A stretch of 64,000 bases of DNA. Origin: Symbiobacterium thermophilum. GTDB lineage: Bacteria; Bacillota; Sulfobacillia; UBA995. The notes under the pieces are model-generated. The model searched no databases. It saw nothing but the letters and a program-made list of their open reading frames with translations, and was not told where the DNA came from. Below are positions 1 to 64,000 of the stretch, in pieces (position 1 is the stretch's first letter; every line of letters starts with the position of its first letter). The stretch is taken from positions 46,855 to 110,854 of the forward strand of contig DYFO01000001.1 of NCBI GenBank assembly GCA_020725145.1, written 5' to 3'. Position numbers and translations under genes: made by a program.

Positions 1-2
1 CC

Positions 3-1283
3 GGGGTATACCTGGGCCAGCCGGCACTGCGGTGGGCCGCCGATCCGGGGGCGGCCCGGCAGGTGATCGAACACCTCAAGACCTTGCGGCCCGCGGACGA
101 GACCGCTCCTCCGGTGCCGTACGCCGTGGTCATGGCCCCGGGCGAGCGGCCGGTGGCACTGGCGCCGAGCGTGGCGGGCCGCCTGAGCCTGTGGCAAAGC
201 GCGTGGCGGATGATCGCCAGGCGCCCGTGGCTTGGGTGGGGATTGGGCAGCTTCGCGCGCGTGTTCCCGGCCTACCAGGCCGACCCCGAGTTCTTCAGCG
301 TGTCCGCCCACAACCATTACCTGCAGTGGTGGGCGGAGACGGGACTACCCGGGCTGGGCGCGCTGGCAGCGGTGGGCGTGTGTGTGCTGCTGGGTCTTAC
401 GCGCAAGCGGCCGTGGGACGGACTTGGGGCCGGAGTGGCCGGCGGGCTGGTGGCCCTGGCCCTGCACCTGGGGCTGGATGTGAACTGGGAGATCCCCGCG
501 GTGGCCCTGCTCTTTTGGGGGGGGCTGGCCTTCGTGCGCGGCGATGTGCCTGCCGACCCCGCCGTGTCACCGCGACCGCGGAGCTGGATCCTGGCCCCGT
601 GCGTCCTGCTGGTGGCGCTGGTCGCGATGCCGTACCTGTCAGGCCTTGCCTATGAGCGGGGAAGGAGCGAGCTGGCCACCGGCAACCTCGGCGAAGCCAT
701 GGCCGGCTTTCGGCAGGCGGCACGGCTGAACCCCCTGGACCCGTTGCCGCTTGCCTTCCAGGCACACTGCCGGCACCTGGCCTGGAGAGGCTCGGCGATG
801 CCAAGGTACCTCGACGACGCCGTCGCCTTGTCGGAGCAGGCGGTACGCCGCGACCCTCACAACGCGGCGCTTCGGAATCAACTCGGCAGGTTGCTGGCGG
901 AGCGGGGTATGGCGCTGGGCCGTCGGGATGACCTTGAACGTGCGCGGTGCGAGCTCGAACGCGCGGTGGCCCTGTTTCCGGGCTGGGCCGCCTTCCGCTA
1001 CGATCTGGCGCTGCTGTGTCGGGAAATGGGAGACGAGGCAGCGGCCTGGAAGGTGACGGAGCTGGTCCTGGGAGAGGAAGCCGCCTTCCGCCGGCCCATA
1101 CCGCCGGCAAGCCGGGAATGGGCCGACCGGCTGTTCGCCGAGATCCGGCTGCTGGCCGTGGAGATCCTCCTGGAACGGGACGAGAGCGACCGGGCCGGGG
1201 AGCTGCTGGACCAGGCCTTGCATCTGGTGCCCGACCACCCGTGGGCGCTCGAGCTCGCCGAACGCATGGGCGGAGAGCCCTAG
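3..1283 (+). CDS. O-antigen ligase (Wzy_C) family membrane protein with C-terminal TPR repeats; 5' end lies outside the window
   Basis: The reading frame is open from base 3, so the gene starts upstream. The WLGWGLGSF...HNHYLQWWAETG motif is typical of the Wzy_C/O-antigen ligase periplasmic loop. The C-terminal half has TPR-like helical repeats (AMAGFRQAARLNP, ALRNQLGRLLAERG). Stop is TAG at 1281-1283. Confidence 0.6.
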   Translation, partial: GVYLGQPALRWAADPGAARQVIEHLKTLRPADETAPPVPYAVVMAPGERPVALAPSVAGRLSLWQSAWRMIARRPWLGWGLGSFARVFPAYQADPEFFSVSAHNHYLQWWAETGLPGLGALAAVGVCVLLGLTRKRPWDGLGAGVAGGLVALALHLGLDVNWEIPAVALLFWGGLAFVRGDVPADPAVSPRPRSWILAPCVLLVALVAMPYLSGLAYERGRSELATGNLGEAMAGFRQAARLNPLDPLPLAFQAHCRHLAWRGSAMPRYLDDAVALSEQAVRRDPHNAALRNQLGRLLAERGMALGRRDDLERARCELERAVALFPGWAAFRYDLALLCREMGDEAAAWKVTELVLGEEAAFRRPIPPASREWADRLFAEIRLLAVEILLERDESDRAGELLDQALHLVPDHPWALELAERMGGEP

Positions 1284-1402
1284 GGAAGGTCGGGCTTCCG
1301 CGGCGGAGAATTCGGAAAAGTCTCCAACCGGGAGGAGTGTTGCCAAAGGCGTCGAATACAATATGGTCCTGTCCCTACCCGCAGAATCAGGGAGGGGTAG
1401 TT

Positions 1403-2443
1403 ATGCTCAAGCTGACAAGGAGCGTCATGCGAGGCGAGGGAGGAGCCGCTCTGGTGGTGACCCTGCTGGTGGCGGTGGTGGGAGTCGTCGCCCTGGGGGC
1501 GACGGCCACGCTGGCCCACGGCACGCTTCGCAGTGCGTCGCAGTGGCGTGACGCCGGCGCCGTGCGGTACGTCGCGGAGTCGGGCATCAACGAGGCGCTG
1601 TACCGGCTCAAGTTCAACGCCTTGGGCGTGTCCCACCGGGTCTACCCGTCCGATCCCCCTTCGTTCAGCAGCAACAGCGGGCTGGTGGGAGACGGTGCGC
1701 GCTACGACGTCTGGGTCTGGGAGGACGTTTCTAACCCGGTGGTCAAACACATCGTCGCGGTCGGCGTGCAGGGGAGCACGCGACAACTGGTCCAGGCCAG
1801 AGCGCGCCCGCTGCAGGAGGCGGGTCCCTTCGTCGGCGACAACCCGGTGGTGGGCCCCGGCGCGTACCTTCCGTTCGTTCCCCCGCCCGCGAATTTGGAC
1901 CCGGTGTACTCGCTTCGCCTTACCAGCCCGAAGACGTACTACCTTGGATATCCGCCGCCAGGCAGTCTTGGCAAGGGCGAGGAGTACATCACGCCTCACC
2001 GCCTGCAGCAGGTCGGTGACAGGATGGTCGCCATCTACTACGTCAACCTGCTCACCATCGACAGCAGAGCCAACGTGGTGATCTGCAACGATCCGGCCAA
2101 CCCCGTTCCCGTGCACATCTGGGTAGCCGGTCTTCCCGACTACCAGCCGGACGTCTACTTCGCCGGCCAGTCCGACATCAACAAGGGTGGTGACCCGACG
2201 CGGCTGGTCATCTGGGTGCCCGGGGAGGCGTCGATCAACATCAACCTTGAGGGACAGAGTGAGTTTGTCGGCTGCATCTACGCCCCCTTGTCGCACATGT
2301 ACATCGCAGGCCAGGCAGCCATGGTGGGCGGCGTGCGAGTCGCGACCCTGGACTGCCAGGGCCAGGCGACTTTCCAGGAGATCGAGGACATCCCCTGGCC
2401 GGATGGCGCCTACCTTGACTACCGGGTAGTGGTCTACGAGTGA
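1403..2443 (+). CDS. PilX-like type IV pilus minor pilin/pseudopilin (PilX_N domain)
   Basis: ATG at 1403 lies 6 nt after a GGGAGGGG RBS. The N-terminus MLKLTRSVMRGEGGAALVVTLLVAVVGVVALGATA is a PilX_N-type hydrophobic helix. The much longer upstream ORF start at 947 overlaps the previous gene and is rejected. Confidence 0.55.
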   Translation: MLKLTRSVMRGEGGAALVVTLLVAVVGVVALGATATLAHGTLRSASQWRDAGAVRYVAESGINEALYRLKFNALGVSHRVYPSDPPSFSSNSGLVGDGARYDVWVWEDVSNPVVKHIVAVGVQGSTRQLVQARARPLQEAGPFVGDNPVVGPGAYLPFVPPPANLDPVYSLRLTSPKTYYLGYPPPGSLGKGEEYITPHRLQQVGDRMVAIYYVNLLTIDSRANVVICNDPANPVPVHIWVAGLPDYQPDVYFAGQSDINKGGDPTRLVIWVPGEASININLEGQSEFVGCIYAPLSHMYIAGQAAMVGGVRVATLDCQGQATFQEIEDIPWPDGAYLDYRVVVYE

Positions 2444-2844
2444 GGCGTGGCGGCTCGGGCGAGGCCGGGCTCACTCTCGTTGAGCTGGTCATCGCCACCT
2501 TCGTGCTGGCGCTTGCCGTGCTCGCTGTGCTCTACGGCATGACCGCCACGCTGGCCTCCATCCGCGTGGGCGAGGATACGGCCGTAGCCGCCTCGCTGCT
2601 GCGGCAGGCGGTTGAGGAGACCAAGCTTGAACCCTTCGACGCGCTGGCCGATGTCACTTGGTTCGGTTACCAGGGAATGCCGTACGACGTAGAGCGCACG
2701 GTGACGGTGGCCATGACCAATCCCAACGCCCCCGGGCGGGCGGAGGTCAAGCAGGTAGAGCTGCGGGTGTACCGCCAGCCCCGATCCCGGTACCCCGAGC
2801 CGGTGGCGGTCTGGACTTTCCTCGTCTACCGGGGGGGGATATAG
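2440..2844 (+). CDS. Prepilin-type N-terminal cleavage/methylation domain protein (PilV-like minor pilin)
   Basis: GTG start overlaps the previous stop (GTGA). The N-terminus ...EAGLTLVELVIATFVLALAVLAVL matches the G-[FL]-T-L-[IV]-E class III signal and hydrophobic helix. Confidence 0.6.
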   Translation: MRRGGSGEAGLTLVELVIATFVLALAVLAVLYGMTATLASIRVGEDTAVAASLLRQAVEETKLEPFDALADVTWFGYQGMPYDVERTVTVAMTNPNAPGRAEVKQVELRVYRQPRSRYPEPVAVWTFLVYRGGI

Positions 2845-3411
2845 GTGCGGCAGGCCCGCGGCGAGGAAGGTTACTCCCTCATGGAGGTCAGCATCGCCGC
2901 CGGGCTGTTCTTCATGCTGCTGGCGGGGGCGCTTGCCCTGTACTCGGCCCAAAACCGCCTGGGTTGGATAAGCCGGGGGCAGTACGACCTCCAGGCCTCG
3001 GCGCAAAAGCTCCTGGAGGAGATGGTCGAGGGCGAAAGAAGGACCTGGGCGGGTGCGACGGTCAGGGGTCTACGCTATGCGTCCGCCGTGGCGGTAAGCG
3101 AACAGGGCCTGTGCTTCCGCACCGCCAATCACGTGGTGACCTACTACCTGGAGGGCACCACCATCTTTCGCCGCGTGGAGGCTGCCTACCCCGAACCGTT
3201 GCAGGTGGTTGCCGAGGGCGGCTCACCGGTGTTGCAGCAGGTCACCCGCTTTGAAGCCGTAAGCGAGGAGCACCCGATCACTCTGGGGGACGGTTCGCAG
3301 AGCCGTGCCCTCACCGTCAGCATCCGGCTCGACGTGCGCAAGGATGTCGAACAGGATATCTCTCTGCGCACCAACGTACGCCTGCGCAACTGGTTCCCCC
3401 CCGGCTCCTGA
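2845..3411 (+). CDS. Pseudopilin (PilW-like) with prepilin-type N-terminus
   Basis: It starts immediately after the PilV-like stop. GYSLMEVSIAAGLFFMLLAGALAL is a prepilin-type motif. Confidence 0.55.
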   Translation: MRQARGEEGYSLMEVSIAAGLFFMLLAGALALYSAQNRLGWISRGQYDLQASAQKLLEEMVEGERRTWAGATVRGLRYASAVAVSEQGLCFRTANHVVTYYLEGTTIFRRVEAAYPEPLQVVAEGGSPVLQQVTRFEAVSEEHPITLGDGSQSRALTVSIRLDVRKDVEQDISLRTNVRLRNWFPPGS

Positions 3412-3504
3412 CCCCGTGTCGATCCCCTGACAGCCTTCGCGGGAGGAGATCGGTCGGCACCCGCCTAACCGCCGGGCCATTCCGTGTCACGGGGGAATGC
3501 GCCG

Positions 3505-4188
3505 ATGGCATCGTCACGCACGCGGGTCCTGCTTGTGCTGCTCACCTTGTCGCTCACCCTGCTAAACTCCGGCTGCCGGTCGGTTGACGGCACCTTTGCC
3601 TTCATCCTGGTCGACGAGGCCTCAAGTCACGCACTGGAAGCGGCTCCGGTAGACGATACCCGGACGGCGGAGTTCAGCTTCAATCCGGACACCGGGGCGC
3701 TCGCGGTGAGCCGGCGGGCACTCGTACCCGGCCCGGGTGCCCGCGCGGTGATCGCCTACCATGCCCGGGGGAGGGGAGTAACCCTCGCCCAGCAGCTCAG
3801 CAGCCTCAAGAGGTTCCCGTGGGTGCTAAGGCTTTCCGAGCCCTTGCGCCTGGAGGGAGAGGTGCGCGACCTCGACGGCACCTACCTGGGCACGCAAAAC
3901 GTGGTCAACAACCAAGAACGCCTGGTCCCGTTCGACCTGCACTTCCTGGGACTGGACGCCGAGGGAGTGCTGAGGTTCCGCGCCGGTCAGGAGGAGGTCC
4001 GGCTTGCCCCCGGCGAGAGCTGGCTGGTTGCCTTCATCCGCGAAGGCGACGCGGTGCGCTGCCTGCGATGGGACGCCGACTGGGAAGCCGCCCGCGAGGC
4101 CCTGTCGGAAAACCAACCGCTGACCCGACTGGAGGTGATCCACCATGGCTTTTGGCAGCGCCACAAGGTACGGGTTGGCACGCGTTAG
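3505..4188 (+). CDS. Lipoprotein of unknown function
   Basis: ATG at 3505 lies 8 nt after GGGGGAA. The signal peptide MASSRTRVLLVLLTLSLTLLNSGC carries a lipobox (LNSG-C). The ORF-track start at 3484 is an alternative. Confidence 0.5.
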   Translation: MASSRTRVLLVLLTLSLTLLNSGCRSVDGTFAFILVDEASSHALEAAPVDDTRTAEFSFNPDTGALAVSRRALVPGPGARAVIAYHARGRGVTLAQQLSSLKRFPWVLRLSEPLRLEGEVRDLDGTYLGTQNVVNNQERLVPFDLHFLGLDAEGVLRFRAGQEEVRLAPGESWLVAFIREGDAVRCLRWDADWEAAREALSENQPLTRLEVIHHGFWQRHKVRVGTR

Positions 4189-6988
4189 ATCGCGCGCCGC
4201 GCTGGCCCTGCTGGTCGCGGTGTGCCTGGCAAGACCGGCCGGTGCGGCCGAGTTAAGGCAACACCTGCCCATGCCGGAACGGGTGCCCGTGGTGTTGGTG
4301 CCCGGCCTGGGCGGGGATGCCCGTGCCACCTGGGGACGTCCTCCCGAGTCCCGGCGTTCCGGGACGGGCCTGGTAGGGTACCTCGTGGGTCTGGGCTACG
4401 AAGAGGGCCGGGACCTCTTCCTGCTGGACTACTCGCGGGTGGAGGAGCCCGACTGCGTCCGGCTCGCCGCCTGTGAGCTGGCCCGGCGGCTTGACGACGT
4501 CCGTGAGCGGACGGGTTCCGCCCTGGTCGACCTGGTAAGCTACGGTTACGGCGGTCTCATCTGCCGCTACTACCTCCAGCTACCCGGGCAGGCGGCCGGA
4601 GTGCGCACGCTGGTGATGATCTCGCCTCCCAACCGCGGTTCCTTCAGCGCCCACCTGCTCAAGGTGGCCATCGAGCAGGCCCGCCAGCAGCCGTGGCCGG
4701 CCACGCCGTCCGCCGGCGCCCCCGCCACTGCCGCCTCGTTCGTGAACGCCGCAGCCTACCTTGAGGAACGCACGGTGGCCTACGGCATGCTGTACGGCGA
4801 GTACCTGGCGGAAACGGAGCTTTTGGGCGGACCCGGTCGCGACGCCCAGGGGCGGGCGGTGGCCTTCGCCGAGTGGCTGGCCCTGGCACGCCCCGAGCTC
4901 TTCCGGTGCTGGTTCCTGGAAGGTCAGCTCCCGCCCCGCGAGCCGCCGTCTTGCCCCGAGATCCCGCCCGGCGAGGGCGAAGCCCTGACCCGTGCCTACT
5001 ACGAGTGGCTTGCCCTGGAGACGGGAGTCCACCATTACCTGAAGGCGGCCACGCGCCGGACGGTCAGCTTCCCCTCCCCTCCCGCCTCGCTGCTCGGCTC
5101 GCCTGACCTGCGCCAGGCCATCTGGGAGTACCTGAGGACGGTGGTACTGAAATATGTGTACCCGCGGGCGGTCGGCTACGTTGAGGAGAACTGGGCCAAA
5201 CTGGCGCTCGAGGTGCTTTGCGCCCTCAACCCCCGCATGACCGACGAGGTAGCGCTGGAGCGCCTGGTGCCCGAGCGCCTGCGGTACCCGGCGGGGCCCG
5301 ACGCCGTGGGGCGCCCGACCTACCACGGGCTGGTGGCGAACCACTTCCTGCTCACGTGGAACCGGCAGGAAAGCTCACGGGTCGCCGGCCCGCGCTATGT
5401 GGTCATCGCCGGGCGCACCCTCAACCTCGCCGGCCGGCTCTGGAGGGGGGTAGGGGACAACGACCTGGTGGTGGAGCTGGAGTCCACCCTGGTACCGCTG
5501 GCACCGGACGACTGCCTGCATGTGTTCGGCGGTCTGTGGCGGGGCAACCACCTTGCGCTCCTTTACGACCCTCGGGTGCACCGGGCGGTGGGTGAGGTCC
5601 TGCAGACGGTGCGCCGGGCGGACCACCGGACTGCCGTGCCCCTGCGGCCCACCTCCTGGCAGACGCACGGGCGGGGGCACGCCGGTGCCTGGCAACCCAC
5701 CTACTTGCGGATCACGGGCGAGGAGGGACTCGACGGCGGTGTCCGCATCACCCTCACCGCCGGGCAGCCACGCGCCGCCACCGCAGCCAACCTTGCCTAC
5801 CATGCCTGGGCCCACGTCCTGGCGCGGGACGGCACGGTGCTCAGGACACAGAAGATGTCCTTCCAGCAGCGAGGTCCCCTTTTTGAGGCGGAGCTCGACC
5901 TGCCGGTGCCGGGCACCCCGGAGTGCCACGAGCTGCTCATCGGGGTGAAGCTGGTGCCGCTTCCGCGGCCCGGCGAGGGACATGCCCCCGGAGACGATGA
6001 TGGCGTGGCGGCGCCGGCCCGTGACCCCTGGGCCGCCGCCCTGCTGGCGTCGGGGGGCAAATCCCTGGGGTTCAGTTACCGGGTAAGCCGCGTCCCCTTC
6101 CCTCCGGCGGGGACGGCGGGCGACGCTTCGCCAGGACCGGACACGCCCCCGCCCCGGCCGGACGACGTTGAAGGCGCGACGGCCCCGGGCACCGAAACCC
6201 GGCCGACCGCCGAGGCACCCGCGGCAACCAACGTCAGGGCGGCCTCGCCGCAAACGGCCCAGGTCCCTGCCGGCGGGACAGTCGCGGCCCAAGACGCCGG
6301 CGCCACCCCTCCGCCGGGCCCGGCGGGACCCCTTCCCGGCCCCGCGGACACCACCGGGCTGCGCGAGGCGTCCGGCACCACCGGGCAGCCACCGCGCATC
6401 GAGGTGAAGACCGTGCGGAAGTTGACCACACAGAAAAAGGAGTCACGCACCTACCACGTGCGCTGGGAGTGGGAGCTCGGCGACGGCCGACGTCTGGTGG
6501 AGGAGGAGGCGGGACGCCTGGTGGCCACGCTGACTCCCGAATACACCGCCGCCGGCAGCTACACCGTGCGTGCCTTCTCCTTCAGCAACCAGGGGCAGAT
6601 CCTGCGAGAGCAACGCTGGACGCTGAACGTCCCAGCGGGCGCCGGGCCGGACCGGCCGTGGACGGGGCCGACGCTGAGGACGGAGACCATCGGCGAGCCG
6701 CGGGTGGTGGTGGCACTGGAAGGGCCGGCCACCTGGGTGACCGGCCGACCGGCCGCCTTCCGGGTGCGGGCGTGGGTGGATGAGCCCGCTCACGGCCGCA
6801 TCGTCGAGGTCACCGCCGACCCGGGTTGGCACTTCGAGGTGCTGTGGGAACGTCCCGGCACCTACGCGGTGGCCGCGGCGGTGAGCGTCAAGGTCAACTA
6901 CTCCCTGGCAGGGCGGTCAATGACCTTCACCAACACCTACCTGCACGGTGTCAAGGTGGACGTGGCGGTGCCGGCGATGAGCCGCTAG
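4145..6988 (+). CDS. Large secreted alpha/beta-hydrolase (PGAP1/lipase-like) protein with a Pro/Ala-rich linker and a C-terminal PKD/Ig-like beta domain
   Basis: GGAGGTGA RBS lies 8 nt upstream of ATG 4145. The signal peptide ends ...ALALLVAVCLARPAGAAE. The VVLVPGLGGD and LVDLVSYGYGGL motifs resemble the lipase GHSMGG box. Residues ~640-760 are low-complexity (P/A/G/T-rich). The C-terminus (TYHVRWEWELGDG...YTVRAFSFSNQG) is PKD-like. Confidence 0.6.
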   Translation: MAFGSATRYGLARVRSRAALALLVAVCLARPAGAAELRQHLPMPERVPVVLVPGLGGDARATWGRPPESRRSGTGLVGYLVGLGYEEGRDLFLLDYSRVEEPDCVRLAACELARRLDDVRERTGSALVDLVSYGYGGLICRYYLQLPGQAAGVRTLVMISPPNRGSFSAHLLKVAIEQARQQPWPATPSAGAPATAASFVNAAAYLEERTVAYGMLYGEYLAETELLGGPGRDAQGRAVAFAEWLALARPELFRCWFLEGQLPPREPPSCPEIPPGEGEALTRAYYEWLALETGVHHYLKAATRRTVSFPSPPASLLGSPDLRQAIWEYLRTVVLKYVYPRAVGYVEENWAKLALEVLCALNPRMTDEVALERLVPERLRYPAGPDAVGRPTYHGLVANHFLLTWNRQESSRVAGPRYVVIAGRTLNLAGRLWRGVGDNDLVVELESTLVPLAPDDCLHVFGGLWRGNHLALLYDPRVHRAVGEVLQTVRRADHRTAVPLRPTSWQTHGRGHAGAWQPTYLRITGEEGLDGGVRITLTAGQPRAATAANLAYHAWAHVLARDGTVLRTQKMSFQQRGPLFEAELDLPVPGTPECHELLIGVKLVPLPRPGEGHAPGDDDGVAAPARDPWAAALLASGGKSLGFSYRVSRVPFPPAGTAGDASPGPDTPPPRPDDVEGATAPGTETRPTAEAPAATNVRAASPQTAQVPAGGTVAAQDAGATPPPGPAGPLPGPADTTGLREASGTTGQPPRIEVKTVRKLTTQKKESRTYHVRWEWELGDGRRLVEEEAGRLVATLTPEYTAAGSYTVRAFSFSNQGQILREQRWTLNVPAGAGPDRPWTGPTLRTETIGEPRVVVALEGPATWVTGRPAAFRVRAWVDEPAHGRIVEVTADPGWHFEVLWERPGTYAVAAAVSVKVNYSLAGRSMTFTNTYLHGVKVDVAVPAMSR

Positions 6989-7117
6989 GTCGGTGCAGAT
7001 CACCAGGGCCGGAAAAGGTGCGGTGTACGCCGCCGGCGAATTCCCCGTCCCAATGGCGGAGGCACCCAGGTTGGTTGCGGGCCGCATGGCGAAGATGGCC
7101 GTACCCCTCGGGAGAAG

Positions 7118-8125
7118 GTGATAAGCCGGGTGCGCGGGTGGACGCGCCGCCGAACTTATCTTGTCGTGGTCATCATCCTGCTATTGCTCACCGGAACCGC
7201 CGGCTATATGGTCTTCGAGGACCTGGGGCTGTTCGAGGCCTTGTACCTCGTTACCATGACCGTTTCCACCGTCGGCTACGGCGACGTCCACCCCGTGACC
7301 GTGGCGGGACGGATGCTGACGCTGCTCCTGGTTCCCCTGGGTCTCTTGGTTGTCTTCGGGCTGGGGGTGGCCACCGTAGCGGACAGGCTCGACGACCTGG
7401 TGTTAAGGGGCGGGGCAGGCGCCATGGAACGCAAGCTGGCCGGGCTCAAAGACCATTTCATCGTCTGTGGCTACGGGCGTCTTGGCCAGGCGACGGTAGC
7501 CACCTTGCGCAGGCTGGGTGGCCAGGTGGTAGCCATCGACCTCGATCGCGAACGCTTTGGGCAGGCCCCTTCCGGTTTTCTGTATCTGGTCGGGGATGCG
7601 CTGCGCGATGAGATCCTGCTCAAGGCGGGTATTCGACGGGCACGGGCCGTCATCTCTACCTTCAGCGACGACGTGCTGAACGTGTACCTTGCCCTTGAGG
7701 CGCGCGATCTTGCTCCCGACGTGGAAGTGCTCTCCACCGCCTCGGATCACGAGGCTACCCGCCGGCTCCAACAGGCAGGTGTCGACCGGGTGGTCTCGCC
7801 CCAGACGCTGGGAGGGGAGATGCTGGCCAAGAGCGCCTTCAACCCCGGAGTGTACCAGCTCATGTCTGACGTCATGTGGGGGGCGCTCCCCGCCGCCACC
7901 ATCGCCCAGGTAGTGGTAGCCCCATCCTCGGTGCTGGCCGGTCGCACCCTGGGCGATTTCCGGGAGCTCGGGGTGGCGGCCCGTGTGCTGCTCGTGCGCA
8001 CACCGAAATCCACGGTGCTTTCGCCGTCGGGCGATCTTCGGCTTGATCCGGGTTCGATCATGGTAGTGATCGGCGAGGGCCCGGAAGTTGCGAAGCTAGA
8101 GCGCCTTGCCGGGCCCAAGCTTTGA
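7118..8125 (+). CDS. Potassium channel with C-terminal RCK/TrkA-N domain (MthK/Kch-like)
   Basis: The TVGYGD selectivity filter sits between two TM helices. HFIVCGYGRLGQ is a Rossmann GxGxxG motif of a TrkA-N/RCK domain. GTG 7130 is an alternative start. Confidence 0.8.
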   Translation: MISRVRGWTRRRTYLVVVIILLLLTGTAGYMVFEDLGLFEALYLVTMTVSTVGYGDVHPVTVAGRMLTLLLVPLGLLVVFGLGVATVADRLDDLVLRGGAGAMERKLAGLKDHFIVCGYGRLGQATVATLRRLGGQVVAIDLDRERFGQAPSGFLYLVGDALRDEILLKAGIRRARAVISTFSDDVLNVYLALEARDLAPDVEVLSTASDHEATRRLQQAGVDRVVSPQTLGGEMLAKSAFNPGVYQLMSDVMWGALPAATIAQVVVAPSSVLAGRTLGDFRELGVAARVLLVRTPKSTVLSPSGDLRLDPGSIMVVIGEGPEVAKLERLAGPKL

Positions 8126-8128
8126 TCC

Positions 8129-8629
8129 CTAGGCCTGCCGCCACTGCACCTTCATAGGGACCAGCACCAGCGAGACGGCGGTGAAGGCCGCGAGCATTGC
8201 CAGGTCGGTCCGCAGCGCCCCCAGGGGTGCTCCACCCACCGCCAACCGCAGGGCCCGGGCTGCATAAGTGGTGGGGAAGGCCATGGAGGTGTAGCGCAGG
8301 AAAGCGGGCAACCGTTCCAGGGGGAGGTAGACGGGGGCGAAGAGGATGATAACCGTGTTCAATATTTGGGTGGCCAGGCTTGCCACCTGGGCGGTCGGGC
8401 TCCAAAAGCCGATCAATGCCCCCAGTCCCGACATGCCGTAGGCGGAAAGCACGAGCACGCCGCAGGCGGCCAGACCGAAGTGCAGGCCCAAAAGGTACCG
8501 GCCGGCGAGGCCGACCATCAGTACCGAGGGGAGGGTGAGCAACACGCCACGGGTGGCGATCACGGCAATGAAGACCCGCCGTGAGATGGGCAGAGCCGCG
8601 TAGTGTTCGAAAGCGTTCGTCTGCTTGAG
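8129..8629 (-). pseudogene. ABC-2 type transporter permease segment, in the same frame as the upstream ATPase ORF but separated from it by an in-frame TAG at 8630-8632
   Basis: Read-through translation gives ...LGQRLG*LKQTNAFEHYAALPISRRVFIAVIATRGVLLTLPSVLMVGLAG..., a continuous multi-TM permease. The first internal start (GTG) is at 8563. Confidence 0.45.
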
Positions 8630-9610
8630 CTAGCCCAGGCGCTGACCCAGGGAAAGCATGCCGCTCATGCTCACCGCGGTCACCAGGCTGCCGGTGACCG
8701 CAAAGGGTACCGCGTTGGGATCTGGCCACAGGAAATACACGAACGCGAGGTAGCTCAACGGAACGAAAGACACCTGAAAGACGTCGCCGGGTTCGGCGTA
8801 AAAGGCCCAGACCTCGGGGCGGAGGCGACGTGCTCCCGGCTCGGCGGCGAGCAGGGCCTCAAGTTCGGGCTTGTGGGCCCGTACTCTGAGCTCAATACGC
8901 ACCCGATCCGCCACCAGGCGCTTGAGTTCACCGGGCGTGCCCGAGGCCACGAGTTCCCCGCGGTCGATGAGTACGACCTGAGTGGCGACACTTTCCACTT
9001 CGGGAAGGTTATGGCTGACCACCAGGAAGGTTGCCCGGTCGCCGGCGTTGCGTTCGTGCAGGTAGTTCCAGAGCATCTGGCGGCGGCGGGGGTCGAGGTC
9101 GTTGGTTGGCTCATCGAGGATGGTGATGGGCCGGTTGGCCATGAACGCGGCCAGCAGGGCGGCCAGGCGACGTTCACCTCCGCTGAGCCGCCACATGAAC
9201 CTGTCGGCGAGGTCGCCGGCCTCAAACCGCTCCAGCAACGCGTCGCTCTGGCGGCGGGCCGCGCCGGCAGGTTGGCCGCGCAGCATGCCGGTCATCGTCA
9301 ACACCTCGCGGAAGCGGTGCGCCTGCAGTGCCAACACTTGCTGTCCGTAATACGCTACGTGCAGCGGCACGATCTCGGGCCGGGACACCACGTCCTGCCC
9401 CAGTAGACGAATGGAACCAGAGGTGGGGCGCAAAAGCCCCGCGAGCTGGCGGACGAAGGTCGTCTTGCCGGCGCCGTTCGGCCCCAGCACACCGAAGATG
9501 ACGCCGGCGGCGATGTCCAGGCTGATACGGTTGTTGGCCGGCGACTTCGTGCGGGGGTACACTTTGGTGAGATCGCGTACCGCGTAAGCCGGGCAGTCGA
9601 ACGTTGCCAT
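8630..9610 (-). CDS. ABC transporter ATP-binding protein; its C-terminus runs into membrane segments and is ended by an in-frame TAG
   Basis: ATG at 9610 follows a GAGGAGG RBS. The translation has a Walker A (GPNGAGKTT), a signature LSGGERRL and a Walker B (ILDEPTNDLD). The last ~50 aa (FVPLSYLAFVYFLWP...VTAVSMSGMLSLG) are hydrophobic. Confidence 0.75.
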   Translation of the reverse strand: MATFDCPAYAVRDLTKVYPRTKSPANNRISLDIAAGVIFGVLGPNGAGKTTFVRQLAGLLRPTSGSIRLLGQDVVSRPEIVPLHVAYYGQQVLALQAHRFREVLTMTGMLRGQPAGAARRQSDALLERFEAGDLADRFMWRLSGGERRLAALLAAFMANRPITILDEPTNDLDPRRRQMLWNYLHERNAGDRATFLVVSHNLPEVESVATQVVLIDRGELVASGTPGELKRLVADRVRIELRVRAHKPELEALLAAEPGARRLRPEVWAFYAEPGDVFQVSFVPLSYLAFVYFLWPDPNAVPFAVTGSLVTAVSMSGMLSLGQRLG

Positions 9611-9747
9611 CGCCTCCTCGGACCCAAAGTACAGACCGGCCATGCGTTTTCCCGACCGGCCCACCGCTTTTCTGCATACCCCGCAGGGTCCGGGGCAGGG
9701 ACGGCAGCCTGCAAGGCGAAGTTGGCCTTCGGGAGGAGGCAGGAAGC

Positions 9748-10644
9748 TTGGAGATCACCCTGGAGTGGCTGCGTGCCGCCTTTGAGCGGGACGGCTACGT
9801 GGCGGGAGAAGATGTTCTGGTCGCGGTTTATCTTGCCCTGCGGCTACACAAGCCGCTGCTGGTCGAAGGAGCGCCGGGAGTGGGCAAGACCGAGCTCGGC
9901 AAGGCGCTGGCCCGCATCCTGGACACCGAACTGATACGCCTGCAGTGCTACGAGGGGTTGGATGAGAACAAAGCCCTTTACGAGTGGAACTACCAGCGGC
10001 AGCTCTTGCGCATCCAGCTTGCCAGGGGGACCGCCGACGAGGACGCCATCGAGAGCGGGCTGTTCTCCGAAACCTACCTGCTCGAGCGGCCGTTGCTCAA
10101 GGCGATCCGGGCAGAGCGAACCCCGGTGCTGTTGATCGACGAGGTGGACAAGACCGACGAGGAGTTCGAGGCGTTCCTGTTCGAGGTGCTGTCCGACTTC
10201 ACCGTCTCCGTGCCCGAGCTGGGTACCTTGCGTGCGCGCCAGGTACCGGTGGTGGTGCTCACCAGCAACGGCGAGCGCGAGCTGTCCGACGGCCTAAGGC
10301 GCCGGTGCGTGTACCTTTACATCGACTTCCCCTCGGTGGAGAAGGAGGTCGAGATCATCTGCTTCCGCGCTCCCGAGGTCGGCGAGGCGCTTGCCCGCGA
10401 GATCGCCGAGGTCGTGCACCACCTTCGCTCGCAGCTGGAGCTGGCCAAGAAGCCGTCGATCGCCGAGACCCTGGACTGGGCACGGGCCCTGGTGGCGCTC
10501 GATGTCGACCGCCTTACCGACGCGCAGCTGCTAAGAACCGCCGGCTTTCTCCTCAAGCACCGCGACGACCTGGAAACCCTGCGAGAGGAGGCCCGCCAGG
10601 GGGGCATCGTGCACCGGGCACGCGGGGGTGCCGCCGGTGCCTGA
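9748..10644 (+). CDS. MoxR-family AAA+ ATPase (CoxD-like)
   Basis: TTG 9748 lies 9 nt after a GGGAGGAGG RBS. The ORF-track ATG at 9604 would overlap the divergent ABC gene. The translation has a Walker A (GAPGVGKTELGKALA) and a Walker B (VLLIDEVDK). Confidence 0.75.
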   Translation: MEITLEWLRAAFERDGYVAGEDVLVAVYLALRLHKPLLVEGAPGVGKTELGKALARILDTELIRLQCYEGLDENKALYEWNYQRQLLRIQLARGTADEDAIESGLFSETYLLERPLLKAIRAERTPVLLIDEVDKTDEEFEAFLFEVLSDFTVSVPELGTLRARQVPVVVLTSNGERELSDGLRRRCVYLYIDFPSVEKEVEIICFRAPEVGEALAREIAEVVHHLRSQLELAKKPSIAETLDWARALVALDVDRLTDAQLLRTAGFLLKHRDDLETLREEARQGGIVHRARGGAAGA

Positions 10645-11992
10645 AATCCCGCGGCGGGGGCTTGAGCAGGCTGCGGCGGCCGCCGGGCCCGAACTCGTGG
10701 AATGGAACCTCGTGCGCTTTGGCCACCTCTTGCGCGACATGGGGGTTCGCGTCTCCTCGGCAGAGCTTTTGGACGCGGTAAGGGCGCTTGGCCTGGTGGA
10801 CATGGGGTCGCGGGAGCTGGTGAAGGCGTCGCTGCGGGCCACCATGGTCAAGAGCGCCCGCGAGGTTCCGCTCTTCGACCAGGCCTTCGACCGCTTTTTC
10901 GTTGCGTTGGAGGAAAGACAAGCGCAGGCGGAGCTGGCACGGCGGCGCCGCGAGGAACTTGCGGCAAGGCGCGAGCAAGCCCGGCGTGAGCTCTGCTTTC
11001 AGGGCCGACCCCTTGGGCTGACTCCCGAGCAGCTGGACGGCTACCTTCGCCTCGGAGAAGAGGGGCAGCGGCGGCTGCGGGAGTTCCTGGACCAGAGCTC
11101 CTCCGGCGTGGGAGTCCACCCCGGCCTCAGTTCACTGGTGGAGAGCATCGTGAGGGGGCACCTGGCAAGGTGGCTACGGCAGGAAAACCTCTCTTTCCTT
11201 CCGGGAGATGAGGATGGTGGGTTGGGGCCCCCTCCCGCGGTGGGGCCGGACACCGGCCTGCTTCTGTACCAGGATCTGAAGCAGCTCGAAGGTCCGGAGC
11301 TGGAGCGGGCACTTAGGTTGGCGCGGCGCCTGGCACGACGCCTGGCCTCCCGCATCTCCCGCCGCCATCGTCTCGCGCCCTCGCGCGGGATGGTGGACTT
11401 CCGGCGGACCATCCGTCGCAACCTGCGTTTCGGCGGCGTGCCGTTGCGTCTTGCCTACCGCCGGCGCCGGGTCGGCAAGCCCCGGCTGCTTGTGGTGGCC
11501 GACGTTTCGGGTTCCATGGCCCGCTACTCTCGTTTCGTGCTGCAGTTCATCTACGGGCTCTCACGTGCCGTGGGAGGTGTGGAGATCTTCGCCTTCGCCG
11601 ACGACCTTGAGAGATTGACGCCCGCGTTCTTGGGCGCAAGACCCTTCGCACGCACCATGGCGGCCGTGATGGGGCAGGGCGACATCTGGGGAGGGGGAAC
11701 CGACCTGGCCCAAGCCCTGCAGACGTTGCGGTCGCGTCACGCCGCGTGTCTGACCCGCGACCGCGTGCTCCTCGTGGTAAGCGACACCAAGACGGTGAAG
11801 GTGGACGTCGCCGCCGCCGAGCTTGCCCGCATCGGCCGGATGGTCAGGGAAGTGCTGTGGCTGAACACGCTGCCGCGTGCCCGGTGGCGGGATCTGGCCT
11901 CGGTCCGGGCTTTTCAGTCCTCGGCGCGGATGTACGAATGCTACACTCTCGCCCACCTCGAGCGGGTGATGGCGCGGCAGGTACTCGGCTGA
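10628..11992 (+). CDS. VWA-domain protein (CoxE-like) paired with the MoxR ATPase
   Basis: GTG start overlaps the MoxR stop. The MIDAS motif VVADVSGSM is typical of CoxE/VWA proteins that partner with MoxR ATPases. Confidence 0.75.
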   Translation: MPPVPEIPRRGLEQAAAAAGPELVEWNLVRFGHLLRDMGVRVSSAELLDAVRALGLVDMGSRELVKASLRATMVKSAREVPLFDQAFDRFFVALEERQAQAELARRRREELAARREQARRELCFQGRPLGLTPEQLDGYLRLGEEGQRRLREFLDQSSSGVGVHPGLSSLVESIVRGHLARWLRQENLSFLPGDEDGGLGPPPAVGPDTGLLLYQDLKQLEGPELERALRLARRLARRLASRISRRHRLAPSRGMVDFRRTIRRNLRFGGVPLRLAYRRRRVGKPRLLVVADVSGSMARYSRFVLQFIYGLSRAVGGVEIFAFADDLERLTPAFLGARPFARTMAAVMGQGDIWGGGTDLAQALQTLRSRHAACLTRDRVLLVVSDTKTVKVDVAAAELARIGRMVREVLWLNTLPRARWRDLASVRAFQSSARMYECYTLAHLERVMARQVLG

Positions 11993-12075
11993 GGGCTTGA
12001 CTATTCGGTAGAAAGCCTAAAGGGGAAGGATTTTCGGGGCCGGGCTGAAATATAGGCGCGGGAGGGAAAGCAGCC

Positions 12076-12693
12076 GTGCAGGGCTCGCGCCGGGAAACCT
12101 ACGCGGCAGCGCTGGACATGGCCCGCCGCGACTTCGCGGCGCGTGACCCGGCGCAGGCCGCCCGCGAGGCAGGCGGGAGTTTCGACCCTGCGCGGTCCAC
12201 CTTGTTCCTCGATTACCTGGGAGTCCGTTATGGTGTACACTATCCTTCAGGCCGGGTGTTCGTGGCATCTTCCCCCGACCGTCCGGCCGCGGAAGTTCCG
12301 ACCGTGATCATGCTGCACTACCTGGTGAAAACGCGGGGAGCGACGCCTTCGGGCAGGTGGATCTCGTTCCGCGAGCTTCCCGGCGGCGACGTGTACATGC
12401 CCGCTTTCAACCGGCGGGCGGTCATCTGGCTGCTTCGCCGCTTCGGCCAGGCCCCCGAGCGGCTGCTCGAGGCGGCGCTCAGGCTGGGGGGAACCCGCCT
12501 GGACCTGGGCGATGTGGGTGCGACCTTGGATGTGTTGCCGCTTTTGCCCGTGGCCTTCGTCCTCTGGCGAGGCGACGACGAGGTTCCCGCCGGAGGCAAC
12601 GTGCTTTTCGACGCGACGGCGCCTTTGCACCTGGACACCGAGGACTTGGCGGCGGTCGCCGGCGAGGCGCTGGCCGCCCTCTCGAGGGCGTAG
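12076..12693 (+). CDS. DUF3786-like protein, a family typically linked to acs/CODH clusters
   Basis: The 205-aa protein starts at GTG after a GGGAGGGAAAG RBS. Size and position immediately upstream of cooC are characteristic of this family. Confidence 0.45.
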   Translation: MQGSRRETYAAALDMARRDFAARDPAQAAREAGGSFDPARSTLFLDYLGVRYGVHYPSGRVFVASSPDRPAAEVPTVIMLHYLVKTRGATPSGRWISFRELPGGDVYMPAFNRRAVIWLLRRFGQAPERLLEAALRLGGTRLDLGDVGATLDVLPLLPVAFVLWRGDDEVPAGGNVLFDATAPLHLDTEDLAAVAGEALAALSRA

Positions 12694-12776
12694 GAAGACT
12701 TAACATTCTGGATTCCGACAGGGCAGCCCAGGTTTATGTTACTTTTAGATCAGTCTAGACCCAGGGAGATTCACGG

Positions 12777-13589
12777 ATGAAGCTGGCGGTTGCCGGCAAG
12801 GGGGGCGTCGGCAAGACCACGCTTGCCGCCGGTCTGTGCTTTTTCTTGGCCCGGCGCGGCTTTGCCGTCTGGGCGGTGGACGCCGACCCCGACGTCAGCC
12901 TGGGCGCGGCCCTCGGATTCCCTCCCGCGTTGCTGGAGGCACAAAAGCCGCTCATCGAGATGAAGGAACTGGTCGAGGAACGCACCGGTCAGGGTTCCTA
13001 CCTCGTGCTCAACCCCCGCGTCGACGACCTGCTCGCCCGGTACTCGTGCCGCCAGGGCGACATCCGGCTGCTCAGAATGGGCGGGGTCAAGCCGGGAGGC
13101 AGCGAGTGTTACTGCAAGGAGTCCAGCTTCCTGCGGGCGGTGCTGGCGGCGCTCTTGCTCGGGGAGCATGACGCGGTGGTGCTGGACATGGGTGCGGGCA
13201 TCGAGGGCCTGACCCGGGGCACGGCCCGCGGGGTGGACCTTTTGCTGGTGGTTACCGAGCCCACCCCCACCAGCGCGCGGTCGGCCGAAGTCATCGCCGG
13301 TCTGGGTGCCGACCTTGGGATCGCGCGGGTCGGATTCGTCGCCAACAAGGTCCGCAACGCCCGCGAGGAGGAGTACCTGGGAACACGCCTTGGCCGGTCA
13401 CGGCTTCTGGGCTGCATTCGCCACGACACCGAGGTGCTCGACCTGGCCCTGGCCGACGGGGCGGGGCCGGTGGTGACGAGGTCGCGTGGGCTGTCCGCCG
13501 ATCTCGAGCAGGTGGGCAGAAGGGTTCTTGCGGAACTGGGGGAAGGGCCGGCCGGGCCGTCCCCGTCAACTTTTGGAAGGGGAGGTTAG
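12777..13589 (+). CDS. cooC: CODH nickel-insertion accessory ATPase CooC
   Basis: MKLAVAGKGGVGKTT is a deviant Walker A. It sits immediately upstream of the CODH catalytic subunit. RBS is GGGAGA. Confidence 0.85.
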   Translation: MKLAVAGKGGVGKTTLAAGLCFFLARRGFAVWAVDADPDVSLGAALGFPPALLEAQKPLIEMKELVEERTGQGSYLVLNPRVDDLLARYSCRQGDIRLLRMGGVKPGGSECYCKESSFLRAVLAALLLGEHDAVVLDMGAGIEGLTRGTARGVDLLLVVTEPTPTSARSAEVIAGLGADLGIARVGFVANKVRNAREEEYLGTRLGRSRLLGCIRHDTEVLDLALADGAGPVVTRSRGLSADLEQVGRRVLAELGEGPAGPSPSTFGRGG

Positions 13590-13592
13590 AAG

Positions 13593-15626
13593 ATGTCTCC
13601 GAGGCACCGGAACACCCAGCTGGGCTTCGGCGCGACGGCCAAGCAGCCGGGAGCCAGGCCGCGCCGCGAGGCCGATGCCCGGCACACGGTCGACCCCGCC
13701 GCCTGCGAGCTGCTCGAGGAGGCCAAGGCCAGGGGGATTGCAACCGCCTTCGACCGTTTCCTTGCCCAGCAACCGCAGTGCACCTTCGGACTGGACGGGC
13801 TGTGCTGCCGGGTGTGCATCCAGGGTCCCTGCCGCATCAACCCCAAGAAGGCGGGAATGGACAGGGGCATCTGCGGGGCGCGCGACTACACGATCGTCGC
13901 CCGCAACCTGGCGCGCGCCATAGCCGGCGGCACGGCCTGCCATTCCGACCACGGCCGCCACATCGCGCTGACCCTCTTGCACGTGGCGCAAGGAGAGATC
14001 GGCGAGGAGAACTACCGCATCACCGATGAGGACAAGCTGCGCCGGATCGCCCAGCGCATCGGCCTGGAGACCGCGGGCGTGCCGGTTGCCGAGCTGGCCC
14101 GCCGCGTGGCGCTGGCCGCCCTGGCGGACTACGGCCGCTATACCGATGAGCCATGCACCTGGCTTGACACCACCATCACCTCGGGCCGGCAGGCCAAGTT
14201 CCGCCACTGCGGGATCAACCCCTCGGCCATCGACCGCGCGGTCACCGAGATCATGAACCAGACGGCGATGGGCATGGACGCCGACCCGGTGAACATCATC
14301 TTCGGCGGGCTGCGCACCGCGCTGGCCGATTACACCGGCATGCACATCTCCACCGACCTGTCGGACGTGCTCTTCGGAACGCCGACCCCCATCGTGTCAC
14401 AGGCCAACCTCGGCGTGATCGATCCCGACTACGTGAACATCGCCACCCACGGGCACAACCCGACGCTTTCCAGCCTGGTGGTGGACGCCGCCGCGGCACT
14501 GGCCGAGGAGGCACGCCAGGCCGGGGCCAAGGGCGTCAACGTGGTGGGGATCTGCTGCACCGGCAACGAGCTTTTGATGCGCGACGGCGTGTACCTCGCC
14601 TCCAACGTCTCCGGTCAGGAGCTGGCGATCATGACCGGGGCCCTGGACGCCATGATCGTGGACGTACAGTGCATCATGCCGTCGGTGCGGGCGGTGGCCG
14701 AGTGCTATCACACCTGCGTGATCGCCACCAACCCGCTTGTGAAGATCCCCGGCACCTACCACGTGGACTTCCGCGAGGAGAAGGCCCTGGAGACGGCCAA
14801 GGAGATGGTCAGGCTGGCCATCCAGAGCTACGGCCGGCGCGACCCCGACAAGATCCGGACCACCGACCACCGGCAGGACGTGGTGGCCGGCTGGAGCCTG
14901 GAGGCCTTTACCGATCTCCTTGCCGGCCTCGACCGCGATCGCCCGGTGAAGGTGCTCACCGACGCCATCCTGGAGGGCGAGATACGCGGGGTCGCCCTTT
15001 TCGCCGGCTGCAACAACCTGAAGGTGGCGCAGGACAGCTCGCACCTGGCCATCCTGAAGGGTCTTTTGGCGAACGACGTCTTCGTGGTGGCCACCGGGTG
15101 CTCGGCGGGCGCGGCGGCCAAGGCCGGGCTCATGGCCCCCGGGTCGTTCGAGCAGTTCGGCGGCGAGGGGCTCAAGCGTTTCCTGGGCCGCCTGCGCGAC
15201 GCGGCGGGAACGAAGTACGGACTGCCCGCCGTCTTCCACTTCGGCTCGTGCGTGGACAACACGCGGGCGGCCGACCTGTGGACGGCCATGGCGCGGGAGC
15301 TGGGAGTGGACGTGCCCAAGGTCCCCTTCGTGGCCAGCGCGCCCGAGGCCATGCACGAGAAGGCGGTATCCATCGGCTCGTGGGTGGTGGCGATGGGCAT
15401 TCCCACCCACGTGGGGGTCATGCCCCACATCGAGGGGTCGGAGCTGGTCTACGGCGTGGGCACGCAGGTCGCCCACGACGTGTACGGCGGCTACTTCATC
15501 CTGGACCCCAATCCCGAGTCCGCGGTCGCCAGGCTGCTTGACGCCCTGGAGTACCGGGTATGGAAACTGCGCGTTCACCGCAAGGCGGCCGAACGCTTCG
15601 GCACCACCCTGTCCACGGTTTACTGA
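13593..15626 (+). CDS. acsA: Ni-dependent carbon monoxide dehydrogenase catalytic subunit (AcsA/CooS)
   Basis: The 677-aa protein has N-terminal Cys clusters (CTFGLDGLCCRVCIQGPCRI, CGA) and typical internal Cys/His ligands. Gene order matches the Moorella acs operon. Confidence 0.9.
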   Translation: MSPRHRNTQLGFGATAKQPGARPRREADARHTVDPAACELLEEAKARGIATAFDRFLAQQPQCTFGLDGLCCRVCIQGPCRINPKKAGMDRGICGARDYTIVARNLARAIAGGTACHSDHGRHIALTLLHVAQGEIGEENYRITDEDKLRRIAQRIGLETAGVPVAELARRVALAALADYGRYTDEPCTWLDTTITSGRQAKFRHCGINPSAIDRAVTEIMNQTAMGMDADPVNIIFGGLRTALADYTGMHISTDLSDVLFGTPTPIVSQANLGVIDPDYVNIATHGHNPTLSSLVVDAAAALAEEARQAGAKGVNVVGICCTGNELLMRDGVYLASNVSGQELAIMTGALDAMIVDVQCIMPSVRAVAECYHTCVIATNPLVKIPGTYHVDFREEKALETAKEMVRLAIQSYGRRDPDKIRTTDHRQDVVAGWSLEAFTDLLAGLDRDRPVKVLTDAILEGEIRGVALFAGCNNLKVAQDSSHLAILKGLLANDVFVVATGCSAGAAAKAGLMAPGSFEQFGGEGLKRFLGRLRDAAGTKYGLPAVFHFGSCVDNTRAADLWTAMARELGVDVPKVPFVASAPEAMHEKAVSIGSWVVAMGIPTHVGVMPHIEGSELVYGVGTQVAHDVYGGYFILDPNPESAVARLLDALEYRVWKLRVHRKAAERFGTTLSTVY

Positions 15627-15655
15627 ACCGGCAGGCAGAAGGGAGGATAAGTCAG

Positions 15656-17845
15656 GTGCCCGTCACGCTTGAGGAGTTCGAGAAGATCTACGAGGGGGCC
15701 ATCGAGGATCCCGGACAGGCTCCTCTGGGCCTTTTCAAGCAGGCATACGAAGGAGCGGTGATCGCCACCAGCTATGCCGAGATCCTGCTTGACCAGGCGC
15801 TCAGGACCCACGGGCCGGAGGCGCCGGTAGCCTATCCCGACACCGCCTACTACCTGCCGGTGATCACCGCGCTGAGCGGTGAGAAGGTTACCAAGCTGGG
15901 CGAGCTGGTACCGATCCTCAACCGCATGCGCGAGCAGATCCGCGAGGAGCTGACTTTCGAGAACGCGCGGCTTGCGGGGGAGGCGACGCTGTACGCCGCG
16001 GAGATCATCGAGGCACTGCGGTACCTGGAAGGCATCGGGACGCACCCCGAGCCCTGGACCGGGTTCTTGCCCGACCCCGTGGTGCGCCGCTACGGCATCA
16101 AGCTCGTGGACTGGACCATCCCCGGCCAGGCGGTGATCCTGGGGCGCGCCCGGACCTCGAAGGACGCGGCCAAACTGGTCTCGGAACTGATGGGCAAGGG
16201 GTTCATGATCTTCGCCTCCGACGAGATCATCGAACAGCTCATCGAGGAAGACGTCAAACTGGGTATCGACTACATCGTGTTCCCCCTGGGTGCTTTTACC
16301 CAGATCATCCACGCCGTCAACTACGCGCTGCGGGCCGGACTGGCCTTCGGCGGCATCCCGCCCGGGCAGCGCGAGGAGGCGCGCGACTACCAGCGCCGGC
16401 GCGTGCGGGCTTTCGTGCTGCACCTGGGCGAACTCGACGAGGTCAAGATCGCCGCGCACTTCGGCGCCATCTTCCTGGGCTTCCCGGTGATCACCGACCA
16501 GGTGGTACCCGAGCAGCTGAAAGACTGGTGGGTGTCCCATCCCGACTACGAGGACATGGTCGCCTACGCCATGGAACTGCGGGGCATCAAGCTCACCACC
16601 ACCAGGATCGACATCCCGCTCAACTTCGGACCGGCCTTCGAGGGCGAGACCATCCGCAAAGAGGACGTCCATGTGGAGATGGGCGGCGGCCGGTCGGTGG
16701 CCTTTGAGCTATGCCGGATGGTCGGCCCCGAGGACATCAAGGACGGCCGCATAGAGGTATTCGGGCCCGAGATCGACGCCTTCAAGGAGGGCGACAGGGT
16801 CCCCTTCGGCCTGATCGTCGAGATCTACGGCCGCAAGATGCAGGAGGACTTCGAGGGAGTGCTGGAGCGCCGCATCCACTACTTCATCAACTACGCCGAG
16901 GGTCTTTGGCACGTGGCGCAGCGCGACCTCGCCTGGATGCGGGTGTCCCGCGAGGCGTTCCGGAAGGGCTTCCGCTTCCGCCACTTCGGTGAGCTCCTGA
17001 TCGCGAAGTTCAAGGAGGAGTTCCCCGCCATCGTCGATCGCGTCCAGGTCAAGATCTACACCGAGGAAGCCAAGGTCAGGGAACTGGCCCGCGAGGCCCG
17101 GGCCAAGTACCACGCCCGCGACGAGCGGATGCGCGGCCTGACCGACGAGGCGGTGGAGGAGTTTTACTCCTGTCTGCTCTGCCAGTCCTTCGCGCCCAAC
17201 CACGCCTGCATCATCACCCCCGAGCGGGTGGGCCTGTGCGGCGCGGTGACCTGGCTGGACGGCAAGGCCTCCTTCGAGATCAACCCCACCGGTCCCAACC
17301 GGCCGATCGTCAAGGGACCGGCCATTGACGAGGTCAAGGGCATGTGGCCCAACGTCAACGACGCCGTCCGCGTGGCCACCAACGGCCATTTGCAGGAGGT
17401 CAACATCTACACGCTGATGGATCGCCCCATGACTTCCTGCGGGTGCTTTGAGGCGATCATGGCCATCCTGCCGGAGGCCAACGGCATCATGATCACCACC
17501 CGCGAGCACAAGGGCAGCACCCCTTGCGGCATGACCTTCTCCACGCTGGCGGGGATGGTCGGCGGCGGTGTGCAGACCCCCGGGTTCATGGGTATCGGCC
17601 GCTCCTACATCGTCAGCCGCAAGTTCATCACCGCCGACGGTGGTCTGGCGCGGGTGGTGTGGATGCCGCGCGAGCTCAAGGACTTTCTGCGCGCCGACCT
17701 GGTCGCCCGGGCACAGGAACTGGGGCTGGGCGAGGACTTCATCGACAAGATCGCCGACGAGTCGGTGGGGGAAACGGTGGAGGCGATCCTTCCCTACCTG
17801 GAGGAGAAGGGACACCCCGCCCTGAGCATGCCCTCCCTCATCTGA
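15656..17845 (+). CDS. acsB: Acetyl-CoA synthase catalytic subunit (AcsB, A-cluster)
   Basis: GTG at 15656 lies 9 nt after a GGGAGG RBS. The ~730-aa protein ends with the A-cluster region ...CQSFAPNHACIITPERVGLCGA...CGCFE. It follows acsA. Confidence 0.9.
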   Translation: MPVTLEEFEKIYEGAIEDPGQAPLGLFKQAYEGAVIATSYAEILLDQALRTHGPEAPVAYPDTAYYLPVITALSGEKVTKLGELVPILNRMREQIREELTFENARLAGEATLYAAEIIEALRYLEGIGTHPEPWTGFLPDPVVRRYGIKLVDWTIPGQAVILGRARTSKDAAKLVSELMGKGFMIFASDEIIEQLIEEDVKLGIDYIVFPLGAFTQIIHAVNYALRAGLAFGGIPPGQREEARDYQRRRVRAFVLHLGELDEVKIAAHFGAIFLGFPVITDQVVPEQLKDWWVSHPDYEDMVAYAMELRGIKLTTTRIDIPLNFGPAFEGETIRKEDVHVEMGGGRSVAFELCRMVGPEDIKDGRIEVFGPEIDAFKEGDRVPFGLIVEIYGRKMQEDFEGVLERRIHYFINYAEGLWHVAQRDLAWMRVSREAFRKGFRFRHFGELLIAKFKEEFPAIVDRVQVKIYTEEAKVRELAREARAKYHARDERMRGLTDEAVEEFYSCLLCQSFAPNHACIITPERVGLCGAVTWLDGKASFEINPTGPNRPIVKGPAIDEVKGMWPNVNDAVRVATNGHLQEVNIYTLMDRPMTSCGCFEAIMAILPEANGIMITTREHKGSTPCGMTFSTLAGMVGGGVQTPGFMGIGRSYIVSRKFITADGGLARVVWMPRELKDFLRADLVARAQELGLGEDFIDKIADESVGETVEAILPYLEEKGHPALSMPSLI

Positions 17846-17877
17846 CGGATGCGGCCCAAGCGAAAGGAGAGGGGAAC

Positions 17878-19221
17878 GTGGGCCTGACCGGTCTTGATAT
17901 CTACAAGCTGCTTCCCAAGACCAACTGCGGCGAGTGCGGCCCTCCGACCTGCCTGGCCTTCGCCATGGCGCTGGCCGCGGGCAAGGCCTCGCTGGAGTCC
18001 TGCCCGCATGTCTCCGAGGAGGCCAAGGCGGCGCTGGGTGCCGCCGCCGCTCCGCCCATAAGGTTGGTCAAGGTAGGCGGCTCCGGCGGAGCGCGGGAGG
18101 TGGAGCTCGGCGACGAGCAGGTCATCTTCCGCCACGAGAAGACCTTCTATCACCCCACGGCGGTGGCGGTGGCGGTACGCGACGACCTCGGCGACGCCGA
18201 ACTCGGCCGGCGCCTGGAGTACCTGAAAGACCTGGCTTTTGAACGCGTGGGGTTGACCTACCGGCTGGACATGGTGGCGCCCACCTTCGCGTCCGGCGAC
18301 CCCGAACGCTTCGCCGGCGTCGCCAAGGCGGCCGCGGCGACCGGTCTTGCGCTGCTACTTTGCGCCGAGGACCCGCGGGCGGCGAAGGCGGCGCTCGAGG
18401 CCGTGGGCGACCGCCGTCCCCTCGTGTACGCGGCGACCTCCGCCAACCTCTCGGAGATGGCGGAGCTTGCCCGGAGCCACCGGGTACCGCTGGCGGTACG
18501 GGGCGCCGATCTCGACGCGACCGCCGCGTTGGCCGAGAAGCTGGCCGGCATGGAGCTCAAGGACCTGGTGCTGGACAGCGGGGCGCGTGAACCTGCGGCG
18601 GTCCTGGCCGACCTCACCCAGATCCGCCGGCTGGCCATCAAGCGGCGGTTCAGGCCGCTCGGTTACCCCACCATTGCCTTCCCGCAGGCCCAGGAGCCGC
18701 TGGCCCAGATGCTGGAGGCGGCCCTGTACGTGGGCAAGTACGCCAGCGTGGTGGTGGTCTCCGCCGAGGCCCGGGAGTGCCTCTTGCCGCTTTTGACCTG
18801 GCGGCAGAACGTCTTTACCGATCCCCAAAAGCCGATTCAGGTAGAGCCGAAGCTCCACATGGTGGGAACCCCTACTCCGGACTCACCGCTTTTCGTGACC
18901 ACCAACTTCTCCCTCACCTACTATACGGTGGAGGGAGAGGTGGCGGCTTCCAGGGTTCCCTCCTACATCCTCCCCGTGAACACCGAGGGGACCTCGGTGC
19001 TCACGGCCTGGGCGTCAGGCAAGTTCTCGGCCGAAAGCATCGCCGAAGCCCTGGCCACCTCGGGCGTGGCCGAACGGCTGCGCCACCGCGAGGTGATCAT
19101 CCCCGGCTACGTGGCGGTGCTCTCCGGCAAGCTGCAGGAGGCATCGGGCTGGAAGGTGGTCGTGGGGCCGCGCGAGGCCGCCGGCATACCGAGCTTCATA
19201 AAGAGCAAGCTCGCCAGCTAA
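17878..19221 (+). CDS. acsC: Corrinoid iron-sulfur protein large subunit (AcsC)
   Basis: GTG 17878 follows a GAAAGGAGAGGGG RBS. The N-terminal [4Fe-4S] motif is CGECGPPTCLAFAMALAAGKASLESCP. Length is ~447 aa. Confidence 0.9.
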   Translation: MGLTGLDIYKLLPKTNCGECGPPTCLAFAMALAAGKASLESCPHVSEEAKAALGAAAAPPIRLVKVGGSGGAREVELGDEQVIFRHEKTFYHPTAVAVAVRDDLGDAELGRRLEYLKDLAFERVGLTYRLDMVAPTFASGDPERFAGVAKAAAATGLALLLCAEDPRAAKAALEAVGDRRPLVYAATSANLSEMAELARSHRVPLAVRGADLDATAALAEKLAGMELKDLVLDSGAREPAAVLADLTQIRRLAIKRRFRPLGYPTIAFPQAQEPLAQMLEAALYVGKYASVVVVSAEARECLLPLLTWRQNVFTDPQKPIQVEPKLHMVGTPTPDSPLFVTTNFSLTYYTVEGEVAASRVPSYILPVNTEGTSVLTAWASGKFSAESIAEALATSGVAERLRHREVIIPGYVAVLSGKLQEASGWKVVVGPREAAGIPSFIKSKLAS

Positions 19222-19231
19222 AGGAGCGTTA

Positions 19232-21166
19232 ATGGGCAGGCACACCGTCGTCTTCCAACCGGACGGGGTCAGCGTCAAGGTGGCGGAGGGAACCGAGCTC
19301 GGCCGCGCCGCCGCCATGGCCGGCATCCAACTCAAGAGCACCTGCGGAGGCGAGGGCACCTGCGGCCTCTGCGCGGTCAAGGTGCTGTCCGGGCGCTTCG
19401 CCACCCGGGAGGGCCGTATCTTGCCGGAGCGGCGCCGTAAGGGGATGGTGCTTGCCTGCCGTACGTGGGTTCAGGGCGACATGGAGGTGGAGATTCCGTC
19501 CACGTCGCGCCTGGCCGCCCACCAGGTGCTGGTGGAGGAGGGCGCCCGCCGGGAGATCGCCTTTGAGCGGGAGCTCGACCCCGTCGGCCGCTACGGGTTC
19601 CATCCCGTGGGCCACAAGATCCTGGCGGTGCTCGATCCGCCGACCCTCACCGACAACGCCTCGGACCTGTCGCGCCTGCTGACGCGGTTCCGCCGCGAGG
19701 ACGGACGGGCGGCTCCGGCCATCGGCCTGACCGCCCTGCGGCGGTTGCCCCGGGCGCTTCGGGAGGGCAAGTGGCGGGTGACCGTCACCCTGGTCGACGC
19801 GGGCGGGACGGAGGAGATGGTCCGGGTCGAACCCGGCGACAGCCGTCGGCCCCCTTACGGCCTGGCCGTCGACATCGGCACCACTTCCTGCGTCGTCCAC
19901 CTGGTGGACCTGCGCTCGGGATTGGCGGTCGACCGCCGGGGGAGCTTCAACCGGCAGGCCCGTTACGGCGACGACGTGATCACCCGCATCATCCACGCCG
20001 CCGAACGGCCCGAGGGCCTGTCCGAGCTGAATGCCGCGGTGCTGGAGACAATCAACGCGCTGGTGGACGAGCTCCTGGCGGCCAACGCGCTGGAGGCGGA
20101 GGACCTGATCGCCGCCGCGGTGGCCGGCAACACCACCATGACGCACCTCTTCCTGTCCATTCCCCCGGATCACATCCGGCTGGAGCCCTACCTTCCCGCC
20201 GCCGTGAGCTTCCCCGTGGTGCGGGCGGGCGAGCTGGGTCTCAAGCTCAACCCGGATGCGCCGGTCTACGTCTTTCCGGCGGTCGCAAGCTACGTCGGAG
20301 GAGACATCGTCTCCGGGGTGCTCCTGACCGACCTGGCGCATGCCGCGCCGGTGACCCTCTTCATCGACGTGGGCACCAACGGTGAGATCGTGCTGGGGAA
20401 CCGCGACTGGCTGGTGGCCTGCGCCTGTTCCGCCGGTCCCTGCTTCGAGGGGGGCGGGATCACCTGCGGCATGCGGGCTACCCCGGGAGCGATCGAGCGG
20501 GTGCGTGTGGAACCCGGGGGGCGGGAGGTCCGCCTGCAGACGGTAGGAGGCATGCCACCTGCCGGGATCTGCGGTTCGGGCATGATCGATGCCCTGGCGG
20601 CGCTGCACGAGGCGGGCGTGATCGACAGAAGCGGCAACTTCCGCGACCTGGACACTCCCCGGCTGCGGGAGGGAGAGGAAGGTCCCGAGTTCGTGCTCGC
20701 CGCGGCCCACGAGACCGGTGGCGAACGCGATATCGTGCTCACCGCGGCCGACCTCAAGAACCTGATCCGGGCCAAAGGAGCCATCTACGCCGGCATCCGC
20801 TCGCTGCTGGCGGCGGTGGAGCTCGGGGTTCAGGCCATCGAACGTGTGTACATCGCGGGAGGCTTTGGCAACTACCTTGATGTCCGCGACGCCATCCGGG
20901 TCGGCATGCTGCCCGACCTGGAGCTGGAGCGGTACCGGTTCGTGGGTAACAGCTCGGTCAAGGGAGCCCGCCTGGCGCTTGTGTCGCGGCCGGCGTGGGC
21001 CGAGGCGGAACGCATCGCCCGTCGCCTGACCTACCTCGAGCTCTCGGCAAGCTCCAGTTACATGGAGGAGTTCGTCTCGGCGCTTTTCCTGCCGCATACC
21101 GACCTTGACCAGTTCCCTTCGGTCCGGGACGCGGAGTTGGGGGTGAGACCGTGCCCCGGAAGGTAG
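19232..21166 (+). CDS. Reductive activator of the corrinoid Fe-S protein (RACo/orf7): [2Fe-2S] ferredoxin plus ASKHA ATPase
   Basis: The N-terminal plant-type ferredoxin motif is CGGEGTCGLCAVKV. The ~640-aa protein lies between acsC and acsF, as in Moorella. Confidence 0.85.
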   Translation: MGRHTVVFQPDGVSVKVAEGTELGRAAAMAGIQLKSTCGGEGTCGLCAVKVLSGRFATREGRILPERRRKGMVLACRTWVQGDMEVEIPSTSRLAAHQVLVEEGARREIAFERELDPVGRYGFHPVGHKILAVLDPPTLTDNASDLSRLLTRFRREDGRAAPAIGLTALRRLPRALREGKWRVTVTLVDAGGTEEMVRVEPGDSRRPPYGLAVDIGTTSCVVHLVDLRSGLAVDRRGSFNRQARYGDDVITRIIHAAERPEGLSELNAAVLETINALVDELLAANALEAEDLIAAAVAGNTTMTHLFLSIPPDHIRLEPYLPAAVSFPVVRAGELGLKLNPDAPVYVFPAVASYVGGDIVSGVLLTDLAHAAPVTLFIDVGTNGEIVLGNRDWLVACACSAGPCFEGGGITCGMRATPGAIERVRVEPGGREVRLQTVGGMPPAGICGSGMIDALAALHEAGVIDRSGNFRDLDTPRLREGEEGPEFVLAAAHETGGERDIVLTAADLKNLIRAKGAIYAGIRSLLAAVELGVQAIERVYIAGGFGNYLDVRDAIRVGMLPDLELERYRFVGNSSVKGARLALVSRPAWAEAERIARRLTYLELSASSSYMEEFVSALFLPHTDLDQFPSVRDAELGVRPCPGR

Positions 21167-21903
21167 CGGTGGCGGGTAAGGGGGGTACGGGGAAGACCAC
21201 GCTCGCCTCCCTGCTTATCCGGGTGCTGCTGGAGCAGGATCGGGGCACCGTGCTGGCCGTCGATGCCGATCCCAACTCCAACCTGCACGAGGCCCTGGGC
21301 CTCAAGGCGGAGCACACCATCGCCGACATCCTCGAGGAGGCGAAGGCGCCGGGACCGTCGCCCGCCGGCATGTCCAAGCACATGCTGGTCGAGTACCGCC
21401 TGCGCTCCATCCTGGTGGAGTCGCCGCGTCTGGATCTCCTGGTCATGGGAACCCCTGAAGGTCCGGGATGTTACTGCTATCCCAACGACCTTCTCAGGTC
21501 CCACATGGCCGGCCTGGCCCGGGCCTACGACTACCTCGTGGTCGACAACGAGGCGGGGCTCGAGCACCTGTCGCGCCGGGTGGCGCAGGACATGGACCTT
21601 ACCCTGGTCACCAGCGATGCCACCGTCCGCGGCATCCGCACCGCCGGGCGGGTACGGCAGCTGGTCGGCAACCTGGAACTTGACCCTGGTCGCCTGTGGC
21701 TGGTGGTGAACCGGTTGGAGGGAGACCTCGGCCCCCTGGAGGCCGAGATCGCCGCTACGGGGCTTGAACTGGCGGGGACCATACCCCAGGACCCTCTGGT
21801 GTCGCGGTACGATCTGGAGGGCAGGCCCCTTCGAGACCTCCCGGCCTCGTCGGCCGCCCTGCAGGCGGTGCGGGAGATAGCCGCGAGGGTTGGCTTAACC
21901 TGA
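21151..21903 (+). CDS. acsF: Second CooC-type P-loop ATPase (AcsF)
   Basis: [13 protein letters not shown] is the Walker A. GTG start overlaps the RACo 3' end. Confidence 0.85.
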
Positions 21904-21922
21904 GGGAAAGGAGACGGGGTTG

Positions 21923-23699
<1,777 letters not shown>

Positions 23700-23713
23700 A
23701 GGAGGCCTCAGTT

Positions 23714-24718
23714 TTGGCTGCACGAGGAGTGCTGGTGCTGGGCGGGGGGGTGGCCGGCATGGCCGCCGCCCTCTCGCTGGCCGCCATGGATTTCGAGGTA
23801 ACGCTGGTGGAGAAAGCGGCGGTGCCGGGCGGGCGCGCGGTCGGTTACGCGTGCAAGGCCACCGATCGCTGCCTGCACTGCGGGGTCTGCCTGGCCTCGG
23901 ATCTCGCCGAGGAGCTGGCGGCCTCACCGGTCGTCCTGCGCACCGGGACCCGGCTGGAGGGGCTCGAGGGCCGGCCGGGGGACTTTCGGGCAACCGTGAC
24001 CGGTGCCGAGCTTGCGGTGGGGGCGCTGGTGGTGGCGACGGGACTTGCGCCGGCGCCTGCCGCCGGGTGGCCGGATCTCGGCTACGGTCGCCTGGACGCG
24101 GTGATCACCGCGTCGGAGCTTGAGGAGCGGTGCCGGCGGCAAGGCCCGCCTGCCGCCCGCCGGGTGGCCTTCGTACAATGCGTGGGTTCGCGTAACCCCG
24201 CATGGGGCAAGGGTTACTGCTCCGAGGTGTGCTGCCCTTACGCCCTGCGGCTGGGGCTGGGCCTGGTTGCCGAGGCCGCGGCGGAGGTCACCGTGTTCTT
24301 CAACGACTTGCAGACCGCGGGAAAGAGCATGGCGACCGCACGCGAGCAGGCCCGCAAGGGGCTACGCCTGGTACAGGGGGTACCGTCGCGGGCGGCCGGT
24401 GTGGCCGCGGGAGTCGAGCTTCAGTTCGAGGATGTGCGCGCGGGCGGCGTCCGGCGCGAGGGGTTCGACCTCGTGGTGCTCTCCACCGGCATCTGGCCCG
24501 GCCCCGACACGGCCGCGCTCGCCCGGCTGCTGGGGATCAACACCGGCCCGACCGGTTTCTTCGCCGGCCATCCCGGGCAAAGCTGGCGATCCTCACGCCC
24601 GGGGATCTACCTTGCGGGCAGCTGCCAGAAGCCGCGCGGCATCGCCGACAGCATCGCCCACGGACGGGCGGCGGCGGCCCAGGTCGCGGCGGACCTCGAG
24701 GAGGTGAGGTCGGCTTGA
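23714..24718 (+). CDS. Short HdrA-like FAD flavoprotein (FAD domain with the HdrA Cys cluster only)
   Basis: TTG 23714 lies 8 nt after GAAGGAGG. The translation has a GGGVAG FAD motif and the HdrA-type CVGSRNPAWGKGYCSEVCC cluster. At 334 aa it lacks the inserted ferredoxin and C-terminal domains of canonical HdrA. Confidence 0.7.
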   Translation: MAARGVLVLGGGVAGMAAALSLAAMDFEVTLVEKAAVPGGRAVGYACKATDRCLHCGVCLASDLAEELAASPVVLRTGTRLEGLEGRPGDFRATVTGAELAVGALVVATGLAPAPAAGWPDLGYGRLDAVITASELEERCRRQGPPAARRVAFVQCVGSRNPAWGKGYCSEVCCPYALRLGLGLVAEAAAEVTVFFNDLQTAGKSMATAREQARKGLRLVQGVPSRAAGVAAGVELQFEDVRAGGVRREGFDLVVLSTGIWPGPDTAALARLLGINTGPTGFFAGHPGQSWRSSRPGIYLAGSCQKPRGIADSIAHGRAAAAQVAADLEEVRSA

Positions 24719-25905
24719 AGGTCGAGGTTGCCGTCGTCGGTGCCGGACCGAGCGGCCTTTCGTGCGCGGCGGCGCTCGTGCGGCTCGGCCGCAAGGTGGC
24801 GGTGCTCGAGGCCGCGGAGGCGACGGGCGGAACCCTGCGGGCGGCGCCCGGCTACCTCGCCCCGGCGGCCGAAGGCCGGACGCGGCTTCAGACCCTGCAG
24901 GCGGCCGCCGGCCCGGCGGCCTTGCTGACCGGCCATCCCGCGGGCTCCCTTTCCGGTGGGCCGGGCGCCTTCCGGCTCGAGGCGGGAAACCGGCGCCTCA
25001 CGGCCGGTGCCGTGGTGCTGGCCTCGGGCGTCCGGCGCCGGCTATCGCCGGCCGACCACGGGCTGGAGCCTGCCTACAACCTCCTGGGCCTTTCGGACAT
25101 GGCACGGCTGCTGGCCGATCCCCAGGCGTCGCTCGGCCGCCTGCGCGGCAGGCGCGTGGCCTTCTTCCTCGACGTATCGGCCCCCGACAGCCTGCGTCAA
25201 CAGGCGGCGGCCATGCATCTCGGCATCGCCGTCCGCCGGCAACTGGCGGCCGAGGTGCTGTGGTTCGGGCGCGACCTGAAGGTGGCCGGCGATGGTCTGG
25301 AGGCGCGGTACCGCGAGGCGCGCGACCTGGGGGTGACCTTCTTCCGGGACGCCGGCCGCCCTCCGATGCTGACGGCAACCGCCGGCGGCTACCGGGTGTG
25401 GGCCTGGCCGGAGGAAGGCGGCGAACCCGTGGAGGTGGCCATCGACCTGGCGGTGCTCGACGAACGCGAGGAGCCCTGCCTGCCCCAGTGGGACCTGGGA
25501 CCGCGCCGCGAGAACTCGCGGCTCGGGCACCGGTCGCCGCGGCCGGGCATCTTTGTGACCGGCAGCCTGCGCGCCGACCTCGATCTCGAGGGCTGCCTGG
25601 TGGACGGAGTGGCCGCCGCCGCGGTCGCCGATGCCTTCTTGCGGGGACTTGACGGCCTGGTGCGGGCGGAGGTGGACGCTCCGCGCTGCGCCCGCTGTCT
25701 TACATGCGTGCGCCTCTGTCCCCACCGCGCGATGGCCATCGCATGGTACCGCGAGGCGGACCGGGCGGCGGCCAAGGTGGACAAGGCCGCCTGCCGCGGC
25801 TGCGGGGTGTGCGTGGCCGCCTGTCCGGCCCTGGCCATCACCCTTACGACCTGCCCGGATGAGGACATCTACCGGCAGCTCGAGTCGGGGGGTCGAACCA
25901 CATGA
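24715..25905 (+). CDS. FAD-dependent pyridine-nucleotide-disulfide-oxidoreductase-like protein with a C-terminal 2x[4Fe-4S] ferredoxin domain (HdrA-related)
   Basis: TTGA overlap with the previous gene. The translation has VAVVGAGPSG and a C-terminus CARCLTCVRLCP...CRGCGVCVAACP. It lacks the CxGxRD...CC HdrA cluster. Confidence 0.65.
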   Translation: MKVEVAVVGAGPSGLSCAAALVRLGRKVAVLEAAEATGGTLRAAPGYLAPAAEGRTRLQTLQAAAGPAALLTGHPAGSLSGGPGAFRLEAGNRRLTAGAVVLASGVRRRLSPADHGLEPAYNLLGLSDMARLLADPQASLGRLRGRRVAFFLDVSAPDSLRQQAAAMHLGIAVRRQLAAEVLWFGRDLKVAGDGLEARYREARDLGVTFFRDAGRPPMLTATAGGYRVWAWPEEGGEPVEVAIDLAVLDEREEPCLPQWDLGPRRENSRLGHRSPRPGIFVTGSLRADLDLEGCLVDGVAAAAVADAFLRGLDGLVRAEVDAPRCARCLTCVRLCPHRAMAIAWYREADRAAAKVDKAACRGCGVCVAACPALAITLTTCPDEDIYRQLESGGRTT

Positions 25906-26297
25906 AGCTTTTGGCCTTCGTCTGCGAGCGCTCCGCCCTCCGGGCCGCGCGTGAGGCGCGCGAGCTGGGCGCCTGGCCCGAGGAGCTGGAACTGGTTGCC
26001 GTCCCCTGTTCCGGACGGATAGACGTGCTGCATATCACCGGGGCGCTGACCCGCGGGTACGCGGGCGTGCTGGTGGTGGGCTGCCATGAGGAGGCATGCG
26101 AGTTCGTGCAGGGGAACCTGGTCGCCCGGCGCCGCGTCGAGTACCTGCGGCGCCTGCTGGAGCAGGCCGGGGTGGACCCCGGCAGGGTGAGGATGGAGCT
26201 TGCGTCGCCGGCGGGTGCGCCGCGCCTGGCACGGGCCGCCCGCGAGCTGGTGGCGGAGATCTCCTGCCGGACCGGCGGGAAGGGGGAAGAGGCATGA
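25902..26297 (+). CDS. mvhD: MvhD-like hydrogenase iron-sulfur subunit
   Basis: ATGA overlap with the previous gene. The 131-aa protein has Cys residues spaced as in MvhD (CERSA...CSGRID...GCHEEACEF). Confidence 0.75.
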   Translation: MKLLAFVCERSALRAAREARELGAWPEELELVAVPCSGRIDVLHITGALTRGYAGVLVVGCHEEACEFVQGNLVARRRVEYLRRLLEQAGVDPGRVRMELASPAGAPRLARAARELVAEISCRTGGKGEEA

Positions 26298-26779
26298 GTG
26301 CGACTTCCGACAAGACCCCGCGAGTGGTCAACCCGCGTTTCAAGTACGAGGTGGCCGACCGTCCGGGAGGACAGAACCTCAAGGTGTGCTTTGGCTGCGG
26401 TGTCTGTACCGCCGGGTGCCCGGTGGCCGAGATCGATACCGCCTACAGCCCCCGCCGGATCATCCGGCTCGTGCTGCTGGGAATGGAAGAGGAAGTACTC
26501 AGCTCGGAGCTGATCTGGCTGTGCACCACCTGTTTCACCTGTTACGCCAGGTGCCCGCAGGACGTCAAGTTCACCGACGTGATGGGGGTGCTGCGCGAGC
26601 TGGCGGTGGAACGCGGTTACGTGGACCCCTCCTTCCCCGCCCGTCTGCGCCACATGGATGAGCTGGTGCAGACCTTGCGTCGCGACGCCGTGCGCCGGAT
26701 GGCCGCCGACCGGCGCCGGGCGGTGCCGGTCGCCGTTGACGAGCTCAAGGAGCTTGTGCGGGAGGTCGCCGATGCCTGA
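26294..26779 (+). CDS. hdrC: HdrC-like 2x[4Fe-4S] protein
   Basis: ATGA overlap with the previous gene. Two motifs are present: CFGCGVCTAGCP and CTTCFTCYARCP. Confidence 0.7.
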   Translation: MSATSDKTPRVVNPRFKYEVADRPGGQNLKVCFGCGVCTAGCPVAEIDTAYSPRRIIRLVLLGMEEEVLSSELIWLCTTCFTCYARCPQDVKFTDVMGVLRELAVERGYVDPSFPARLRHMDELVQTLRRDAVRRMAADRRRAVPVAVDELKELVREVADA

Positions 26780-29700
26780 AGCAGTGCGTGGGGCCAAGAC
26801 AGACGTGACCGGGTCGGTAACCGGCGCGGCGCTGGTGGTGGGGGGCGGTATCGCCGGCATGCAGGCCGCCCTGGACCTCGCCGAGGCGGGCTTTTACGTC
26901 TACCTCGTGGAGCGTTCGCCGTCCATCGGGGGTACCATGGCCCGTCTGGACAAGACCTTCCCCACCAACGACTGCGCCATGTGCATCCTTTCGCCGAAAC
27001 TGGTGGAGTGCGGGCGGCACCTCAACATCGAAACTTTGACCTGTGCCGAGGTGCTGGACCTTGAAGGGCAGCCCGGCAACTTCCGCGTCCGCGTCCGCCG
27101 CCACCCGCGCTACGTCGATCTCTCGAAGTGCACCGGCTGCGGAGACTGCGAGAAGGAATGCCCCGTCCGCAGGCCCAATGCGTACGAGGGTGGGCTCAGC
27201 CTCCGCAAGGCCATCTTCCGCCCGTTCCCGCAGGCCTACCCCAACGCCTTCGCCATCGAGAAGGCGGCCAGGCCCATGTGCCAGGTGGCCTGTCCCGCCG
27301 GGGTGCACGCGCAGGGTTACGTGGCGCTGATCGCCGAGGGCAAGTTCCGGGAGGCGGTGGCCCTGGTCCGGCGGGACAACCCGCTGCCGGCCGTCTGCGG
27401 CCGCGTCTGCCATCACCCCTGTGAGGCTTCCTGCCGCCGCGGCCTTGTCGACGAGCCGGTGGCCATCGCGGCCCTCAAGCGCTTCGTCGCCGATTACGAG
27501 CACGAGCTCGACGGGGAGATCGAACTTGCGCCGCGCGCCGAGCCCCGCCCGGAGAAAGTCGCGGTCGTGGGCTCGGGTCCCGCCGGACTGACCTGTGCGC
27601 ACTACCTTGCGATGGACGGCTTCGCGGTGACGGTGTTCGAGGCGTTGCCGGTCGCCGGCGGCATGCTGGCGGTGGGCATCCCGTCCTACCGCCTGCCGCG
27701 TCCGGTGCTGGAGACGGAAGTTCGCCAGATCGAGCGCATGGGGGTCAAGATCCGCACCGGCACCGCGCTGGGCCGCGATTTCAGCCTGGACGACCTGTGG
27801 CGGCAGGGCTACCGGGCGGTCTTCCTCGCGGTGGGTGCCCACCAGGACCAGAAGCTCGGGATACCCGGCGAGGAGTCTCGGCAAGTGGTGTCCGGCGTCC
27901 AGTTCCTGCGCCGCATCAACCTCGGCGAGGCGGTAGACGTGGGCCGGCGCGTGCTGGTGATCGGCGGCGGCAACGTGGCCGTCGACGCCGCCCGCAGCTG
28001 CCTGCGCATGGGCGCCGAAGAGGTCACCGTCGTCTACCGCCGTTCCCGCGCCGAGATGCCCGCCGCCCCGCATGAGGTGGCGGCGGCGGAGGAGGAAGGC
28101 GTGCGTTTTATCTTCCTGACCGCACCGGCCGCGGTGCTGGGGGACGGCGAAGTCCGCGGGTTGCGGTGCCTGCGGATGCAGCTCGGTGAGGCCGACGCCT
28201 CCGGGCGCCGCCGCCCGGTGCCGGTCCCCGGCTCCGACTTCACGCTGCATGCCGACCAGATCATCGTGGCCATCGGCCAGACGCCCGACACCGCTTTCGC
28301 CGGCGAGCACCGGACGGCGCTGGTCGGCCGCTGGGGCACGCTGACGGCCGACCCCCAGACGCTGGCCACCGGACTCCCCGGGGTGTTTGCCGGTGGCGAT
28401 GCGGTCAGCGGGCCGGCCACGGTGGTGGAGGCCATCGCCGCCGGGCGTCGGGCCGCCGCCGCCATCCGGCGCTACCTTGACGGCCGGGACCTGAAGGACG
28501 GTCTTGCCGCCCGCCCCGAACCCGTGGTGGGCGAGGTGCCCTGGCAGACCCCCCGGGCTCCCCGGGCGGTGATGCCCACCCTCGCCTCGTCGGAACGCCT
28601 CCGCGGCTTCCAGGAGGTGGAGCTGGGTCTTGACGAGGCGGCCGCGGTGGCCGAGGCCCGGCGTTGTCTGGACTGCGGCATCTGCGCCGAGTGCATGGAG
28701 TGCGAGCGTGTCTGCCGCGCCCGCGCGGTGGTCCACGACCAGCCCGAGGAGATCCGCGAGCTTGCAGTGGGGGCGGTGGTGCTGTGTCCCGGCTTTGACA
28801 CCACCGCGCCCGAGCGGCTCTTCCACCTCGGTTACCGCCGTTTCCCCAACGTGGTGACCAGCGTGGAGTTCGAGCGCATCCTCTCGGCCTCCGGTCCCTT
28901 CGAGGGCCACGTGGTTCGCCCCTCCGACCGCCAAAAGCCCCATCGCATCGCCTTCGTGCAGTGCGTGGGCTCGCGCGACCTGCGCTATGGCGAGGGCTAT
29001 TGCTCCTCGGTGTGTTGCATGTACGCGTTGAAGGAAGCGGTGATCGCCCGCGAGCACGTGGCCGGCGACCTCGACGTCACCGTGTTCTACATGGACATGC
29101 GGGCCTACGGCAAGGATTTCGAGCACTACCTGAACCGCGCGCAGGCCGAATACGGGGTGCGGCTGGTCCGGGCCAAGGTGGAAGCGGTGGAAGCCGGCAA
29201 GACGCCCGGAGGTCTTTCGGTCTGCTACGCCGCCGACGACGGGCGGCCGGCGCGCGAGGAGTTCGACATGGTAGTACTGTCGGTGGGCATGCGCCCCTCC
29301 TCCGAGGTGGTGGAGCTCGCCCGCCGTTTGGGTATCAGCCTCGACGAGTATGGCTTCCCCCGCCCGGTGCCCGGACACCCCACGCATACCTCGCTGCCCG
29401 GCGTGCTGGTGGCCGGACCTTTCGCCGCGCCCAAGGACATTCCGGAAACGGTTGTCGAGGCCAGCGCGGCGGCGGCCGAAGCGGGGAAGGTGCTGGCGTT
29501 GCGACGCGGCGAGCTGGTGCGGCGCCGCGAGTACCCGCCCGAGCGCCCGGTGGCCAACCGGGCTCCGCGCGTGGGCGTCTTCGTCTGCCACTGCGGCATC
29601 AACATCGGCGGGGTGGTCAGGGTGCCCGAAGTCGTGGAGCACGCCCGGCGGCTGCCGGGCGTGGTCTGGGCCGAGGAGAACCTTTACACCTGCTCGCAGG

Positions 29701-31217
29701 ACACCCAGGACCGCATCAAGCAACTCATCGCCGAACACGACCTCAACCGGGTGGTGGTAGCCTCGTGCTCGCCGCGCACCCACGAGCCGCTCTTCCAGCA
29801 GACCATCCGTGAGGCGGGGCTCAACCCTTACCTTTTCGAGATGGCCAACATCCGCGACCAGTGCTCCTGGGTGCACATGCAGGAACCGGACGCGGCCACC
29901 GCCAAGGCCAAGGACCTGGTGACGATGGCGGTGGCCAAGGCCCGCCACCTCGAGCCGCTTTACCGCGTGTCGCTACCGGTGACGCAGGCGGCGCTGGTCG
30001 TGGGAGGAGGGGTGGCGGGGCTCACCGCCGCGCTGGGCTTGGCCCGCCAGGGCTTCCCGGTATGCCTGGTGGAGCGGCAAGCCGAGCTCGGCGGTCAGGC
30101 GCGGCGGTTGACCGCCACCCTGGAGGGTGAGGACGTCCCCGCCCTGCTGGCGGAGCTTGTGGGCGAGGTAACGGCCCACCCGCTGATCACCGTGCATACG
30201 GGGTCGACGGTCCGTGAGGTGGAGGGCTTCGTGGGCAACTTCTCCAGCAAGCTGTCCACGCCGGCCGGCGAGGTCACTTTCCGGCACGGCGTGGTGGTAG
30301 TGGCCACGGGAGCCTTTCCGGCCGTGCCCGAAGGCTACCGGTACGGCGAGGACGCGCGCGTGCTGACCCTTCTGGAGATGGAGGAGGCACTGACCGCCGG
30401 CCGCCTCCCGGCGGGCGACGTGGTGATGATCGGCTGCGTGGGTTCGCGGGACGAGACGCGGCCGTACTGCAGCCGCGTTTGTTGCTCGCACATGGTGAAG
30501 AACGCCCTTGCCCTGCGCAGACGTTATCCCGACCGCGAGGTGTACGTGCTCTACCGCGACATGCGCACCTACGGGCGCAAGGAGGATTACTACCGCCAGG
30601 CCCGCGAGGCGGGGGTGACCTTCCTGCGTTACCCGTCGGAGCGACCTCCCGTGCTGAGCGAGCGCGACGGGCGGCTCGGGGTAGAGGTCTTCGATCCCCT
30701 GCTCGGCGAGAAGCTGGTGATCGGCGCCGGGGTCGTCGGGCTGGCCTCCGGTATCGAACCCCACGGCGATGCCCGTACGCTGGCGCAGCTACTCAAGGTG
30801 CCGCTGAACGCGGACGGGTTCTTCCTGGAGGCCCACGTCAAGCTCCGTCCGGTGGACTTTGCGACCGAGGGGGTGTTCGTGGCGGGTCTTTGCCACGCCC
30901 CCAAGACCCTCACCGAGAGCATGGCGCAGGCGCTGGCGGCGGTAGGGCGGGCCACGACGGTGGTGGCGCGCGAGGCCATCGAGGCCGGCGGCCCGGTGGC
31001 GGAGGTGCGCGAGGGCCGCTGCAGCGGTTGCCGGACCTGTGAGGGGGTCTGCCAGTACGCCGCCATCAAGGTGGACCCCGACCGGGGCCGCGCCGTGGTG
31101 GAAAAGGCCCTGTGCAAGGGCTGCGGCGCCTGCGCCGCCACCTGCTGGTGCGGCGCCGTCAGCCTGCGCGGCTTCACCGAGGAGCAGATCCTGGCGGAGG
31201 TGACGGCCCTGCTATGA
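26772..31217 (+). CDS. Giant (~1480 aa) HdrA-GltD-HdrA fusion flavo-iron-sulfur oxidoreductase
   Basis: ATG 26772 overlaps the hdrC stop. The N-terminal HdrA-like FAD domain is followed by [4Fe-4S] motifs, a GltD/NADPH-glutamate-synthase-beta-like module (KVAVVGSGPAGLTCAHYL...VLVIGGGNVAVDAARS), ferredoxin motifs, the HdrA core (CVGSRD...GYCSSVCC) and its thioredoxin-like insert. A second HdrA-like FAD domain (ALVVGGGVAGLTAAL...CVGSRDETRPYCSRVCC) and a C-terminal ferredoxin follow. Confidence 0.75.
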   Translation: MPEAVRGAKTDVTGSVTGAALVVGGGIAGMQAALDLAEAGFYVYLVERSPSIGGTMARLDKTFPTNDCAMCILSPKLVECGRHLNIETLTCAEVLDLEGQPGNFRVRVRRHPRYVDLSKCTGCGDCEKECPVRRPNAYEGGLSLRKAIFRPFPQAYPNAFAIEKAARPMCQVACPAGVHAQGYVALIAEGKFREAVALVRRDNPLPAVCGRVCHHPCEASCRRGLVDEPVAIAALKRFVADYEHELDGEIELAPRAEPRPEKVAVVGSGPAGLTCAHYLAMDGFAVTVFEALPVAGGMLAVGIPSYRLPRPVLETEVRQIERMGVKIRTGTALGRDFSLDDLWRQGYRAVFLAVGAHQDQKLGIPGEESRQVVSGVQFLRRINLGEAVDVGRRVLVIGGGNVAVDAARSCLRMGAEEVTVVYRRSRAEMPAAPHEVAAAEEEGVRFIFLTAPAAVLGDGEVRGLRCLRMQLGEADASGRRRPVPVPGSDFTLHADQIIVAIGQTPDTAFAGEHRTALVGRWGTLTADPQTLATGLPGVFAGGDAVSGPATVVEAIAAGRRAAAAIRRYLDGRDLKDGLAARPEPVVGEVPWQTPRAPRAVMPTLASSERLRGFQEVELGLDEAAAVAEARRCLDCGICAECMECERVCRARAVVHDQPEEIRELAVGAVVLCPGFDTTAPERLFHLGYRRFPNVVTSVEFERILSASGPFEGHVVRPSDRQKPHRIAFVQCVGSRDLRYGEGYCSSVCCMYALKEAVIAREHVAGDLDVTVFYMDMRAYGKDFEHYLNRAQAEYGVRLVRAKVEAVEAGKTPGGLSVCYAADDGRPAREEFDMVVLSVGMRPSSEVVELARRLGISLDEYGFPRPVPGHPTHTSLPGVLVAGPFAAPKDIPETVVEASAAAAEAGKVLALRRGELVRRREYPPERPVANRAPRVGVFVCHCGINIGGVVRVPEVVEHARRLPGVVWAEENLYTCSQDTQDRIKQLIAEHDLNRVVVASCSPRTHEPLFQQTIREAGLNPYLFEMANIRDQCSWVHMQEPDAATAKAKDLVTMAVAKARHLEPLYRVSLPVTQAALVVGGGVAGLTAALGLARQGFPVCLVERQAELGGQARRLTATLEGEDVPALLAELVGEVTAHPLITVHTGSTVREVEGFVGNFSSKLSTPAGEVTFRHGVVVVATGAFPAVPEGYRYGEDARVLTLLEMEEALTAGRLPAGDVVMIGCVGSRDETRPYCSRVCCSHMVKNALALRRRYPDREVYVLYRDMRTYGRKEDYYRQAREAGVTFLRYPSERPPVLSERDGRLGVEVFDPLLGEKLVIGAGVVGLASGIEPHGDARTLAQLLKVPLNADGFFLEAHVKLRPVDFATEGVFVAGLCHAPKTLTESMAQALAAVGRATTVVAREAIEAGGPVAEVREGRCSGCRTCEGVCQYAAIKVDPDRGRAVVEKALCKGCGACAATCWCGAVSLRGFTEEQILAEVTALL

Positions 31218-31651
31218 GTGAGGCCTGGGAGCCCAAGATCGTCGCATTCCTGTGTCACTGGTGCAGCTACGCCGGGGCGGACCTCGCCGGGATCTCCCGG
31301 ATGCAGTACCCCCCGAACGTGCGGGTGATCCGGGTACCGTGCTCGGGCGCGGTCAACCCGTTCTACCTCATCAAGGCCCTGCAACGCGGAGCGGATGGGG
31401 TGCTGGTGTCGGGCTGCCACCCCGGTGACTGCCACTATCTGGCGGGCAACCTGGTCGCCCGCCGCAAGTTCGCCATGCTCAAGGCCTTGCTGGAACACGT
31501 GGGGCTCGAGGAAGGGAGGGTCCAGTTCTCCTGGGTGTCGGCGGCCGAGGGGCAGAAGTTCGCGGACGTGATCCGCGAGGTCACCGAGACCGTGCGGGCG
31601 CTGGGCCCTGCCGGTCGCTTTCGGAAAGCGAGGCGAGCGCTGTGTCGGTGA
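31214..31651 (+). CDS. mvhD: Second MvhD-like (FlxD-like) iron-sulfur protein
   Basis: ATGA overlap with the giant ORF. The translation MSEAWEPKIVAFLCHWCSYAG...CSGAVNP...GCHPGDCHY is MvhD-like. Confidence 0.75.
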   Translation: MSEAWEPKIVAFLCHWCSYAGADLAGISRMQYPPNVRVIRVPCSGAVNPFYLIKALQRGADGVLVSGCHPGDCHYLAGNLVARRKFAMLKALLEHVGLEEGRVQFSWVSAAEGQKFADVIREVTETVRALGPAGRFRKARRALCR

Positions 31652-32586
31652 ACGCCCTGCTGCGCGAGACCGCCGCCCGGCTACTGGCCGAAGGGACCGT
31701 GCGGCTGGTCGTGGGCTGGGAGAAGGGCACGCTGCCGCTACGCACCACTCCGCTCCTGGCCCGTACGGCCGAGCAGGCGGATCGCCTGGTGGCCGACGCC
31801 ACCTGCGATCAGAATCTGGCCGTCTACCTCACCCGGTTCAAGGATGAGAAGGTGGCGCTGGTGGCCCGGCCCTGCGAAGCCCGCACCCTGGTCGAGTACT
31901 GCCGCGAGCACCGGGCGAGCCCCGACCGCGTGCTGGCCATCGGCGTCCCCTGCACCGGCATGCTCTCCCGCAGGGCGCTGGAGCGCCGGCTGTCCGGCCG
32001 CCTGCCGGCCGCCGGGCGCCTCGAAGGCGACCTGGTGATCTGCTCCGGCGAGGACTGGGAGGAGCGCCTGCCCTTGACCGACCTGCTGGAACCGGTCTGC
32101 TACGGTTGCCGGCTGCCGGGCGCCGACCGCTACTGGAGGGTGCTCGGCGAATCAAGACCGCCCGCCGGCGACCGCTACGCGGAGCTCGATCGTTTCCGGC
32201 AGATGGCCGGCGAGGAGCGTTACGCCGCCTTCTGCCGGGCGGTGGAGCGCTGCATTCGCTGCTACGCCTGCCGTCAGGCCTGCCCCATGTGCTACTGCCC
32301 CGAGTGCTTCAGCGACCGCAGTGCCCCCACCTGGGTGGGTTCCTCGGACGACCTTTCCGACACCATGGTCTTCCACCTCACCCGCACGCTGCACCTGGCC
32401 GGGCGCTGCGTGGACTGCGGCGCCTGCGTCCGCGCCTGCCCGGTCGGTGTCGACCTCCGCCACCTCCACCTGCGGCTCGGACGCGAGGCGGAGGAGCGCT
32501 TTGCGTACCGTCCGGGGCTGGACGCCGCCGACCGTCCCCTGGTGGCCACCTTCCGGCCGGACGACCCGGAGGAGTTCATCAGATGA
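31642..32586 (+). CDS. Poly-ferredoxin-like Fe-S protein (FlxC-like / FrhB-family-like)
   Basis: It has multiple Cys motifs (CIRCYACRQACPMCYCPECF, CVDCGACVRACP). It lies between mvhD and the sulfhydrogenase-like subunits. Confidence 0.55.
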   Translation: MSVNALLRETAARLLAEGTVRLVVGWEKGTLPLRTTPLLARTAEQADRLVADATCDQNLAVYLTRFKDEKVALVARPCEARTLVEYCREHRASPDRVLAIGVPCTGMLSRRALERRLSGRLPAAGRLEGDLVICSGEDWEERLPLTDLLEPVCYGCRLPGADRYWRVLGESRPPAGDRYAELDRFRQMAGEERYAAFCRAVERCIRCYACRQACPMCYCPECFSDRSAPTWVGSSDDLSDTMVFHLTRTLHLAGRCVDCGACVRACPVGVDLRHLHLRLGREAEERFAYRPGLDAADRPLVATFRPDDPEEFIR

Positions 32587-33626
32587 GGAGAGGGGAAGCT
32601 GCCGTGGCCGGCGTGATCCTCGAGCACTCCGAACTGAACCGCATCCTGGCCCACGTCGCCGGGCAGGCCCGGCTCTGGGTGGCGACCGGGGAGGGAGAGG
32701 AAGCGGCCTTTTTGCCCTACCGCCCGGGAATCCCCCTCCGGAGGGGACCGGGACCGACCCGGCGCACCGCCAAGGAGATCTTCTTCCCGCGCACCGAGGC
32801 CTTGTTCACCTTCCATGAGGCCGACGGCAAACCCCGCCTGGAGCCGGCGAAGGTGGATGACGGACCACTGGTCGTCTTCGGGCTGCGCCCGTGTGATGCC
32901 CGCGCGCTTTGCCTGCTGGACCCGGTTTTCGAGGACCCGCTGTGGCCCGACCGCCTGTACGGTGGCCGGCGGGCGCGGGCCATCCTGGTGGGGATGGCCT
33001 GCTCGCAACCTTCACGCGCGTGCTTTTGCACCTCGGTAGGGGGAGACCCCGCGGGTGAGGAGGGGCTGGACGTCATACTGGTCGCGTTGGACGACGCTTA
33101 CCTGGCCCGAGCGACCACCGACCGCGGGGCGGAGTGGCTGGAAGGACTGGGCTTTTCGCCCGCCCCGCCCGAGGCGGAGGCGGCCGCCGCCCGGGTGGCC
33201 GAGACCGCCCGGCGCGCCCTTGCGGCCGTCCCGGCCGATGGTCTGAAGGAACGGCTGGACGGGCGCTTCGAGCACCCCGTCTGGGACCGCCTGCACGAGC
33301 GTTGCCTGGGGTGCGCCGCCTGCACTTACCTGTGCCCCACCTGCCACTGCTTCGACATCGTGGACGAGGGCGGCCCGGGTGAGGGTGTGCGCCTGCGCAA
33401 CTGGGATTCCTGCATGTTCGCGCTGTTCACGCTGCACGCGTCGGGCCACAACCCCCGCATGACCGGGAAGGAACGGATGCGGCAGCGCATCATGCACAAG
33501 TTCAACTACTACCCGGAGCGCCAGGGCCGCCCGGCCTGCGTGGGCTGTGGGCGATGCGTGGAGATCTGTCCCGTGAACCTGGACCTCCGACAGGTGATCG
33601 CCGAACTTGAGGGGGTGGAAGCGTGA
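32583..33626 (+). CDS. Fe-S subunit related to sulfhydrogenase beta / AsrA / FlxB
   Basis: ATGA overlap with the previous gene. Motifs are CLGCAACTYLCPTCHCF and CVGCGRCVEICP. Confidence 0.6.
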   Translation: MRRGEAAVAGVILEHSELNRILAHVAGQARLWVATGEGEEAAFLPYRPGIPLRRGPGPTRRTAKEIFFPRTEALFTFHEADGKPRLEPAKVDDGPLVVFGLRPCDARALCLLDPVFEDPLWPDRLYGGRRARAILVGMACSQPSRACFCTSVGGDPAGEEGLDVILVALDDAYLARATTDRGAEWLEGLGFSPAPPEAEAAAARVAETARRALAAVPADGLKERLDGRFEHPVWDRLHERCLGCAACTYLCPTCHCFDIVDEGGPGEGVRLRNWDSCMFALFTLHASGHNPRMTGKERMRQRIMHKFNYYPERQGRPACVGCGRCVEICPVNLDLRQVIAELEGVEA

Positions 33627-34459
33627 ACCCGTACCTGCCCCACCTGGCCACCATCGACGAGATCATCCCCGAGACGGCCTCGCAGGACGTGAAAACCTTC
33701 CGCGTGGTCTTCGCCGACGCTGCCGTCCGCGCAAGCTTCAGCTACGAGCCGGGGCAGTTCGCCGAGCTGTCGCTTCTCGGCGTCGGCGAGGCTCCCATCT
33801 CCATCACCTCCTCGCCGACGCAGCGGGGCTACCTCGAGTTCGCCGTCAAGCGGGCCGGGGTGGTCACCACCGCCCTGCACTGGAGCCGGCCCGGCGATCA
33901 CCTCGGCATCCGCGGTCCGTACGGCAACCATTTCCCTTACCGGGAAATGGAGGGCAAGAACATCGTGTTCATCGGTGGCGGCATCGGCCTTGCCCCGCTG
34001 CGCTCGCTGATCAACTACGTGCTGGACCCGTCCAACCGCTCGCGCTATGCCGCGGTCAGCATCATCTACGGCGCGCGCAGCCCCGGGGACCTGGTGTTCA
34101 AGTGGGAGCTTGACGCGTGGCAACGGCGCCAGGACACCGAGCTTCACGTCACCGTGGACCGCGGCGACGAGGGTTGGACCGGGCGCGTGGGTTTCGTCCC
34201 GCAGGTGCTGATGGACGTGGCACCGAGCCCGGCCAACACGGTGACCGTCACCTGCGGCCCCCCTATCATGATCAAGTACGTGCTGGAGAACCTGGAGAAG
34301 CTCGGCTTTGCCCCCGACCAGATCGTGACCACGCTGGAGATGCGCATGAAGTGCGGGATCGGCAAGTGCGGCCGCTGCAACATCGGTTCCCGCTACGTGT
34401 GCCAGGACGGCCCGGTCTTCACCTACGAACAACTGCGGCAGATGCCGGCCGAGTACTAG
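33623..34459 (+). CDS. FAD/NAD(P)-binding oxidoreductase related to sulfhydrogenase gamma / AsrB / FlxA, with a C-terminal [2Fe-2S]
   Basis: GTGA overlap with the previous gene. The translation has an FNR-like fold (RVVF...FAELSLLGVGEAPISI) and a C-terminal CGIGKCGRC. Confidence 0.65.
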   Translation: MNPYLPHLATIDEIIPETASQDVKTFRVVFADAAVRASFSYEPGQFAELSLLGVGEAPISITSSPTQRGYLEFAVKRAGVVTTALHWSRPGDHLGIRGPYGNHFPYREMEGKNIVFIGGGIGLAPLRSLINYVLDPSNRSRYAAVSIIYGARSPGDLVFKWELDAWQRRQDTELHVTVDRGDEGWTGRVGFVPQVLMDVAPSPANTVTVTCGPPIMIKYVLENLEKLGFAPDQIVTTLEMRMKCGIGKCGRCNIGSRYVCQDGPVFTYEQLRQMPAEY

Positions 34460-34481
34460 CCGCGGAGGGGAAGGGAGAGCC

Positions 34482-35138
34482 TTGATCGTCTGCGAGCGCA
34501 AGCCGCTGTCCACCATCCTGGAGAGCCTCCGGAGCTACCGCAAGGTGGTGATCGCCGGCTGTTCGGAGTGCGTCACCGTGTGCCATGCCGGCGGCGAGAA
34601 GGAGGTGGCCCTGCTTCGCGACCTCATCTTGCTGGCCCGCAATGACCTGACGGTCACCACCGAAGTGCTCACGCGCCAGTGCGACGTCGAGTTCCTGGAG
34701 GCGCTGGACGGGCATGTCGAAAAGGCCGAGTGCGTGGTCTCCATGGCCTGCGGCGTTGGGGTGCAGTTCCTGGCCGAACGTTACCCCGCAACCTGGGTGA
34801 TACCGGCGGTCGACACCCGCTTCGCCGGCGGCTCCCGCCAGCCCGGCACCTGGGAGGAGCGCTGCGGCCTGTGCGGCGACTGCGTGCTGCATCTCACCGG
34901 CGGCATCTGCCCCGTCGCCCGCTGCTCCAAGAGCCTGCTCAACGGTCCCTGCGGCGGCTCTCAGGGCGGCCGTTGCGAGGTCGGCGAGGAGCTAAGCTGC
35001 GCCTGGCACGAGATCCACGACCGCCTCGAAAAGCTCGGAAGGCTCGATCTCCTGGAGGTCGTGCTTCCCCCCAAGGACTGGTCCCGCGCCAGGGACGGTG
35101 GACCCCGCAAGCTTCTCCGGGAGGACGTCGCGGTATGA
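34482..35138 (+). CDS. metV: MetV (MTHFR-associated Zn/Fe-S subunit, 'MTHFR C-terminal' family)
   Basis: The 218-aa Cys-rich protein (CSECVTVCH...CGLCGDCVLHLTGGICPVARC) is ATGA-coupled to metF. Confidence 0.7.
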   Translation: MIVCERKPLSTILESLRSYRKVVIAGCSECVTVCHAGGEKEVALLRDLILLARNDLTVTTEVLTRQCDVEFLEALDGHVEKAECVVSMACGVGVQFLAERYPATWVIPAVDTRFAGGSRQPGTWEERCGLCGDCVLHLTGGICPVARCSKSLLNGPCGGSQGGRCEVGEELSCAWHEIHDRLEKLGRLDLLEVVLPPKDWSRARDGGPRKLLREDVAV

Positions 35139-36064
35139 GTAACGGCCAAAGCAAGCTCGAACGGCTGCTCCACGACGGGCACTTCGTGGTCACGGCGGAA
35201 GTGGGCCCTCCCCAGGGGGCCGCGGCCGACGGCATCCGGCACCACGCCGAGCTCCTCAAGGACGTGACCGACGGCCAGAACCTCACCGACAACCAGACGG
35301 CCATCGTCCGTCTGTCCAGCATAGCCGCGGGGGTGCACGTGCTGGCGGCCGGCGGCGAGCCGATCATCCAGATGACCTGCCGCGACCGTAACCGCATCGC
35401 CATCCAGAGCGACCTGCTGGGGGCCTGGAGCCTGGGCATCCGCAACCTGCTGTGCCTGAGCGGCGACCACCAGTCCTTCGGCAACCACCCCTCCGCCCGC
35501 AACGTATTCGACCTGGATTCGGTGCAGCTGGTCAAGATGGTGCGCGAGATGGCCGACCCCGGCATCTTCCAAAACGGCGAGGCCATCGCCGAGAACGCGC
35601 GACCCCGCTTCTTCGTGGGTGCGGCGGAGAACCCCTTCGCCGAGCCCTTTGCCTTCCGCGTGCGCCGCCTGGCGAAGAAGGTGGCGGCGGGTGCCCAGTT
35701 CATCCAGACCCAGGCCATCTTCGACCTTCCCCGCTTCGAGCGGTGGATGCAGATGGTGCACGACGCGGGCCTCGATGAAAAGGTGTACATCCTCGGAGGC
35801 ATCTGCCCTGCCAAGTCTTTCGGTGCCCTGCGCTACATGAGCAAGGTGCCCGGCATGGCCGTGCCCGACGCGTTGCTCGACCGTATGAAGGGTGTGGAAC
35901 GCAAACGGCAGGCCGAAGAAGGCATCCGCATCGCCGTGGAAACCATCCAGCGCCTGCGCGAGATCAAGGGGGTCCGCGGGGTGCACGTGATGGCCATCAT
36001 GTGGGAGGAGATGGTTCCCCGCATCGTGGAGGAAGCCGGGCTTTTGCCGAGGCCCGTAGCCTGA
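35135..36064 (+). CDS. metF: 5,10-methylenetetrahydrofolate reductase MetF
   Basis: The 309-aa TIM-barrel MTHFR (FVVTAEVGPP...) is the last gene of the redox/WL block. Confidence 0.85.
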   Translation: MSNGQSKLERLLHDGHFVVTAEVGPPQGAAADGIRHHAELLKDVTDGQNLTDNQTAIVRLSSIAAGVHVLAAGGEPIIQMTCRDRNRIAIQSDLLGAWSLGIRNLLCLSGDHQSFGNHPSARNVFDLDSVQLVKMVREMADPGIFQNGEAIAENARPRFFVGAAENPFAEPFAFRVRRLAKKVAAGAQFIQTQAIFDLPRFERWMQMVHDAGLDEKVYILGGICPAKSFGALRYMSKVPGMAVPDALLDRMKGVERKRQAEEGIRIAVETIQRLREIKGVRGVHVMAIMWEEMVPRIVEEAGLLPRPVA

Positions 36065-36126
36065 CGGGCGCCGACACCCATAACCTGCGTCAGGAGGCGT
36101 AAAGACATGCCGCAATACGGGGTCCG

Positions 36127-36679
36127 GTGCACCGGCTGTCTGTCGTCCAGGTTCTTCCGCGGGTGATCTTGCCGGGGCGAAGCCCCTGCCCGGAGGTGAG
36201 CGAGATCCAGATCGCCCGGTGCTCCAAGGAAGACTTCGACCAGATCCTCGCCGAACTGGTTGATTTCTGGGGAAGTGAGCGTACCGCCCACCTGCATCAC
36301 CCCATCTTCCTCTACCAGTTCGGCGATACGGCCCATGTGATCGGGGAGGAAGGCCGCGTGCTCGCCTATCTCTTCGGCTTTCTTGCGCAGACCGGCCCCG
36401 TGGCCTAGGTGCACCTCGTCGCCGTGCGTCGCGCAAACCGCAGACAGGGCCGCGGGCGGCGGCTGTACGAGCACTTCATCGAGCAGGCGCGCGGCCGCGG
36501 CTGCAGGCGGCTGCAGGCGGCTGCAGGCCATCACCACCCCCGGCAACCTCGATTCCATCCGCTTTCACCTCGGTCTGGGAATGCAGATGCTGGGCCGGCC
36601 GGGCCCGGACGGCATCCCCGTGGTGCCCGATTACGCAGGCCCCGGCCAGCCGCGGGTGGCTTTCCACCGCGCCATATGA
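36127..36679 (+). pseudogene. GNAT N-acetyltransferase disrupted by an in-frame TAG (36406-36408) and a +10-bp tandem-repeat frameshift
   Basis: Frame 1 reads ...YLFGFLAQTGPVA*VHLVAVRRANRRQGRGRRLYEHFIEQARGRGCRRLQ. After the repeat the GNAT C-terminus continues in frame 2 (AITTPGNLDSIRFHLGLGMQ...). Removing one 10-bp unit restores a single ORF. Confidence 0.75.
36498..36527. repeat. Perfect 3x direct tandem repeat of the 10-bp unit CGGCTGCAGG
   Basis: Read directly in the sequence at 36498-36527. It lies inside the GNAT pseudogene. Confidence 0.9.
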
Positions 36680-36765
36680 TCCGGGCGCCGGAGGAGCCCG
36701 CCCCCTTCCCGGCGAATTGTCAGTAAGTTCCCGCAGGCTCTGGACGCCGGCATGCTCCTTGGGGG

Positions 36766-38241
36766 GTGGGCGCCGTGATGACCGGCCAGCAGTATCTTGA
36801 GTCGCTGCGCAGGCTGAAGCCTTGCCTGTACTACCGCGGCGAGCGGGTGGAGGACGTCACCGCCCATCCCGTGCTCGCCCCCCACGTGCGCGCGGCGGCG
36901 CTGACCTATGAGCTCGCCCACGAGGAGCGGTACGCCGGGCTGATGACCGCACGATCGCACCTTGACGGCCGGCCGATCAACCGCTTCACCCATGTTCACC
37001 GGGACACCGGTGACCTGGTGGCCAAGGTGAAGATGCTGCGGCTGCTGGGGCAGAAGACCGGAAGCTGTTTTCAGCGCTGCGTGGGACTTGACGCCCTCAA
37101 CGCGCTGTATTCGGTGACCTATGAGATGGATGCGGAGCACGGAACCGACTACCACAGGCGGCTCGCCGCCTTCCTTGCCGAAGTTCAGGCCGGCGACCTC
37201 ATGTGTGCGGGCTCGATGACCGACGTGAAGGGGGATCGCGCGCGGCGACCCTCGGAGCAGCGAGACCCCGACCTCTATGTGCGGGTGGTCGACCGCGACG
37301 GGCGAGGGGTGGTGCTGCGGGGCGCCAAGGCCCACCAGACGGGCATGGCCAACGCGCACCACATGGTGCTGATGCCCACCATGGCCCTGGGCGAGGCGGA
37401 CAGGGCTTACGCGGTGGCCTGCGCCGTGCCGGTGGACGCTCCGGGCGTGGTGCACGTGTTCGGTCGCCAGACCAACGACGGCCGGCGCCGGGCAGGTCTG
37501 GGAGTGGACGTGGGCAACGCGCGCTTCGGCGTGGTAGGAGGTGAGACCACCACCATTCTGCAGGACGTATTCGTGCCCTGGGAACGGGTGTTCATGGCCG
37601 GGGAGTGGCGGTGGACGGGGACGCTCGTGGAGCGGTTTGCCTCCTACCACCGGCAAAACTACGGGGGCTGCAAGGTCGGGGTGGGCGACGTGATGATCGG
37701 CGCGGCGGCCGTCATGGCGCGGCTGAACGGCGTGTTGCAGGCCTCCCACGTGCGTGACAAGCTGGTGGAGATGGTGCACCTGGTGGAGACGATGTACGCG
37801 GGATCGCTTGCCTGCTCGGTGGAGGGCCGGGCCACTCCCTCCGGGGCCTACCTGGTGGACCCCTTGCTGGCCAACACCGTCAAGCAGAACGTGACCCGCT
37901 TCGCCTACGAGGTGGCACGGTTGGCCCACGACCTTGCCGGAGGTTTGCTGGCCACGTTGCCGTCAGAGGAGGACTTCGCCCACCCCGAGGTCGGCCCGCT
38001 GCTCGGCAAGTACTTCCAGGGCGCCGGGCAGGCGGCCACCGCGGTGCGCGTGAGGGTGGCCCGCCTGCTCGAGAACATGACCGGCGGCACCGCCCTGCTG
38101 GAGTCCATGCACGGGGCCGGATCCCCACAGGCGCAACGGGTGATGATCCTCCGCCAGGCGGCCTTGGCCGACAAGCAGCGGCTGGCGCTGGAACTCGCGG
38201 GCGTGCCCGAGGAAGAGAGGGATTTGCTCCTGTCCTGCTGA
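36766..38241 (+). CDS. 4-hydroxybutyryl-CoA dehydratase / vinylacetyl-CoA isomerase (AbfD-type; HpaB superfamily)
   Basis: Alternative starts exist in a GTG/GTG/ATG cluster at 36766-36778. The protein has the AbfD-type [4Fe-4S] ligand pattern C-x3-C (GSCFQRC) and H-x6-C (YHRQNYGGC). Confidence 0.7.
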   Translation: MGAVMTGQQYLESLRRLKPCLYYRGERVEDVTAHPVLAPHVRAAALTYELAHEERYAGLMTARSHLDGRPINRFTHVHRDTGDLVAKVKMLRLLGQKTGSCFQRCVGLDALNALYSVTYEMDAEHGTDYHRRLAAFLAEVQAGDLMCAGSMTDVKGDRARRPSEQRDPDLYVRVVDRDGRGVVLRGAKAHQTGMANAHHMVLMPTMALGEADRAYAVACAVPVDAPGVVHVFGRQTNDGRRRAGLGVDVGNARFGVVGGETTTILQDVFVPWERVFMAGEWRWTGTLVERFASYHRQNYGGCKVGVGDVMIGAAAVMARLNGVLQASHVRDKLVEMVHLVETMYAGSLACSVEGRATPSGAYLVDPLLANTVKQNVTRFAYEVARLAHDLAGGLLATLPSEEDFAHPEVGPLLGKYFQGAGQAATAVRVRVARLLENMTGGTALLESMHGAGSPQAQRVMILRQAALADKQRLALELAGVPEEERDLLLSC

Positions 38242-38301
38242 ATATTGCCACCTCACCGAACATTCCGTCTATATTGGTGGAACTACGGGGAGGTGGTCCC
38301 G

Positions 38302-39831
38302 GTGAACCTCGTGGAGCTGGCGGAGGACAACATCCGCCGCTATGGCGAGCACGTGCGGCTGGTCTACAAGGACCGTGACTACACCAACGTGGAGCTGAAC
38401 GCCGACTCCGGGCGGCTGGCGCATGCGCTTGCCGGGTTCGGGGTGATGCCCGGCGACCGCGTGGCCTGCATCACCCTGAACAGCCCCGAGACCTGCATCG
38501 CCTATAACGCGGTCTGGCGAATGGGCGCCGTGCTGGTGCCCATTCTCTTTCTGCTCAACCCGGCGGAGGTGAGCTTCATCCTCCGCGACGCCGAGGCGAA
38601 GGTGGTGCTGGTCGACAGCCTGCTTTATCCCAACTTCGGACCGTGCATCGCTCGGGCGCCCTCGGTCGCCGGCGTGATCCTGGTGGGCACGGACACCGCA
38701 CCGGAAGGAACGGTTGCCTTCCCGGATGCTCTGGCCGGGCGGCCGGACACCTTCCCGGCGTCGGCGGTGGCCGACCACGACCCGGCCGTGCTGCTTTACA
38801 CGTCGGGCACCACCGGCCGGCCCAAGGGGGTGATGCTCTCGCACGCCAACCTGTACGGCAACGCCGTGGCTGCCTCGGAAACGCAGCGGTACACGCGCGA
38901 AGACGTGGCGCTGTTCGTGCTGCCGCTGGCCCACTCCTACGGGCTGACGCTGATGAACGTGGGACAGCTGTACGGAATGAAGGGAGTGCTGCTGCCCTGG
39001 TTCGAAGCCGGCGAGGCCCTGCGCCTGATCGAGAAGCACCGTGTGACCAACCTCGCGGGCGTGCCTACCATGTTCCACATGCTGCTCAATCACCCCGACG
39101 CCGACGTCCGCGACACCTCTTCCCTCAAGCGCTGCACCTCGGGTGCCGCTCCCCTCCCGGTGGAGCTGCTCGAGAGCTTTCAGCGCAAGTTCGACTGCGT
39201 GATCCTGGAAGGCTATGGGCTCAGCGAAGCCTCGCCGGTGGTCACCGCCCACCGTGAGGGCTATCCCCAGAAGCCCGGCTCGGTGGGGCTCCCCCTGCCC
39301 GGGGTGGAGGTCCGCATCGTGGACGACACCGGTGACGCCCTGCCGGTGGGTGAGGTGGGTGAACTGCTGGTACGCGGCCCGAACGTGATGTTGGGCTACT
39401 ACCGCATGCCCCAGGAGACGGCGGAGGCGTTGCGGGGAGGCTGGCTGCACACCGGGGATATGGCCCGCATGGACGAGGACGGTTACCTGTACATCGTCGA
39501 GCGCAAAAAGGACCTCATCATCCGCGGGGGCTTCAACGTCTATCCCCGCGACGTGGAAGAAGTGCTCCTGACCCATCCGGCGGTGGCCGAGGCCGCCGTC
39601 ATCGGCATCCCCGACCCCGTGATGGGGGAGGAGATCAAGGCCTACGTGGTGCTCACCTACGGCGAGCGCGCCGGTGAGGAGGACATCCTGGCGCACTGCC
39701 AAAGGAGCCTGGCCCGCTACAAGTGTCCGCGTGAGATCGAGTTCGTTCCCGCCCTGCCCAAGAACGCCATAGGCAAGGTGCTGCGCAAGGAACTACGGCG
39801 CATGCACGCGGAGAAGGCCCGGACAGCCTGA
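38302..39831 (+). CDS. AMP-forming acyl-CoA synthetase/ligase
   Basis: GTG 38302 follows a GGGGAGGTGG RBS. The AMP-binding motif is YTSGTTGRPKGVMLSH. Confidence 0.8.
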   Translation: MNLVELAEDNIRRYGEHVRLVYKDRDYTNVELNADSGRLAHALAGFGVMPGDRVACITLNSPETCIAYNAVWRMGAVLVPILFLLNPAEVSFILRDAEAKVVLVDSLLYPNFGPCIARAPSVAGVILVGTDTAPEGTVAFPDALAGRPDTFPASAVADHDPAVLLYTSGTTGRPKGVMLSHANLYGNAVAASETQRYTREDVALFVLPLAHSYGLTLMNVGQLYGMKGVLLPWFEAGEALRLIEKHRVTNLAGVPTMFHMLLNHPDADVRDTSSLKRCTSGAAPLPVELLESFQRKFDCVILEGYGLSEASPVVTAHREGYPQKPGSVGLPLPGVEVRIVDDTGDALPVGEVGELLVRGPNVMLGYYRMPQETAEALRGGWLHTGDMARMDEDGYLYIVERKKDLIIRGGFNVYPRDVEEVLLTHPAVAEAAVIGIPDPVMGEEIKAYVVLTYGERAGEEDILAHCQRSLARYKCPREIEFVPALPKNAIGKVLRKELRRMHAEKARTA

Positions 39832-39845
39832 GTCCGGGCCTTCTC
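39811..39845. terminator. Bidirectional rho-independent-type hairpin between convergent genes
   Basis: GAGAAGGCCCGGAC-agcctga-GTCCGGGCCTTCTC is a perfect 14-bp stem. The ligase TGA stop sits in its loop. The convergent MBL gene stops at 39856. Confidence 0.6.
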
Positions 39846-39855
39846 CGCAGATCCA

Positions 39856-40539
39856 CTAGCCCTCGGCGCCGGTAACGGTCAGCACCCAGACCGAGCACCC
39901 CTGGGGAAGTCCGTCCGGTGTCAGTTCCAGCTCGCCTTGCTGGAAGTGACGCACCTCGGGTTTGCCGGCGAGGAACTCGTCCACCGTCGCGATGGGCCAG
40001 TCGGCTATCGCCGGTGTGCGGTAGTGCATGGGCACCACCACCCGTGGGTTGAACAGCCCTGCCACCTGGTCGGCGTCGGCGGCGTCGGCGGTGTACACCC
40101 CGCCCACGGGGAGGAAGAGGACGTCCGGCCGTCCGACGTTGCCGGCCACCGTCCGCGAGGGCACGTGACCCAGGTCGCCCAGGTGAAGCAGTTTCATCTC
40201 CCCCGTCTCCACCAGCCACAAAGCGTTGCGTCCGCGCCGCGCCCCTTCGTCGGCGTCGTGGTAGGTCCCCGGAACCGAGGTCAACCTCACGTCCCCTACT
40301 TCCCGGGAGATCCGCTGCCAGCCGCCGCGGGCGTTCAGTCCCCGGAGCACCAGGGGGTCGCCGCGCACCTCCTTGACGGCGTTGTGGTCGAAATGTTCGT
40401 GGCTGACGGTAACCACGTCCGCGGTTACCTGCGGGGTACCGTAGCCCATGCCGCCGCCGAAGGGGTCGGTGACCACCCTTATTCCCCCGGGCGACGTTAT
40501 CAGGAACATGGCGTGGCCCAGCCAGCGCAGCCGGACCAT
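39856..40539 (-). CDS. Metallo-beta-lactamase-fold metal-dependent hydrolase
   Basis: The translation VTVSHEHFDHN matches the HxHxDH motif. It is a 227-aa protein. Its start overlaps the sbcC stop by 1 nt (TGATG). Confidence 0.7.
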   Translation of the reverse strand: MVRLRWLGHAMFLITSPGGIRVVTDPFGGGMGYGTPQVTADVVTVSHEHFDHNAVKEVRGDPLVLRGLNARGGWQRISREVGDVRLTSVPGTYHDADEGARRGRNALWLVETGEMKLLHLGDLGHVPSRTVAGNVGRPDVLFLPVGGVYTADAADADQVAGLFNPRVVVPMHYRTPAIADWPIATVDEFLAGKPEVRHFQQGELELTPDGLPQGCSVWVLTVTGAEG

Positions 40540-43031
40540 CAGGACACCCCCCCCACCCGGTCGATGCGGATCACGCTTGCGTCAGGAAGAAGACGCGTCA
40601 ACTCCTCGTCCTTGGTCACCCAGATCACCTGCCGGGCTCGGGCCAGCTCGGTCATCGCGGCGGCCGCGTTGGCCAGGCGCCCGGCGTCGTAGTGCACGAA
40701 GGCGTCGTCCAGGATCAGCGGAGCGTCGGGCGAACCCGAGAGGTACTCCGCCAGGGCCATCCGAAGGGCCAGGTACAGCTGGTCACGCGTGCCGGTGCTC
40801 AGCGCGGCGTCGGACACCATGGCCTGTGTCTCGGGTGACCGCACCCTGACCCCAAGTTCCCCTTCCTGGACCTCGACGGCGATCTCACGGTAGCGGCCCC
40901 CGGTGAGCCGGGCCAGGAGGCTGCCCGCCCTTTCCTGCAGGGCCGGGGCTACCATGCGCTGGGCCTCCTCGGCCGCCTCCGACAGGGCTTGCTCCGCCAG
41001 TTCCAGTGCCGCGGCCTCCCGCTCCAGCTGGGCGATGAGCTGGGCCTCGGCATCGGCCCGGGCGGCAAGCTCCCAGGGATCGCCTTCCGTCAGCTCGCCT
41101 CGAAGCACGCGGATCCGCTCGTCCAGGCGCTCCAGGGCCGCCGTCGTCTCGGCCAGCCGGCCTTCAAGCTCCTCCCGCCTGGCGGCGTAACCCACGTACT
41201 CATCGGGCTTGAGGTCGACCCGCAGCTCGCCGCGAACGGCATCCCGCTGCGAGCGGAGGGCGGCCACCTCGCCGGCCAGGCGGTCGGTGATCCGCGCGAG
41301 GTCCTCGGGCTGTGCCTGCCCGAGCAGGCCCGCCAGTTCCGCGCTCAGCACCTCCTTGGTCCTGACGAGGTCGCGATGGCGCACGATCAAGGCCCGTGCT
41401 TCCTCGACGTCCTGGACGCCGAGCTCACCGAGCAGCTGGGCCATGAGTTGCTGCCGCCGGCCTACTGCCTCTTCGAGGGCCGCCAGCCCCGACATCTCCA
41501 GCGCCAGCTCGAGCGCCCCCCGCGAGCGCTCGAGCTCCGACAGGCGCGCGGTCAGCTCGAAGACCCGGCGGGCGCGCTCCCGGAGATCCGCCAGCGTTCC
41601 CCCGCCGGCCAGTCGGCCAAGACGCTGCTCCAGCTCGCGGGCCTGACGCTGAAAATGCGCCGCCTCCTGCGCCAGCAGCTCACGGTGACGGAGGTCCCCC
41701 ATCAGGCGCAGGTAACCTCCCAGCAGTATGCCCGCGAGCGAGACGGTGCCCACCGCCCCCCACAAGGCCCACCTCAGCCCGGACAGCCATCCCCAGGTGC
41801 CGAGCACGGCGAGGGCCACCGTCGCCAGGAAGCCGCGGAAGCACCAGTGGGCCAGCGAAGCGCGAGGGGCGAGCAGTTCGGCCTGCGCCTGCCGGTCTTC
41901 CGCCTGGCGCAGGCACTGCTCCTGTTCGCGGGCGAGTTCCTCCGCGCGGTCGAGCACCGAAGGTCCCGAGCCCTCGGGGTCCACCCGACCGAGCTCTTCG
42001 CGCACCATTTCGAGCTGGGCGGTGACCGCATTCAGCCTTTCTTCGCGTTCGGCGACGCCCGCGCGCGCGGCCCCAAGCTGCTGCCTGAGTCCCTCGAGCG
42101 AGCGTTCCAGACCCTCCAGCGTCTCCCCGGTCCGCTCCTGCCAGGACGCGTAGCGATCGCCCACCGTCAGGGCGGCCACCTCTTCCGTCACCGCGGCAAG
42201 CTCCCGCTGCAAACGCCGGCACTTCTCCAGGCGCCCTGCCTCGCGGTCCAGCTCCTCCTGGCGTTCGGCCAGCGCGCGCTGGGCCTCCTGCAGCCGCTCG
42301 TAGCCGGTGACCAGCGGAAGCAGCCGATCGAGTTCGGCCCGCAAGGCGTCGCGGTCGACGGCGAGCTGGTGGCTTTGGGCCAGGGCATCGTGGTAGCGAC
42401 CGGCAGTCTGGCGGTCGCGTTCAAGGGATTCGTGGCAGCGGCGCAGCCGGTCCCTCGCCTGAACCAGCAGGCCCGGCTGGCGTTCTCCGCCCCGCACCAG
42501 TTCCTGACGCCGGCGCTCGAGTCGCCGCAGCGCCTCACGCGCGGTCACCGCGGCTTCGCCGGCGGTGACTTTCTCCACCAGCGCCTGGCCAAGCGTTTTG
42601 CGATCGAGGGCCGCCACCTCTTGCTGGCGGACCAAAAAGGCAGAGGTGAACAGCGGGGCCGACGGCGCGCCGAGGGCGGCGAGGGCCTGCTCGAGCACCG
42701 TTTCGTCCACGGGAAGCAGGCCGGAAGCGGTCTTTTGCCATACCTGCGCCCGGCCTTCCCGGAGATCGCGGTGTACGAGCATCTCCTCACCCTCGCGGGT
42801 GGTGAAGGTCACGGTCACCGCATAAGGGGCGCCCGCCTGCCAGGGGGAGCGGAGTTCCCGCAGGTGCTGGAAGAAGGAGGTGCGGCCCTTCAGTCCGTAA
42901 AGCCCCGCCAGGATCGCGTCGACCAGCGTTGACTTGCCCGCTTCGTTGGGGCCGAACACCAGGTTGAGGCCCGGACCGAAGACCACCGAGGCCCCCACCA
43001 GCTTGCCGAAGCCGTGGCATTCCAGACGCAC
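40539..43031 (-). CDS. sbcC: SbcC/Rad50-like DNA repair ATPase
   Basis: The N-terminal Walker A is GPNEAGKST. A very long coiled-coil (E/R/L/A-rich) middle section follows. The C-terminal signature/D-loop is LILDDAF. Proposed start is GTG 43031 (MRLECHGFGKL...). The ORF-track ATG at 43253 would overlap sbcD by ~200 nt. Confidence 0.7.
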   Translation of the reverse strand: MRLECHGFGKLVGASVVFGPGLNLVFGPNEAGKSTLVDAILAGLYGLKGRTSFFQHLRELRSPWQAGAPYAVTVTFTTREGEEMLVHRDLREGRAQVWQKTASGLLPVDETVLEQALAALGAPSAPLFTSAFLVRQQEVAALDRKTLGQALVEKVTAGEAAVTAREALRRLERRRQELVRGGERQPGLLVQARDRLRRCHESLERDRQTAGRYHDALAQSHQLAVDRDALRAELDRLLPLVTGYERLQEAQRALAERQEELDREAGRLEKCRRLQRELAAVTEEVAALTVGDRYASWQERTGETLEGLERSLEGLRQQLGAARAGVAEREERLNAVTAQLEMVREELGRVDPEGSGPSVLDRAEELAREQEQCLRQAEDRQAQAELLAPRASLAHWCFRGFLATVALAVLGTWGWLSGLRWALWGAVGTVSLAGILLGGYLRLMGDLRHRELLAQEAAHFQRQARELEQRLGRLAGGGTLADLRERARRVFELTARLSELERSRGALELALEMSGLAALEEAVGRRQQLMAQLLGELGVQDVEEARALIVRHRDLVRTKEVLSAELAGLLGQAQPEDLARITDRLAGEVAALRSQRDAVRGELRVDLKPDEYVGYAARREELEGRLAETTAALERLDERIRVLRGELTEGDPWELAARADAEAQLIAQLEREAAALELAEQALSEAAEEAQRMVAPALQERAGSLLARLTGGRYREIAVEVQEGELGVRVRSPETQAMVSDAALSTGTRDQLYLALRMALAEYLSGSPDAPLILDDAFVHYDAGRLANAAAAMTELARARQVIWVTKDEELTRLLPDASVIRIDRVGGVS

Positions 43032-43041
43032 AAGTCTCAGG

Positions 43042-44157
43042 CTAACGGAAGTTCTCCCCCTCCAGCGCGGCCAGGCCGAATCTCCTGGCCAGTTCCACGA
43101 GCTCCGGTGGCGCCGACCGGGCTTGCAGCCGGGCCAGGAACAGCGAAGCGATGGTCGAGCGCGGCCGGTCGGCACCTGCCAGACGGGTGCGGTCGTCCAC
43201 CCGAACGTGGAAGAAGCGGTCACGGCAGGCGGCCTCGACGCGTCCGGGGACAACCGCCCGGTCCTCGGGCACGGTTCCCTCGAGGATCACGCGGAGCAAA
43301 GCCCGCCCATCGCCGAGGCGTTCGAGCTCGGCGAAAAGCTCCTCCAGCGGTCCTTCCGCGGGGTTGAACTCCACTACCAGGAAGGGTCGGTCGGGCAGCG
43401 CAAGCGGCTCAACCCGCACCGTCCGGGTGGCCGGCTCCAGGCGCACGAGCAGGGCCCGGCGCTCGGCGAGGTCGGTCCAGTCCAAACGTACGGGGCTGCC
43501 GGGATAGAAGGTGGGCGGTCCCTTGGGCGGCGAGCAATCGCGGAAGCTATGGTGGTGCCCCAGGGCCACGTAGTCGGCGTCGGTATCGGCCAGATCCTCG
43601 GGGAGCACCGGGGCGTACTCGCCTTCGGGCACGGTGAAGCCGGAGTAAGCGCCGTGGTGGGCGACGATACGGAAACCCTCATCCGGCGAACGCGAAAAAC
43701 GCCCGGCAAAGCCCCGGAGCGCGCGGCGCCGCCGGGCGGCGTCCACAAAGGGCATCGCCCAGATGGTCAGTCCCTCGACCGGCCGGCAAGAGGTGAAGTC
43801 CTCGCCTCGGAAGACGTGCACGCCCGGCGGCAAAAGCTCCTCGGCGTACGGGCTGCGCCGGTCATCGAGGCGATCGTGGTTGCCGGGCACGAGGACGACC
43901 CGCGTGCCCGAGGCCTCCAGGGAGCGGAAAAGCGCGGCCACGCGGGCCACGGTCTCCCGTGAAAGAAACTCCGGCTCAAAGAGGTCGCCAACCACCAGCA
44001 GCACATCCGCCCGGTGCTGCTCGGCCAGCTCTGTAACGCGGCGCAGGCCCTGGAAGACTTCCTCGCGGCGCTGGACGCGCCGCTCGTACGGAAGCCCGGC
44101 GAAAAGGCAATCAAGGTGCACGTCGGCGGTGTGCAGTACTCGTATCTCGTGCGTCAA
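43042..44157 (-). CDS. sbcD: SbcD/Mre11-like nuclease
   Basis: TTG 44157 follows GGGGGAAGGG. The phosphoesterase motifs are LHTADVHLD, VVGDLFE and GNHD. Confidence 0.75.
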   Translation of the reverse strand: MTHEIRVLHTADVHLDCLFAGLPYERRVQRREEVFQGLRRVTELAEQHRADVLLVVGDLFEPEFLSRETVARVAALFRSLEASGTRVVLVPGNHDRLDDRRSPYAEELLPPGVHVFRGEDFTSCRPVEGLTIWAMPFVDAARRRRALRGFAGRFSRSPDEGFRIVAHHGAYSGFTVPEGEYAPVLPEDLADTDADYVALGHHHSFRDCSPPKGPPTFYPGSPVRLDWTDLAERRALLVRLEPATRTVRVEPLALPDRPFLVVEFNPAEGPLEELFAELERLGDGRALLRVILEGTVPEDRAVVPGRVEAACRDRFFHVRVDDRTRLAGADRPRSTIASLFLARLQARSAPPELVELARRFGLAALEGENFR

Positions 44158-44268
44158 CGTCCCTTCCCCCGGGGGGAATATGCTGGAAAAGATCACTTCT
44201 TCACCGCGAACGCGGTTCCCTGCCGGCATCGTGACGAGTTGGCCAGGGCAATCTAGGCGGGCAGACGT

Positions 44269-45951
44269 GTGCTCATGCTTCCCGGCAAGGAGGCGATCGC
44301 GTCGGCCAGGATCACCCTGGTGGAGCCCAGGGCACCCCACTATCACGTGTTCAGCTCGGTGCGACTGCCCCGGCTGGGCCTGGTGACGCTGGCCACCGAA
44401 CTCGCACGCCGTGGTCACCAAGCCCGGGTCTGGTGCCAGGCCTTCGGCGAGGTCCCCGCCTTCGAGCTTCTTCGCTCCGATCTGGTAGGGCTGAGCGTCA
44501 CCACCTCCACCGCGCCCGAGGCCTACCGTCTGGCGCGCCTGCTGCGACACCAGGGGGTCACCGTGGTGCTCGGCGGCCCCCACGTAACCTTCCTGCCCGA
44601 GGAGGGTCTCGAGGTCGCCGACTACGTGCTGCGGGGAGAGGCGGAGGCCACTCTCTCGGCCTTGGTCGACTGCCTGACGCGGGGAGAGGACTGGCGCTGG
44701 GTGCCCGGGCTGTCCTATCGCGAAGGGGGAAGCTGCGTGCACAATCCCCTGCCTCCGCCGGTGGAACCCGACGCGCTTGCCCGGCCCGACCTCGGGGTGC
44801 TGCAAAACGCCGGACGCCTCAGCCTGCACCCGATGTTGACCTCGCGCGGTTGTCCCCACGAATGCACCTTTTGCGGGGTAACCGCCATGTTCGGCCGCCG
44901 GTACCGGTTCCGGGCCGCCGAGGCGGTGGTCGCGGAGCTGGCCGCCTGCCGGGGCAGGCGCGTGTTCTTCTACGACGACAACTTCACGGCATCACCGTCC
45001 CGCGCCCGCGAGATCCTGCGTCTGGCCCTGGAACGGCGGGCGGTCCCGCGGGCCTGGATGGCGCAGGTGAGGGTGGAGGCCGCGCGGGACGCCGAGCTTC
45101 TCCGGCTCATGGCGCGCACCAACTGCCGAATGGTACACGTGGGACTGGAGTCGGTCAACCCGGGCACCCTCCGGAGCTTCCGCAAAGGCCAGGGTGTCGA
45201 GGACGTGCGCCACTGCATCCGGGCCTTCCACCGGCACGGCATCGCCGTCCACGGCATGTTCGTGCTGGGCGGCGACGAGGACACCGTCGAGACGGTGGAA
45301 GAGACGGTCGCCTTCGCCCGCGCCGAGAGGCTGGACACCGCCCAGTTCATGGTGCTCACCCCCCTCCCCGGAACGACGCTGTTCGCCGACCTCGAGCGCC
45401 AGGGGAGGCTGCTGACCCGTGACTGGTCGCGCTACGACGGTCATCACGTGGTGCATCTTCCCGCCCGCATGACTCCCCAGGAGCTGCAGGCGGCCACCGT
45501 CCGCGCGTTCGCCCGCTTTTACGGGCTGGGCAACGCCTTCCTCGACTTCCTCACCGGCCGGCCCGGTGCCGCAGGCTACAAGCTGATGGGCCGTTACATA
45601 CTCGGCCGCTGGTTGGCCCATCATCCCGATCTCGAGGCCGCCGTCGGGCCGGCGCCCAGGAGGCGCTTCCGCCTGGAAGGCTTGCTCGACGCCGAGACCT
45701 TGGCACGACTGACGGCCGAGCTCCGCACCGCCTTGCGGGCGGGCCAGCGGCAGCTGGAGATCCAGCTCGCCGACCTCGAGCTACCGTCGGAGCAGACGTT
45801 CGGACGGTTGATCCGCTTCCTGGACGGCCTGGCCGCCCGCCCGGGGGTGAGCGTCCGCCTGCTAGGGTTGGGCGCCCGCCTGGAGAACATGGTGATGGCC
45901 ATGCTGGCCAGGCTACCCCGGTTCGACTGCGTGCGACCGGACGAGGCCTGA
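44269..45951 (+). CDS. B12-binding-domain radical SAM protein
   Basis: The N-terminal cobalamin-binding Rossmann-like domain is followed by CPHECTFCG (CxxxCxxC). Total length is 560 aa. Confidence 0.75.
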   Translation: MLMLPGKEAIASARITLVEPRAPHYHVFSSVRLPRLGLVTLATELARRGHQARVWCQAFGEVPAFELLRSDLVGLSVTTSTAPEAYRLARLLRHQGVTVVLGGPHVTFLPEEGLEVADYVLRGEAEATLSALVDCLTRGEDWRWVPGLSYREGGSCVHNPLPPPVEPDALARPDLGVLQNAGRLSLHPMLTSRGCPHECTFCGVTAMFGRRYRFRAAEAVVAELAACRGRRVFFYDDNFTASPSRAREILRLALERRAVPRAWMAQVRVEAARDAELLRLMARTNCRMVHVGLESVNPGTLRSFRKGQGVEDVRHCIRAFHRHGIAVHGMFVLGGDEDTVETVEETVAFARAERLDTAQFMVLTPLPGTTLFADLERQGRLLTRDWSRYDGHHVVHLPARMTPQELQAATVRAFARFYGLGNAFLDFLTGRPGAAGYKLMGRYILGRWLAHHPDLEAAVGPAPRRRFRLEGLLDAETLARLTAELRTALRAGQRQLEIQLADLELPSEQTFGRLIRFLDGLAARPGVSVRLLGLGARLENMVMAMLARLPRFDCVRPDEA

Positions 45952-45960
45952 CCGAGGAGT

Positions 45961-46760
45961 GGCCGCCGCAAGCCCCCGGCTTCGGCCAAGGGGATAAGGC
46001 GGCCGGCAGGCAGCTTGGGTGGGGTATAATGTTTCCATGCCGCGGTACACGGTGGAGTACAAATCGCACAACAACGTGGTCTATTCCTGCAAGTACCACG
46101 GCATATGGTGTCCCAAGCACCGCCGCCCCGTCTTGGTCCCCGAGGTCGCCGAGCGGCCAAAGCCGATTATACGTGCCGTAGCTGAAGAATACGGCGCGGA
46201 AGTCGCCGAGCTTGAGGTCATGCCGGACCACGTGCACCTTCTGGTGGAAGTCGATCGGCAGTTCGGCGTCCACCAGCTGGTTCGGAAGAGCAAAGGCCGG
46301 TCGTCCCGGCTGCTGCGGGACGAGACGAAGCTCTCCCAGGCCTGTCACGGCTGTGGGACGATCGAGAAAGAGCCTCTGGCCCTGCGCGTCCACGCCTGCG
46401 AGTGCGGGGTCTTCATGCAGCGCGACCTCTACTCGGCGTTTCTGGCGCGGTGCGTGGGGGAAGACAATTTGCTCCACGCGGGCCTGGCGCGAATGCGCTG
46501 GCCGGGTGCGGAACCGCTCTTGCGGGCGGCGTGGAGCGAAGCCACCCAACCTGCGAATGGACGGCTCGGGCCGTCCTCCTTCGGGGTCTTACCCTGGAGT
46601 CGGAGCGGGTCGCCCGCGGAAGAGGGGATAGCCAAGGCCGAGGCCCCGGATGCCCTAGCGGAGGCGCAAGTCTCCGGCGAGAGCCGGGGAGAGGCGGCGG
46701 TGGTTCCCCTCAGCACCCCCCGGCTTTAGCCGTGGGGAGGTTCAGAAAGGGCCGTCTACT
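45961..46760 (+). mobile_element. Decayed IS200/IS605-family element with a chimeric TnpA(N-terminus)-TnpB(C-terminal Zn ribbon) ORF
   Basis: A structured hairpin-rich leader spans 45961-46004. The ORF combines the Y1/HuH transposase N-terminus ([14 protein letters not shown]...[11 protein letters not shown]...KGRSSRLL) with the TnpB C-terminal zinc-finger region ([10 protein letters not shown]...[19 protein letters not shown]). Confidence 0.6.
46037..46729 (+). CDS. Chimeric IS200 TnpA-like / TnpB C-terminal remnant ORF (probably non-functional)
   Basis: ATG 46037 lies just after a TATAAT at 46025-46030. Motifs are as in the mobile_element entry. The TnpA catalytic-Tyr half and the TnpB RuvC body are absent. 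Confidence 0.55.
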
Positions 46761-46817
46761 GAAGGACGGTCGCGCGCCGGCGTAGAAGTCGGGGTTGGCG
46801 AAAGAGGTGAGCGGAAG

Positions 46818-47777
46818 TTGCCTGCCAACCTGACTCCCGAATACCGCGAGGCCGAGCAGCGTTTCCGGGAGGCGCAGACCCCTGAGGAGAAGCTCGCCGC
46901 CCTTGAGGACATGCTGCGAACCATCCCCAAGCACAAGGGTACCGAGAAGATGCAGGCCGACATCAAGCGGCGCATCGCCCGTTTGCGCCAGGAAGGCAAC
47001 CGGCGCCCGGCTTCGGCGCGCCATCGGCCCACCCATCACGTGCGGCGTGAGGGTGCCGGGCAGGTAGCTCTGGTGGGACCGCCCAACGGCGGCAAATCCG
47101 CCCTGCTCGCGGCCTTGACCAACGCGCAGCCGGTGGTGGCCGACTATCCGTTCACCACCCGCGAACCCCAGCCGGGGATGATGCCGTTCGAGAACGTGCA
47201 GATTCAGCTCGTGGACCTGCCCCCGCTGGCGAGGGAGCTTATGCCTCCGTGGCTGCCCGGGGTGGCGCGGGCGGCCGACGCGGTCGTGCTGGTGCTGGAC
47301 CTCAGCGACGATGACGTTCTCAGCCAGGCAGAAGAAAGTCTCGAGCTTCTGCGGGGGATGCGGCTCGACCTTTCGGGAGAGGGCGGCAAGCGGGGGCTGG
47401 TCGCCGGAACTCGCCGCGACCGGCCGGGGGCCCAGGAGCACGCGGAGCTCCTGCGTGAGCTGCTCGGCGAACGCCTGCCGGTGGTGGCGGTGTCGGCCAC
47501 CCGGGGAGACAACCTGGACGAGCTCAAGCGTCGCATCTTCGAATCGCTGGGGATCATACGCGTGTACACCAGGGCGCCCGGCAAGAAACCCGATCTTACG
47601 GCACCCTTCGTGCTGCCACGGGGTTGCACGCTCCTGGAGGCGGCGGCCGCCGTGCACAAGGATTTCGCCCGCGATCTCAAGTACGCCAGGGTCTGGGGAG
47701 CTTCCACCTTCGACGGCCAGATGGTGCAGCGCGATCACGTGCTGCAGGACGGCGACGTGGTGGAGTTTCACGTCTGA
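46818..47777 (+). CDS. Obg/DRG-family GTPase with a C-terminal TGS domain
   Basis: TTG 46818 follows GAAAGAGGTGAG. The G-domain has G1 ([10 protein letters not shown]) and G3 (DLPP). The C-terminal TGS is ...[32 protein letters not shown].... Confidence 0.65.
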
Positions 47778-47842
47778 GCGGCGAGGGATCTTCTGCCGCC
47801 GGCGCCGGTCAGGCAGGAAGACCTCCGACGCAACGAGAAGCC

Positions 47843-48802
47843 ATGTCGGTAAGAGTCGAATTTCCCGAGGAGGCAACCGCATTGCGAGAACCCGGTAGAG
47901 CTCACACCGGCATCGGTCGCCCGCTTCCTGGCCGTCTACTGATAGCGGCACTGGTGGTGGCGGTGATCGCCCTGGGAGCAGGCGCGGCAATGTTGTGGCA
48001 GTACACCCAGACGGTGGTCACGGTGAACGGTTACCGCATCACCCGTGGCGAGCTGTACCGCGCCATGTACGCCAGGGTAGGCCAGCAGACGCTCGATGAG
48101 CTGATCACGCGCCGGCTGGTGATGCAGGCGGCCCGTGATGCGAAAGTCACCGTGGACGAGACGGAAGTGCAGGAGTACATGCGCGAGCTGATCGACCGCT
48201 TCGGGGGAGAGGATGCCTTCGCCGGGGCGCTGGCCTATTACGGCGTCACCCGCGAGGCGGTGGAGGAAGACGTGCGCGTCTCCCTGCTGGCCGAAAAGAC
48301 GGTCACCGCCGGGGTCGAGTTCACCGAAGAAGAGCTTCAGATCTTCTTTGACAACAACCGCGAGCTCTTCGCCACCCCCGAGATGGTCAGGGCCAGCCAC
48401 ATCGTGCTCGCCACCGAGGAAGCGGCGCAGGACGTGCTGAGACGGCTCGGGGCCGGGGAGGACTTCGCCGCGCTGGCGGCCGAGCTATCCACCGATATCT
48501 CCACCGCCCAAAACGGTGGGGACCTCGGCTTTTTCTCCCGGGGCCAGATGCTTGAAGAGGTCGAGGAGGCGGCTTTCGCCCTGGAGGTGGGTGGCCTGAG
48601 CGGCCCGGTCAGTACCCTTTACGGCTACCACGTCGTCCTGGTGACCGATCGCCAGCCCGCCCGCGAGCCCGCGTTCGCGGAGGTCCGTGACGAGGTGCTC
48701 AGGCGCCTGCGGAAGCTGCGGGCGGACGAGCACGTGCACGACTGGATGCAGATGCTGCGAATGAACGCGGTCATCCGTTATCGCACATCGGACGGGAAGT
48801 AG
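47843..48802 (+). CDS. PpiC/parvulin-type peptidyl-prolyl isomerase (PrsA/SurA-like)
   Basis: An N-terminal TM anchor is followed by the parvulin domain (VRASHIVLATEEAAQDVL...GGDLGFFSRGQM). Confidence 0.7.
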   Translation: MSVRVEFPEEATALREPGRAHTGIGRPLPGRLLIAALVVAVIALGAGAAMLWQYTQTVVTVNGYRITRGELYRAMYARVGQQTLDELITRRLVMQAARDAKVTVDETEVQEYMRELIDRFGGEDAFAGALAYYGVTREAVEEDVRVSLLAEKTVTAGVEFTEEELQIFFDNNRELFATPEMVRASHIVLATEEAAQDVLRRLGAGEDFAALAAELSTDISTAQNGGDLGFFSRGQMLEEVEEAAFALEVGGLSGPVSTLYGYHVVLVTDRQPAREPAFAEVRDEVLRRLRKLRADEHVHDWMQMLRMNAVIRYRTSDGK

Positions 48803-48822
48803 TCCTGGACGGCGTCTCGCGG

Positions 48823-49719
48823 GTGCGGGCGGCCATCCATGGGGGGCCCCGCGACCGCCATCCGCGGGGAGAGCTCGGTCTTGCTCCCGAACTCGTGGAG
48901 GTCCTGGGCGGCAGGGGCTTGCGCGGGCTGGTGGCCGCGCTGGACCGGCTGGGCTTTGACCTGTACGGCTTGGCACCCGCTTGCGCGGCCGGTGGCGGCG
49001 ACCCCGCCACCGCGGCGCTGCCCGACGCGGCCGCGCGTGCGGCGCTCGGCCGCCGGGTGAGGAGCCTCCGGGACGCGACCGACTGCTTCCTTTTCGTGGT
49101 GGTTGGCGGGAGCTTCAGCGACCTGGCCGGCGTGATCGGCTGGCCGCGCTTTCTGGGCATGCTGCACCGGGAAGCCCACATGCTGGAAGCCTGGAGCCGC
49201 CGCCGCGCGGGCGTCTGGACCGCCGTGGCCGAGGAGGCTGTAGCGTCCGGTGCCCATGGCGTGGTGATCGCGGACGACCTTGCCCACGCCGCCGGAACCT
49301 TCGCCGACCCCAGAGTGCTGCGGCGCCACTTCTTCCCGGTGCTGGCCGCCATGGTCGCCGCGCTCGGCAGCGTTCCCGTCTTCCTCCACGCCGACGGACG
49401 TCTGGACGCCATCCTTGCCGACATCGAGCAGGCCGGCTTCGCCGGACTGCATCCCCTGGAACCGGCGGCGGGAATGCGCCCGGCCCGCGTGGGTGAGGCC
49501 ACCGGTTGGCGCCTGGCCCTGGCCGGGGGCATCGATCCCCGGGTGTTGACCGCCGGTGGGGTGGAGGCGATGCGGGCCGCGGTGCGCGCCGCCCTGCCGC
49601 CGCCGCCGGCCCGCTACCTGGCCGGGACCGCCTGGGGTTTCCCCGACGCCACGGTGGACCCGCACAGGCTGCTTGAGCTGTACCGGGTGATCGGCGAGGA
49701 GACCGGCAGCTCCGCCTAG
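48823..49719 (+). CDS. Uroporphyrinogen-decarboxylase (URO-D/MtaA-like) family protein
   Basis: It shows a URO-D fold (VVIADDLAHAAGTFADP...VFLHADG). The start is uncertain; GTG 48823 is taken from the ORF track. Confidence 0.45.
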   Translation: MRAAIHGGPRDRHPRGELGLAPELVEVLGGRGLRGLVAALDRLGFDLYGLAPACAAGGGDPATAALPDAAARAALGRRVRSLRDATDCFLFVVVGGSFSDLAGVIGWPRFLGMLHREAHMLEAWSRRRAGVWTAVAEEAVASGAHGVVIADDLAHAAGTFADPRVLRRHFFPVLAAMVAALGSVPVFLHADGRLDAILADIEQAGFAGLHPLEPAAGMRPARVGEATGWRLALAGGIDPRVLTAGGVEAMRAAVRAALPPPPARYLAGTAWGFPDATVDPHRLLELYRVIGEETGSSA

Positions 49720-49845
49720 GAGTGCGTCGGGCAGACCGCGGGCAATGGTTGGCATCAGGAGAGCGGGGCTTGAGGGGACCTCACTTCCCGGGGGGTGTCC
49801 TTCAGCCATGACCGTACCCCGGTGGAGTCTTGTTCATCTGGGAGC

Positions 49846-50238
49846 TCAGGGCAACAGCGTGAGCCCTGGGATTTCATGAAAGTGCCTGCGGTTCATCGTG
49901 AGCAGCGGCAGACGGCGAGCCAGGCAGCAGGCTGCGATCCAAGAATCATTGACGGGTAACGGCTTCCCCATCCGCTCCCTGTCCGCGACCAACTTGCCCC
50001 ACGTGCGGGCCACCTCGATATCGTAGGGAATGACGAGCACCGTCCTGCACCACTGCTCTATCTGAGCGAGCCGCGATTGCCCCCAGGCTTTCTTGTACGC
50101 CCACCTGTACAACTCGCCAACGGTTACGAACGTCACACAAACTGCTCGACCAACAACTGCGTCCCGCAACTCCGGCGGCAGCCGGCCGATCTGGCACCGA
50201 GACGCCGCGTCTGTGTCGAGTACGAGGAAGTCGCACAA
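49846..50238 (-). CDS. vapC: PIN-domain toxin (VapC family)
   Basis: TTG start. The N-terminal acidic pocket is LVLDTDAAS. The conserved PIN motif NDSWIAA is present. GC3 is visibly lower than in neighbouring genes. Confidence 0.7.
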   Translation of the reverse strand: MCDFLVLDTDAASRCQIGRLPPELRDAVVGRAVCVTFVTVGELYRWAYKKAWGQSRLAQIEQWCRTVLVIPYDIEVARTWGKLVADRERMGKPLPVNDSWIAACCLARRLPLLTMNRRHFHEIPGLTLLP

Positions 50239-50239
50239 C

Positions 50240-51187
50240 TTAGCCCACCAGGTCCCGGGAGCGGGAAGCGTACACGTCGGTCAGGAACTCCTCCAGCTCC
50301 TCCTCTGACTCCCAAATGTCTGCGCGCAGACACTCGGCGCTATCAACTGGACGGATAGCTTGAAGGTGAACCAGCTCGTCAAGATCGAGTGGCTTCCAGA
50401 ACGGGTACTCCCCCCAGGCTTCGGCTTCCTCCCAGTCCAGAACCTTAACATCGGTTACCGTAAGCCCCCGGACGCGCCCCGTACTGGGCTCGACCACGGC
50501 TTCACCCGTGACGCGGACGTACTTTGTGAGGGCGTTCAGAATGGCCGATGCCTGGGCTTCGTCGAATATGCACTCTACCGGCGCGCCGATTGGTGGATGG
50601 ACTCGACATCGCCTGCCGGACTCCTTGAAGTCCCCCATCAACAGCCGCCCCTCCACCGATTGCTGGCTGGGCAGAGGACGCGTTATGAGTTGCGCCAGAC
50701 GCTCGATGTGGGGAGGGAGGAGGTTCGCCGCTTTTCCGTTGCCCGGAAGCTCGAACGAGATCTGCTGGGTTCCTCGGCGGAAGAGGGCACCGAGCTCCCG
50801 CACTGCCTCTGCGACGCCGACGTCCCAACCAGCCGGCATTTCCCCCCGGTGCTCGAGCAAGGCGAGTCCTTCCACGAGCACTCTGGCCGCCCGGCAACCA
50901 AGTTCGAGGCTCTGGAAAAGAGGGACCTGCTCGCGCTCGAAATCGAGTTCCAGGATGACGCTCCCGGGGCTCATCCCCACCAGCTGCAGTCGCGTCAGCC
51001 GTTGCACCTCCGCGGGGCGCCGACCAGGCTTCACGCTAGCCTCCCCGCGAAGCACCATGGCCACCCGCTCAAGCGCCGTTTGAAGCGGCTGCAACAAGCC
51101 CACCAGGTCATCCACGCCGATGCGGCCGGCGCCTAAAGCCCGCCCCTCCACTCGCACCCGGATCGAAGCACTGCTACCGAAGTTCAT
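50240..51187 (-). CDS. 315-aa protein of unknown function in the antitoxin position upstream of vapC
   Basis: ATG 51187 follows a GGGGGGG RBS and an AT-rich promoter-like stretch. Its stop lies 1 nt from the vapC start. I recognise no family. An acidic C-terminal tail is present (WESEEELEEFLTDVY). Confidence 0.5.
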   Translation of the reverse strand: MNFGSSASIRVRVEGRALGAGRIGVDDLVGLLQPLQTALERVAMVLRGEASVKPGRRPAEVQRLTRLQLVGMSPGSVILELDFEREQVPLFQSLELGCRAARVLVEGLALLEHRGEMPAGWDVGVAEAVRELGALFRRGTQQISFELPGNGKAANLLPPHIERLAQLITRPLPSQQSVEGRLLMGDFKESGRRCRVHPPIGAPVECIFDEAQASAILNALTKYVRVTGEAVVEPSTGRVRGLTVTDVKVLDWEEAEAWGEYPFWKPLDLDELVHLQAIRPVDSAECLRADIWESEEELEEFLTDVYASRSRDLVG

Positions 51188-51300
51188 CGTCCCCCCCGCT
51201 CTACACCTATTCATTTCTTATTCTATTGTCCATTCTCCTCTAGCTTCATCTACTCCCGTTCTGGAACCTCCGCCGCGTCACGCTGGTGTCGGACGTTCGA
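51188..51300. promoter_or_regulatory. AT-rich promoter-like region plus a 20-bp near-palindrome (GGTGTCGgacgttCGACACC, 51284-51303) in a long divergent intergenic region
   Basis: The stretch from ~51205 to ~51260 (TGGACAATAGAATAAGAAATGAATAGG on the minus strand) is locally AT-rich in a ~70% GC genome. The dyad has 7-bp arms. Confidence 0.35.
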
Positions 51301-51672
51301 CACCCCTCGCCAAAGGATCCAGGCTACCCGGGCGTCAAACCCCGTGATCTCCCCCCATGACGGGAGGATCGCTACCCGCCGGCGGAAATCGAGCGTATCT
51401 TGCGGGCCGCGACGCGGCGCCGGAACCGGAGACGGCGACGCCGTACGCCCGGGCATCCACGAAGAAGCAGGCCGACGCGGGCAACGTGGAACCGCCCTTC
51501 CGGCGCCAGGCACGTGCCACTCCAACCAGGGAGGTGTCGCGCGTTGACGATCCCATCTCCCCGTGCCGTCAGGACCGGTCGCCGCCGGCCCCGTCGCGAC
51601 TGGAGCCGCCGGACCAACCCGCTGCTCGGCGCCAGCGCGTCGCCGTCGATGTCCAGACGTAGCGACAGGCCG

Positions 51673-52665
51673 GTGCGACTGCGTCAGGCCCTGGGCCTTG
51701 CGGCCCTGGGCACGATGATGTTGCTGGGCCTGCGGGCTTTCTTCGTCCCCGCCGTATCCGCGGTGCGGCAGGTGGAGCGGGAGCTCGAGCTGGTGGCGAC
51801 GACCGACTACCGCGTCTGGCCCCGGAGCGGGGTCCTGTACGATTCGGACGCACCTCTGAACGGGCGCGAGGCCTACTTCACGCGGCTTGCCGAACGCGTA
51901 GAGGTCATCTTCCGCTTTGCGGTCACGGGCCGTCCCGAGGTGCCGACGGTCGGGGGACCGGAGCTTTCCCTCACCCTGCGGGCGCCCGGGCTGTGGGAGA
52001 AGGCGCTTGAGGCGCCGCCGGCCTCCGTCCGGCTCGGAGAGCGCGACGTGGAGGTCGTCGCCGTGCTCGAGCCCGCCGCGCTGGCCGAGCTGGTGCGGGC
52101 GATCGTCGCCGAAACGGGAGTGCAGCCGGACACGCCCTGCGAGGCGCGGCTGCTCGCCACCCTGGAGGGCGAGCTTGGGGACACCGGGCTCCAAGCCGTC
52201 ATGCGCTCTCACCTTTGCCTGGTGTTCCGTCCCGACCTCGAGGCTTTTTTGCCACGCTTCGAACCGTCAGGCCGGGTGCGGCAATTCAGCGAAACGGTCG
52301 AGCGGCGCCCCAATCACCTCGCGGTGCTCGGCATGGAGGTAGCGGTGGTGCCCGCCCGCCTGGGCGGGCTGGCAGCATTTGGCCTACTGGTCGCGGGGCT
52401 GGCGGCCGGAAAGCGCCGCCGGCCGTACCGTTCGCCTCCCGCCGCCCGCAAGGTGCGCGGGGCGCTCGCGGTGCGGGGGCTGGCCGCGGAACTCCGCCGG
52501 CTGCCCCGCCTGTACCTGGACGACTTGGACGAACTCGGACGGCTGGCGGACCGGCGCCGCCTGCCGGTGCTGGGGGCCGCCGCCGACGAGCCCCCGCTCT
52601 TTTGTGTGCTGGACGGGGGGATCGCCTACATCTACGTCCCCGATGCCCGGCCGCGCGACGGCTAG
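51673..52665 (+). CDS. Hypothetical membrane protein (two predicted TM segments)
   Basis: GTG 51673 gives MRLRQALGLAALGTMMLLGLRAFF.... A second TM is LAAFGLLVAGLAAG. The upstream in-frame extension to 51400 is Arg-rich with poor GC3 and is rejected. ATG 51649 is an alternative start. Confidence 0.45.
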   Translation: MRLRQALGLAALGTMMLLGLRAFFVPAVSAVRQVERELELVATTDYRVWPRSGVLYDSDAPLNGREAYFTRLAERVEVIFRFAVTGRPEVPTVGGPELSLTLRAPGLWEKALEAPPASVRLGERDVEVVAVLEPAALAELVRAIVAETGVQPDTPCEARLLATLEGELGDTGLQAVMRSHLCLVFRPDLEAFLPRFEPSGRVRQFSETVERRPNHLAVLGMEVAVVPARLGGLAAFGLLVAGLAAGKRRRPYRSPPAARKVRGALAVRGLAAELRRLPRLYLDDLDELGRLADRRRLPVLGAAADEPPLFCVLDGGIAYIYVPDARPRDG

Positions 52666-52727
52666 GCAGGTGCGGCCGACCGTGGGAGCGAAGAGGTCAG
52701 GGCCTTTATCCGGGGAGGTGTACCCGT

Positions 52728-53912
52728 TTGTCAGAACTCAGTATCGGCAAGGAGGAGTACCTGGCGCGTCGCCGGCGCGTGGTGTCGGAGGTGGAAGCGC
52801 AAGGTGCCCGAGGCATGGTGCTGTTCGGCTCCACGTCTATCTTCTACCTGACCGGGTTTGCCTTTCTGCCCACCGAGCGCCCCGCCGCCCTCATCTTGGA
52901 ACCCGAGCGCGCCAGTCTTTTCGTTCCACGCCTGGAGCAGGAGCATGCCGAAGAGACCGCCTTCGTGGACCTCGTGCGCACCTACCCCGAGTATCCGGGG
53001 GAGCGTCACCCCATGCGGTGCCTGGCGGACTTCCTCGAGGAGCTGGGGCTGGGAGAGGGAACGCTGGCGGCCGACGCGCCCGGTTACGGTTCGGGCTGGG
53101 GCTACGAAGGACCTCCACTTGACCAGCTGCTCTCCGGTGTGGTCATCAAGCTTTTACCGAAGCTGGTGGAACGCCACCGCATGATCAAGTCTCCCCAGGA
53201 GGTGCGGCTCATACGCGAGAGCGCCCGCTGGGGCAACCTGGCCCACGCCTTGCTGCAGGAGTACTCGCGTCCCGGCGCCACCGAGAACGAGATCTCCCTG
53301 CGCGCCTCGCTGGAAGCCACGCAGGCGATGGTGCGCACGCTGGGTCCCACCTTCGAGCCCCGGGGAGGAGAGGGGGCTTCGGCCGGTTTCCGGGGACAGA
53401 TCGGTCCCAACTCCGCCCTGCCCCACGCCATCACCCGCAACCTGCGTCTCCGGGAAGGAGACGTGCTGGTCACGGGAGCGAGTGCCACGGTATGGGGTTA
53501 CGGCAGCGAGCTCGAACGGACGATGTTCGTGGGACGTCCGTCCCCCGAGCAGAGGAAGTTCTTCGACCTCATGCTCGCCCTGCAGGACCTGAGCTTTGAG
53601 ACCATCAGGCCGGGCATCCCCTGCGCCGAGGTTGACCGCGCGGTGCGTGCCTTCTACGACCGTCACGAGCTTTGGCCCTACTGGCGCCACCATGTGGGGC
53701 ACGCGCTCGGGTTGCTCGGACACGAGGCTCCCTTCTTCGACATCGGCGATGGGACGATCATCGAGCCGGGCATGGTCTTCAGCGTGGAACCCGGGCTGTA
53801 CGTTCCGGGCCTGGGAGGCTTTCGCCATTCCGACACGCTGGTGATCACCGAGAACGGGTTTGAGCTTCTGACCTACTACCCCCGGGACCTGGAAAGCCTG
53901 ATTTGCGGGTGA
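52728..53912 (+). CDS. M24-family metallopeptidase (Xaa-Pro aminopeptidase/prolidase-like)
   Basis: TTG 52728 follows GGGGAGGTG. The metal-ligand region is HHVGHALGL...FSVEPGLY. Confidence 0.7.
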   Translation: MSELSIGKEEYLARRRRVVSEVEAQGARGMVLFGSTSIFYLTGFAFLPTERPAALILEPERASLFVPRLEQEHAEETAFVDLVRTYPEYPGERHPMRCLADFLEELGLGEGTLAADAPGYGSGWGYEGPPLDQLLSGVVIKLLPKLVERHRMIKSPQEVRLIRESARWGNLAHALLQEYSRPGATENEISLRASLEATQAMVRTLGPTFEPRGGEGASAGFRGQIGPNSALPHAITRNLRLREGDVLVTGASATVWGYGSELERTMFVGRPSPEQRKFFDLMLALQDLSFETIRPGIPCAEVDRAVRAFYDRHELWPYWRHHVGHALGLLGHEAPFFDIGDGTIIEPGMVFSVEPGLYVPGLGGFRHSDTLVITENGFELLTYYPRDLESLICG

Positions 53913-54325
53913 GGAGCTTGCGGCAGCTCTTTCCGTACTGGGAGGACATAAACGCCGATTTCCGGCGCGCTCTGGCGGAGCTCGGCCCCGAGGAGCTGGC
54001 CTGGGTCCCGCCGGGCGGGCTAAACGGCATCGGCCCGCTGGCCGCCCACGTGGCCCGGGTCTACGACCGCGATGTCAACGTGTGCCTGCGGGGTGGGGAA
54101 GGCCGGCTGCCCCAGGACTGGCGACCCGCCACCGCCTGCGAGCTGATCGAGGCGCTGGCGGCGCTGCACGCCGACCTGCAGGACTACCTCGCCCGCACCG
54201 GGCCCGACGACCTCGATGTTCGGGCAACCGAGCTTTTGTGGAACGTGCTGATAGAGGAACTGCACCACCGCGGGCAGGTGTTCATGCTCATGCGGATGCT
54301 CGGGCGCGATCCTCCTCGCATCTGA
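53903..54325 (+). CDS. DinB/YfiT-like (DinB_2) four-helix-bundle protein
   Basis: The 140-aa protein has His-containing helices (AAHVARVYDRD, ELHHRGQ). Confidence 0.5.
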   Translation: MRVRSLRQLFPYWEDINADFRRALAELGPEELAWVPPGGLNGIGPLAAHVARVYDRDVNVCLRGGEGRLPQDWRPATACELIEALAALHADLQDYLARTGPDDLDVRATELLWNVLIEELHHRGQVFMLMRMLGRDPPRI

Positions 54326-54381
54326 AGGGCATCGGTATTCTGTGCCCCGCATAAGGCTGAGAGGGTACGGGGGTGAGGGGC

Positions 54382-55020
54382 ATGGGCGGCTATTGCCCGG
54401 TCAGCCTGAAGCTCGAAGGCAGACAGGCGGTGGTGGTCGGGGGACGGGAGGCGGCGGCGGGCGCCGCGGCCGCGCTGGCCGACGGCGGCGCCCGGGTGGT
54501 GGTGATCGGCCCGCAGGTGGTTGAAAGGTTGGAGCCGCTGGTGCGTGCCGGCCGGGTGGAGTGGACCGGCCGCGAGTACGCCGGACCCGCCGACCTCGCG
54601 GGGGCGACGGTGGTGGCCGCCGCCAGCGGAGACCCGGAGCTCGATGCGCGGGTGGCCGCCGATGCCCGGCGTGTACGGGCGCTGGTCTTCGTGGCCTCCG
54701 ATCCCGCGCGGGGCGACCTTTGCTTGCCCGAGGTGGTGCGACGCGGCGGCCTCACCCTGGCGGTGGATACCGGCGGCCGTATCCCGGCGCTCGCCCGGCG
54801 TATCCGCGAGGAACTCGAGGCGGCCTACGGGCCGGAACACGGGGCCTTGCTCGAACTGCTCGTCCAGCTGGAGTGTCAGACGGCGATGCGGCTGGCCGAC
54901 CGCGCGCGCCGACAGGCGCTGTGGGAGCGGCTGGTCCGTCCGGAACTGGCCGCCCTCATCAGGGAGGGACGTCTGGCGGAGGTCGAGCGGGAGGTGGGCA
55001 GGCTGCTTTCCGGCGCGTAG
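54382..55020 (+). CDS. Precorrin-2 dehydrogenase / sirohydrochlorin ferrochelatase (SirC/CysG N-terminal domain-like)
   Basis: PVSLKLEGRQAVVVGGREAAAG is a Rossmann fold typical of siroheme synthase N-terminal domains. The ORF-track start at 54373 is an alternative. Confidence 0.65.
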   Translation: MGGYCPVSLKLEGRQAVVVGGREAAAGAAAALADGGARVVVIGPQVVERLEPLVRAGRVEWTGREYAGPADLAGATVVAAASGDPELDARVAADARRVRALVFVASDPARGDLCLPEVVRRGGLTLAVDTGGRIPALARRIREELEAAYGPEHGALLELLVQLECQTAMRLADRARRQALWERLVRPELAALIREGRLAEVEREVGRLLSGA

Positions 55021-55047
55021 CACGAACGCCGCATGCGGAGGCGTTGA

Positions 55048-55935
55048 ATGGGCAGTTCCGATCGTCCTGAGCCGGTCCCGGCGGACGGCGTCCGGGGCGT
55101 ACTCGCCGTCTGCCTGCTGGCCGGGCTGCTGTTCGGAGTACAGATCGGTGCCACCGTGGCCATCGCGCTGGTGCTGGCCTACTACCACCGCCGGCGGGTG
55201 CTGCCCTGGCGGAGCTGGCTGCGACCGGGCGCCGGCGCGGCCTGGCGGTTGGCGGGTTTGTTCCTCGTGCTCACCCTGGTGGCCGACGTGCTGGTGGTCT
55301 GGAGCCTTCATAGCTGGCCGGCCCTAGGGGAGTTCCTGGCTCGCCTGCGTCCCCCCGAAACCCACTGGCCGATCGGTCCCTGGCCCCTGCTTGTGCCCGC
55401 CCTCCTGCAGTGGGCGGTGTTGCCCGCGATCGGCGAGGAGTTCCTCTTCCGGGGGCTTGTGCTGCAGGCCATGCTGCCGCGAGGCCGGGCCCAGGCGGTA
55501 TGGTCCTCCTCGCTCCTGTTCGCGTTCCTCCACGTACCCGCCCTGCCCTCGCACCTCTTGGCCGGGGTCGCCCTGGCCCTGCTGACGCTGCGTTACGGCT
55601 CGCTCTGGCCCGCGGTGGCGCTGCACTTCGCCGCCAACAGCTGCGTCGTGGTGCTTTCGTTCGTGATGGGGCGCACGGACCTCTGTCCCGTGTGCAGTCA
55701 TCCCTGGGCCACCCTGGTAACCGCGCTGGCGGTGGGAGCGGCGGCGGTCGTCCTGGGGAGGGCCGTGCTTGGAGACCTGTGGAGATGGGTGAGGGAGGAG
55801 ATCCCGCTGTCGTGGCGGCAGGCCGGACGGGAAGTGGGCTTTTTACTGCGGCACGGTTCGGTGTGGGTGCTGGTGGCGCTCACGGTGCTGGAGATGGTCT
55901 TTCGCCTGTCAAGATGGCCGCTTTCGACCGATTAA
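55048..55935 (+). CDS. CPBP-family (CAAX) intramembrane glutamic protease
   Basis: It is a multi-TM protein. The CPBP motifs EEFLFRG, FAFLH and HFAAN are present. Confidence 0.75.
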   Translation: MGSSDRPEPVPADGVRGVLAVCLLAGLLFGVQIGATVAIALVLAYYHRRRVLPWRSWLRPGAGAAWRLAGLFLVLTLVADVLVVWSLHSWPALGEFLARLRPPETHWPIGPWPLLVPALLQWAVLPAIGEEFLFRGLVLQAMLPRGRAQAVWSSSLLFAFLHVPALPSHLLAGVALALLTLRYGSLWPAVALHFAANSCVVVLSFVMGRTDLCPVCSHPWATLVTALAVGAAAVVLGRAVLGDLWRWVREEIPLSWRQAGREVGFLLRHGSVWVLVALTVLEMVFRLSRWPLSTD

Positions 55936-55978
55936 AGCAGGTACCGAACCGTCCGCCGGCGAAGATCACGCCGGCGAG

Positions 55979-56335
55979 GTGGCCATGGCGAAGCAAGCCG
56001 AAACCATCTTCGTGACCGGTTATGCCCGACTTCCCGCCGGCATCACCGCGGGTGAGCTTTACCGTGTGGTCGGGGTCGGCCTCGAGGTGGAGGCGGCCAG
56101 CGGCCGCATCGTGGCGGCCGAATGCACGCTCGCCACCCAGCTCGGCCGGGATTTCGTGCGGCGCATCCTGGTGGGAAGGAGCCTTGAAGGCGACCTCCCC
56201 GCCGTCTTCCAGGAGATCGAGCGGCGTTACCAGGGGTATGCCCAGAAGGCGATCATCACCGCCCTGAAGACCATTCAGGACAAGTACCGCAGTCTGCGCG
56301 AGCGCGAACGGGGGGGAGAGGGAACGGCGAGCTGA
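55979..56335 (+). CDS. Small conserved protein of unknown function (possibly DUF3870-like)
   Basis: The 118-aa protein begins TIFVTGYARLPAGIT.... The family assignment is from memory only. Confidence 0.35.
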   Translation: MAMAKQAETIFVTGYARLPAGITAGELYRVVGVGLEVEAASGRIVAAECTLATQLGRDFVRRILVGRSLEGDLPAVFQEIERRYQGYAQKAIITALKTIQDKYRSLRERERGGEGTAS

Positions 56336-56538
56336 TACGCCCTGTCGGCGGGCCGGCGGGACCAAGACACCGGCCTGCCTGTGCGCCCGCGGTGGAGGTC
56401 CGGGGGACCTGCCGGCATGGTCCCCGCCATGACCTGCGCGGAAGCGGGCGTGAAGACCGGCGGGAAGGCGCCCGGGGTGGTTCCGAGGCGACGGCCGGTC
56501 GTGCTTTTTTCGGGCACTTCAGGAAAGGGGAGTCGGTC

Positions 56539-57384
56539 GTGCGCGAGATCAGGGTTTCCGAGGTGGCGGATGCCGTACGGGACCTTTGCATCGAGGCCTG
56601 TTACGATCTGCCACCCGACGTGGTGGCGGCGCTCCAAGCCGCCCGGGACAAAGAGGAGTCGCCACTGGGCCGCGAGATCATCGAGGAGCTCCTCGAGAAC
56701 GCCGCGATCGCCAGGCGGGACCGCGTTCCCATCTGCCAGGACACCGGAGTGGTGATCGTCTTCGTCGAACTCGGCCAGGACGTGCGGCTGACGGGTGGGA
56801 GCCTGGAGGAGGCGATCAACGACGGCGTTCGGCGTGGCTACAAGGACGGCTACCTGCGAACCTCGGTGGTGGACGATCCCATTTTCCGGCGCATCAACAC
56901 CCGCGACAACACGCCGGCCTTCGTTTACGTCCGGCTGGTGCCGGGCGACGCGCTGCGGCTGTGGGTAGTCCCCAAGGGGACGGGCAGCGAGAACATGGGT
57001 GGCATGAAGCTGCTGACGCCGGCCCACGGTGCCCGCGGCATACGCGACTTCGTGGTGGAAGTCGTGGACCGGGCCGGTTCCAACCCCTGTCCGCCGGTGG
57101 TGGTGGGCGTCGGGGTGGGAGGGATGATGGAGCAGGCCGCCCTGTTGGCCAAGAAAGCACTGCTTCGGCCGGTAGGTCGGCCGCATCCCCAGGCGGAGGT
57201 GGCCGCGCTCGAGGCCGAGATCCTGGAGGCCGTGAACGGCCTCGGCATCGGCCCCCAGGGGCTGGGAGGCAGGACCACGGCGCTGGCGGTGCACCTGGAG
57301 ACCGCCCCCACCCATATCGGTGCGCTGCCCGTGGCGGTCACCCTTCAGTGCCACGCGGCGAGGCATGCGGAGCGAAGCCTGTAG
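56539..57384 (+). CDS. Class I fumarate hydratase / L(+)-tartrate dehydratase alpha subunit
   Basis: GTG 56539 follows AGGAAAGGGGAG. The [4Fe-4S] hydro-lyase alpha pattern is ...PICQDTGVVIVFVELG...PCPP.... Confidence 0.75.
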   Translation: MREIRVSEVADAVRDLCIEACYDLPPDVVAALQAARDKEESPLGREIIEELLENAAIARRDRVPICQDTGVVIVFVELGQDVRLTGGSLEEAINDGVRRGYKDGYLRTSVVDDPIFRRINTRDNTPAFVYVRLVPGDALRLWVVPKGTGSENMGGMKLLTPAHGARGIRDFVVEVVDRAGSNPCPPVVVGVGVGGMMEQAALLAKKALLRPVGRPHPQAEVAALEAEILEAVNGLGIGPQGLGGRTTALAVHLETAPTHIGALPVAVTLQCHAARHAERSL

Positions 57385-57415
57385 CGGGTTACCCCATCGG
57401 GAAGAGGTGAAACCA

Positions 57416-57979
57416 GTGGCAAGCAAGACGGTTCGGCTGCGCCCGCCGCTTGATGCGGATCGGGTGCGCGGGCTGCGGGCCGGAGACAGGGTGCTTTTGT
57501 CGGGCGTCATCTACACCGCCCGTGACGCCGCCCACAAGCGCCTGGTGGAAGCCCACGACAGGGGCGAGCCGCTCCCCGTGGAGCTGTCGGGTCAGGTGAT
57601 CTACTACGTGGGTCCCTGCCCGCCCAAGCCCGGCCAGGCGATCGGTTCGGCCGGTCCGACCACCTCGGGACGCATGGACCCTTACACCCCGGCGCTCATC
57701 CGGCTTGGCCTGCGGGCGATGGTGGGTAAGGGACTGCGCGGCCCCCAGGTGGTGGAGGCCATGAAGCAGTACGGAGCGGTCTACCTGGTGGCCACCGGGG
57801 GGGCGGGGGCGCTGCTGGCCCGCCGCATCAAGGCGGCGGAAGTGGTGGCCTACCCCGACCTCGGTCCCGAGGCCATCTACCGGCTCGAGGTGGAGGAATT
57901 CCCCACCATCGTGGCCATCGACGCCCAAGGCAACGATCTTTACGCCGAGGGCAAACGCCAGTACGCCAGGCAAGCCTGA
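57416..57979 (+). CDS. Class I fumarate hydratase / tartrate dehydratase beta subunit
   Basis: GTG 57416 follows GGGAAGAGGTGA. A 187-aa beta-type subunit follows the alpha gene. Confidence 0.75.
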   Translation: MASKTVRLRPPLDADRVRGLRAGDRVLLSGVIYTARDAAHKRLVEAHDRGEPLPVELSGQVIYYVGPCPPKPGQAIGSAGPTTSGRMDPYTPALIRLGLRAMVGKGLRGPQVVEAMKQYGAVYLVATGGAGALLARRIKAAEVVAYPDLGPEAIYRLEVEEFPTIVAIDAQGNDLYAEGKRQYARQA

Positions 57980-58002
57980 GGACGCGCAGGAGGTGTGCGA
58001 AC

Positions 58003-59244
58003 TTGTCGCTCAAGGAAGAGGCACTTCGGCTTCACAGGGACAATGCCGGTAAGATAGAGGTCATCAGCAAGGTGCGCCTGGTGGACCAGCGCGACCTGTC
58101 GCTGGCCTACACCCCCGGGGTGGCGGAGCCCTGCCGCGAGATCCACCGCGAACGCGACCTCGTGGACGTGTACACCTCGCGGGGGAACATGGTGGCGGTG
58201 GTGTCCGACGGTACCGCCGTGCTGGGACTGGGAGACATCGGTCCCGAGGCGGCGATGCCGGTGATGGAGGGTAAGTGCATCCTGTTCAAGTACTTCGCAG
58301 GGGTCGACGCCTTCCCGATCTGCGTAGCCAGCAAGGACCCCGACGAGATCGTTAAGGTGGTCAAGCTGCTGGAACCCACCTTCGGCGGCGTGAACCTGGA
58401 GGACATCTCCGCTCCCCGCTGCTTCGAGATCGAAAACCGCCTGAAGAAGGAGACGGGCATCCCCATCTTCCACGACGATCAGCACGGCACGGCCATCGTG
58501 GTGGCCGGGGCGCTGATCTCCGCCCTCAAGGTGGTAGGCAAGCGCATGGCCGACGTCAGCCTGCTGATCACCGGCGCCGGAGCCTCGGCCATCGCCACCG
58601 CCAAGCTGCTTTTGGACATGGGCATCGGCCGGGTCATCCTATCCGACCGTGTGGGACCCGTCTACGTCGGCCGGACCGAGGGCATGAACTGGGCCAAGGA
58701 GGAGATGGCGGTCCGCACCAATCCCGACCGGGTCAAGACGCTGGAAGAGGCCTTCCGCGGCCTCGACGTCTTCGTGGGGCTGTCCGGTCCCGGGATCGTG
58801 ACCCAGGACATGGTGCGCTCCATGGCGCGTGATGCCGTGGTGCTGGCCATGGCGAACCCCATCCCCGAGATATTCCCCGACGAGGCGCGTGCCGCCGGTG
58901 CCCGCGTCGTCGGTACCGGGCGCTCGGATTTCCCCAACCAGGTCAACAACGTGCTCGCCTTCCCCGGAGTGCTGCGGGGGGCCCTGGACTGCCGGGCCAG
59001 CGACATCAACGAGGCCATGAAGCAGGCGGCCGCTTACGCCATCGCCGGCCTCATCGGCGATGGCGAACTCCGCGAGGACTACATCATCCCGCGGGCGCTG
59101 GACCGCCGGGTGGCGCCGGCGGTGGCGGCAGCCGTGGCCCGCGCGGCCATGGAGAGCGGCGTGGCCCGCGTGCAGGTAGACCCGGCCAAGGTCGCGGAGG
59201 ACTGCGCCCGCCGCGTGGAGAAGCTTAGCCAGCAGTTCCGTTAG
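58003..59244 (+). CDS. NAD(P)-dependent malic enzyme (small form)
   Basis: TTG start. The translation has LAYTPGVAEPC, GLGDIGPEAAMPVMEGK and GAGASAIATAKLL. Confidence 0.8.
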   Translation: MSLKEEALRLHRDNAGKIEVISKVRLVDQRDLSLAYTPGVAEPCREIHRERDLVDVYTSRGNMVAVVSDGTAVLGLGDIGPEAAMPVMEGKCILFKYFAGVDAFPICVASKDPDEIVKVVKLLEPTFGGVNLEDISAPRCFEIENRLKKETGIPIFHDDQHGTAIVVAGALISALKVVGKRMADVSLLITGAGASAIATAKLLLDMGIGRVILSDRVGPVYVGRTEGMNWAKEEMAVRTNPDRVKTLEEAFRGLDVFVGLSGPGIVTQDMVRSMARDAVVLAMANPIPEIFPDEARAAGARVVGTGRSDFPNQVNNVLAFPGVLRGALDCRASDINEAMKQAAAYAIAGLIGDGELREDYIIPRALDRRVAPAVAAAVARAAMESGVARVQVDPAKVAEDCARRVEKLSQQFR

Positions 59245-59335
59245 GCCGGTAACCTTGCCAGAGCATTGCCCCGCCCAGGGTCCGGCTGTGCCGGACCCTG
59301 GAGCGGCTTTACTCCGGCGACGCGGGAGGGTAGCC

Positions 59336-60448
59336 ATGAAGCTCTATGAGTACCTTGCCAAGCAGGCCTTCGCCGAGGCGGGCATTCCGGTTCCGCCCGG
59401 CCGCGTGGTCACCACCGCCGAGGAGGCGGCACTGGTCTGCCGCGAGGTGGGTCCGGTGGCCCTGAAGGCCCAGGTGCTGGCAGGCGGCAGGGGGAAGGCC
59501 GGAGGCATCGCCTTCGCCGACTGGCCGCATGAGGCGGAGGCGCGGGTTGCCGCGATGCTGGGCAAGACCATCCACGGCCACCGCGTGGACAGGGTCCTGG
59601 TCGAGAAAAAGCTGACCGTGCAGGCCGAGCTGTACCTGGGGATCGCGGTGGAAGGGGCGGCCAGGAAGCCGGTGGTGATCGCCTCGAACCAGGGAGGGGT
59701 GAACATCGAGGAGGTGCCGGAGAAGGCCATCGTCCGGCGCCTCGTGGATCCGCTCTGGGGCTTTCGCCCCTACCGGGCGCGGGAGGTGGCAAGACGGCTC
59801 GGCCTGACCGGCCGCGAAGCCGGTCAGGTGGCCGACGTCCTCCACCGCTTGTGGGGGGTTTTTCGCCGTTACGACGCCGAACTGACCGAGATCAACCCCC
59901 TGGTGCTGACTCCCGAGGGGCCGGTGGCCGCCGACGGGCGGCTGAACGTTGACGATTACGCCCTCTTCCGGCACCCCGAACTGCCCGTGGTGGAGGAGGG
60001 CTCGGAGCTCGAACGCCGTGCCCGCGCGATGGGACTGGCCTATGTGCAGCTGGACGGAGACATCGCGGTGATGGCCAACGGTGCCGGCATCACCATGGCC
60101 ACCCTTGACATCCTCCAGGAGCTGGGGGGACGCCCGGCCAACTTCCTGGACGCCGGGGGAGGTGCGGGGGTGGAGCCCATGACGCGGGCGATGGAGATGT
60201 TGCTCGAACAAAAGCCGCGGGTGGTGCTGGTGAACATCTTCGGCGGCATCACGCGTTGCGACGATGTGGCCCGCGCCGTCGTGGCCGCCCGTCAGAACTG
60301 TGGCACCGAGGTGCCGCTGGTGATCCGGCTGGTCGGCACCAACGAAGCCGAAGGGCTTGCCATCTTGCGCGAGAACGGGCTGGACGCCTATACCGCCATG
60401 CAGGAGGCCGCCGCGCGGGCCGTGGCCCTTGCCGGCGGTCCGAGATAG
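59336..60448 (+). CDS. sucC: Succinyl-CoA synthetase (ADP-forming family) beta subunit
   Basis: The ATP-grasp N-terminus is MKLYEYLAKQAFAEAGIPVP. It is followed directly by the alpha-subunit gene. Confidence 0.8.
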   Translation: MKLYEYLAKQAFAEAGIPVPPGRVVTTAEEAALVCREVGPVALKAQVLAGGRGKAGGIAFADWPHEAEARVAAMLGKTIHGHRVDRVLVEKKLTVQAELYLGIAVEGAARKPVVIASNQGGVNIEEVPEKAIVRRLVDPLWGFRPYRAREVARRLGLTGREAGQVADVLHRLWGVFRRYDAELTEINPLVLTPEGPVAADGRLNVDDYALFRHPELPVVEEGSELERRARAMGLAYVQLDGDIAVMANGAGITMATLDILQELGGRPANFLDAGGGAGVEPMTRAMEMLLEQKPRVVLVNIFGGITRCDDVARAVVAARQNCGTEVPLVIRLVGTNEAEGLAILRENGLDAYTAMQEAAARAVALAGGPR

Positions 60449-60460
60449 GGGGGCAGCGGC

Positions 60461-61369
60461 TTGGCCATCCTGATCGACGAGAGGACGCGTGTGGTGGTCC
60501 AGGGGATCACCGGTAACCAGGGCAGATTCCACGCCCGGCTGATGGTGGAATACGGTACGCGCGTGGTCGCGGGGGTGTCCCCGGGCAAGGGCGGGACGGA
60601 GGTCGACGGCATCCCCGTCTACGATACGGTGCAGGAGGCCGTGGACCGGCACGGCGCCAGCGCCACGGTGATCTTCGTGCCCGCGCCCTTCGCCCGCGAC
60701 GCCTGCCTTGAGGCGCTGGACGCCGGCCTGGGGGTGGTGGTGGCCATCACCGAGGGCATCCCCGTACACGACGCCATGGAGATCATGACCTTCGCCCAGG
60801 CTCGCAACGCGGTGGTGGTGGGGCCCAACACCTTCGGCCTGATCGCGCCGGGCAAGTGCAAGCTGGGGATCATGCCTGCCCGCGCCTATGCGCCCGGCCC
60901 GGTGGGAGTGGTGGCCCGCAGCGGCACCCTCAGCTACGAGATAGCGGCGGCCCTGACGCAGGCGGGTATCGGCCAGTCCACCGTGGTGGGCCTGGGGGGG
61001 GATCGCGTCGTGGGCCTGACCTTCGTCGACGTGCTGCGGCGCTTTGAGGCCGACCCCGGCACGGCGGCGGTGGTCATGGTGGGCGAGATCGGGGGCACCG
61101 CGGAGGAGGAAGCGGCCGAGTTCATCAAGGGCATGTCGCGGCCGGTGGTGGCCTACCTGGCGGGCCGTAGCGCCCCGCCGGGCAAGCGCATGGGACACGC
61201 CGGGGCGATCATCGAGCGTGGCCGGGGCACCTTCGAAAGCAAGGTGCGCGCACTCACGGAAGCCGGCACCCTGGTGGCCAGGCTTCCCTGGGAAATCACC
61301 GAGCTTGTGCGCCAGAGCCTGGCGAAGGCGCATGGATCGAAGGCATCGCGTGGCCCCGCCGCGCCCTGA
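60461..61369 (+). CDS. sucD: Succinyl-CoA synthetase alpha subunit
   Basis: The CoA-binding motif is VVVQGITGNQG. The phospho-His loop region is GHAGAII. Confidence 0.85.
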   Translation: MAILIDERTRVVVQGITGNQGRFHARLMVEYGTRVVAGVSPGKGGTEVDGIPVYDTVQEAVDRHGASATVIFVPAPFARDACLEALDAGLGVVVAITEGIPVHDAMEIMTFAQARNAVVVGPNTFGLIAPGKCKLGIMPARAYAPGPVGVVARSGTLSYEIAAALTQAGIGQSTVVGLGGDRVVGLTFVDVLRRFEADPGTAAVVMVGEIGGTAEEEAAEFIKGMSRPVVAYLAGRSAPPGKRMGHAGAIIERGRGTFESKVRALTEAGTLVARLPWEITELVRQSLAKAHGSKASRGPAAP

Positions 61370-61386
61370 CGCGGGAGGGAATCGGC

Positions 61387-62163
61387 ATGTCGCGAGCGGC
61401 GTGGTTCCTGTCGGTGATGCTGGTGGTCATGATGTTGCCGGGTTGCCTGCGGGCCTGCCGTCCCACACCGGAGCCCGAAGAAGGCGAGGTTACGGTGACG
61501 CTGTACTTCGCCGACTTCATGGCCCAGCACACCATCCCCGAGGATCGGGAGATCGATCTCGCCGGCCGGCCGCTCGCCCTGCGGGTGGTCGAGGAGCTGA
61601 TCGAAGGCCCCCGCACTCCCGGGCTGCACGCGACCATCCCCGGGGGCACCCGGGTGCTCGGGGTGACGGTGGTGGAAGGCGTGGCCCGCGTTGACTTCTC
61701 GAGGGAGCTGGTCGACAACCATCCCGGCGGCTCCGCCGGAGAAGCGATGACGTTGCGCTCACTCATCTTCACCCTCACCGACCTTGAAGGGGTGGAGGGC
61801 ATCACCATCCTGGTGGAGGGCGAGCCCATCACCTTGCTCGCCGGGCACGTCGAGCTTGTCGAGAACATGGGCCGGGGGCCCATCCTTACCTTCCCGATAT
61901 TCGTCGACGAGGCCCGCGCCGGGTGGTTGCAGCAGGAGGTGGACGCGGGCAGGCAGACCTGGCGGTGTGATCCGCTCGAGGTGGCCAGGCGGGACGGACG
62001 CATGGCCGGGTTCCGGCTGACCGACGCGTTCCGGCTGCTCGCCCGGACCGGCGGCGAGGCGGTGGTGGCGGCGACCCACGGGGGCAAGACCTACACCATC
62101 AAGCTTCGCCAGACGGTGAGAACGGGCCCCCGCGGGATATGGACGATCACCGATATCGACTGA
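61387..62163 (+). CDS. GerM-like (GerMN domain) sporulation/germination lipoprotein
   Basis: The lipobox is LPGC. Two GerMN-like repeats are present (TLYFADF..., LVDNHPGGSAGEAMTLRSLIFTL). Confidence 0.6.
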   Translation: MSRAAWFLSVMLVVMMLPGCLRACRPTPEPEEGEVTVTLYFADFMAQHTIPEDREIDLAGRPLALRVVEELIEGPRTPGLHATIPGGTRVLGVTVVEGVARVDFSRELVDNHPGGSAGEAMTLRSLIFTLTDLEGVEGITILVEGEPITLLAGHVELVENMGRGPILTFPIFVDEARAGWLQQEVDAGRQTWRCDPLEVARRDGRMAGFRLTDAFRLLARTGGEAVVAATHGGKTYTIKLRQTVRTGPRGIWTITDID

Positions 62164-62179
62164 ACCGGAGGGAAGCGGT

Positions 62180-63625
62180 GTGGCGCTGAAGACCCGCCAG
62201 GAGTACCGGGCGGCCCTGGCGTCCCTCAGACCGAACATCTACAAGTTCGGTCGGGCCGTGACGGATGTGACGGCCGATCCGCTCACGCGTCGGGTGGTCG
62301 AGAGCCATTCGCGGGCGTATGACGGAGCGCACGACCCCCGGCGGTGCGAGCTGTTCACCTGTCGTTCGTCCTTGAGCGGGGCCACCGTTCATCGCTGGAA
62401 CTCGCTTTGCGTCTCCGCGGACGATCTTGTGAGCGCCGCCCGCTTCAAACGCGAGATGTTCCGCCTCACCGGCACCTGCACCGGCGGTGCCTGTGTGGGG
62501 TGGAACGCGCTCGGCGCCCTGTGGGCCGTCACCTTCGAGGTCGACGCCGTCCGCGGCACCTGCTATCACGAACGCTTGCGCCGGTGGGCGCTCGAAGCGG
62601 AGGAAGCGGGCTGGATGGTGGCGGGAGCCCTGACCGACGCCAAGGGAAACCGCAGCCTGCCGCCCGCCTCGCAGCCCGCCCACTACCTGCGGGTGGTGGA
62701 CGAAGACTCCGGCGGCATCGTGGTTCGTGGCTGCAAGGCGATGATCGCCGGGGTGGCCGCCTCGCACCAGGTGCTGGTGATGCCGGGCACCACCTGCCGT
62801 GAGGCGGACCGCGACTTCGCGGTGGCCTTCGCCGTGCCCCGCGACGCCGAAGGTCTCACGGTGGTGGAGACCCGGCGGCCCAGCGACGGCCGCGAGCTCG
62901 AGGCGGGCTTCGACGTCCCGGAGACCGGGATCACCCAGGCCTTCTTGCTCTTCCGCGATGTCTACGTACCGCTCGATCGTGTCTTCCTCCTGCGCGAGCC
63001 CGAGTTCACCGCCGGCCTGATCCGCTACTTCACCGCCAACTACCGGGCCGGCATCGGTGCCTGCGTGGCGGGCCAGGGAGACGTGATGATCGGCGCGGCG
63101 GTGCTCATGGCGCGGGCCAACGGCCTGCCCGGCCGCGTCTTTCGCGACCGTCTGGTGGAGATGGCCGTCAACAACGAGACCACCTTCGGGCTGGGGGTGG
63201 GTGCGGTGGCGCTTGGCAGGCCACATCCCTCGGGCGTCTGGCTGGCCGACCCGCTCACCGCCCACGTCAACAAGGTCCTGGTCTCGCGGCTTCCCCAGGA
63301 GACACGGCGCCTGTGCCAGGAGATCGCGGGGGGAGTGGTGGAGACGGGGTGCCTGCCTTCGAGCGCCGACCTTGACAGCCCCGAGTACGGCCTCGACCTG
63401 CGGGAGGCGCTGGCGGGAGCGGTGGACGGCGAGACCCGCGCACGTGCCGCCCGCCTGGCGGAGTGGCTGACCGTCGGCGCCGGTGTCCCCGGATGCATGC
63501 ACGGCGGCGGCTCGCCCGACGGCGCGCGGGCGGTGATAAGGTCGCTTCTTTGCCTTGATGCTTGCGCCGAGCTGGCCCGGACGCTCGCGGGGATCGACGC
63601 GCCGGTACCCGAACCCGAGGCTTAA
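62180..63625 (+). CDS. Second, divergent HpaB/4-hydroxybutyryl-CoA dehydratase-family flavoprotein
   Basis: It is a paralogue of the gene at 36766-38241 (shared GDVMIGAAVLMAR motif). It has C-x4-C (GTCTGGAC) instead of C-x3-C. No His is present at the H-x6-C position. Confidence 0.6.
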   Translation: MALKTRQEYRAALASLRPNIYKFGRAVTDVTADPLTRRVVESHSRAYDGAHDPRRCELFTCRSSLSGATVHRWNSLCVSADDLVSAARFKREMFRLTGTCTGGACVGWNALGALWAVTFEVDAVRGTCYHERLRRWALEAEEAGWMVAGALTDAKGNRSLPPASQPAHYLRVVDEDSGGIVVRGCKAMIAGVAASHQVLVMPGTTCREADRDFAVAFAVPRDAEGLTVVETRRPSDGRELEAGFDVPETGITQAFLLFRDVYVPLDRVFLLREPEFTAGLIRYFTANYRAGIGACVAGQGDVMIGAAVLMARANGLPGRVFRDRLVEMAVNNETTFGLGVGAVALGRPHPSGVWLADPLTAHVNKVLVSRLPQETRRLCQEIAGGVVETGCLPSSADLDSPEYGLDLREALAGAVDGETRARAARLAEWLTVGAGVPGCMHGGGSPDGARAVIRSLLCLDACAELARTLAGIDAPVPEPEA

Positions 63626-63652
63626 GGCGGACGGCCCGAAGGGGGAAGATGC

Positions 63653-64000
63653 GTGAAAGACGGCTTCCAGGTGACCTTCGAGCCGTCGGGCAGGCGCGTA
63701 AGCTGCCCTCCCGGCACCGATTGGCTGGAGGCGGCGCGCCGGGCGGGGATCGGCCTGGTCGCCACCTGCGGGGGACAGGGCCGTTGCGGCAAGTGCCGTG
63801 TGCTGCCTGCGGTGTCCGGCGCACCGCTACCCGAAGAGCGGCGCCACCTCACCCCGACCGAGCTGGCGCAAGGTTACCGGCTGGCCTGCCGCCATCGCGT
63901 TGACCGCGATCTCGTCTTGCGCGTTCCCGCCTCCGGTCTCGACCCGGATTGGGTATCCGACGCCGGTGCCACGGTGGAACTGCCCGCCGTGCCGCCCGAA
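63653..64000 (+). CDS. [2Fe-2S] ferredoxin-domain protein (N-terminus of a RACo/RamA-like activator?); 3' end lies outside the window
   Basis: GTG 63653 follows GAAGGGGGAAG. The plant-type ferredoxin motif is CGGQGRCGKCRV, as in the RACo N-terminus at 19232. Confidence 0.5.
   Translation, partial: MKDGFQVTFEPSGRRVSCPPGTDWLEAARRAGIGLVATCGGQGRCGKCRVLPAVSGAPLPEERRHLTPTELAQGYRLACRHRVDRDLVLRVPASGLDPDWVSDAGATVELPAVPPE

Follow-up and report, generated by a model that had tools for sequence, protein, structure and literature searches.

A probable toxin–antitoxin-like cassette pairing a PIN-domain ribonuclease with a large, modular putative antitoxin

Analyses of a 64-kb stretch of DNA, referred to below as the window, identified two adjacent genes (gene A and gene B) that probably constitute a bicistronic toxin–antitoxin (TA)-like cassette, in which a PIN ribonuclease would be paired with a large modular antitoxin, with neutralization by the tail of the antitoxin, sensing by its body, and an abortive-infection or backup role for the pair. 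The cassette may be a type II TA or embedded defence candidate. We infer its sensing role, as we do the neutralization of the PIN protein by the tail, the binding of nucleic acid or sensing of infection by the body, and phage defence as the outcome.

Gene B (49846–50238, minus strand, TTG start) encodes a 130-aa protein assigned as a VapC-type PIN-domain RNase toxin. The protein matched the Pfam PIN family PF01850 (E=4.4e-9, 37.4 bits, cut-off 23.6) and its nearest solved relatives in the PDB were tRNA(fMet)-specific VapCs (E about 3e-9). Its scores of 45.1 and 38.3 bits against the NCBIfam VapC models NF047863 and NF010285 were under their cut-offs of 140 and 143. The catalytic residues D8, E42 and D98 are present, with H119 replacing the fourth acidic residue, and together with the Pfam match they uphold the PIN identity and acidic pocket proposed in a preliminary description of this DNA. 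Among 75 partner PIN proteins the three residues were kept in 74–75. Position 119 was more often D (51 partners) than H (23), and the H of the window protein, which may bear on activity, is a point against the explanation favored below. Judged by this conservation of sequence, the PIN toxin is under selection. The pI of the PIN protein is 9.1.

Gene A, a putative antitoxin of 315 aa, occupies 50240–51187 on the minus strand (ORF listing). It could also be read from the first ATG at 51214, which would give a 324-aa protein (50240–51214), the 315-aa form starting at the second ATG (51187). Public gene calls contain the 315-aa form and not the 324-aa form, and the alignment of gene A homologues begins at the second Met. 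In the sequence, the TAA stop codon of gene A (50240–50242) is followed by a single base (50239) and then by the TTG of gene B at 50238, exactly the 1-nt gap noted in the preliminary description. In homologous loci the two genes mostly overlap by 4 nt. A PIN gene was found directly 3′ of the gene A homologue in 84 of 90 loci with a custom HMM, and 3′ of it in 72 of 73 tested loci with Pfam, indicating that the proposed pairing of the two genes as a cassette is conserved in other genomes. A separate metagenome sample had full-length gene A together with a PIN gene in 59 of 80 loci.

Searches of Pfam, NCBIfam, PADLOC and PHROG with the window gene A protein gave no match, nor did sequence and profile searches of the PDB, which bears out the earlier statement that this ORF could be assigned to no family. 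The gene A family comprises 19 close and 2,616 distant clusters from MAGs of many phyla, and is almost confined to uncultured lineages. Among 103 family members there was no convincing Pfam domain, and so no RHH, HTH, AbrB, Phd or DUF4065 domain; the fusion of a standard RHH/VapB antitoxin with a housekeeping domain, which the preliminary description had named as a finding that would refute it, was not found in these members by Pfam. No full-length gene A turned up among IMG/VR viral contigs, or in PLSDB plasmids or INPHARED phages when three different family members were used as tblastn queries. A 381-aa protein of Leptospira phage LE1 was returned by a Foldseek search of BFVD (E=1e-7), and profile comparison found no sequence similarity between it and gene A (probability 0.5%). 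This protein, which was assigned as LE1-0037 by length only, was left out of the evidence.

The structure of gene A, whose fold was predicted confidently, has three parts: an alpha/beta N-terminal domain with a ferredoxin/RRM-like topology (residues 1–170; 50678–51187, minus strand), an OB-fold domain (residues 171–250; 50438–50677, minus strand) with the family signature EGRLLMADFKE..RCRVHP..G.PV.C.F., and an acidic C-terminal tail. The N-domain contains a conserved basic loop, S-x-R-x-G-R-x-P, at residues 51–58, and strands beta1–beta2 of the OB-fold carry conserved basic and aromatic residues. Matches to the OB-fold included tRNA-synthetase anticodon-binding domains. The segment GRRCRVH, in which an R-x4-H motif had been read as a possible hint of HEPN-like chemistry, is indeed present. 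We reject HEPN chemistry for it: its leading R (position 192) is L in 31, R in 13, T in 12 and P in 8 of the 103 members, the motif lies in an OB-fold beta-strand (193–197) and not in a HEPN helix, and no HEPN Pfam match was obtained.

The tail of gene A (residues 263–315; 50243–50401, minus strand) is a putative PIN-neutralizing linear element. It has a pI of 4.2 and contains 14 D+E versus 5 K+R, so that its earlier description as acidic was correct, and the median net charge of the tail in the family is -7. Its pattern is FW..L.EL...Q...P......L....WE..EE...F......R. and its helices had low pLDDT in the monomer model of gene A. The PIN-type tail was carried by 139 of 166 among the family members listed, and 562 matches were to this tail alone or on small N-domains. 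Free-standing tail proteins were 58–117 aa long; one of them, P0187 (94 aa, locus L097), is encoded directly upstream of a PIN gene, and five further short tail proteins adjoin PIN genes. Gene A bodies with other tails were located upstream of ParE/RelE, PemK/MazF, Fic/Doc, and another PIN. Based on the PIN-type tail being present on small PIN-adjoining proteins, and on other tails going with other toxins, the tail is likely to be the toxin-neutralizing element. The same comparisons mark the N-domain and OB-fold as a body that is, on sequence grounds, a toxin-independent platform, and it is the co-occurrence of tail and PIN gene that points to a binding of one to the other. In addition, orphan copies of the tail, with no PIN nearby, were observed in phage-like contigs, which fits a phage counter-measure.

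The preliminary description had proposed looking for the same cassette in defence islands of other genomes, and homologues often lie within operons of type I/III RM, BREX or Hma systems. The pair was inside a type 1 BREX in one locus (L003) and inside DUF499/DUF1156/SNF2 ‘Hma’ or BREX-related loci in five (L001, L005, L006, L009 and L023). Of 65 genome loci spanning 8 kb or more, 24 had RM genes of type I or type III no further than 10 kb away, nearly always on the same strand. In some loci, just 4–13 nt lie between an RM or BREX-type methylase gene and the downstream gene A. With regard to BREX/Hma neighbours in 80 genome loci, single-sequence phmmer seeds found few, and clustering of the neighbours followed by Pfam was more productive. 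The neighbours of the pair in the window are a GTPase, PpiC, a URO-D-like gene, an M24 peptidase and DinB; the cassette is flanked by no BREX, Hma or RM core genes and is solitary among housekeeping genes. Neither tRNA nor Rfam elements were found in the window. The suggestion that the pair is a two-gene defence module thus has homologue context in its favour and the surroundings of the window copy against it. As the window copy is outside a defence island, it may here be a selfish addiction module only.

Weak matches to the PADLOC model PDC-M32A were obtained from 31 of 103 relatives (best E=1.2e-11), and 6 of the 103 family members matched PDC-M63B. For the window gene A and PIN there were 0 matches to PADLOC models at E<=1, and so neither gene of PDC-M32 was recognized there. 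The sequence data would support at most a remote homology between gene A and PDC-M32A. Owing to these weak matches, the word “novel” that the preliminary description applied to the antitoxin needs qualifying. PDC-M32 and PDC-M63 are phage-defence candidates in PADLOC, each a two-gene cassette (Payne et al., preprint 10.1101/2024.01.29.577857), and PDC-M32 is cassette CAS_00128, with 98 occurrences embedded in BREX, DISARM or RM systems (Table S8 of the same work). Both resemble the family studied here in consisting of two genes and in lying within RM or BREX-type operons, and are unlike it in that the window protein and PIN have no PADLOC match and the matches of the family are weak. The related candidate PDC-M63AB gave no protection in one host, E. 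coli NILS69, which weighs against a defence explanation.

The base composition of the pair is atypical. Its GC3 of 0.74–0.76, versus 0.82–0.87 for six neighbouring genes, confirmed the lower GC3 that had been reported, and no other 1.4-kb stretch of the window has a lower GC content (0.629, where the mean is 0.688 with an sd of 0.022; the pair falls in the lowest 0.5% of such stretches). Composition therefore supports the earlier proposal that the pair was horizontally acquired. The intergenic region 5′ of gene A (51188–51400), identified from sequence and GC content, is divergent from the next ORF. Within it, the 51 nt at 51215–51265 are 41% GC and contain a -10-like TAGAAT seen by eye; a sigma-70 consensus promoter scan and a terminator scan of 49600–51600 found no site. 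Of the AT-rich, promoter-like stretch described previously, the AT-richness stands, and the promoter is left unsupported by the scan. A 20-bp palindrome, GGTGTCGAAC/GTCCGACACC, is present at 51285–51304, ~100 nt upstream of gene A. It was matched by 1.5% of shuffles, and there are 7 such palindromes in the 64 kb.

In the explanation we favor, gene B would be an active VapC-type PIN ribonuclease, translationally coupled to gene A, and the acidic, probably disordered tail of ~55 aa would bind and block the basic PIN protein (“linear neutralization”). The ~250-aa body, composed of the ferredoxin/RRM-like domain and OB-fold, would be independent of the toxin attached. The ligand of this body is most likely a single-stranded nucleic acid or else some other molecule associated with infection, and ligand binding would govern whether the tail is released, exposed or turned over. 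The cassette would accordingly serve as an abortive-infection or backup module, which in relatives is nested in RM, BREX and Hma operons.

Several known systems are similar in part. As in VapBC, there is a PIN toxin with a D-E-D catalytic core in gene B; gene A is immediately upstream of it, co-directional and translationally coupled; there is an acidic C-terminal antitoxin segment as the probable neutralizing element; and the tail of gene A is also found on VapB-sized proteins adjoining PIN genes. Unlike in VapBC, gene A has 315 aa and not the about 70–90 aa of such an antitoxin, has a ferredoxin/RRM-like domain and an OB-fold instead of RHH, AbrB/SpoVT, HTH or Phd/YefM, and is paired with a PIN protein that falls far under the NCBIfam VapC equivalog cut-off (45 versus 140 bits). 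The Panacea proteins (PanA, DUF4065) are hyperpromiscuous antitoxins with exchangeable linear neutralizing elements, for which a sensory role has been proposed (PMC10440598). They supply a documented precedent in concept for the explanation favored here, and the gene A family would resemble them in combining, by its sequences, a globular platform with toxin-specific terminal elements for unrelated toxin superfamilies. The resemblance is functional only, as no DUF4065 match was found in 103 gene A family members and the fold is RRM-like plus OB. The accessory or “backup” effectors that are nested within BREX, Hma and type I RM loci include HEC systems as well as PIN, HEPN and Schlafen backup RNases (PMC12839542), and among embedded effectors PIN endoRNases have been described as rarer. 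Like these effectors, the PIN cassette is flanked by core genes in BREX type 1, DUF499/DUF1156/SNF2 and type I/III RM systems of relatives, whereas the window copy lies outside any system of this kind. It also differs from HEC-03 (ABC-ATPase + PIN) in that the partner is an RRM-like/OB/tail protein and not the HEC-03A ABC ATPase.

An explanation of gene A as a gene-calling artefact of a high-GC genome, leaving the PIN gene an orphan, deserves next to no credence. Long spurious ORFs are abundant in high-GC DNA, but gene A has full-length homologues of 36–55% identity in many phyla, with conserved columns over the whole length, as well as a confidently predicted fold and a retained synteny with PIN. 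The homologues across many phyla had in themselves already refuted a spurious ORF. It is also quite improbable, in our opinion, that gene A is a substrate-recruiting or activating subunit whose RRM-like domain and OB-fold deliver RNA (e.g., tRNA) to the PIN protein, making the pair a constitutive two-subunit RNase for processing or quality control. RNA binding is typical of RRM-like and OB folds, the OB matches extend to tRNA-synthetase anticodon-binding domains, and the nearest solved PINs cleave tRNA(fMet). Nevertheless, such a role is difficult to reconcile with gene A bodies that also pair with ParE/RelE, MazF and Fic/Doc, whose targets are unrelated, with a tail that pairs with PIN by itself, with a patchy distribution that appears horizontally transferred, or with homologues embedded in defence operons.

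RM islands are generally enriched for TA modules, which need not have a part in defence. The same enrichment could account for the location of the gene A homologues if the cassette were a plain type II TA addiction module devoid of any defence role, selfish and stabilizing its host island, with the N-domain and OB body as an unusual dimerization and operator-binding autoregulator. We consider this explanation unlikely overall, even though the window copy, of atypical composition and located among housekeeping genes, is what a mobile selfish cassette would look like. A copy conserved within a lineage between CoA-transferase/enoyl-CoA hydratase (ECH) and ABC-transporter genes (L007, L020, L037, L048, L052 and L091) is in its favour as well. 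So is the statistically rare upstream palindrome, which would fit classical operator autoregulation and counts against the sensor and defence explanation. Conversely, no known dsDNA-binding antitoxin fold was detected in the gene A family, the 4–13 nt after an RM or BREX-type methylase gene in many loci leave gene A no room for an operator of its own, and orphan tails in phage-like contigs are hard to explain without phage–host conflict. A more far-reaching version of the sensing explanation is that gene A is a hitherto undescribed, Panacea-like “universal” platform that watches over RM, BREX or Hma systems as a sensor of infection and, on meeting phage ssDNA/RNA or an anti-restriction factor, frees the PIN, ParE/RelE, MazF or Doc toxin tethered by its exchangeable tail, with free-standing copies of that tail encoded by phages re-neutralizing PIN as antitoxin mimics. 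We regard this version as conceivable and put it forward tentatively, as one that we doubt in its full extent.

If the explanation we favor is correct, the gene A family would join Panacea as a second large antitoxin platform that is toxin-agnostic, in this case made of nucleic-acid-binding folds, and would provide a concrete handle on the means by which type II TA modules detect phage infection. Being invisible to Pfam, NCBIfam and PHROGs (and, for the window protein, to PADLOC) and present almost only in uncultured lineages, the family has been missed by current defence-system censuses. That its members so often lie within RM, BREX and Hma operons points to a “backup” arrangement of defences in layers, and the tail proteins that phage contigs carry as orphans hint at an anti-defence strategy that would be simple and transferable.

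The two genes are co-directional on the minus strand, gene A, the putative antitoxin gene, at 50240-51214 (324 aa if read from the first ATG and 315 aa from the second, at 51187) and gene B, a 130-aa VapC-type PIN gene with a TTG start, at 49846-50238. Both ORFs and their 1-nt spacing were as the preliminary description had stated, with a single base between the TAA stop of gene A and the TTG of gene B. Public gene calls (NCBI, JGI, and Logan) contained the 315-aa form of gene A and not the 324-aa form, and the alignment of its homologues begins at the second Met. The pair is compositionally foreign to its surroundings, because its GC3 (0.74-0.76) is below that of neighbor genes (0.82-0.87), it is the lowest-GC 1.4 kb in the 64-kb window, and the 51 nt immediately upstream are 41% GC. 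The promoter-like stretch reported earlier was not substantiated, as a scan of the locus found neither a consensus promoter nor a terminator. The neighbors are housekeeping genes (Obg-like GTPase, PpiC/SurA, a URO-D-like gene, M24 peptidase, and DinB), and the cassette is therefore solitary in the Symbiobacterium thermophilum genome. The divergent intergenic region contains, about 100 nt upstream of gene A, a rare 20-bp palindrome (GGTGTCGAAC/GTCCGACACC, 51285-51304). Only 1.5% of shuffles match it, the 64 kb contain seven such palindromes, and it may be an operator of the A-B operon or of the divergent gene. A 421-aa ORF in high-GC DNA (51400-52665, plus strand), divergent from gene A, overlaps the start region of the M24 peptidase ORF; a Pfam search with this putative protein gave no match.

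The initial failure to assign the 315-aa protein to any family was borne out, with no match in Pfam, NCBIfam, PADLOC, PHROGs, or among PDB sequences. A word-indexed search recovered only 19 relatives, all of 260-330 aa, and a full profile search recovered 2,616 clusters with E<=1e-3, 233 of them with E<=1e-30; most are as long as gene A and covered end to end. No credible Pfam domain was identified in any of 103 diverse family members. Scanning one genome per species identified 107 relatives; the 80 loci retained, every one a MAG, span Actinomycetota, Acidobacteriota, Desulfobacterota, Planctomycetota, Verrucomicrobiota, Proteobacteria, Nitrospirota, Spirochaetota, Bacillota, Armatimonadota, Gemmatimonadota, and others. 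Searches of the PLSDB plasmids, the INPHARED phages, and IMG/VR recovered no full-length relative. In several MAGs the public annotation holds only internally started C-terminal fragments of 59-84 aa inside full-length gene A ORFs (loci L043, 10739-10966; L055, 10790-10966; L075, 10715-10966; L087, 10715-10954), which leaves the family under-annotated in databases.

In AlphaFold2 models (whole protein, pLDDT 77; residues 1-172 from an alignment of 103 sequences, pLDDT 92 and pTM 0.88) the gene A protein is predicted to have three parts: a ferredoxin/RRM-like N-domain (residues 1-170), an OB-fold (171-250), and a tail (263-315) of low-confidence helices. The tail is acidic (pI 4.2; median net charge across the family -7). 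Conserved residues cluster in a basic loop of the N-domain (S-x-R-x-G-R-x-P), in an L-P-x-G-x-D-x-G-V-L segment, and in OB strands beta1-beta3 (EGRLLMADFKE..RCRVHP..G.PV.C.F.). HEPN chemistry, of which an R-x4-H motif had been taken as a possible hint, was rejected, as R192 is variable and the segment is a predicted OB beta-strand. Two highly conserved cysteines on adjacent OB strands (RCRVHP...VEC; about 50570-50608), C194 (kept in 75 of 103 members) and C206 (100 of 103), could form a metal or redox site; H197 is kept in 60 of 103.

Gene B encodes a PIN domain (Pfam, E=4.4e-9, exceeding the cut-off) in a basic protein (pI 9.1). Its closest solved relatives are tRNA(fMet)-specific VapCs; the protein itself scores far under the NCBIfam equivalog cut-offs. 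Catalytic D8, E42, and D98 are kept in 74-75 of 75 partner PINs, and the fourth acidic active-site position, E119 in Shigella VapC, is Asp in 51 of them and His in 23 (H119 in the window, 49882-49884). A PIN gene lay immediately 3' of gene A in each of the first seven contexts, and directly downstream in 72 of 73 loci by Pfam and 84 of 90 by an HMM built from the Pfam-verified partners, usually with a 4-nt overlap. The loci of the HMM set that depart from this pattern lie at contig ends, have ParE instead (one locus), or are unresolved (two loci). Neighbor comparison revealed no universally conserved third gene.

The key comparative result was the correspondence between tail and toxin. A tail-only profile identified 562 small proteins (58-117 aa), all lacking a Pfam domain, some of which are miscalls from internal starts within full-length gene A. 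Others are genuine, such as P0187, a 94-aa protein with a small N-domain and the tail, whose gene immediately precedes that of a 138-aa PIN, and five further short tail proteins in a metagenome sample adjoin PIN genes. The window-type tail occurs in 139 of the 166 family members listed. Other proteins keep the body with a different C-terminus and precede other toxins: P0131 is upstream of ParE/RelE and P0118 of Fic/Doc; P0098, which closely follows an HsdS gene, is upstream of PemK/MazF; and P0120, whose tail is of a third type, precedes another PIN. As judged from these sequences, the body is independent of the toxin and the tail tracks it, because tails alone adjoin PIN genes and other-tailed bodies adjoin other toxins. 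This resembles the "linear neutralisation" architecture of multidomain Panacea antitoxins, for whose globular domain a sensory role has been proposed (PMC10440598).

Among relatives, the cassette is often nested in multi-gene restriction-type systems. In L003, a type 1 BREX locus, it sits between the PglX and PglZ genes. In L001, L005, L006, L009, and L023 it falls between, or adjoins, genes for a DUF1156 methylase, a DUF499 ATPase, and an SNF2 helicase (the "Hma"/BREX-related type). Type I (HsdM/HsdR) or type III-like (N6_N4 methylase and ResIII) genes occur within 10 kb in 24 of the 65 genome loci with at least 8 kb, nearly always on the cassette's strand, and at some loci only 4-13 nt separate the preceding methylase gene from the gene A start. 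Other copies sit amid housekeeping genes, as in the window, including one lineage-conserved position between CoA-transferase/enoyl-CoA hydratase and ABC-transporter genes. Embedded cassettes have been described as a rich source of defence systems (10.1101/2024.01.29.577857), and PIN endoRNases as rarer backup effectors within BREX loci (PMC12839542). The BREX of L003 also carries (2966-5902) an MNT/HEPN pair and a 730-aa protein without a Pfam domain between PglX and PglZ, so that a single operon stacks several accessory modules. Other defence-type genes (RES-domain protein, AAA_13/SMC_N ATPase, and DUF1016/YhcG nuclease-like) flank Hma-like loci that host the cassette (L009, 6470-7582; L006, 1-2927).

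Tails also occur free-standing in phage-like contexts, with no PIN gene within 4 kb. P0170, one such protein, is on 22 contigs and, in the five loci read, lies among ASCH, MBL-fold, DnaC-like, and RusA genes; three IMG/VR contigs encode a free-standing tail protein. Of 21 short tail genes in the metagenome sample, 13 were orphans, and neighbors at the four orphan loci examined matched PHROG terminase small subunit, tail fibre, and phage regulator families. Free-standing tail ORFs of 58-163 aa lie in phage-like gene blocks in L092-L096 (about 2501-2692), L098 (3887-4171), L099 (3923-4156), L100 (3962-4189), L136, L167, L171, and L181-L183; RusA, DnaC/DnaB-like, terminase small subunit, and tail fibre genes are among their neighbors. 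Judged by sequence and context, the orphan tails are candidates for an anti-defence role, as antitoxin mimics that phages encode against this PIN clade.

We propose that the tail binds the PIN RNase and blocks it. The RRM-like and OB body would be a platform for a ligand, with single-stranded nucleic acid the most plausible one, and would thereby control how the tail engages or how stable the antitoxin is. When a phage infects, or when the RM/BREX system around the cassette fails, the toxin would be released and abortive infection would follow. The principal alternative is a simple addiction module in which the body is an unusual autoregulatory domain, consistent with the palindrome upstream of gene A and the solitary window cassette; against it, the embedded copies leave no space for an operator before gene A, and phage-like contigs carry orphan tails. 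Of the interpretation first suggested, the three-domain antitoxin or defence cassette held, and the HEPN and promoter elements did not. The predicted architecture, PIN linkage, tail-toxin correspondence, and embedding in defence operons come directly from the sequences compared; toxin binding, sensing, and the phenotype are inferred.

No PADLOC model matched either window protein. Among 103 gene A relatives, 31 matched the PADLOC phage-defence candidate PDC-M32A, weakly (best E=1.2e-11), and six matched PDC-M63B, so defence-island mining has brushed this family via remote relatives. PDC-M32 is a candidate two-gene cassette (CAS_00128) with 98 occurrences embedded in BREX, DISARM, or RM systems (10.1101/2024.01.29.577857); a defence test of PDC-M63AB in E. 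coli NILS69 showed no phenotype. The literature texts searched gave no description of the gene A architecture or its toxin promiscuity, and we regard the cassette as a candidate type II TA or embedded defence system on an undescribed, toxin-agnostic antitoxin platform.

A BFVD Foldseek search with the gene A model also identified a DUF6575 phage protein and the 381-aa Leptospira phage LE1 protein Q6NE06 (E=1e-7); hhalign detected no sequence similarity between the LE1 protein and gene A. LE1-0037, equated with Q6NE06 by length only, is the sole 381-aa CDS in the first 50 kb of LE1 and adjoins a DUF4365 gene (L103, BX571876, 38735-40413).
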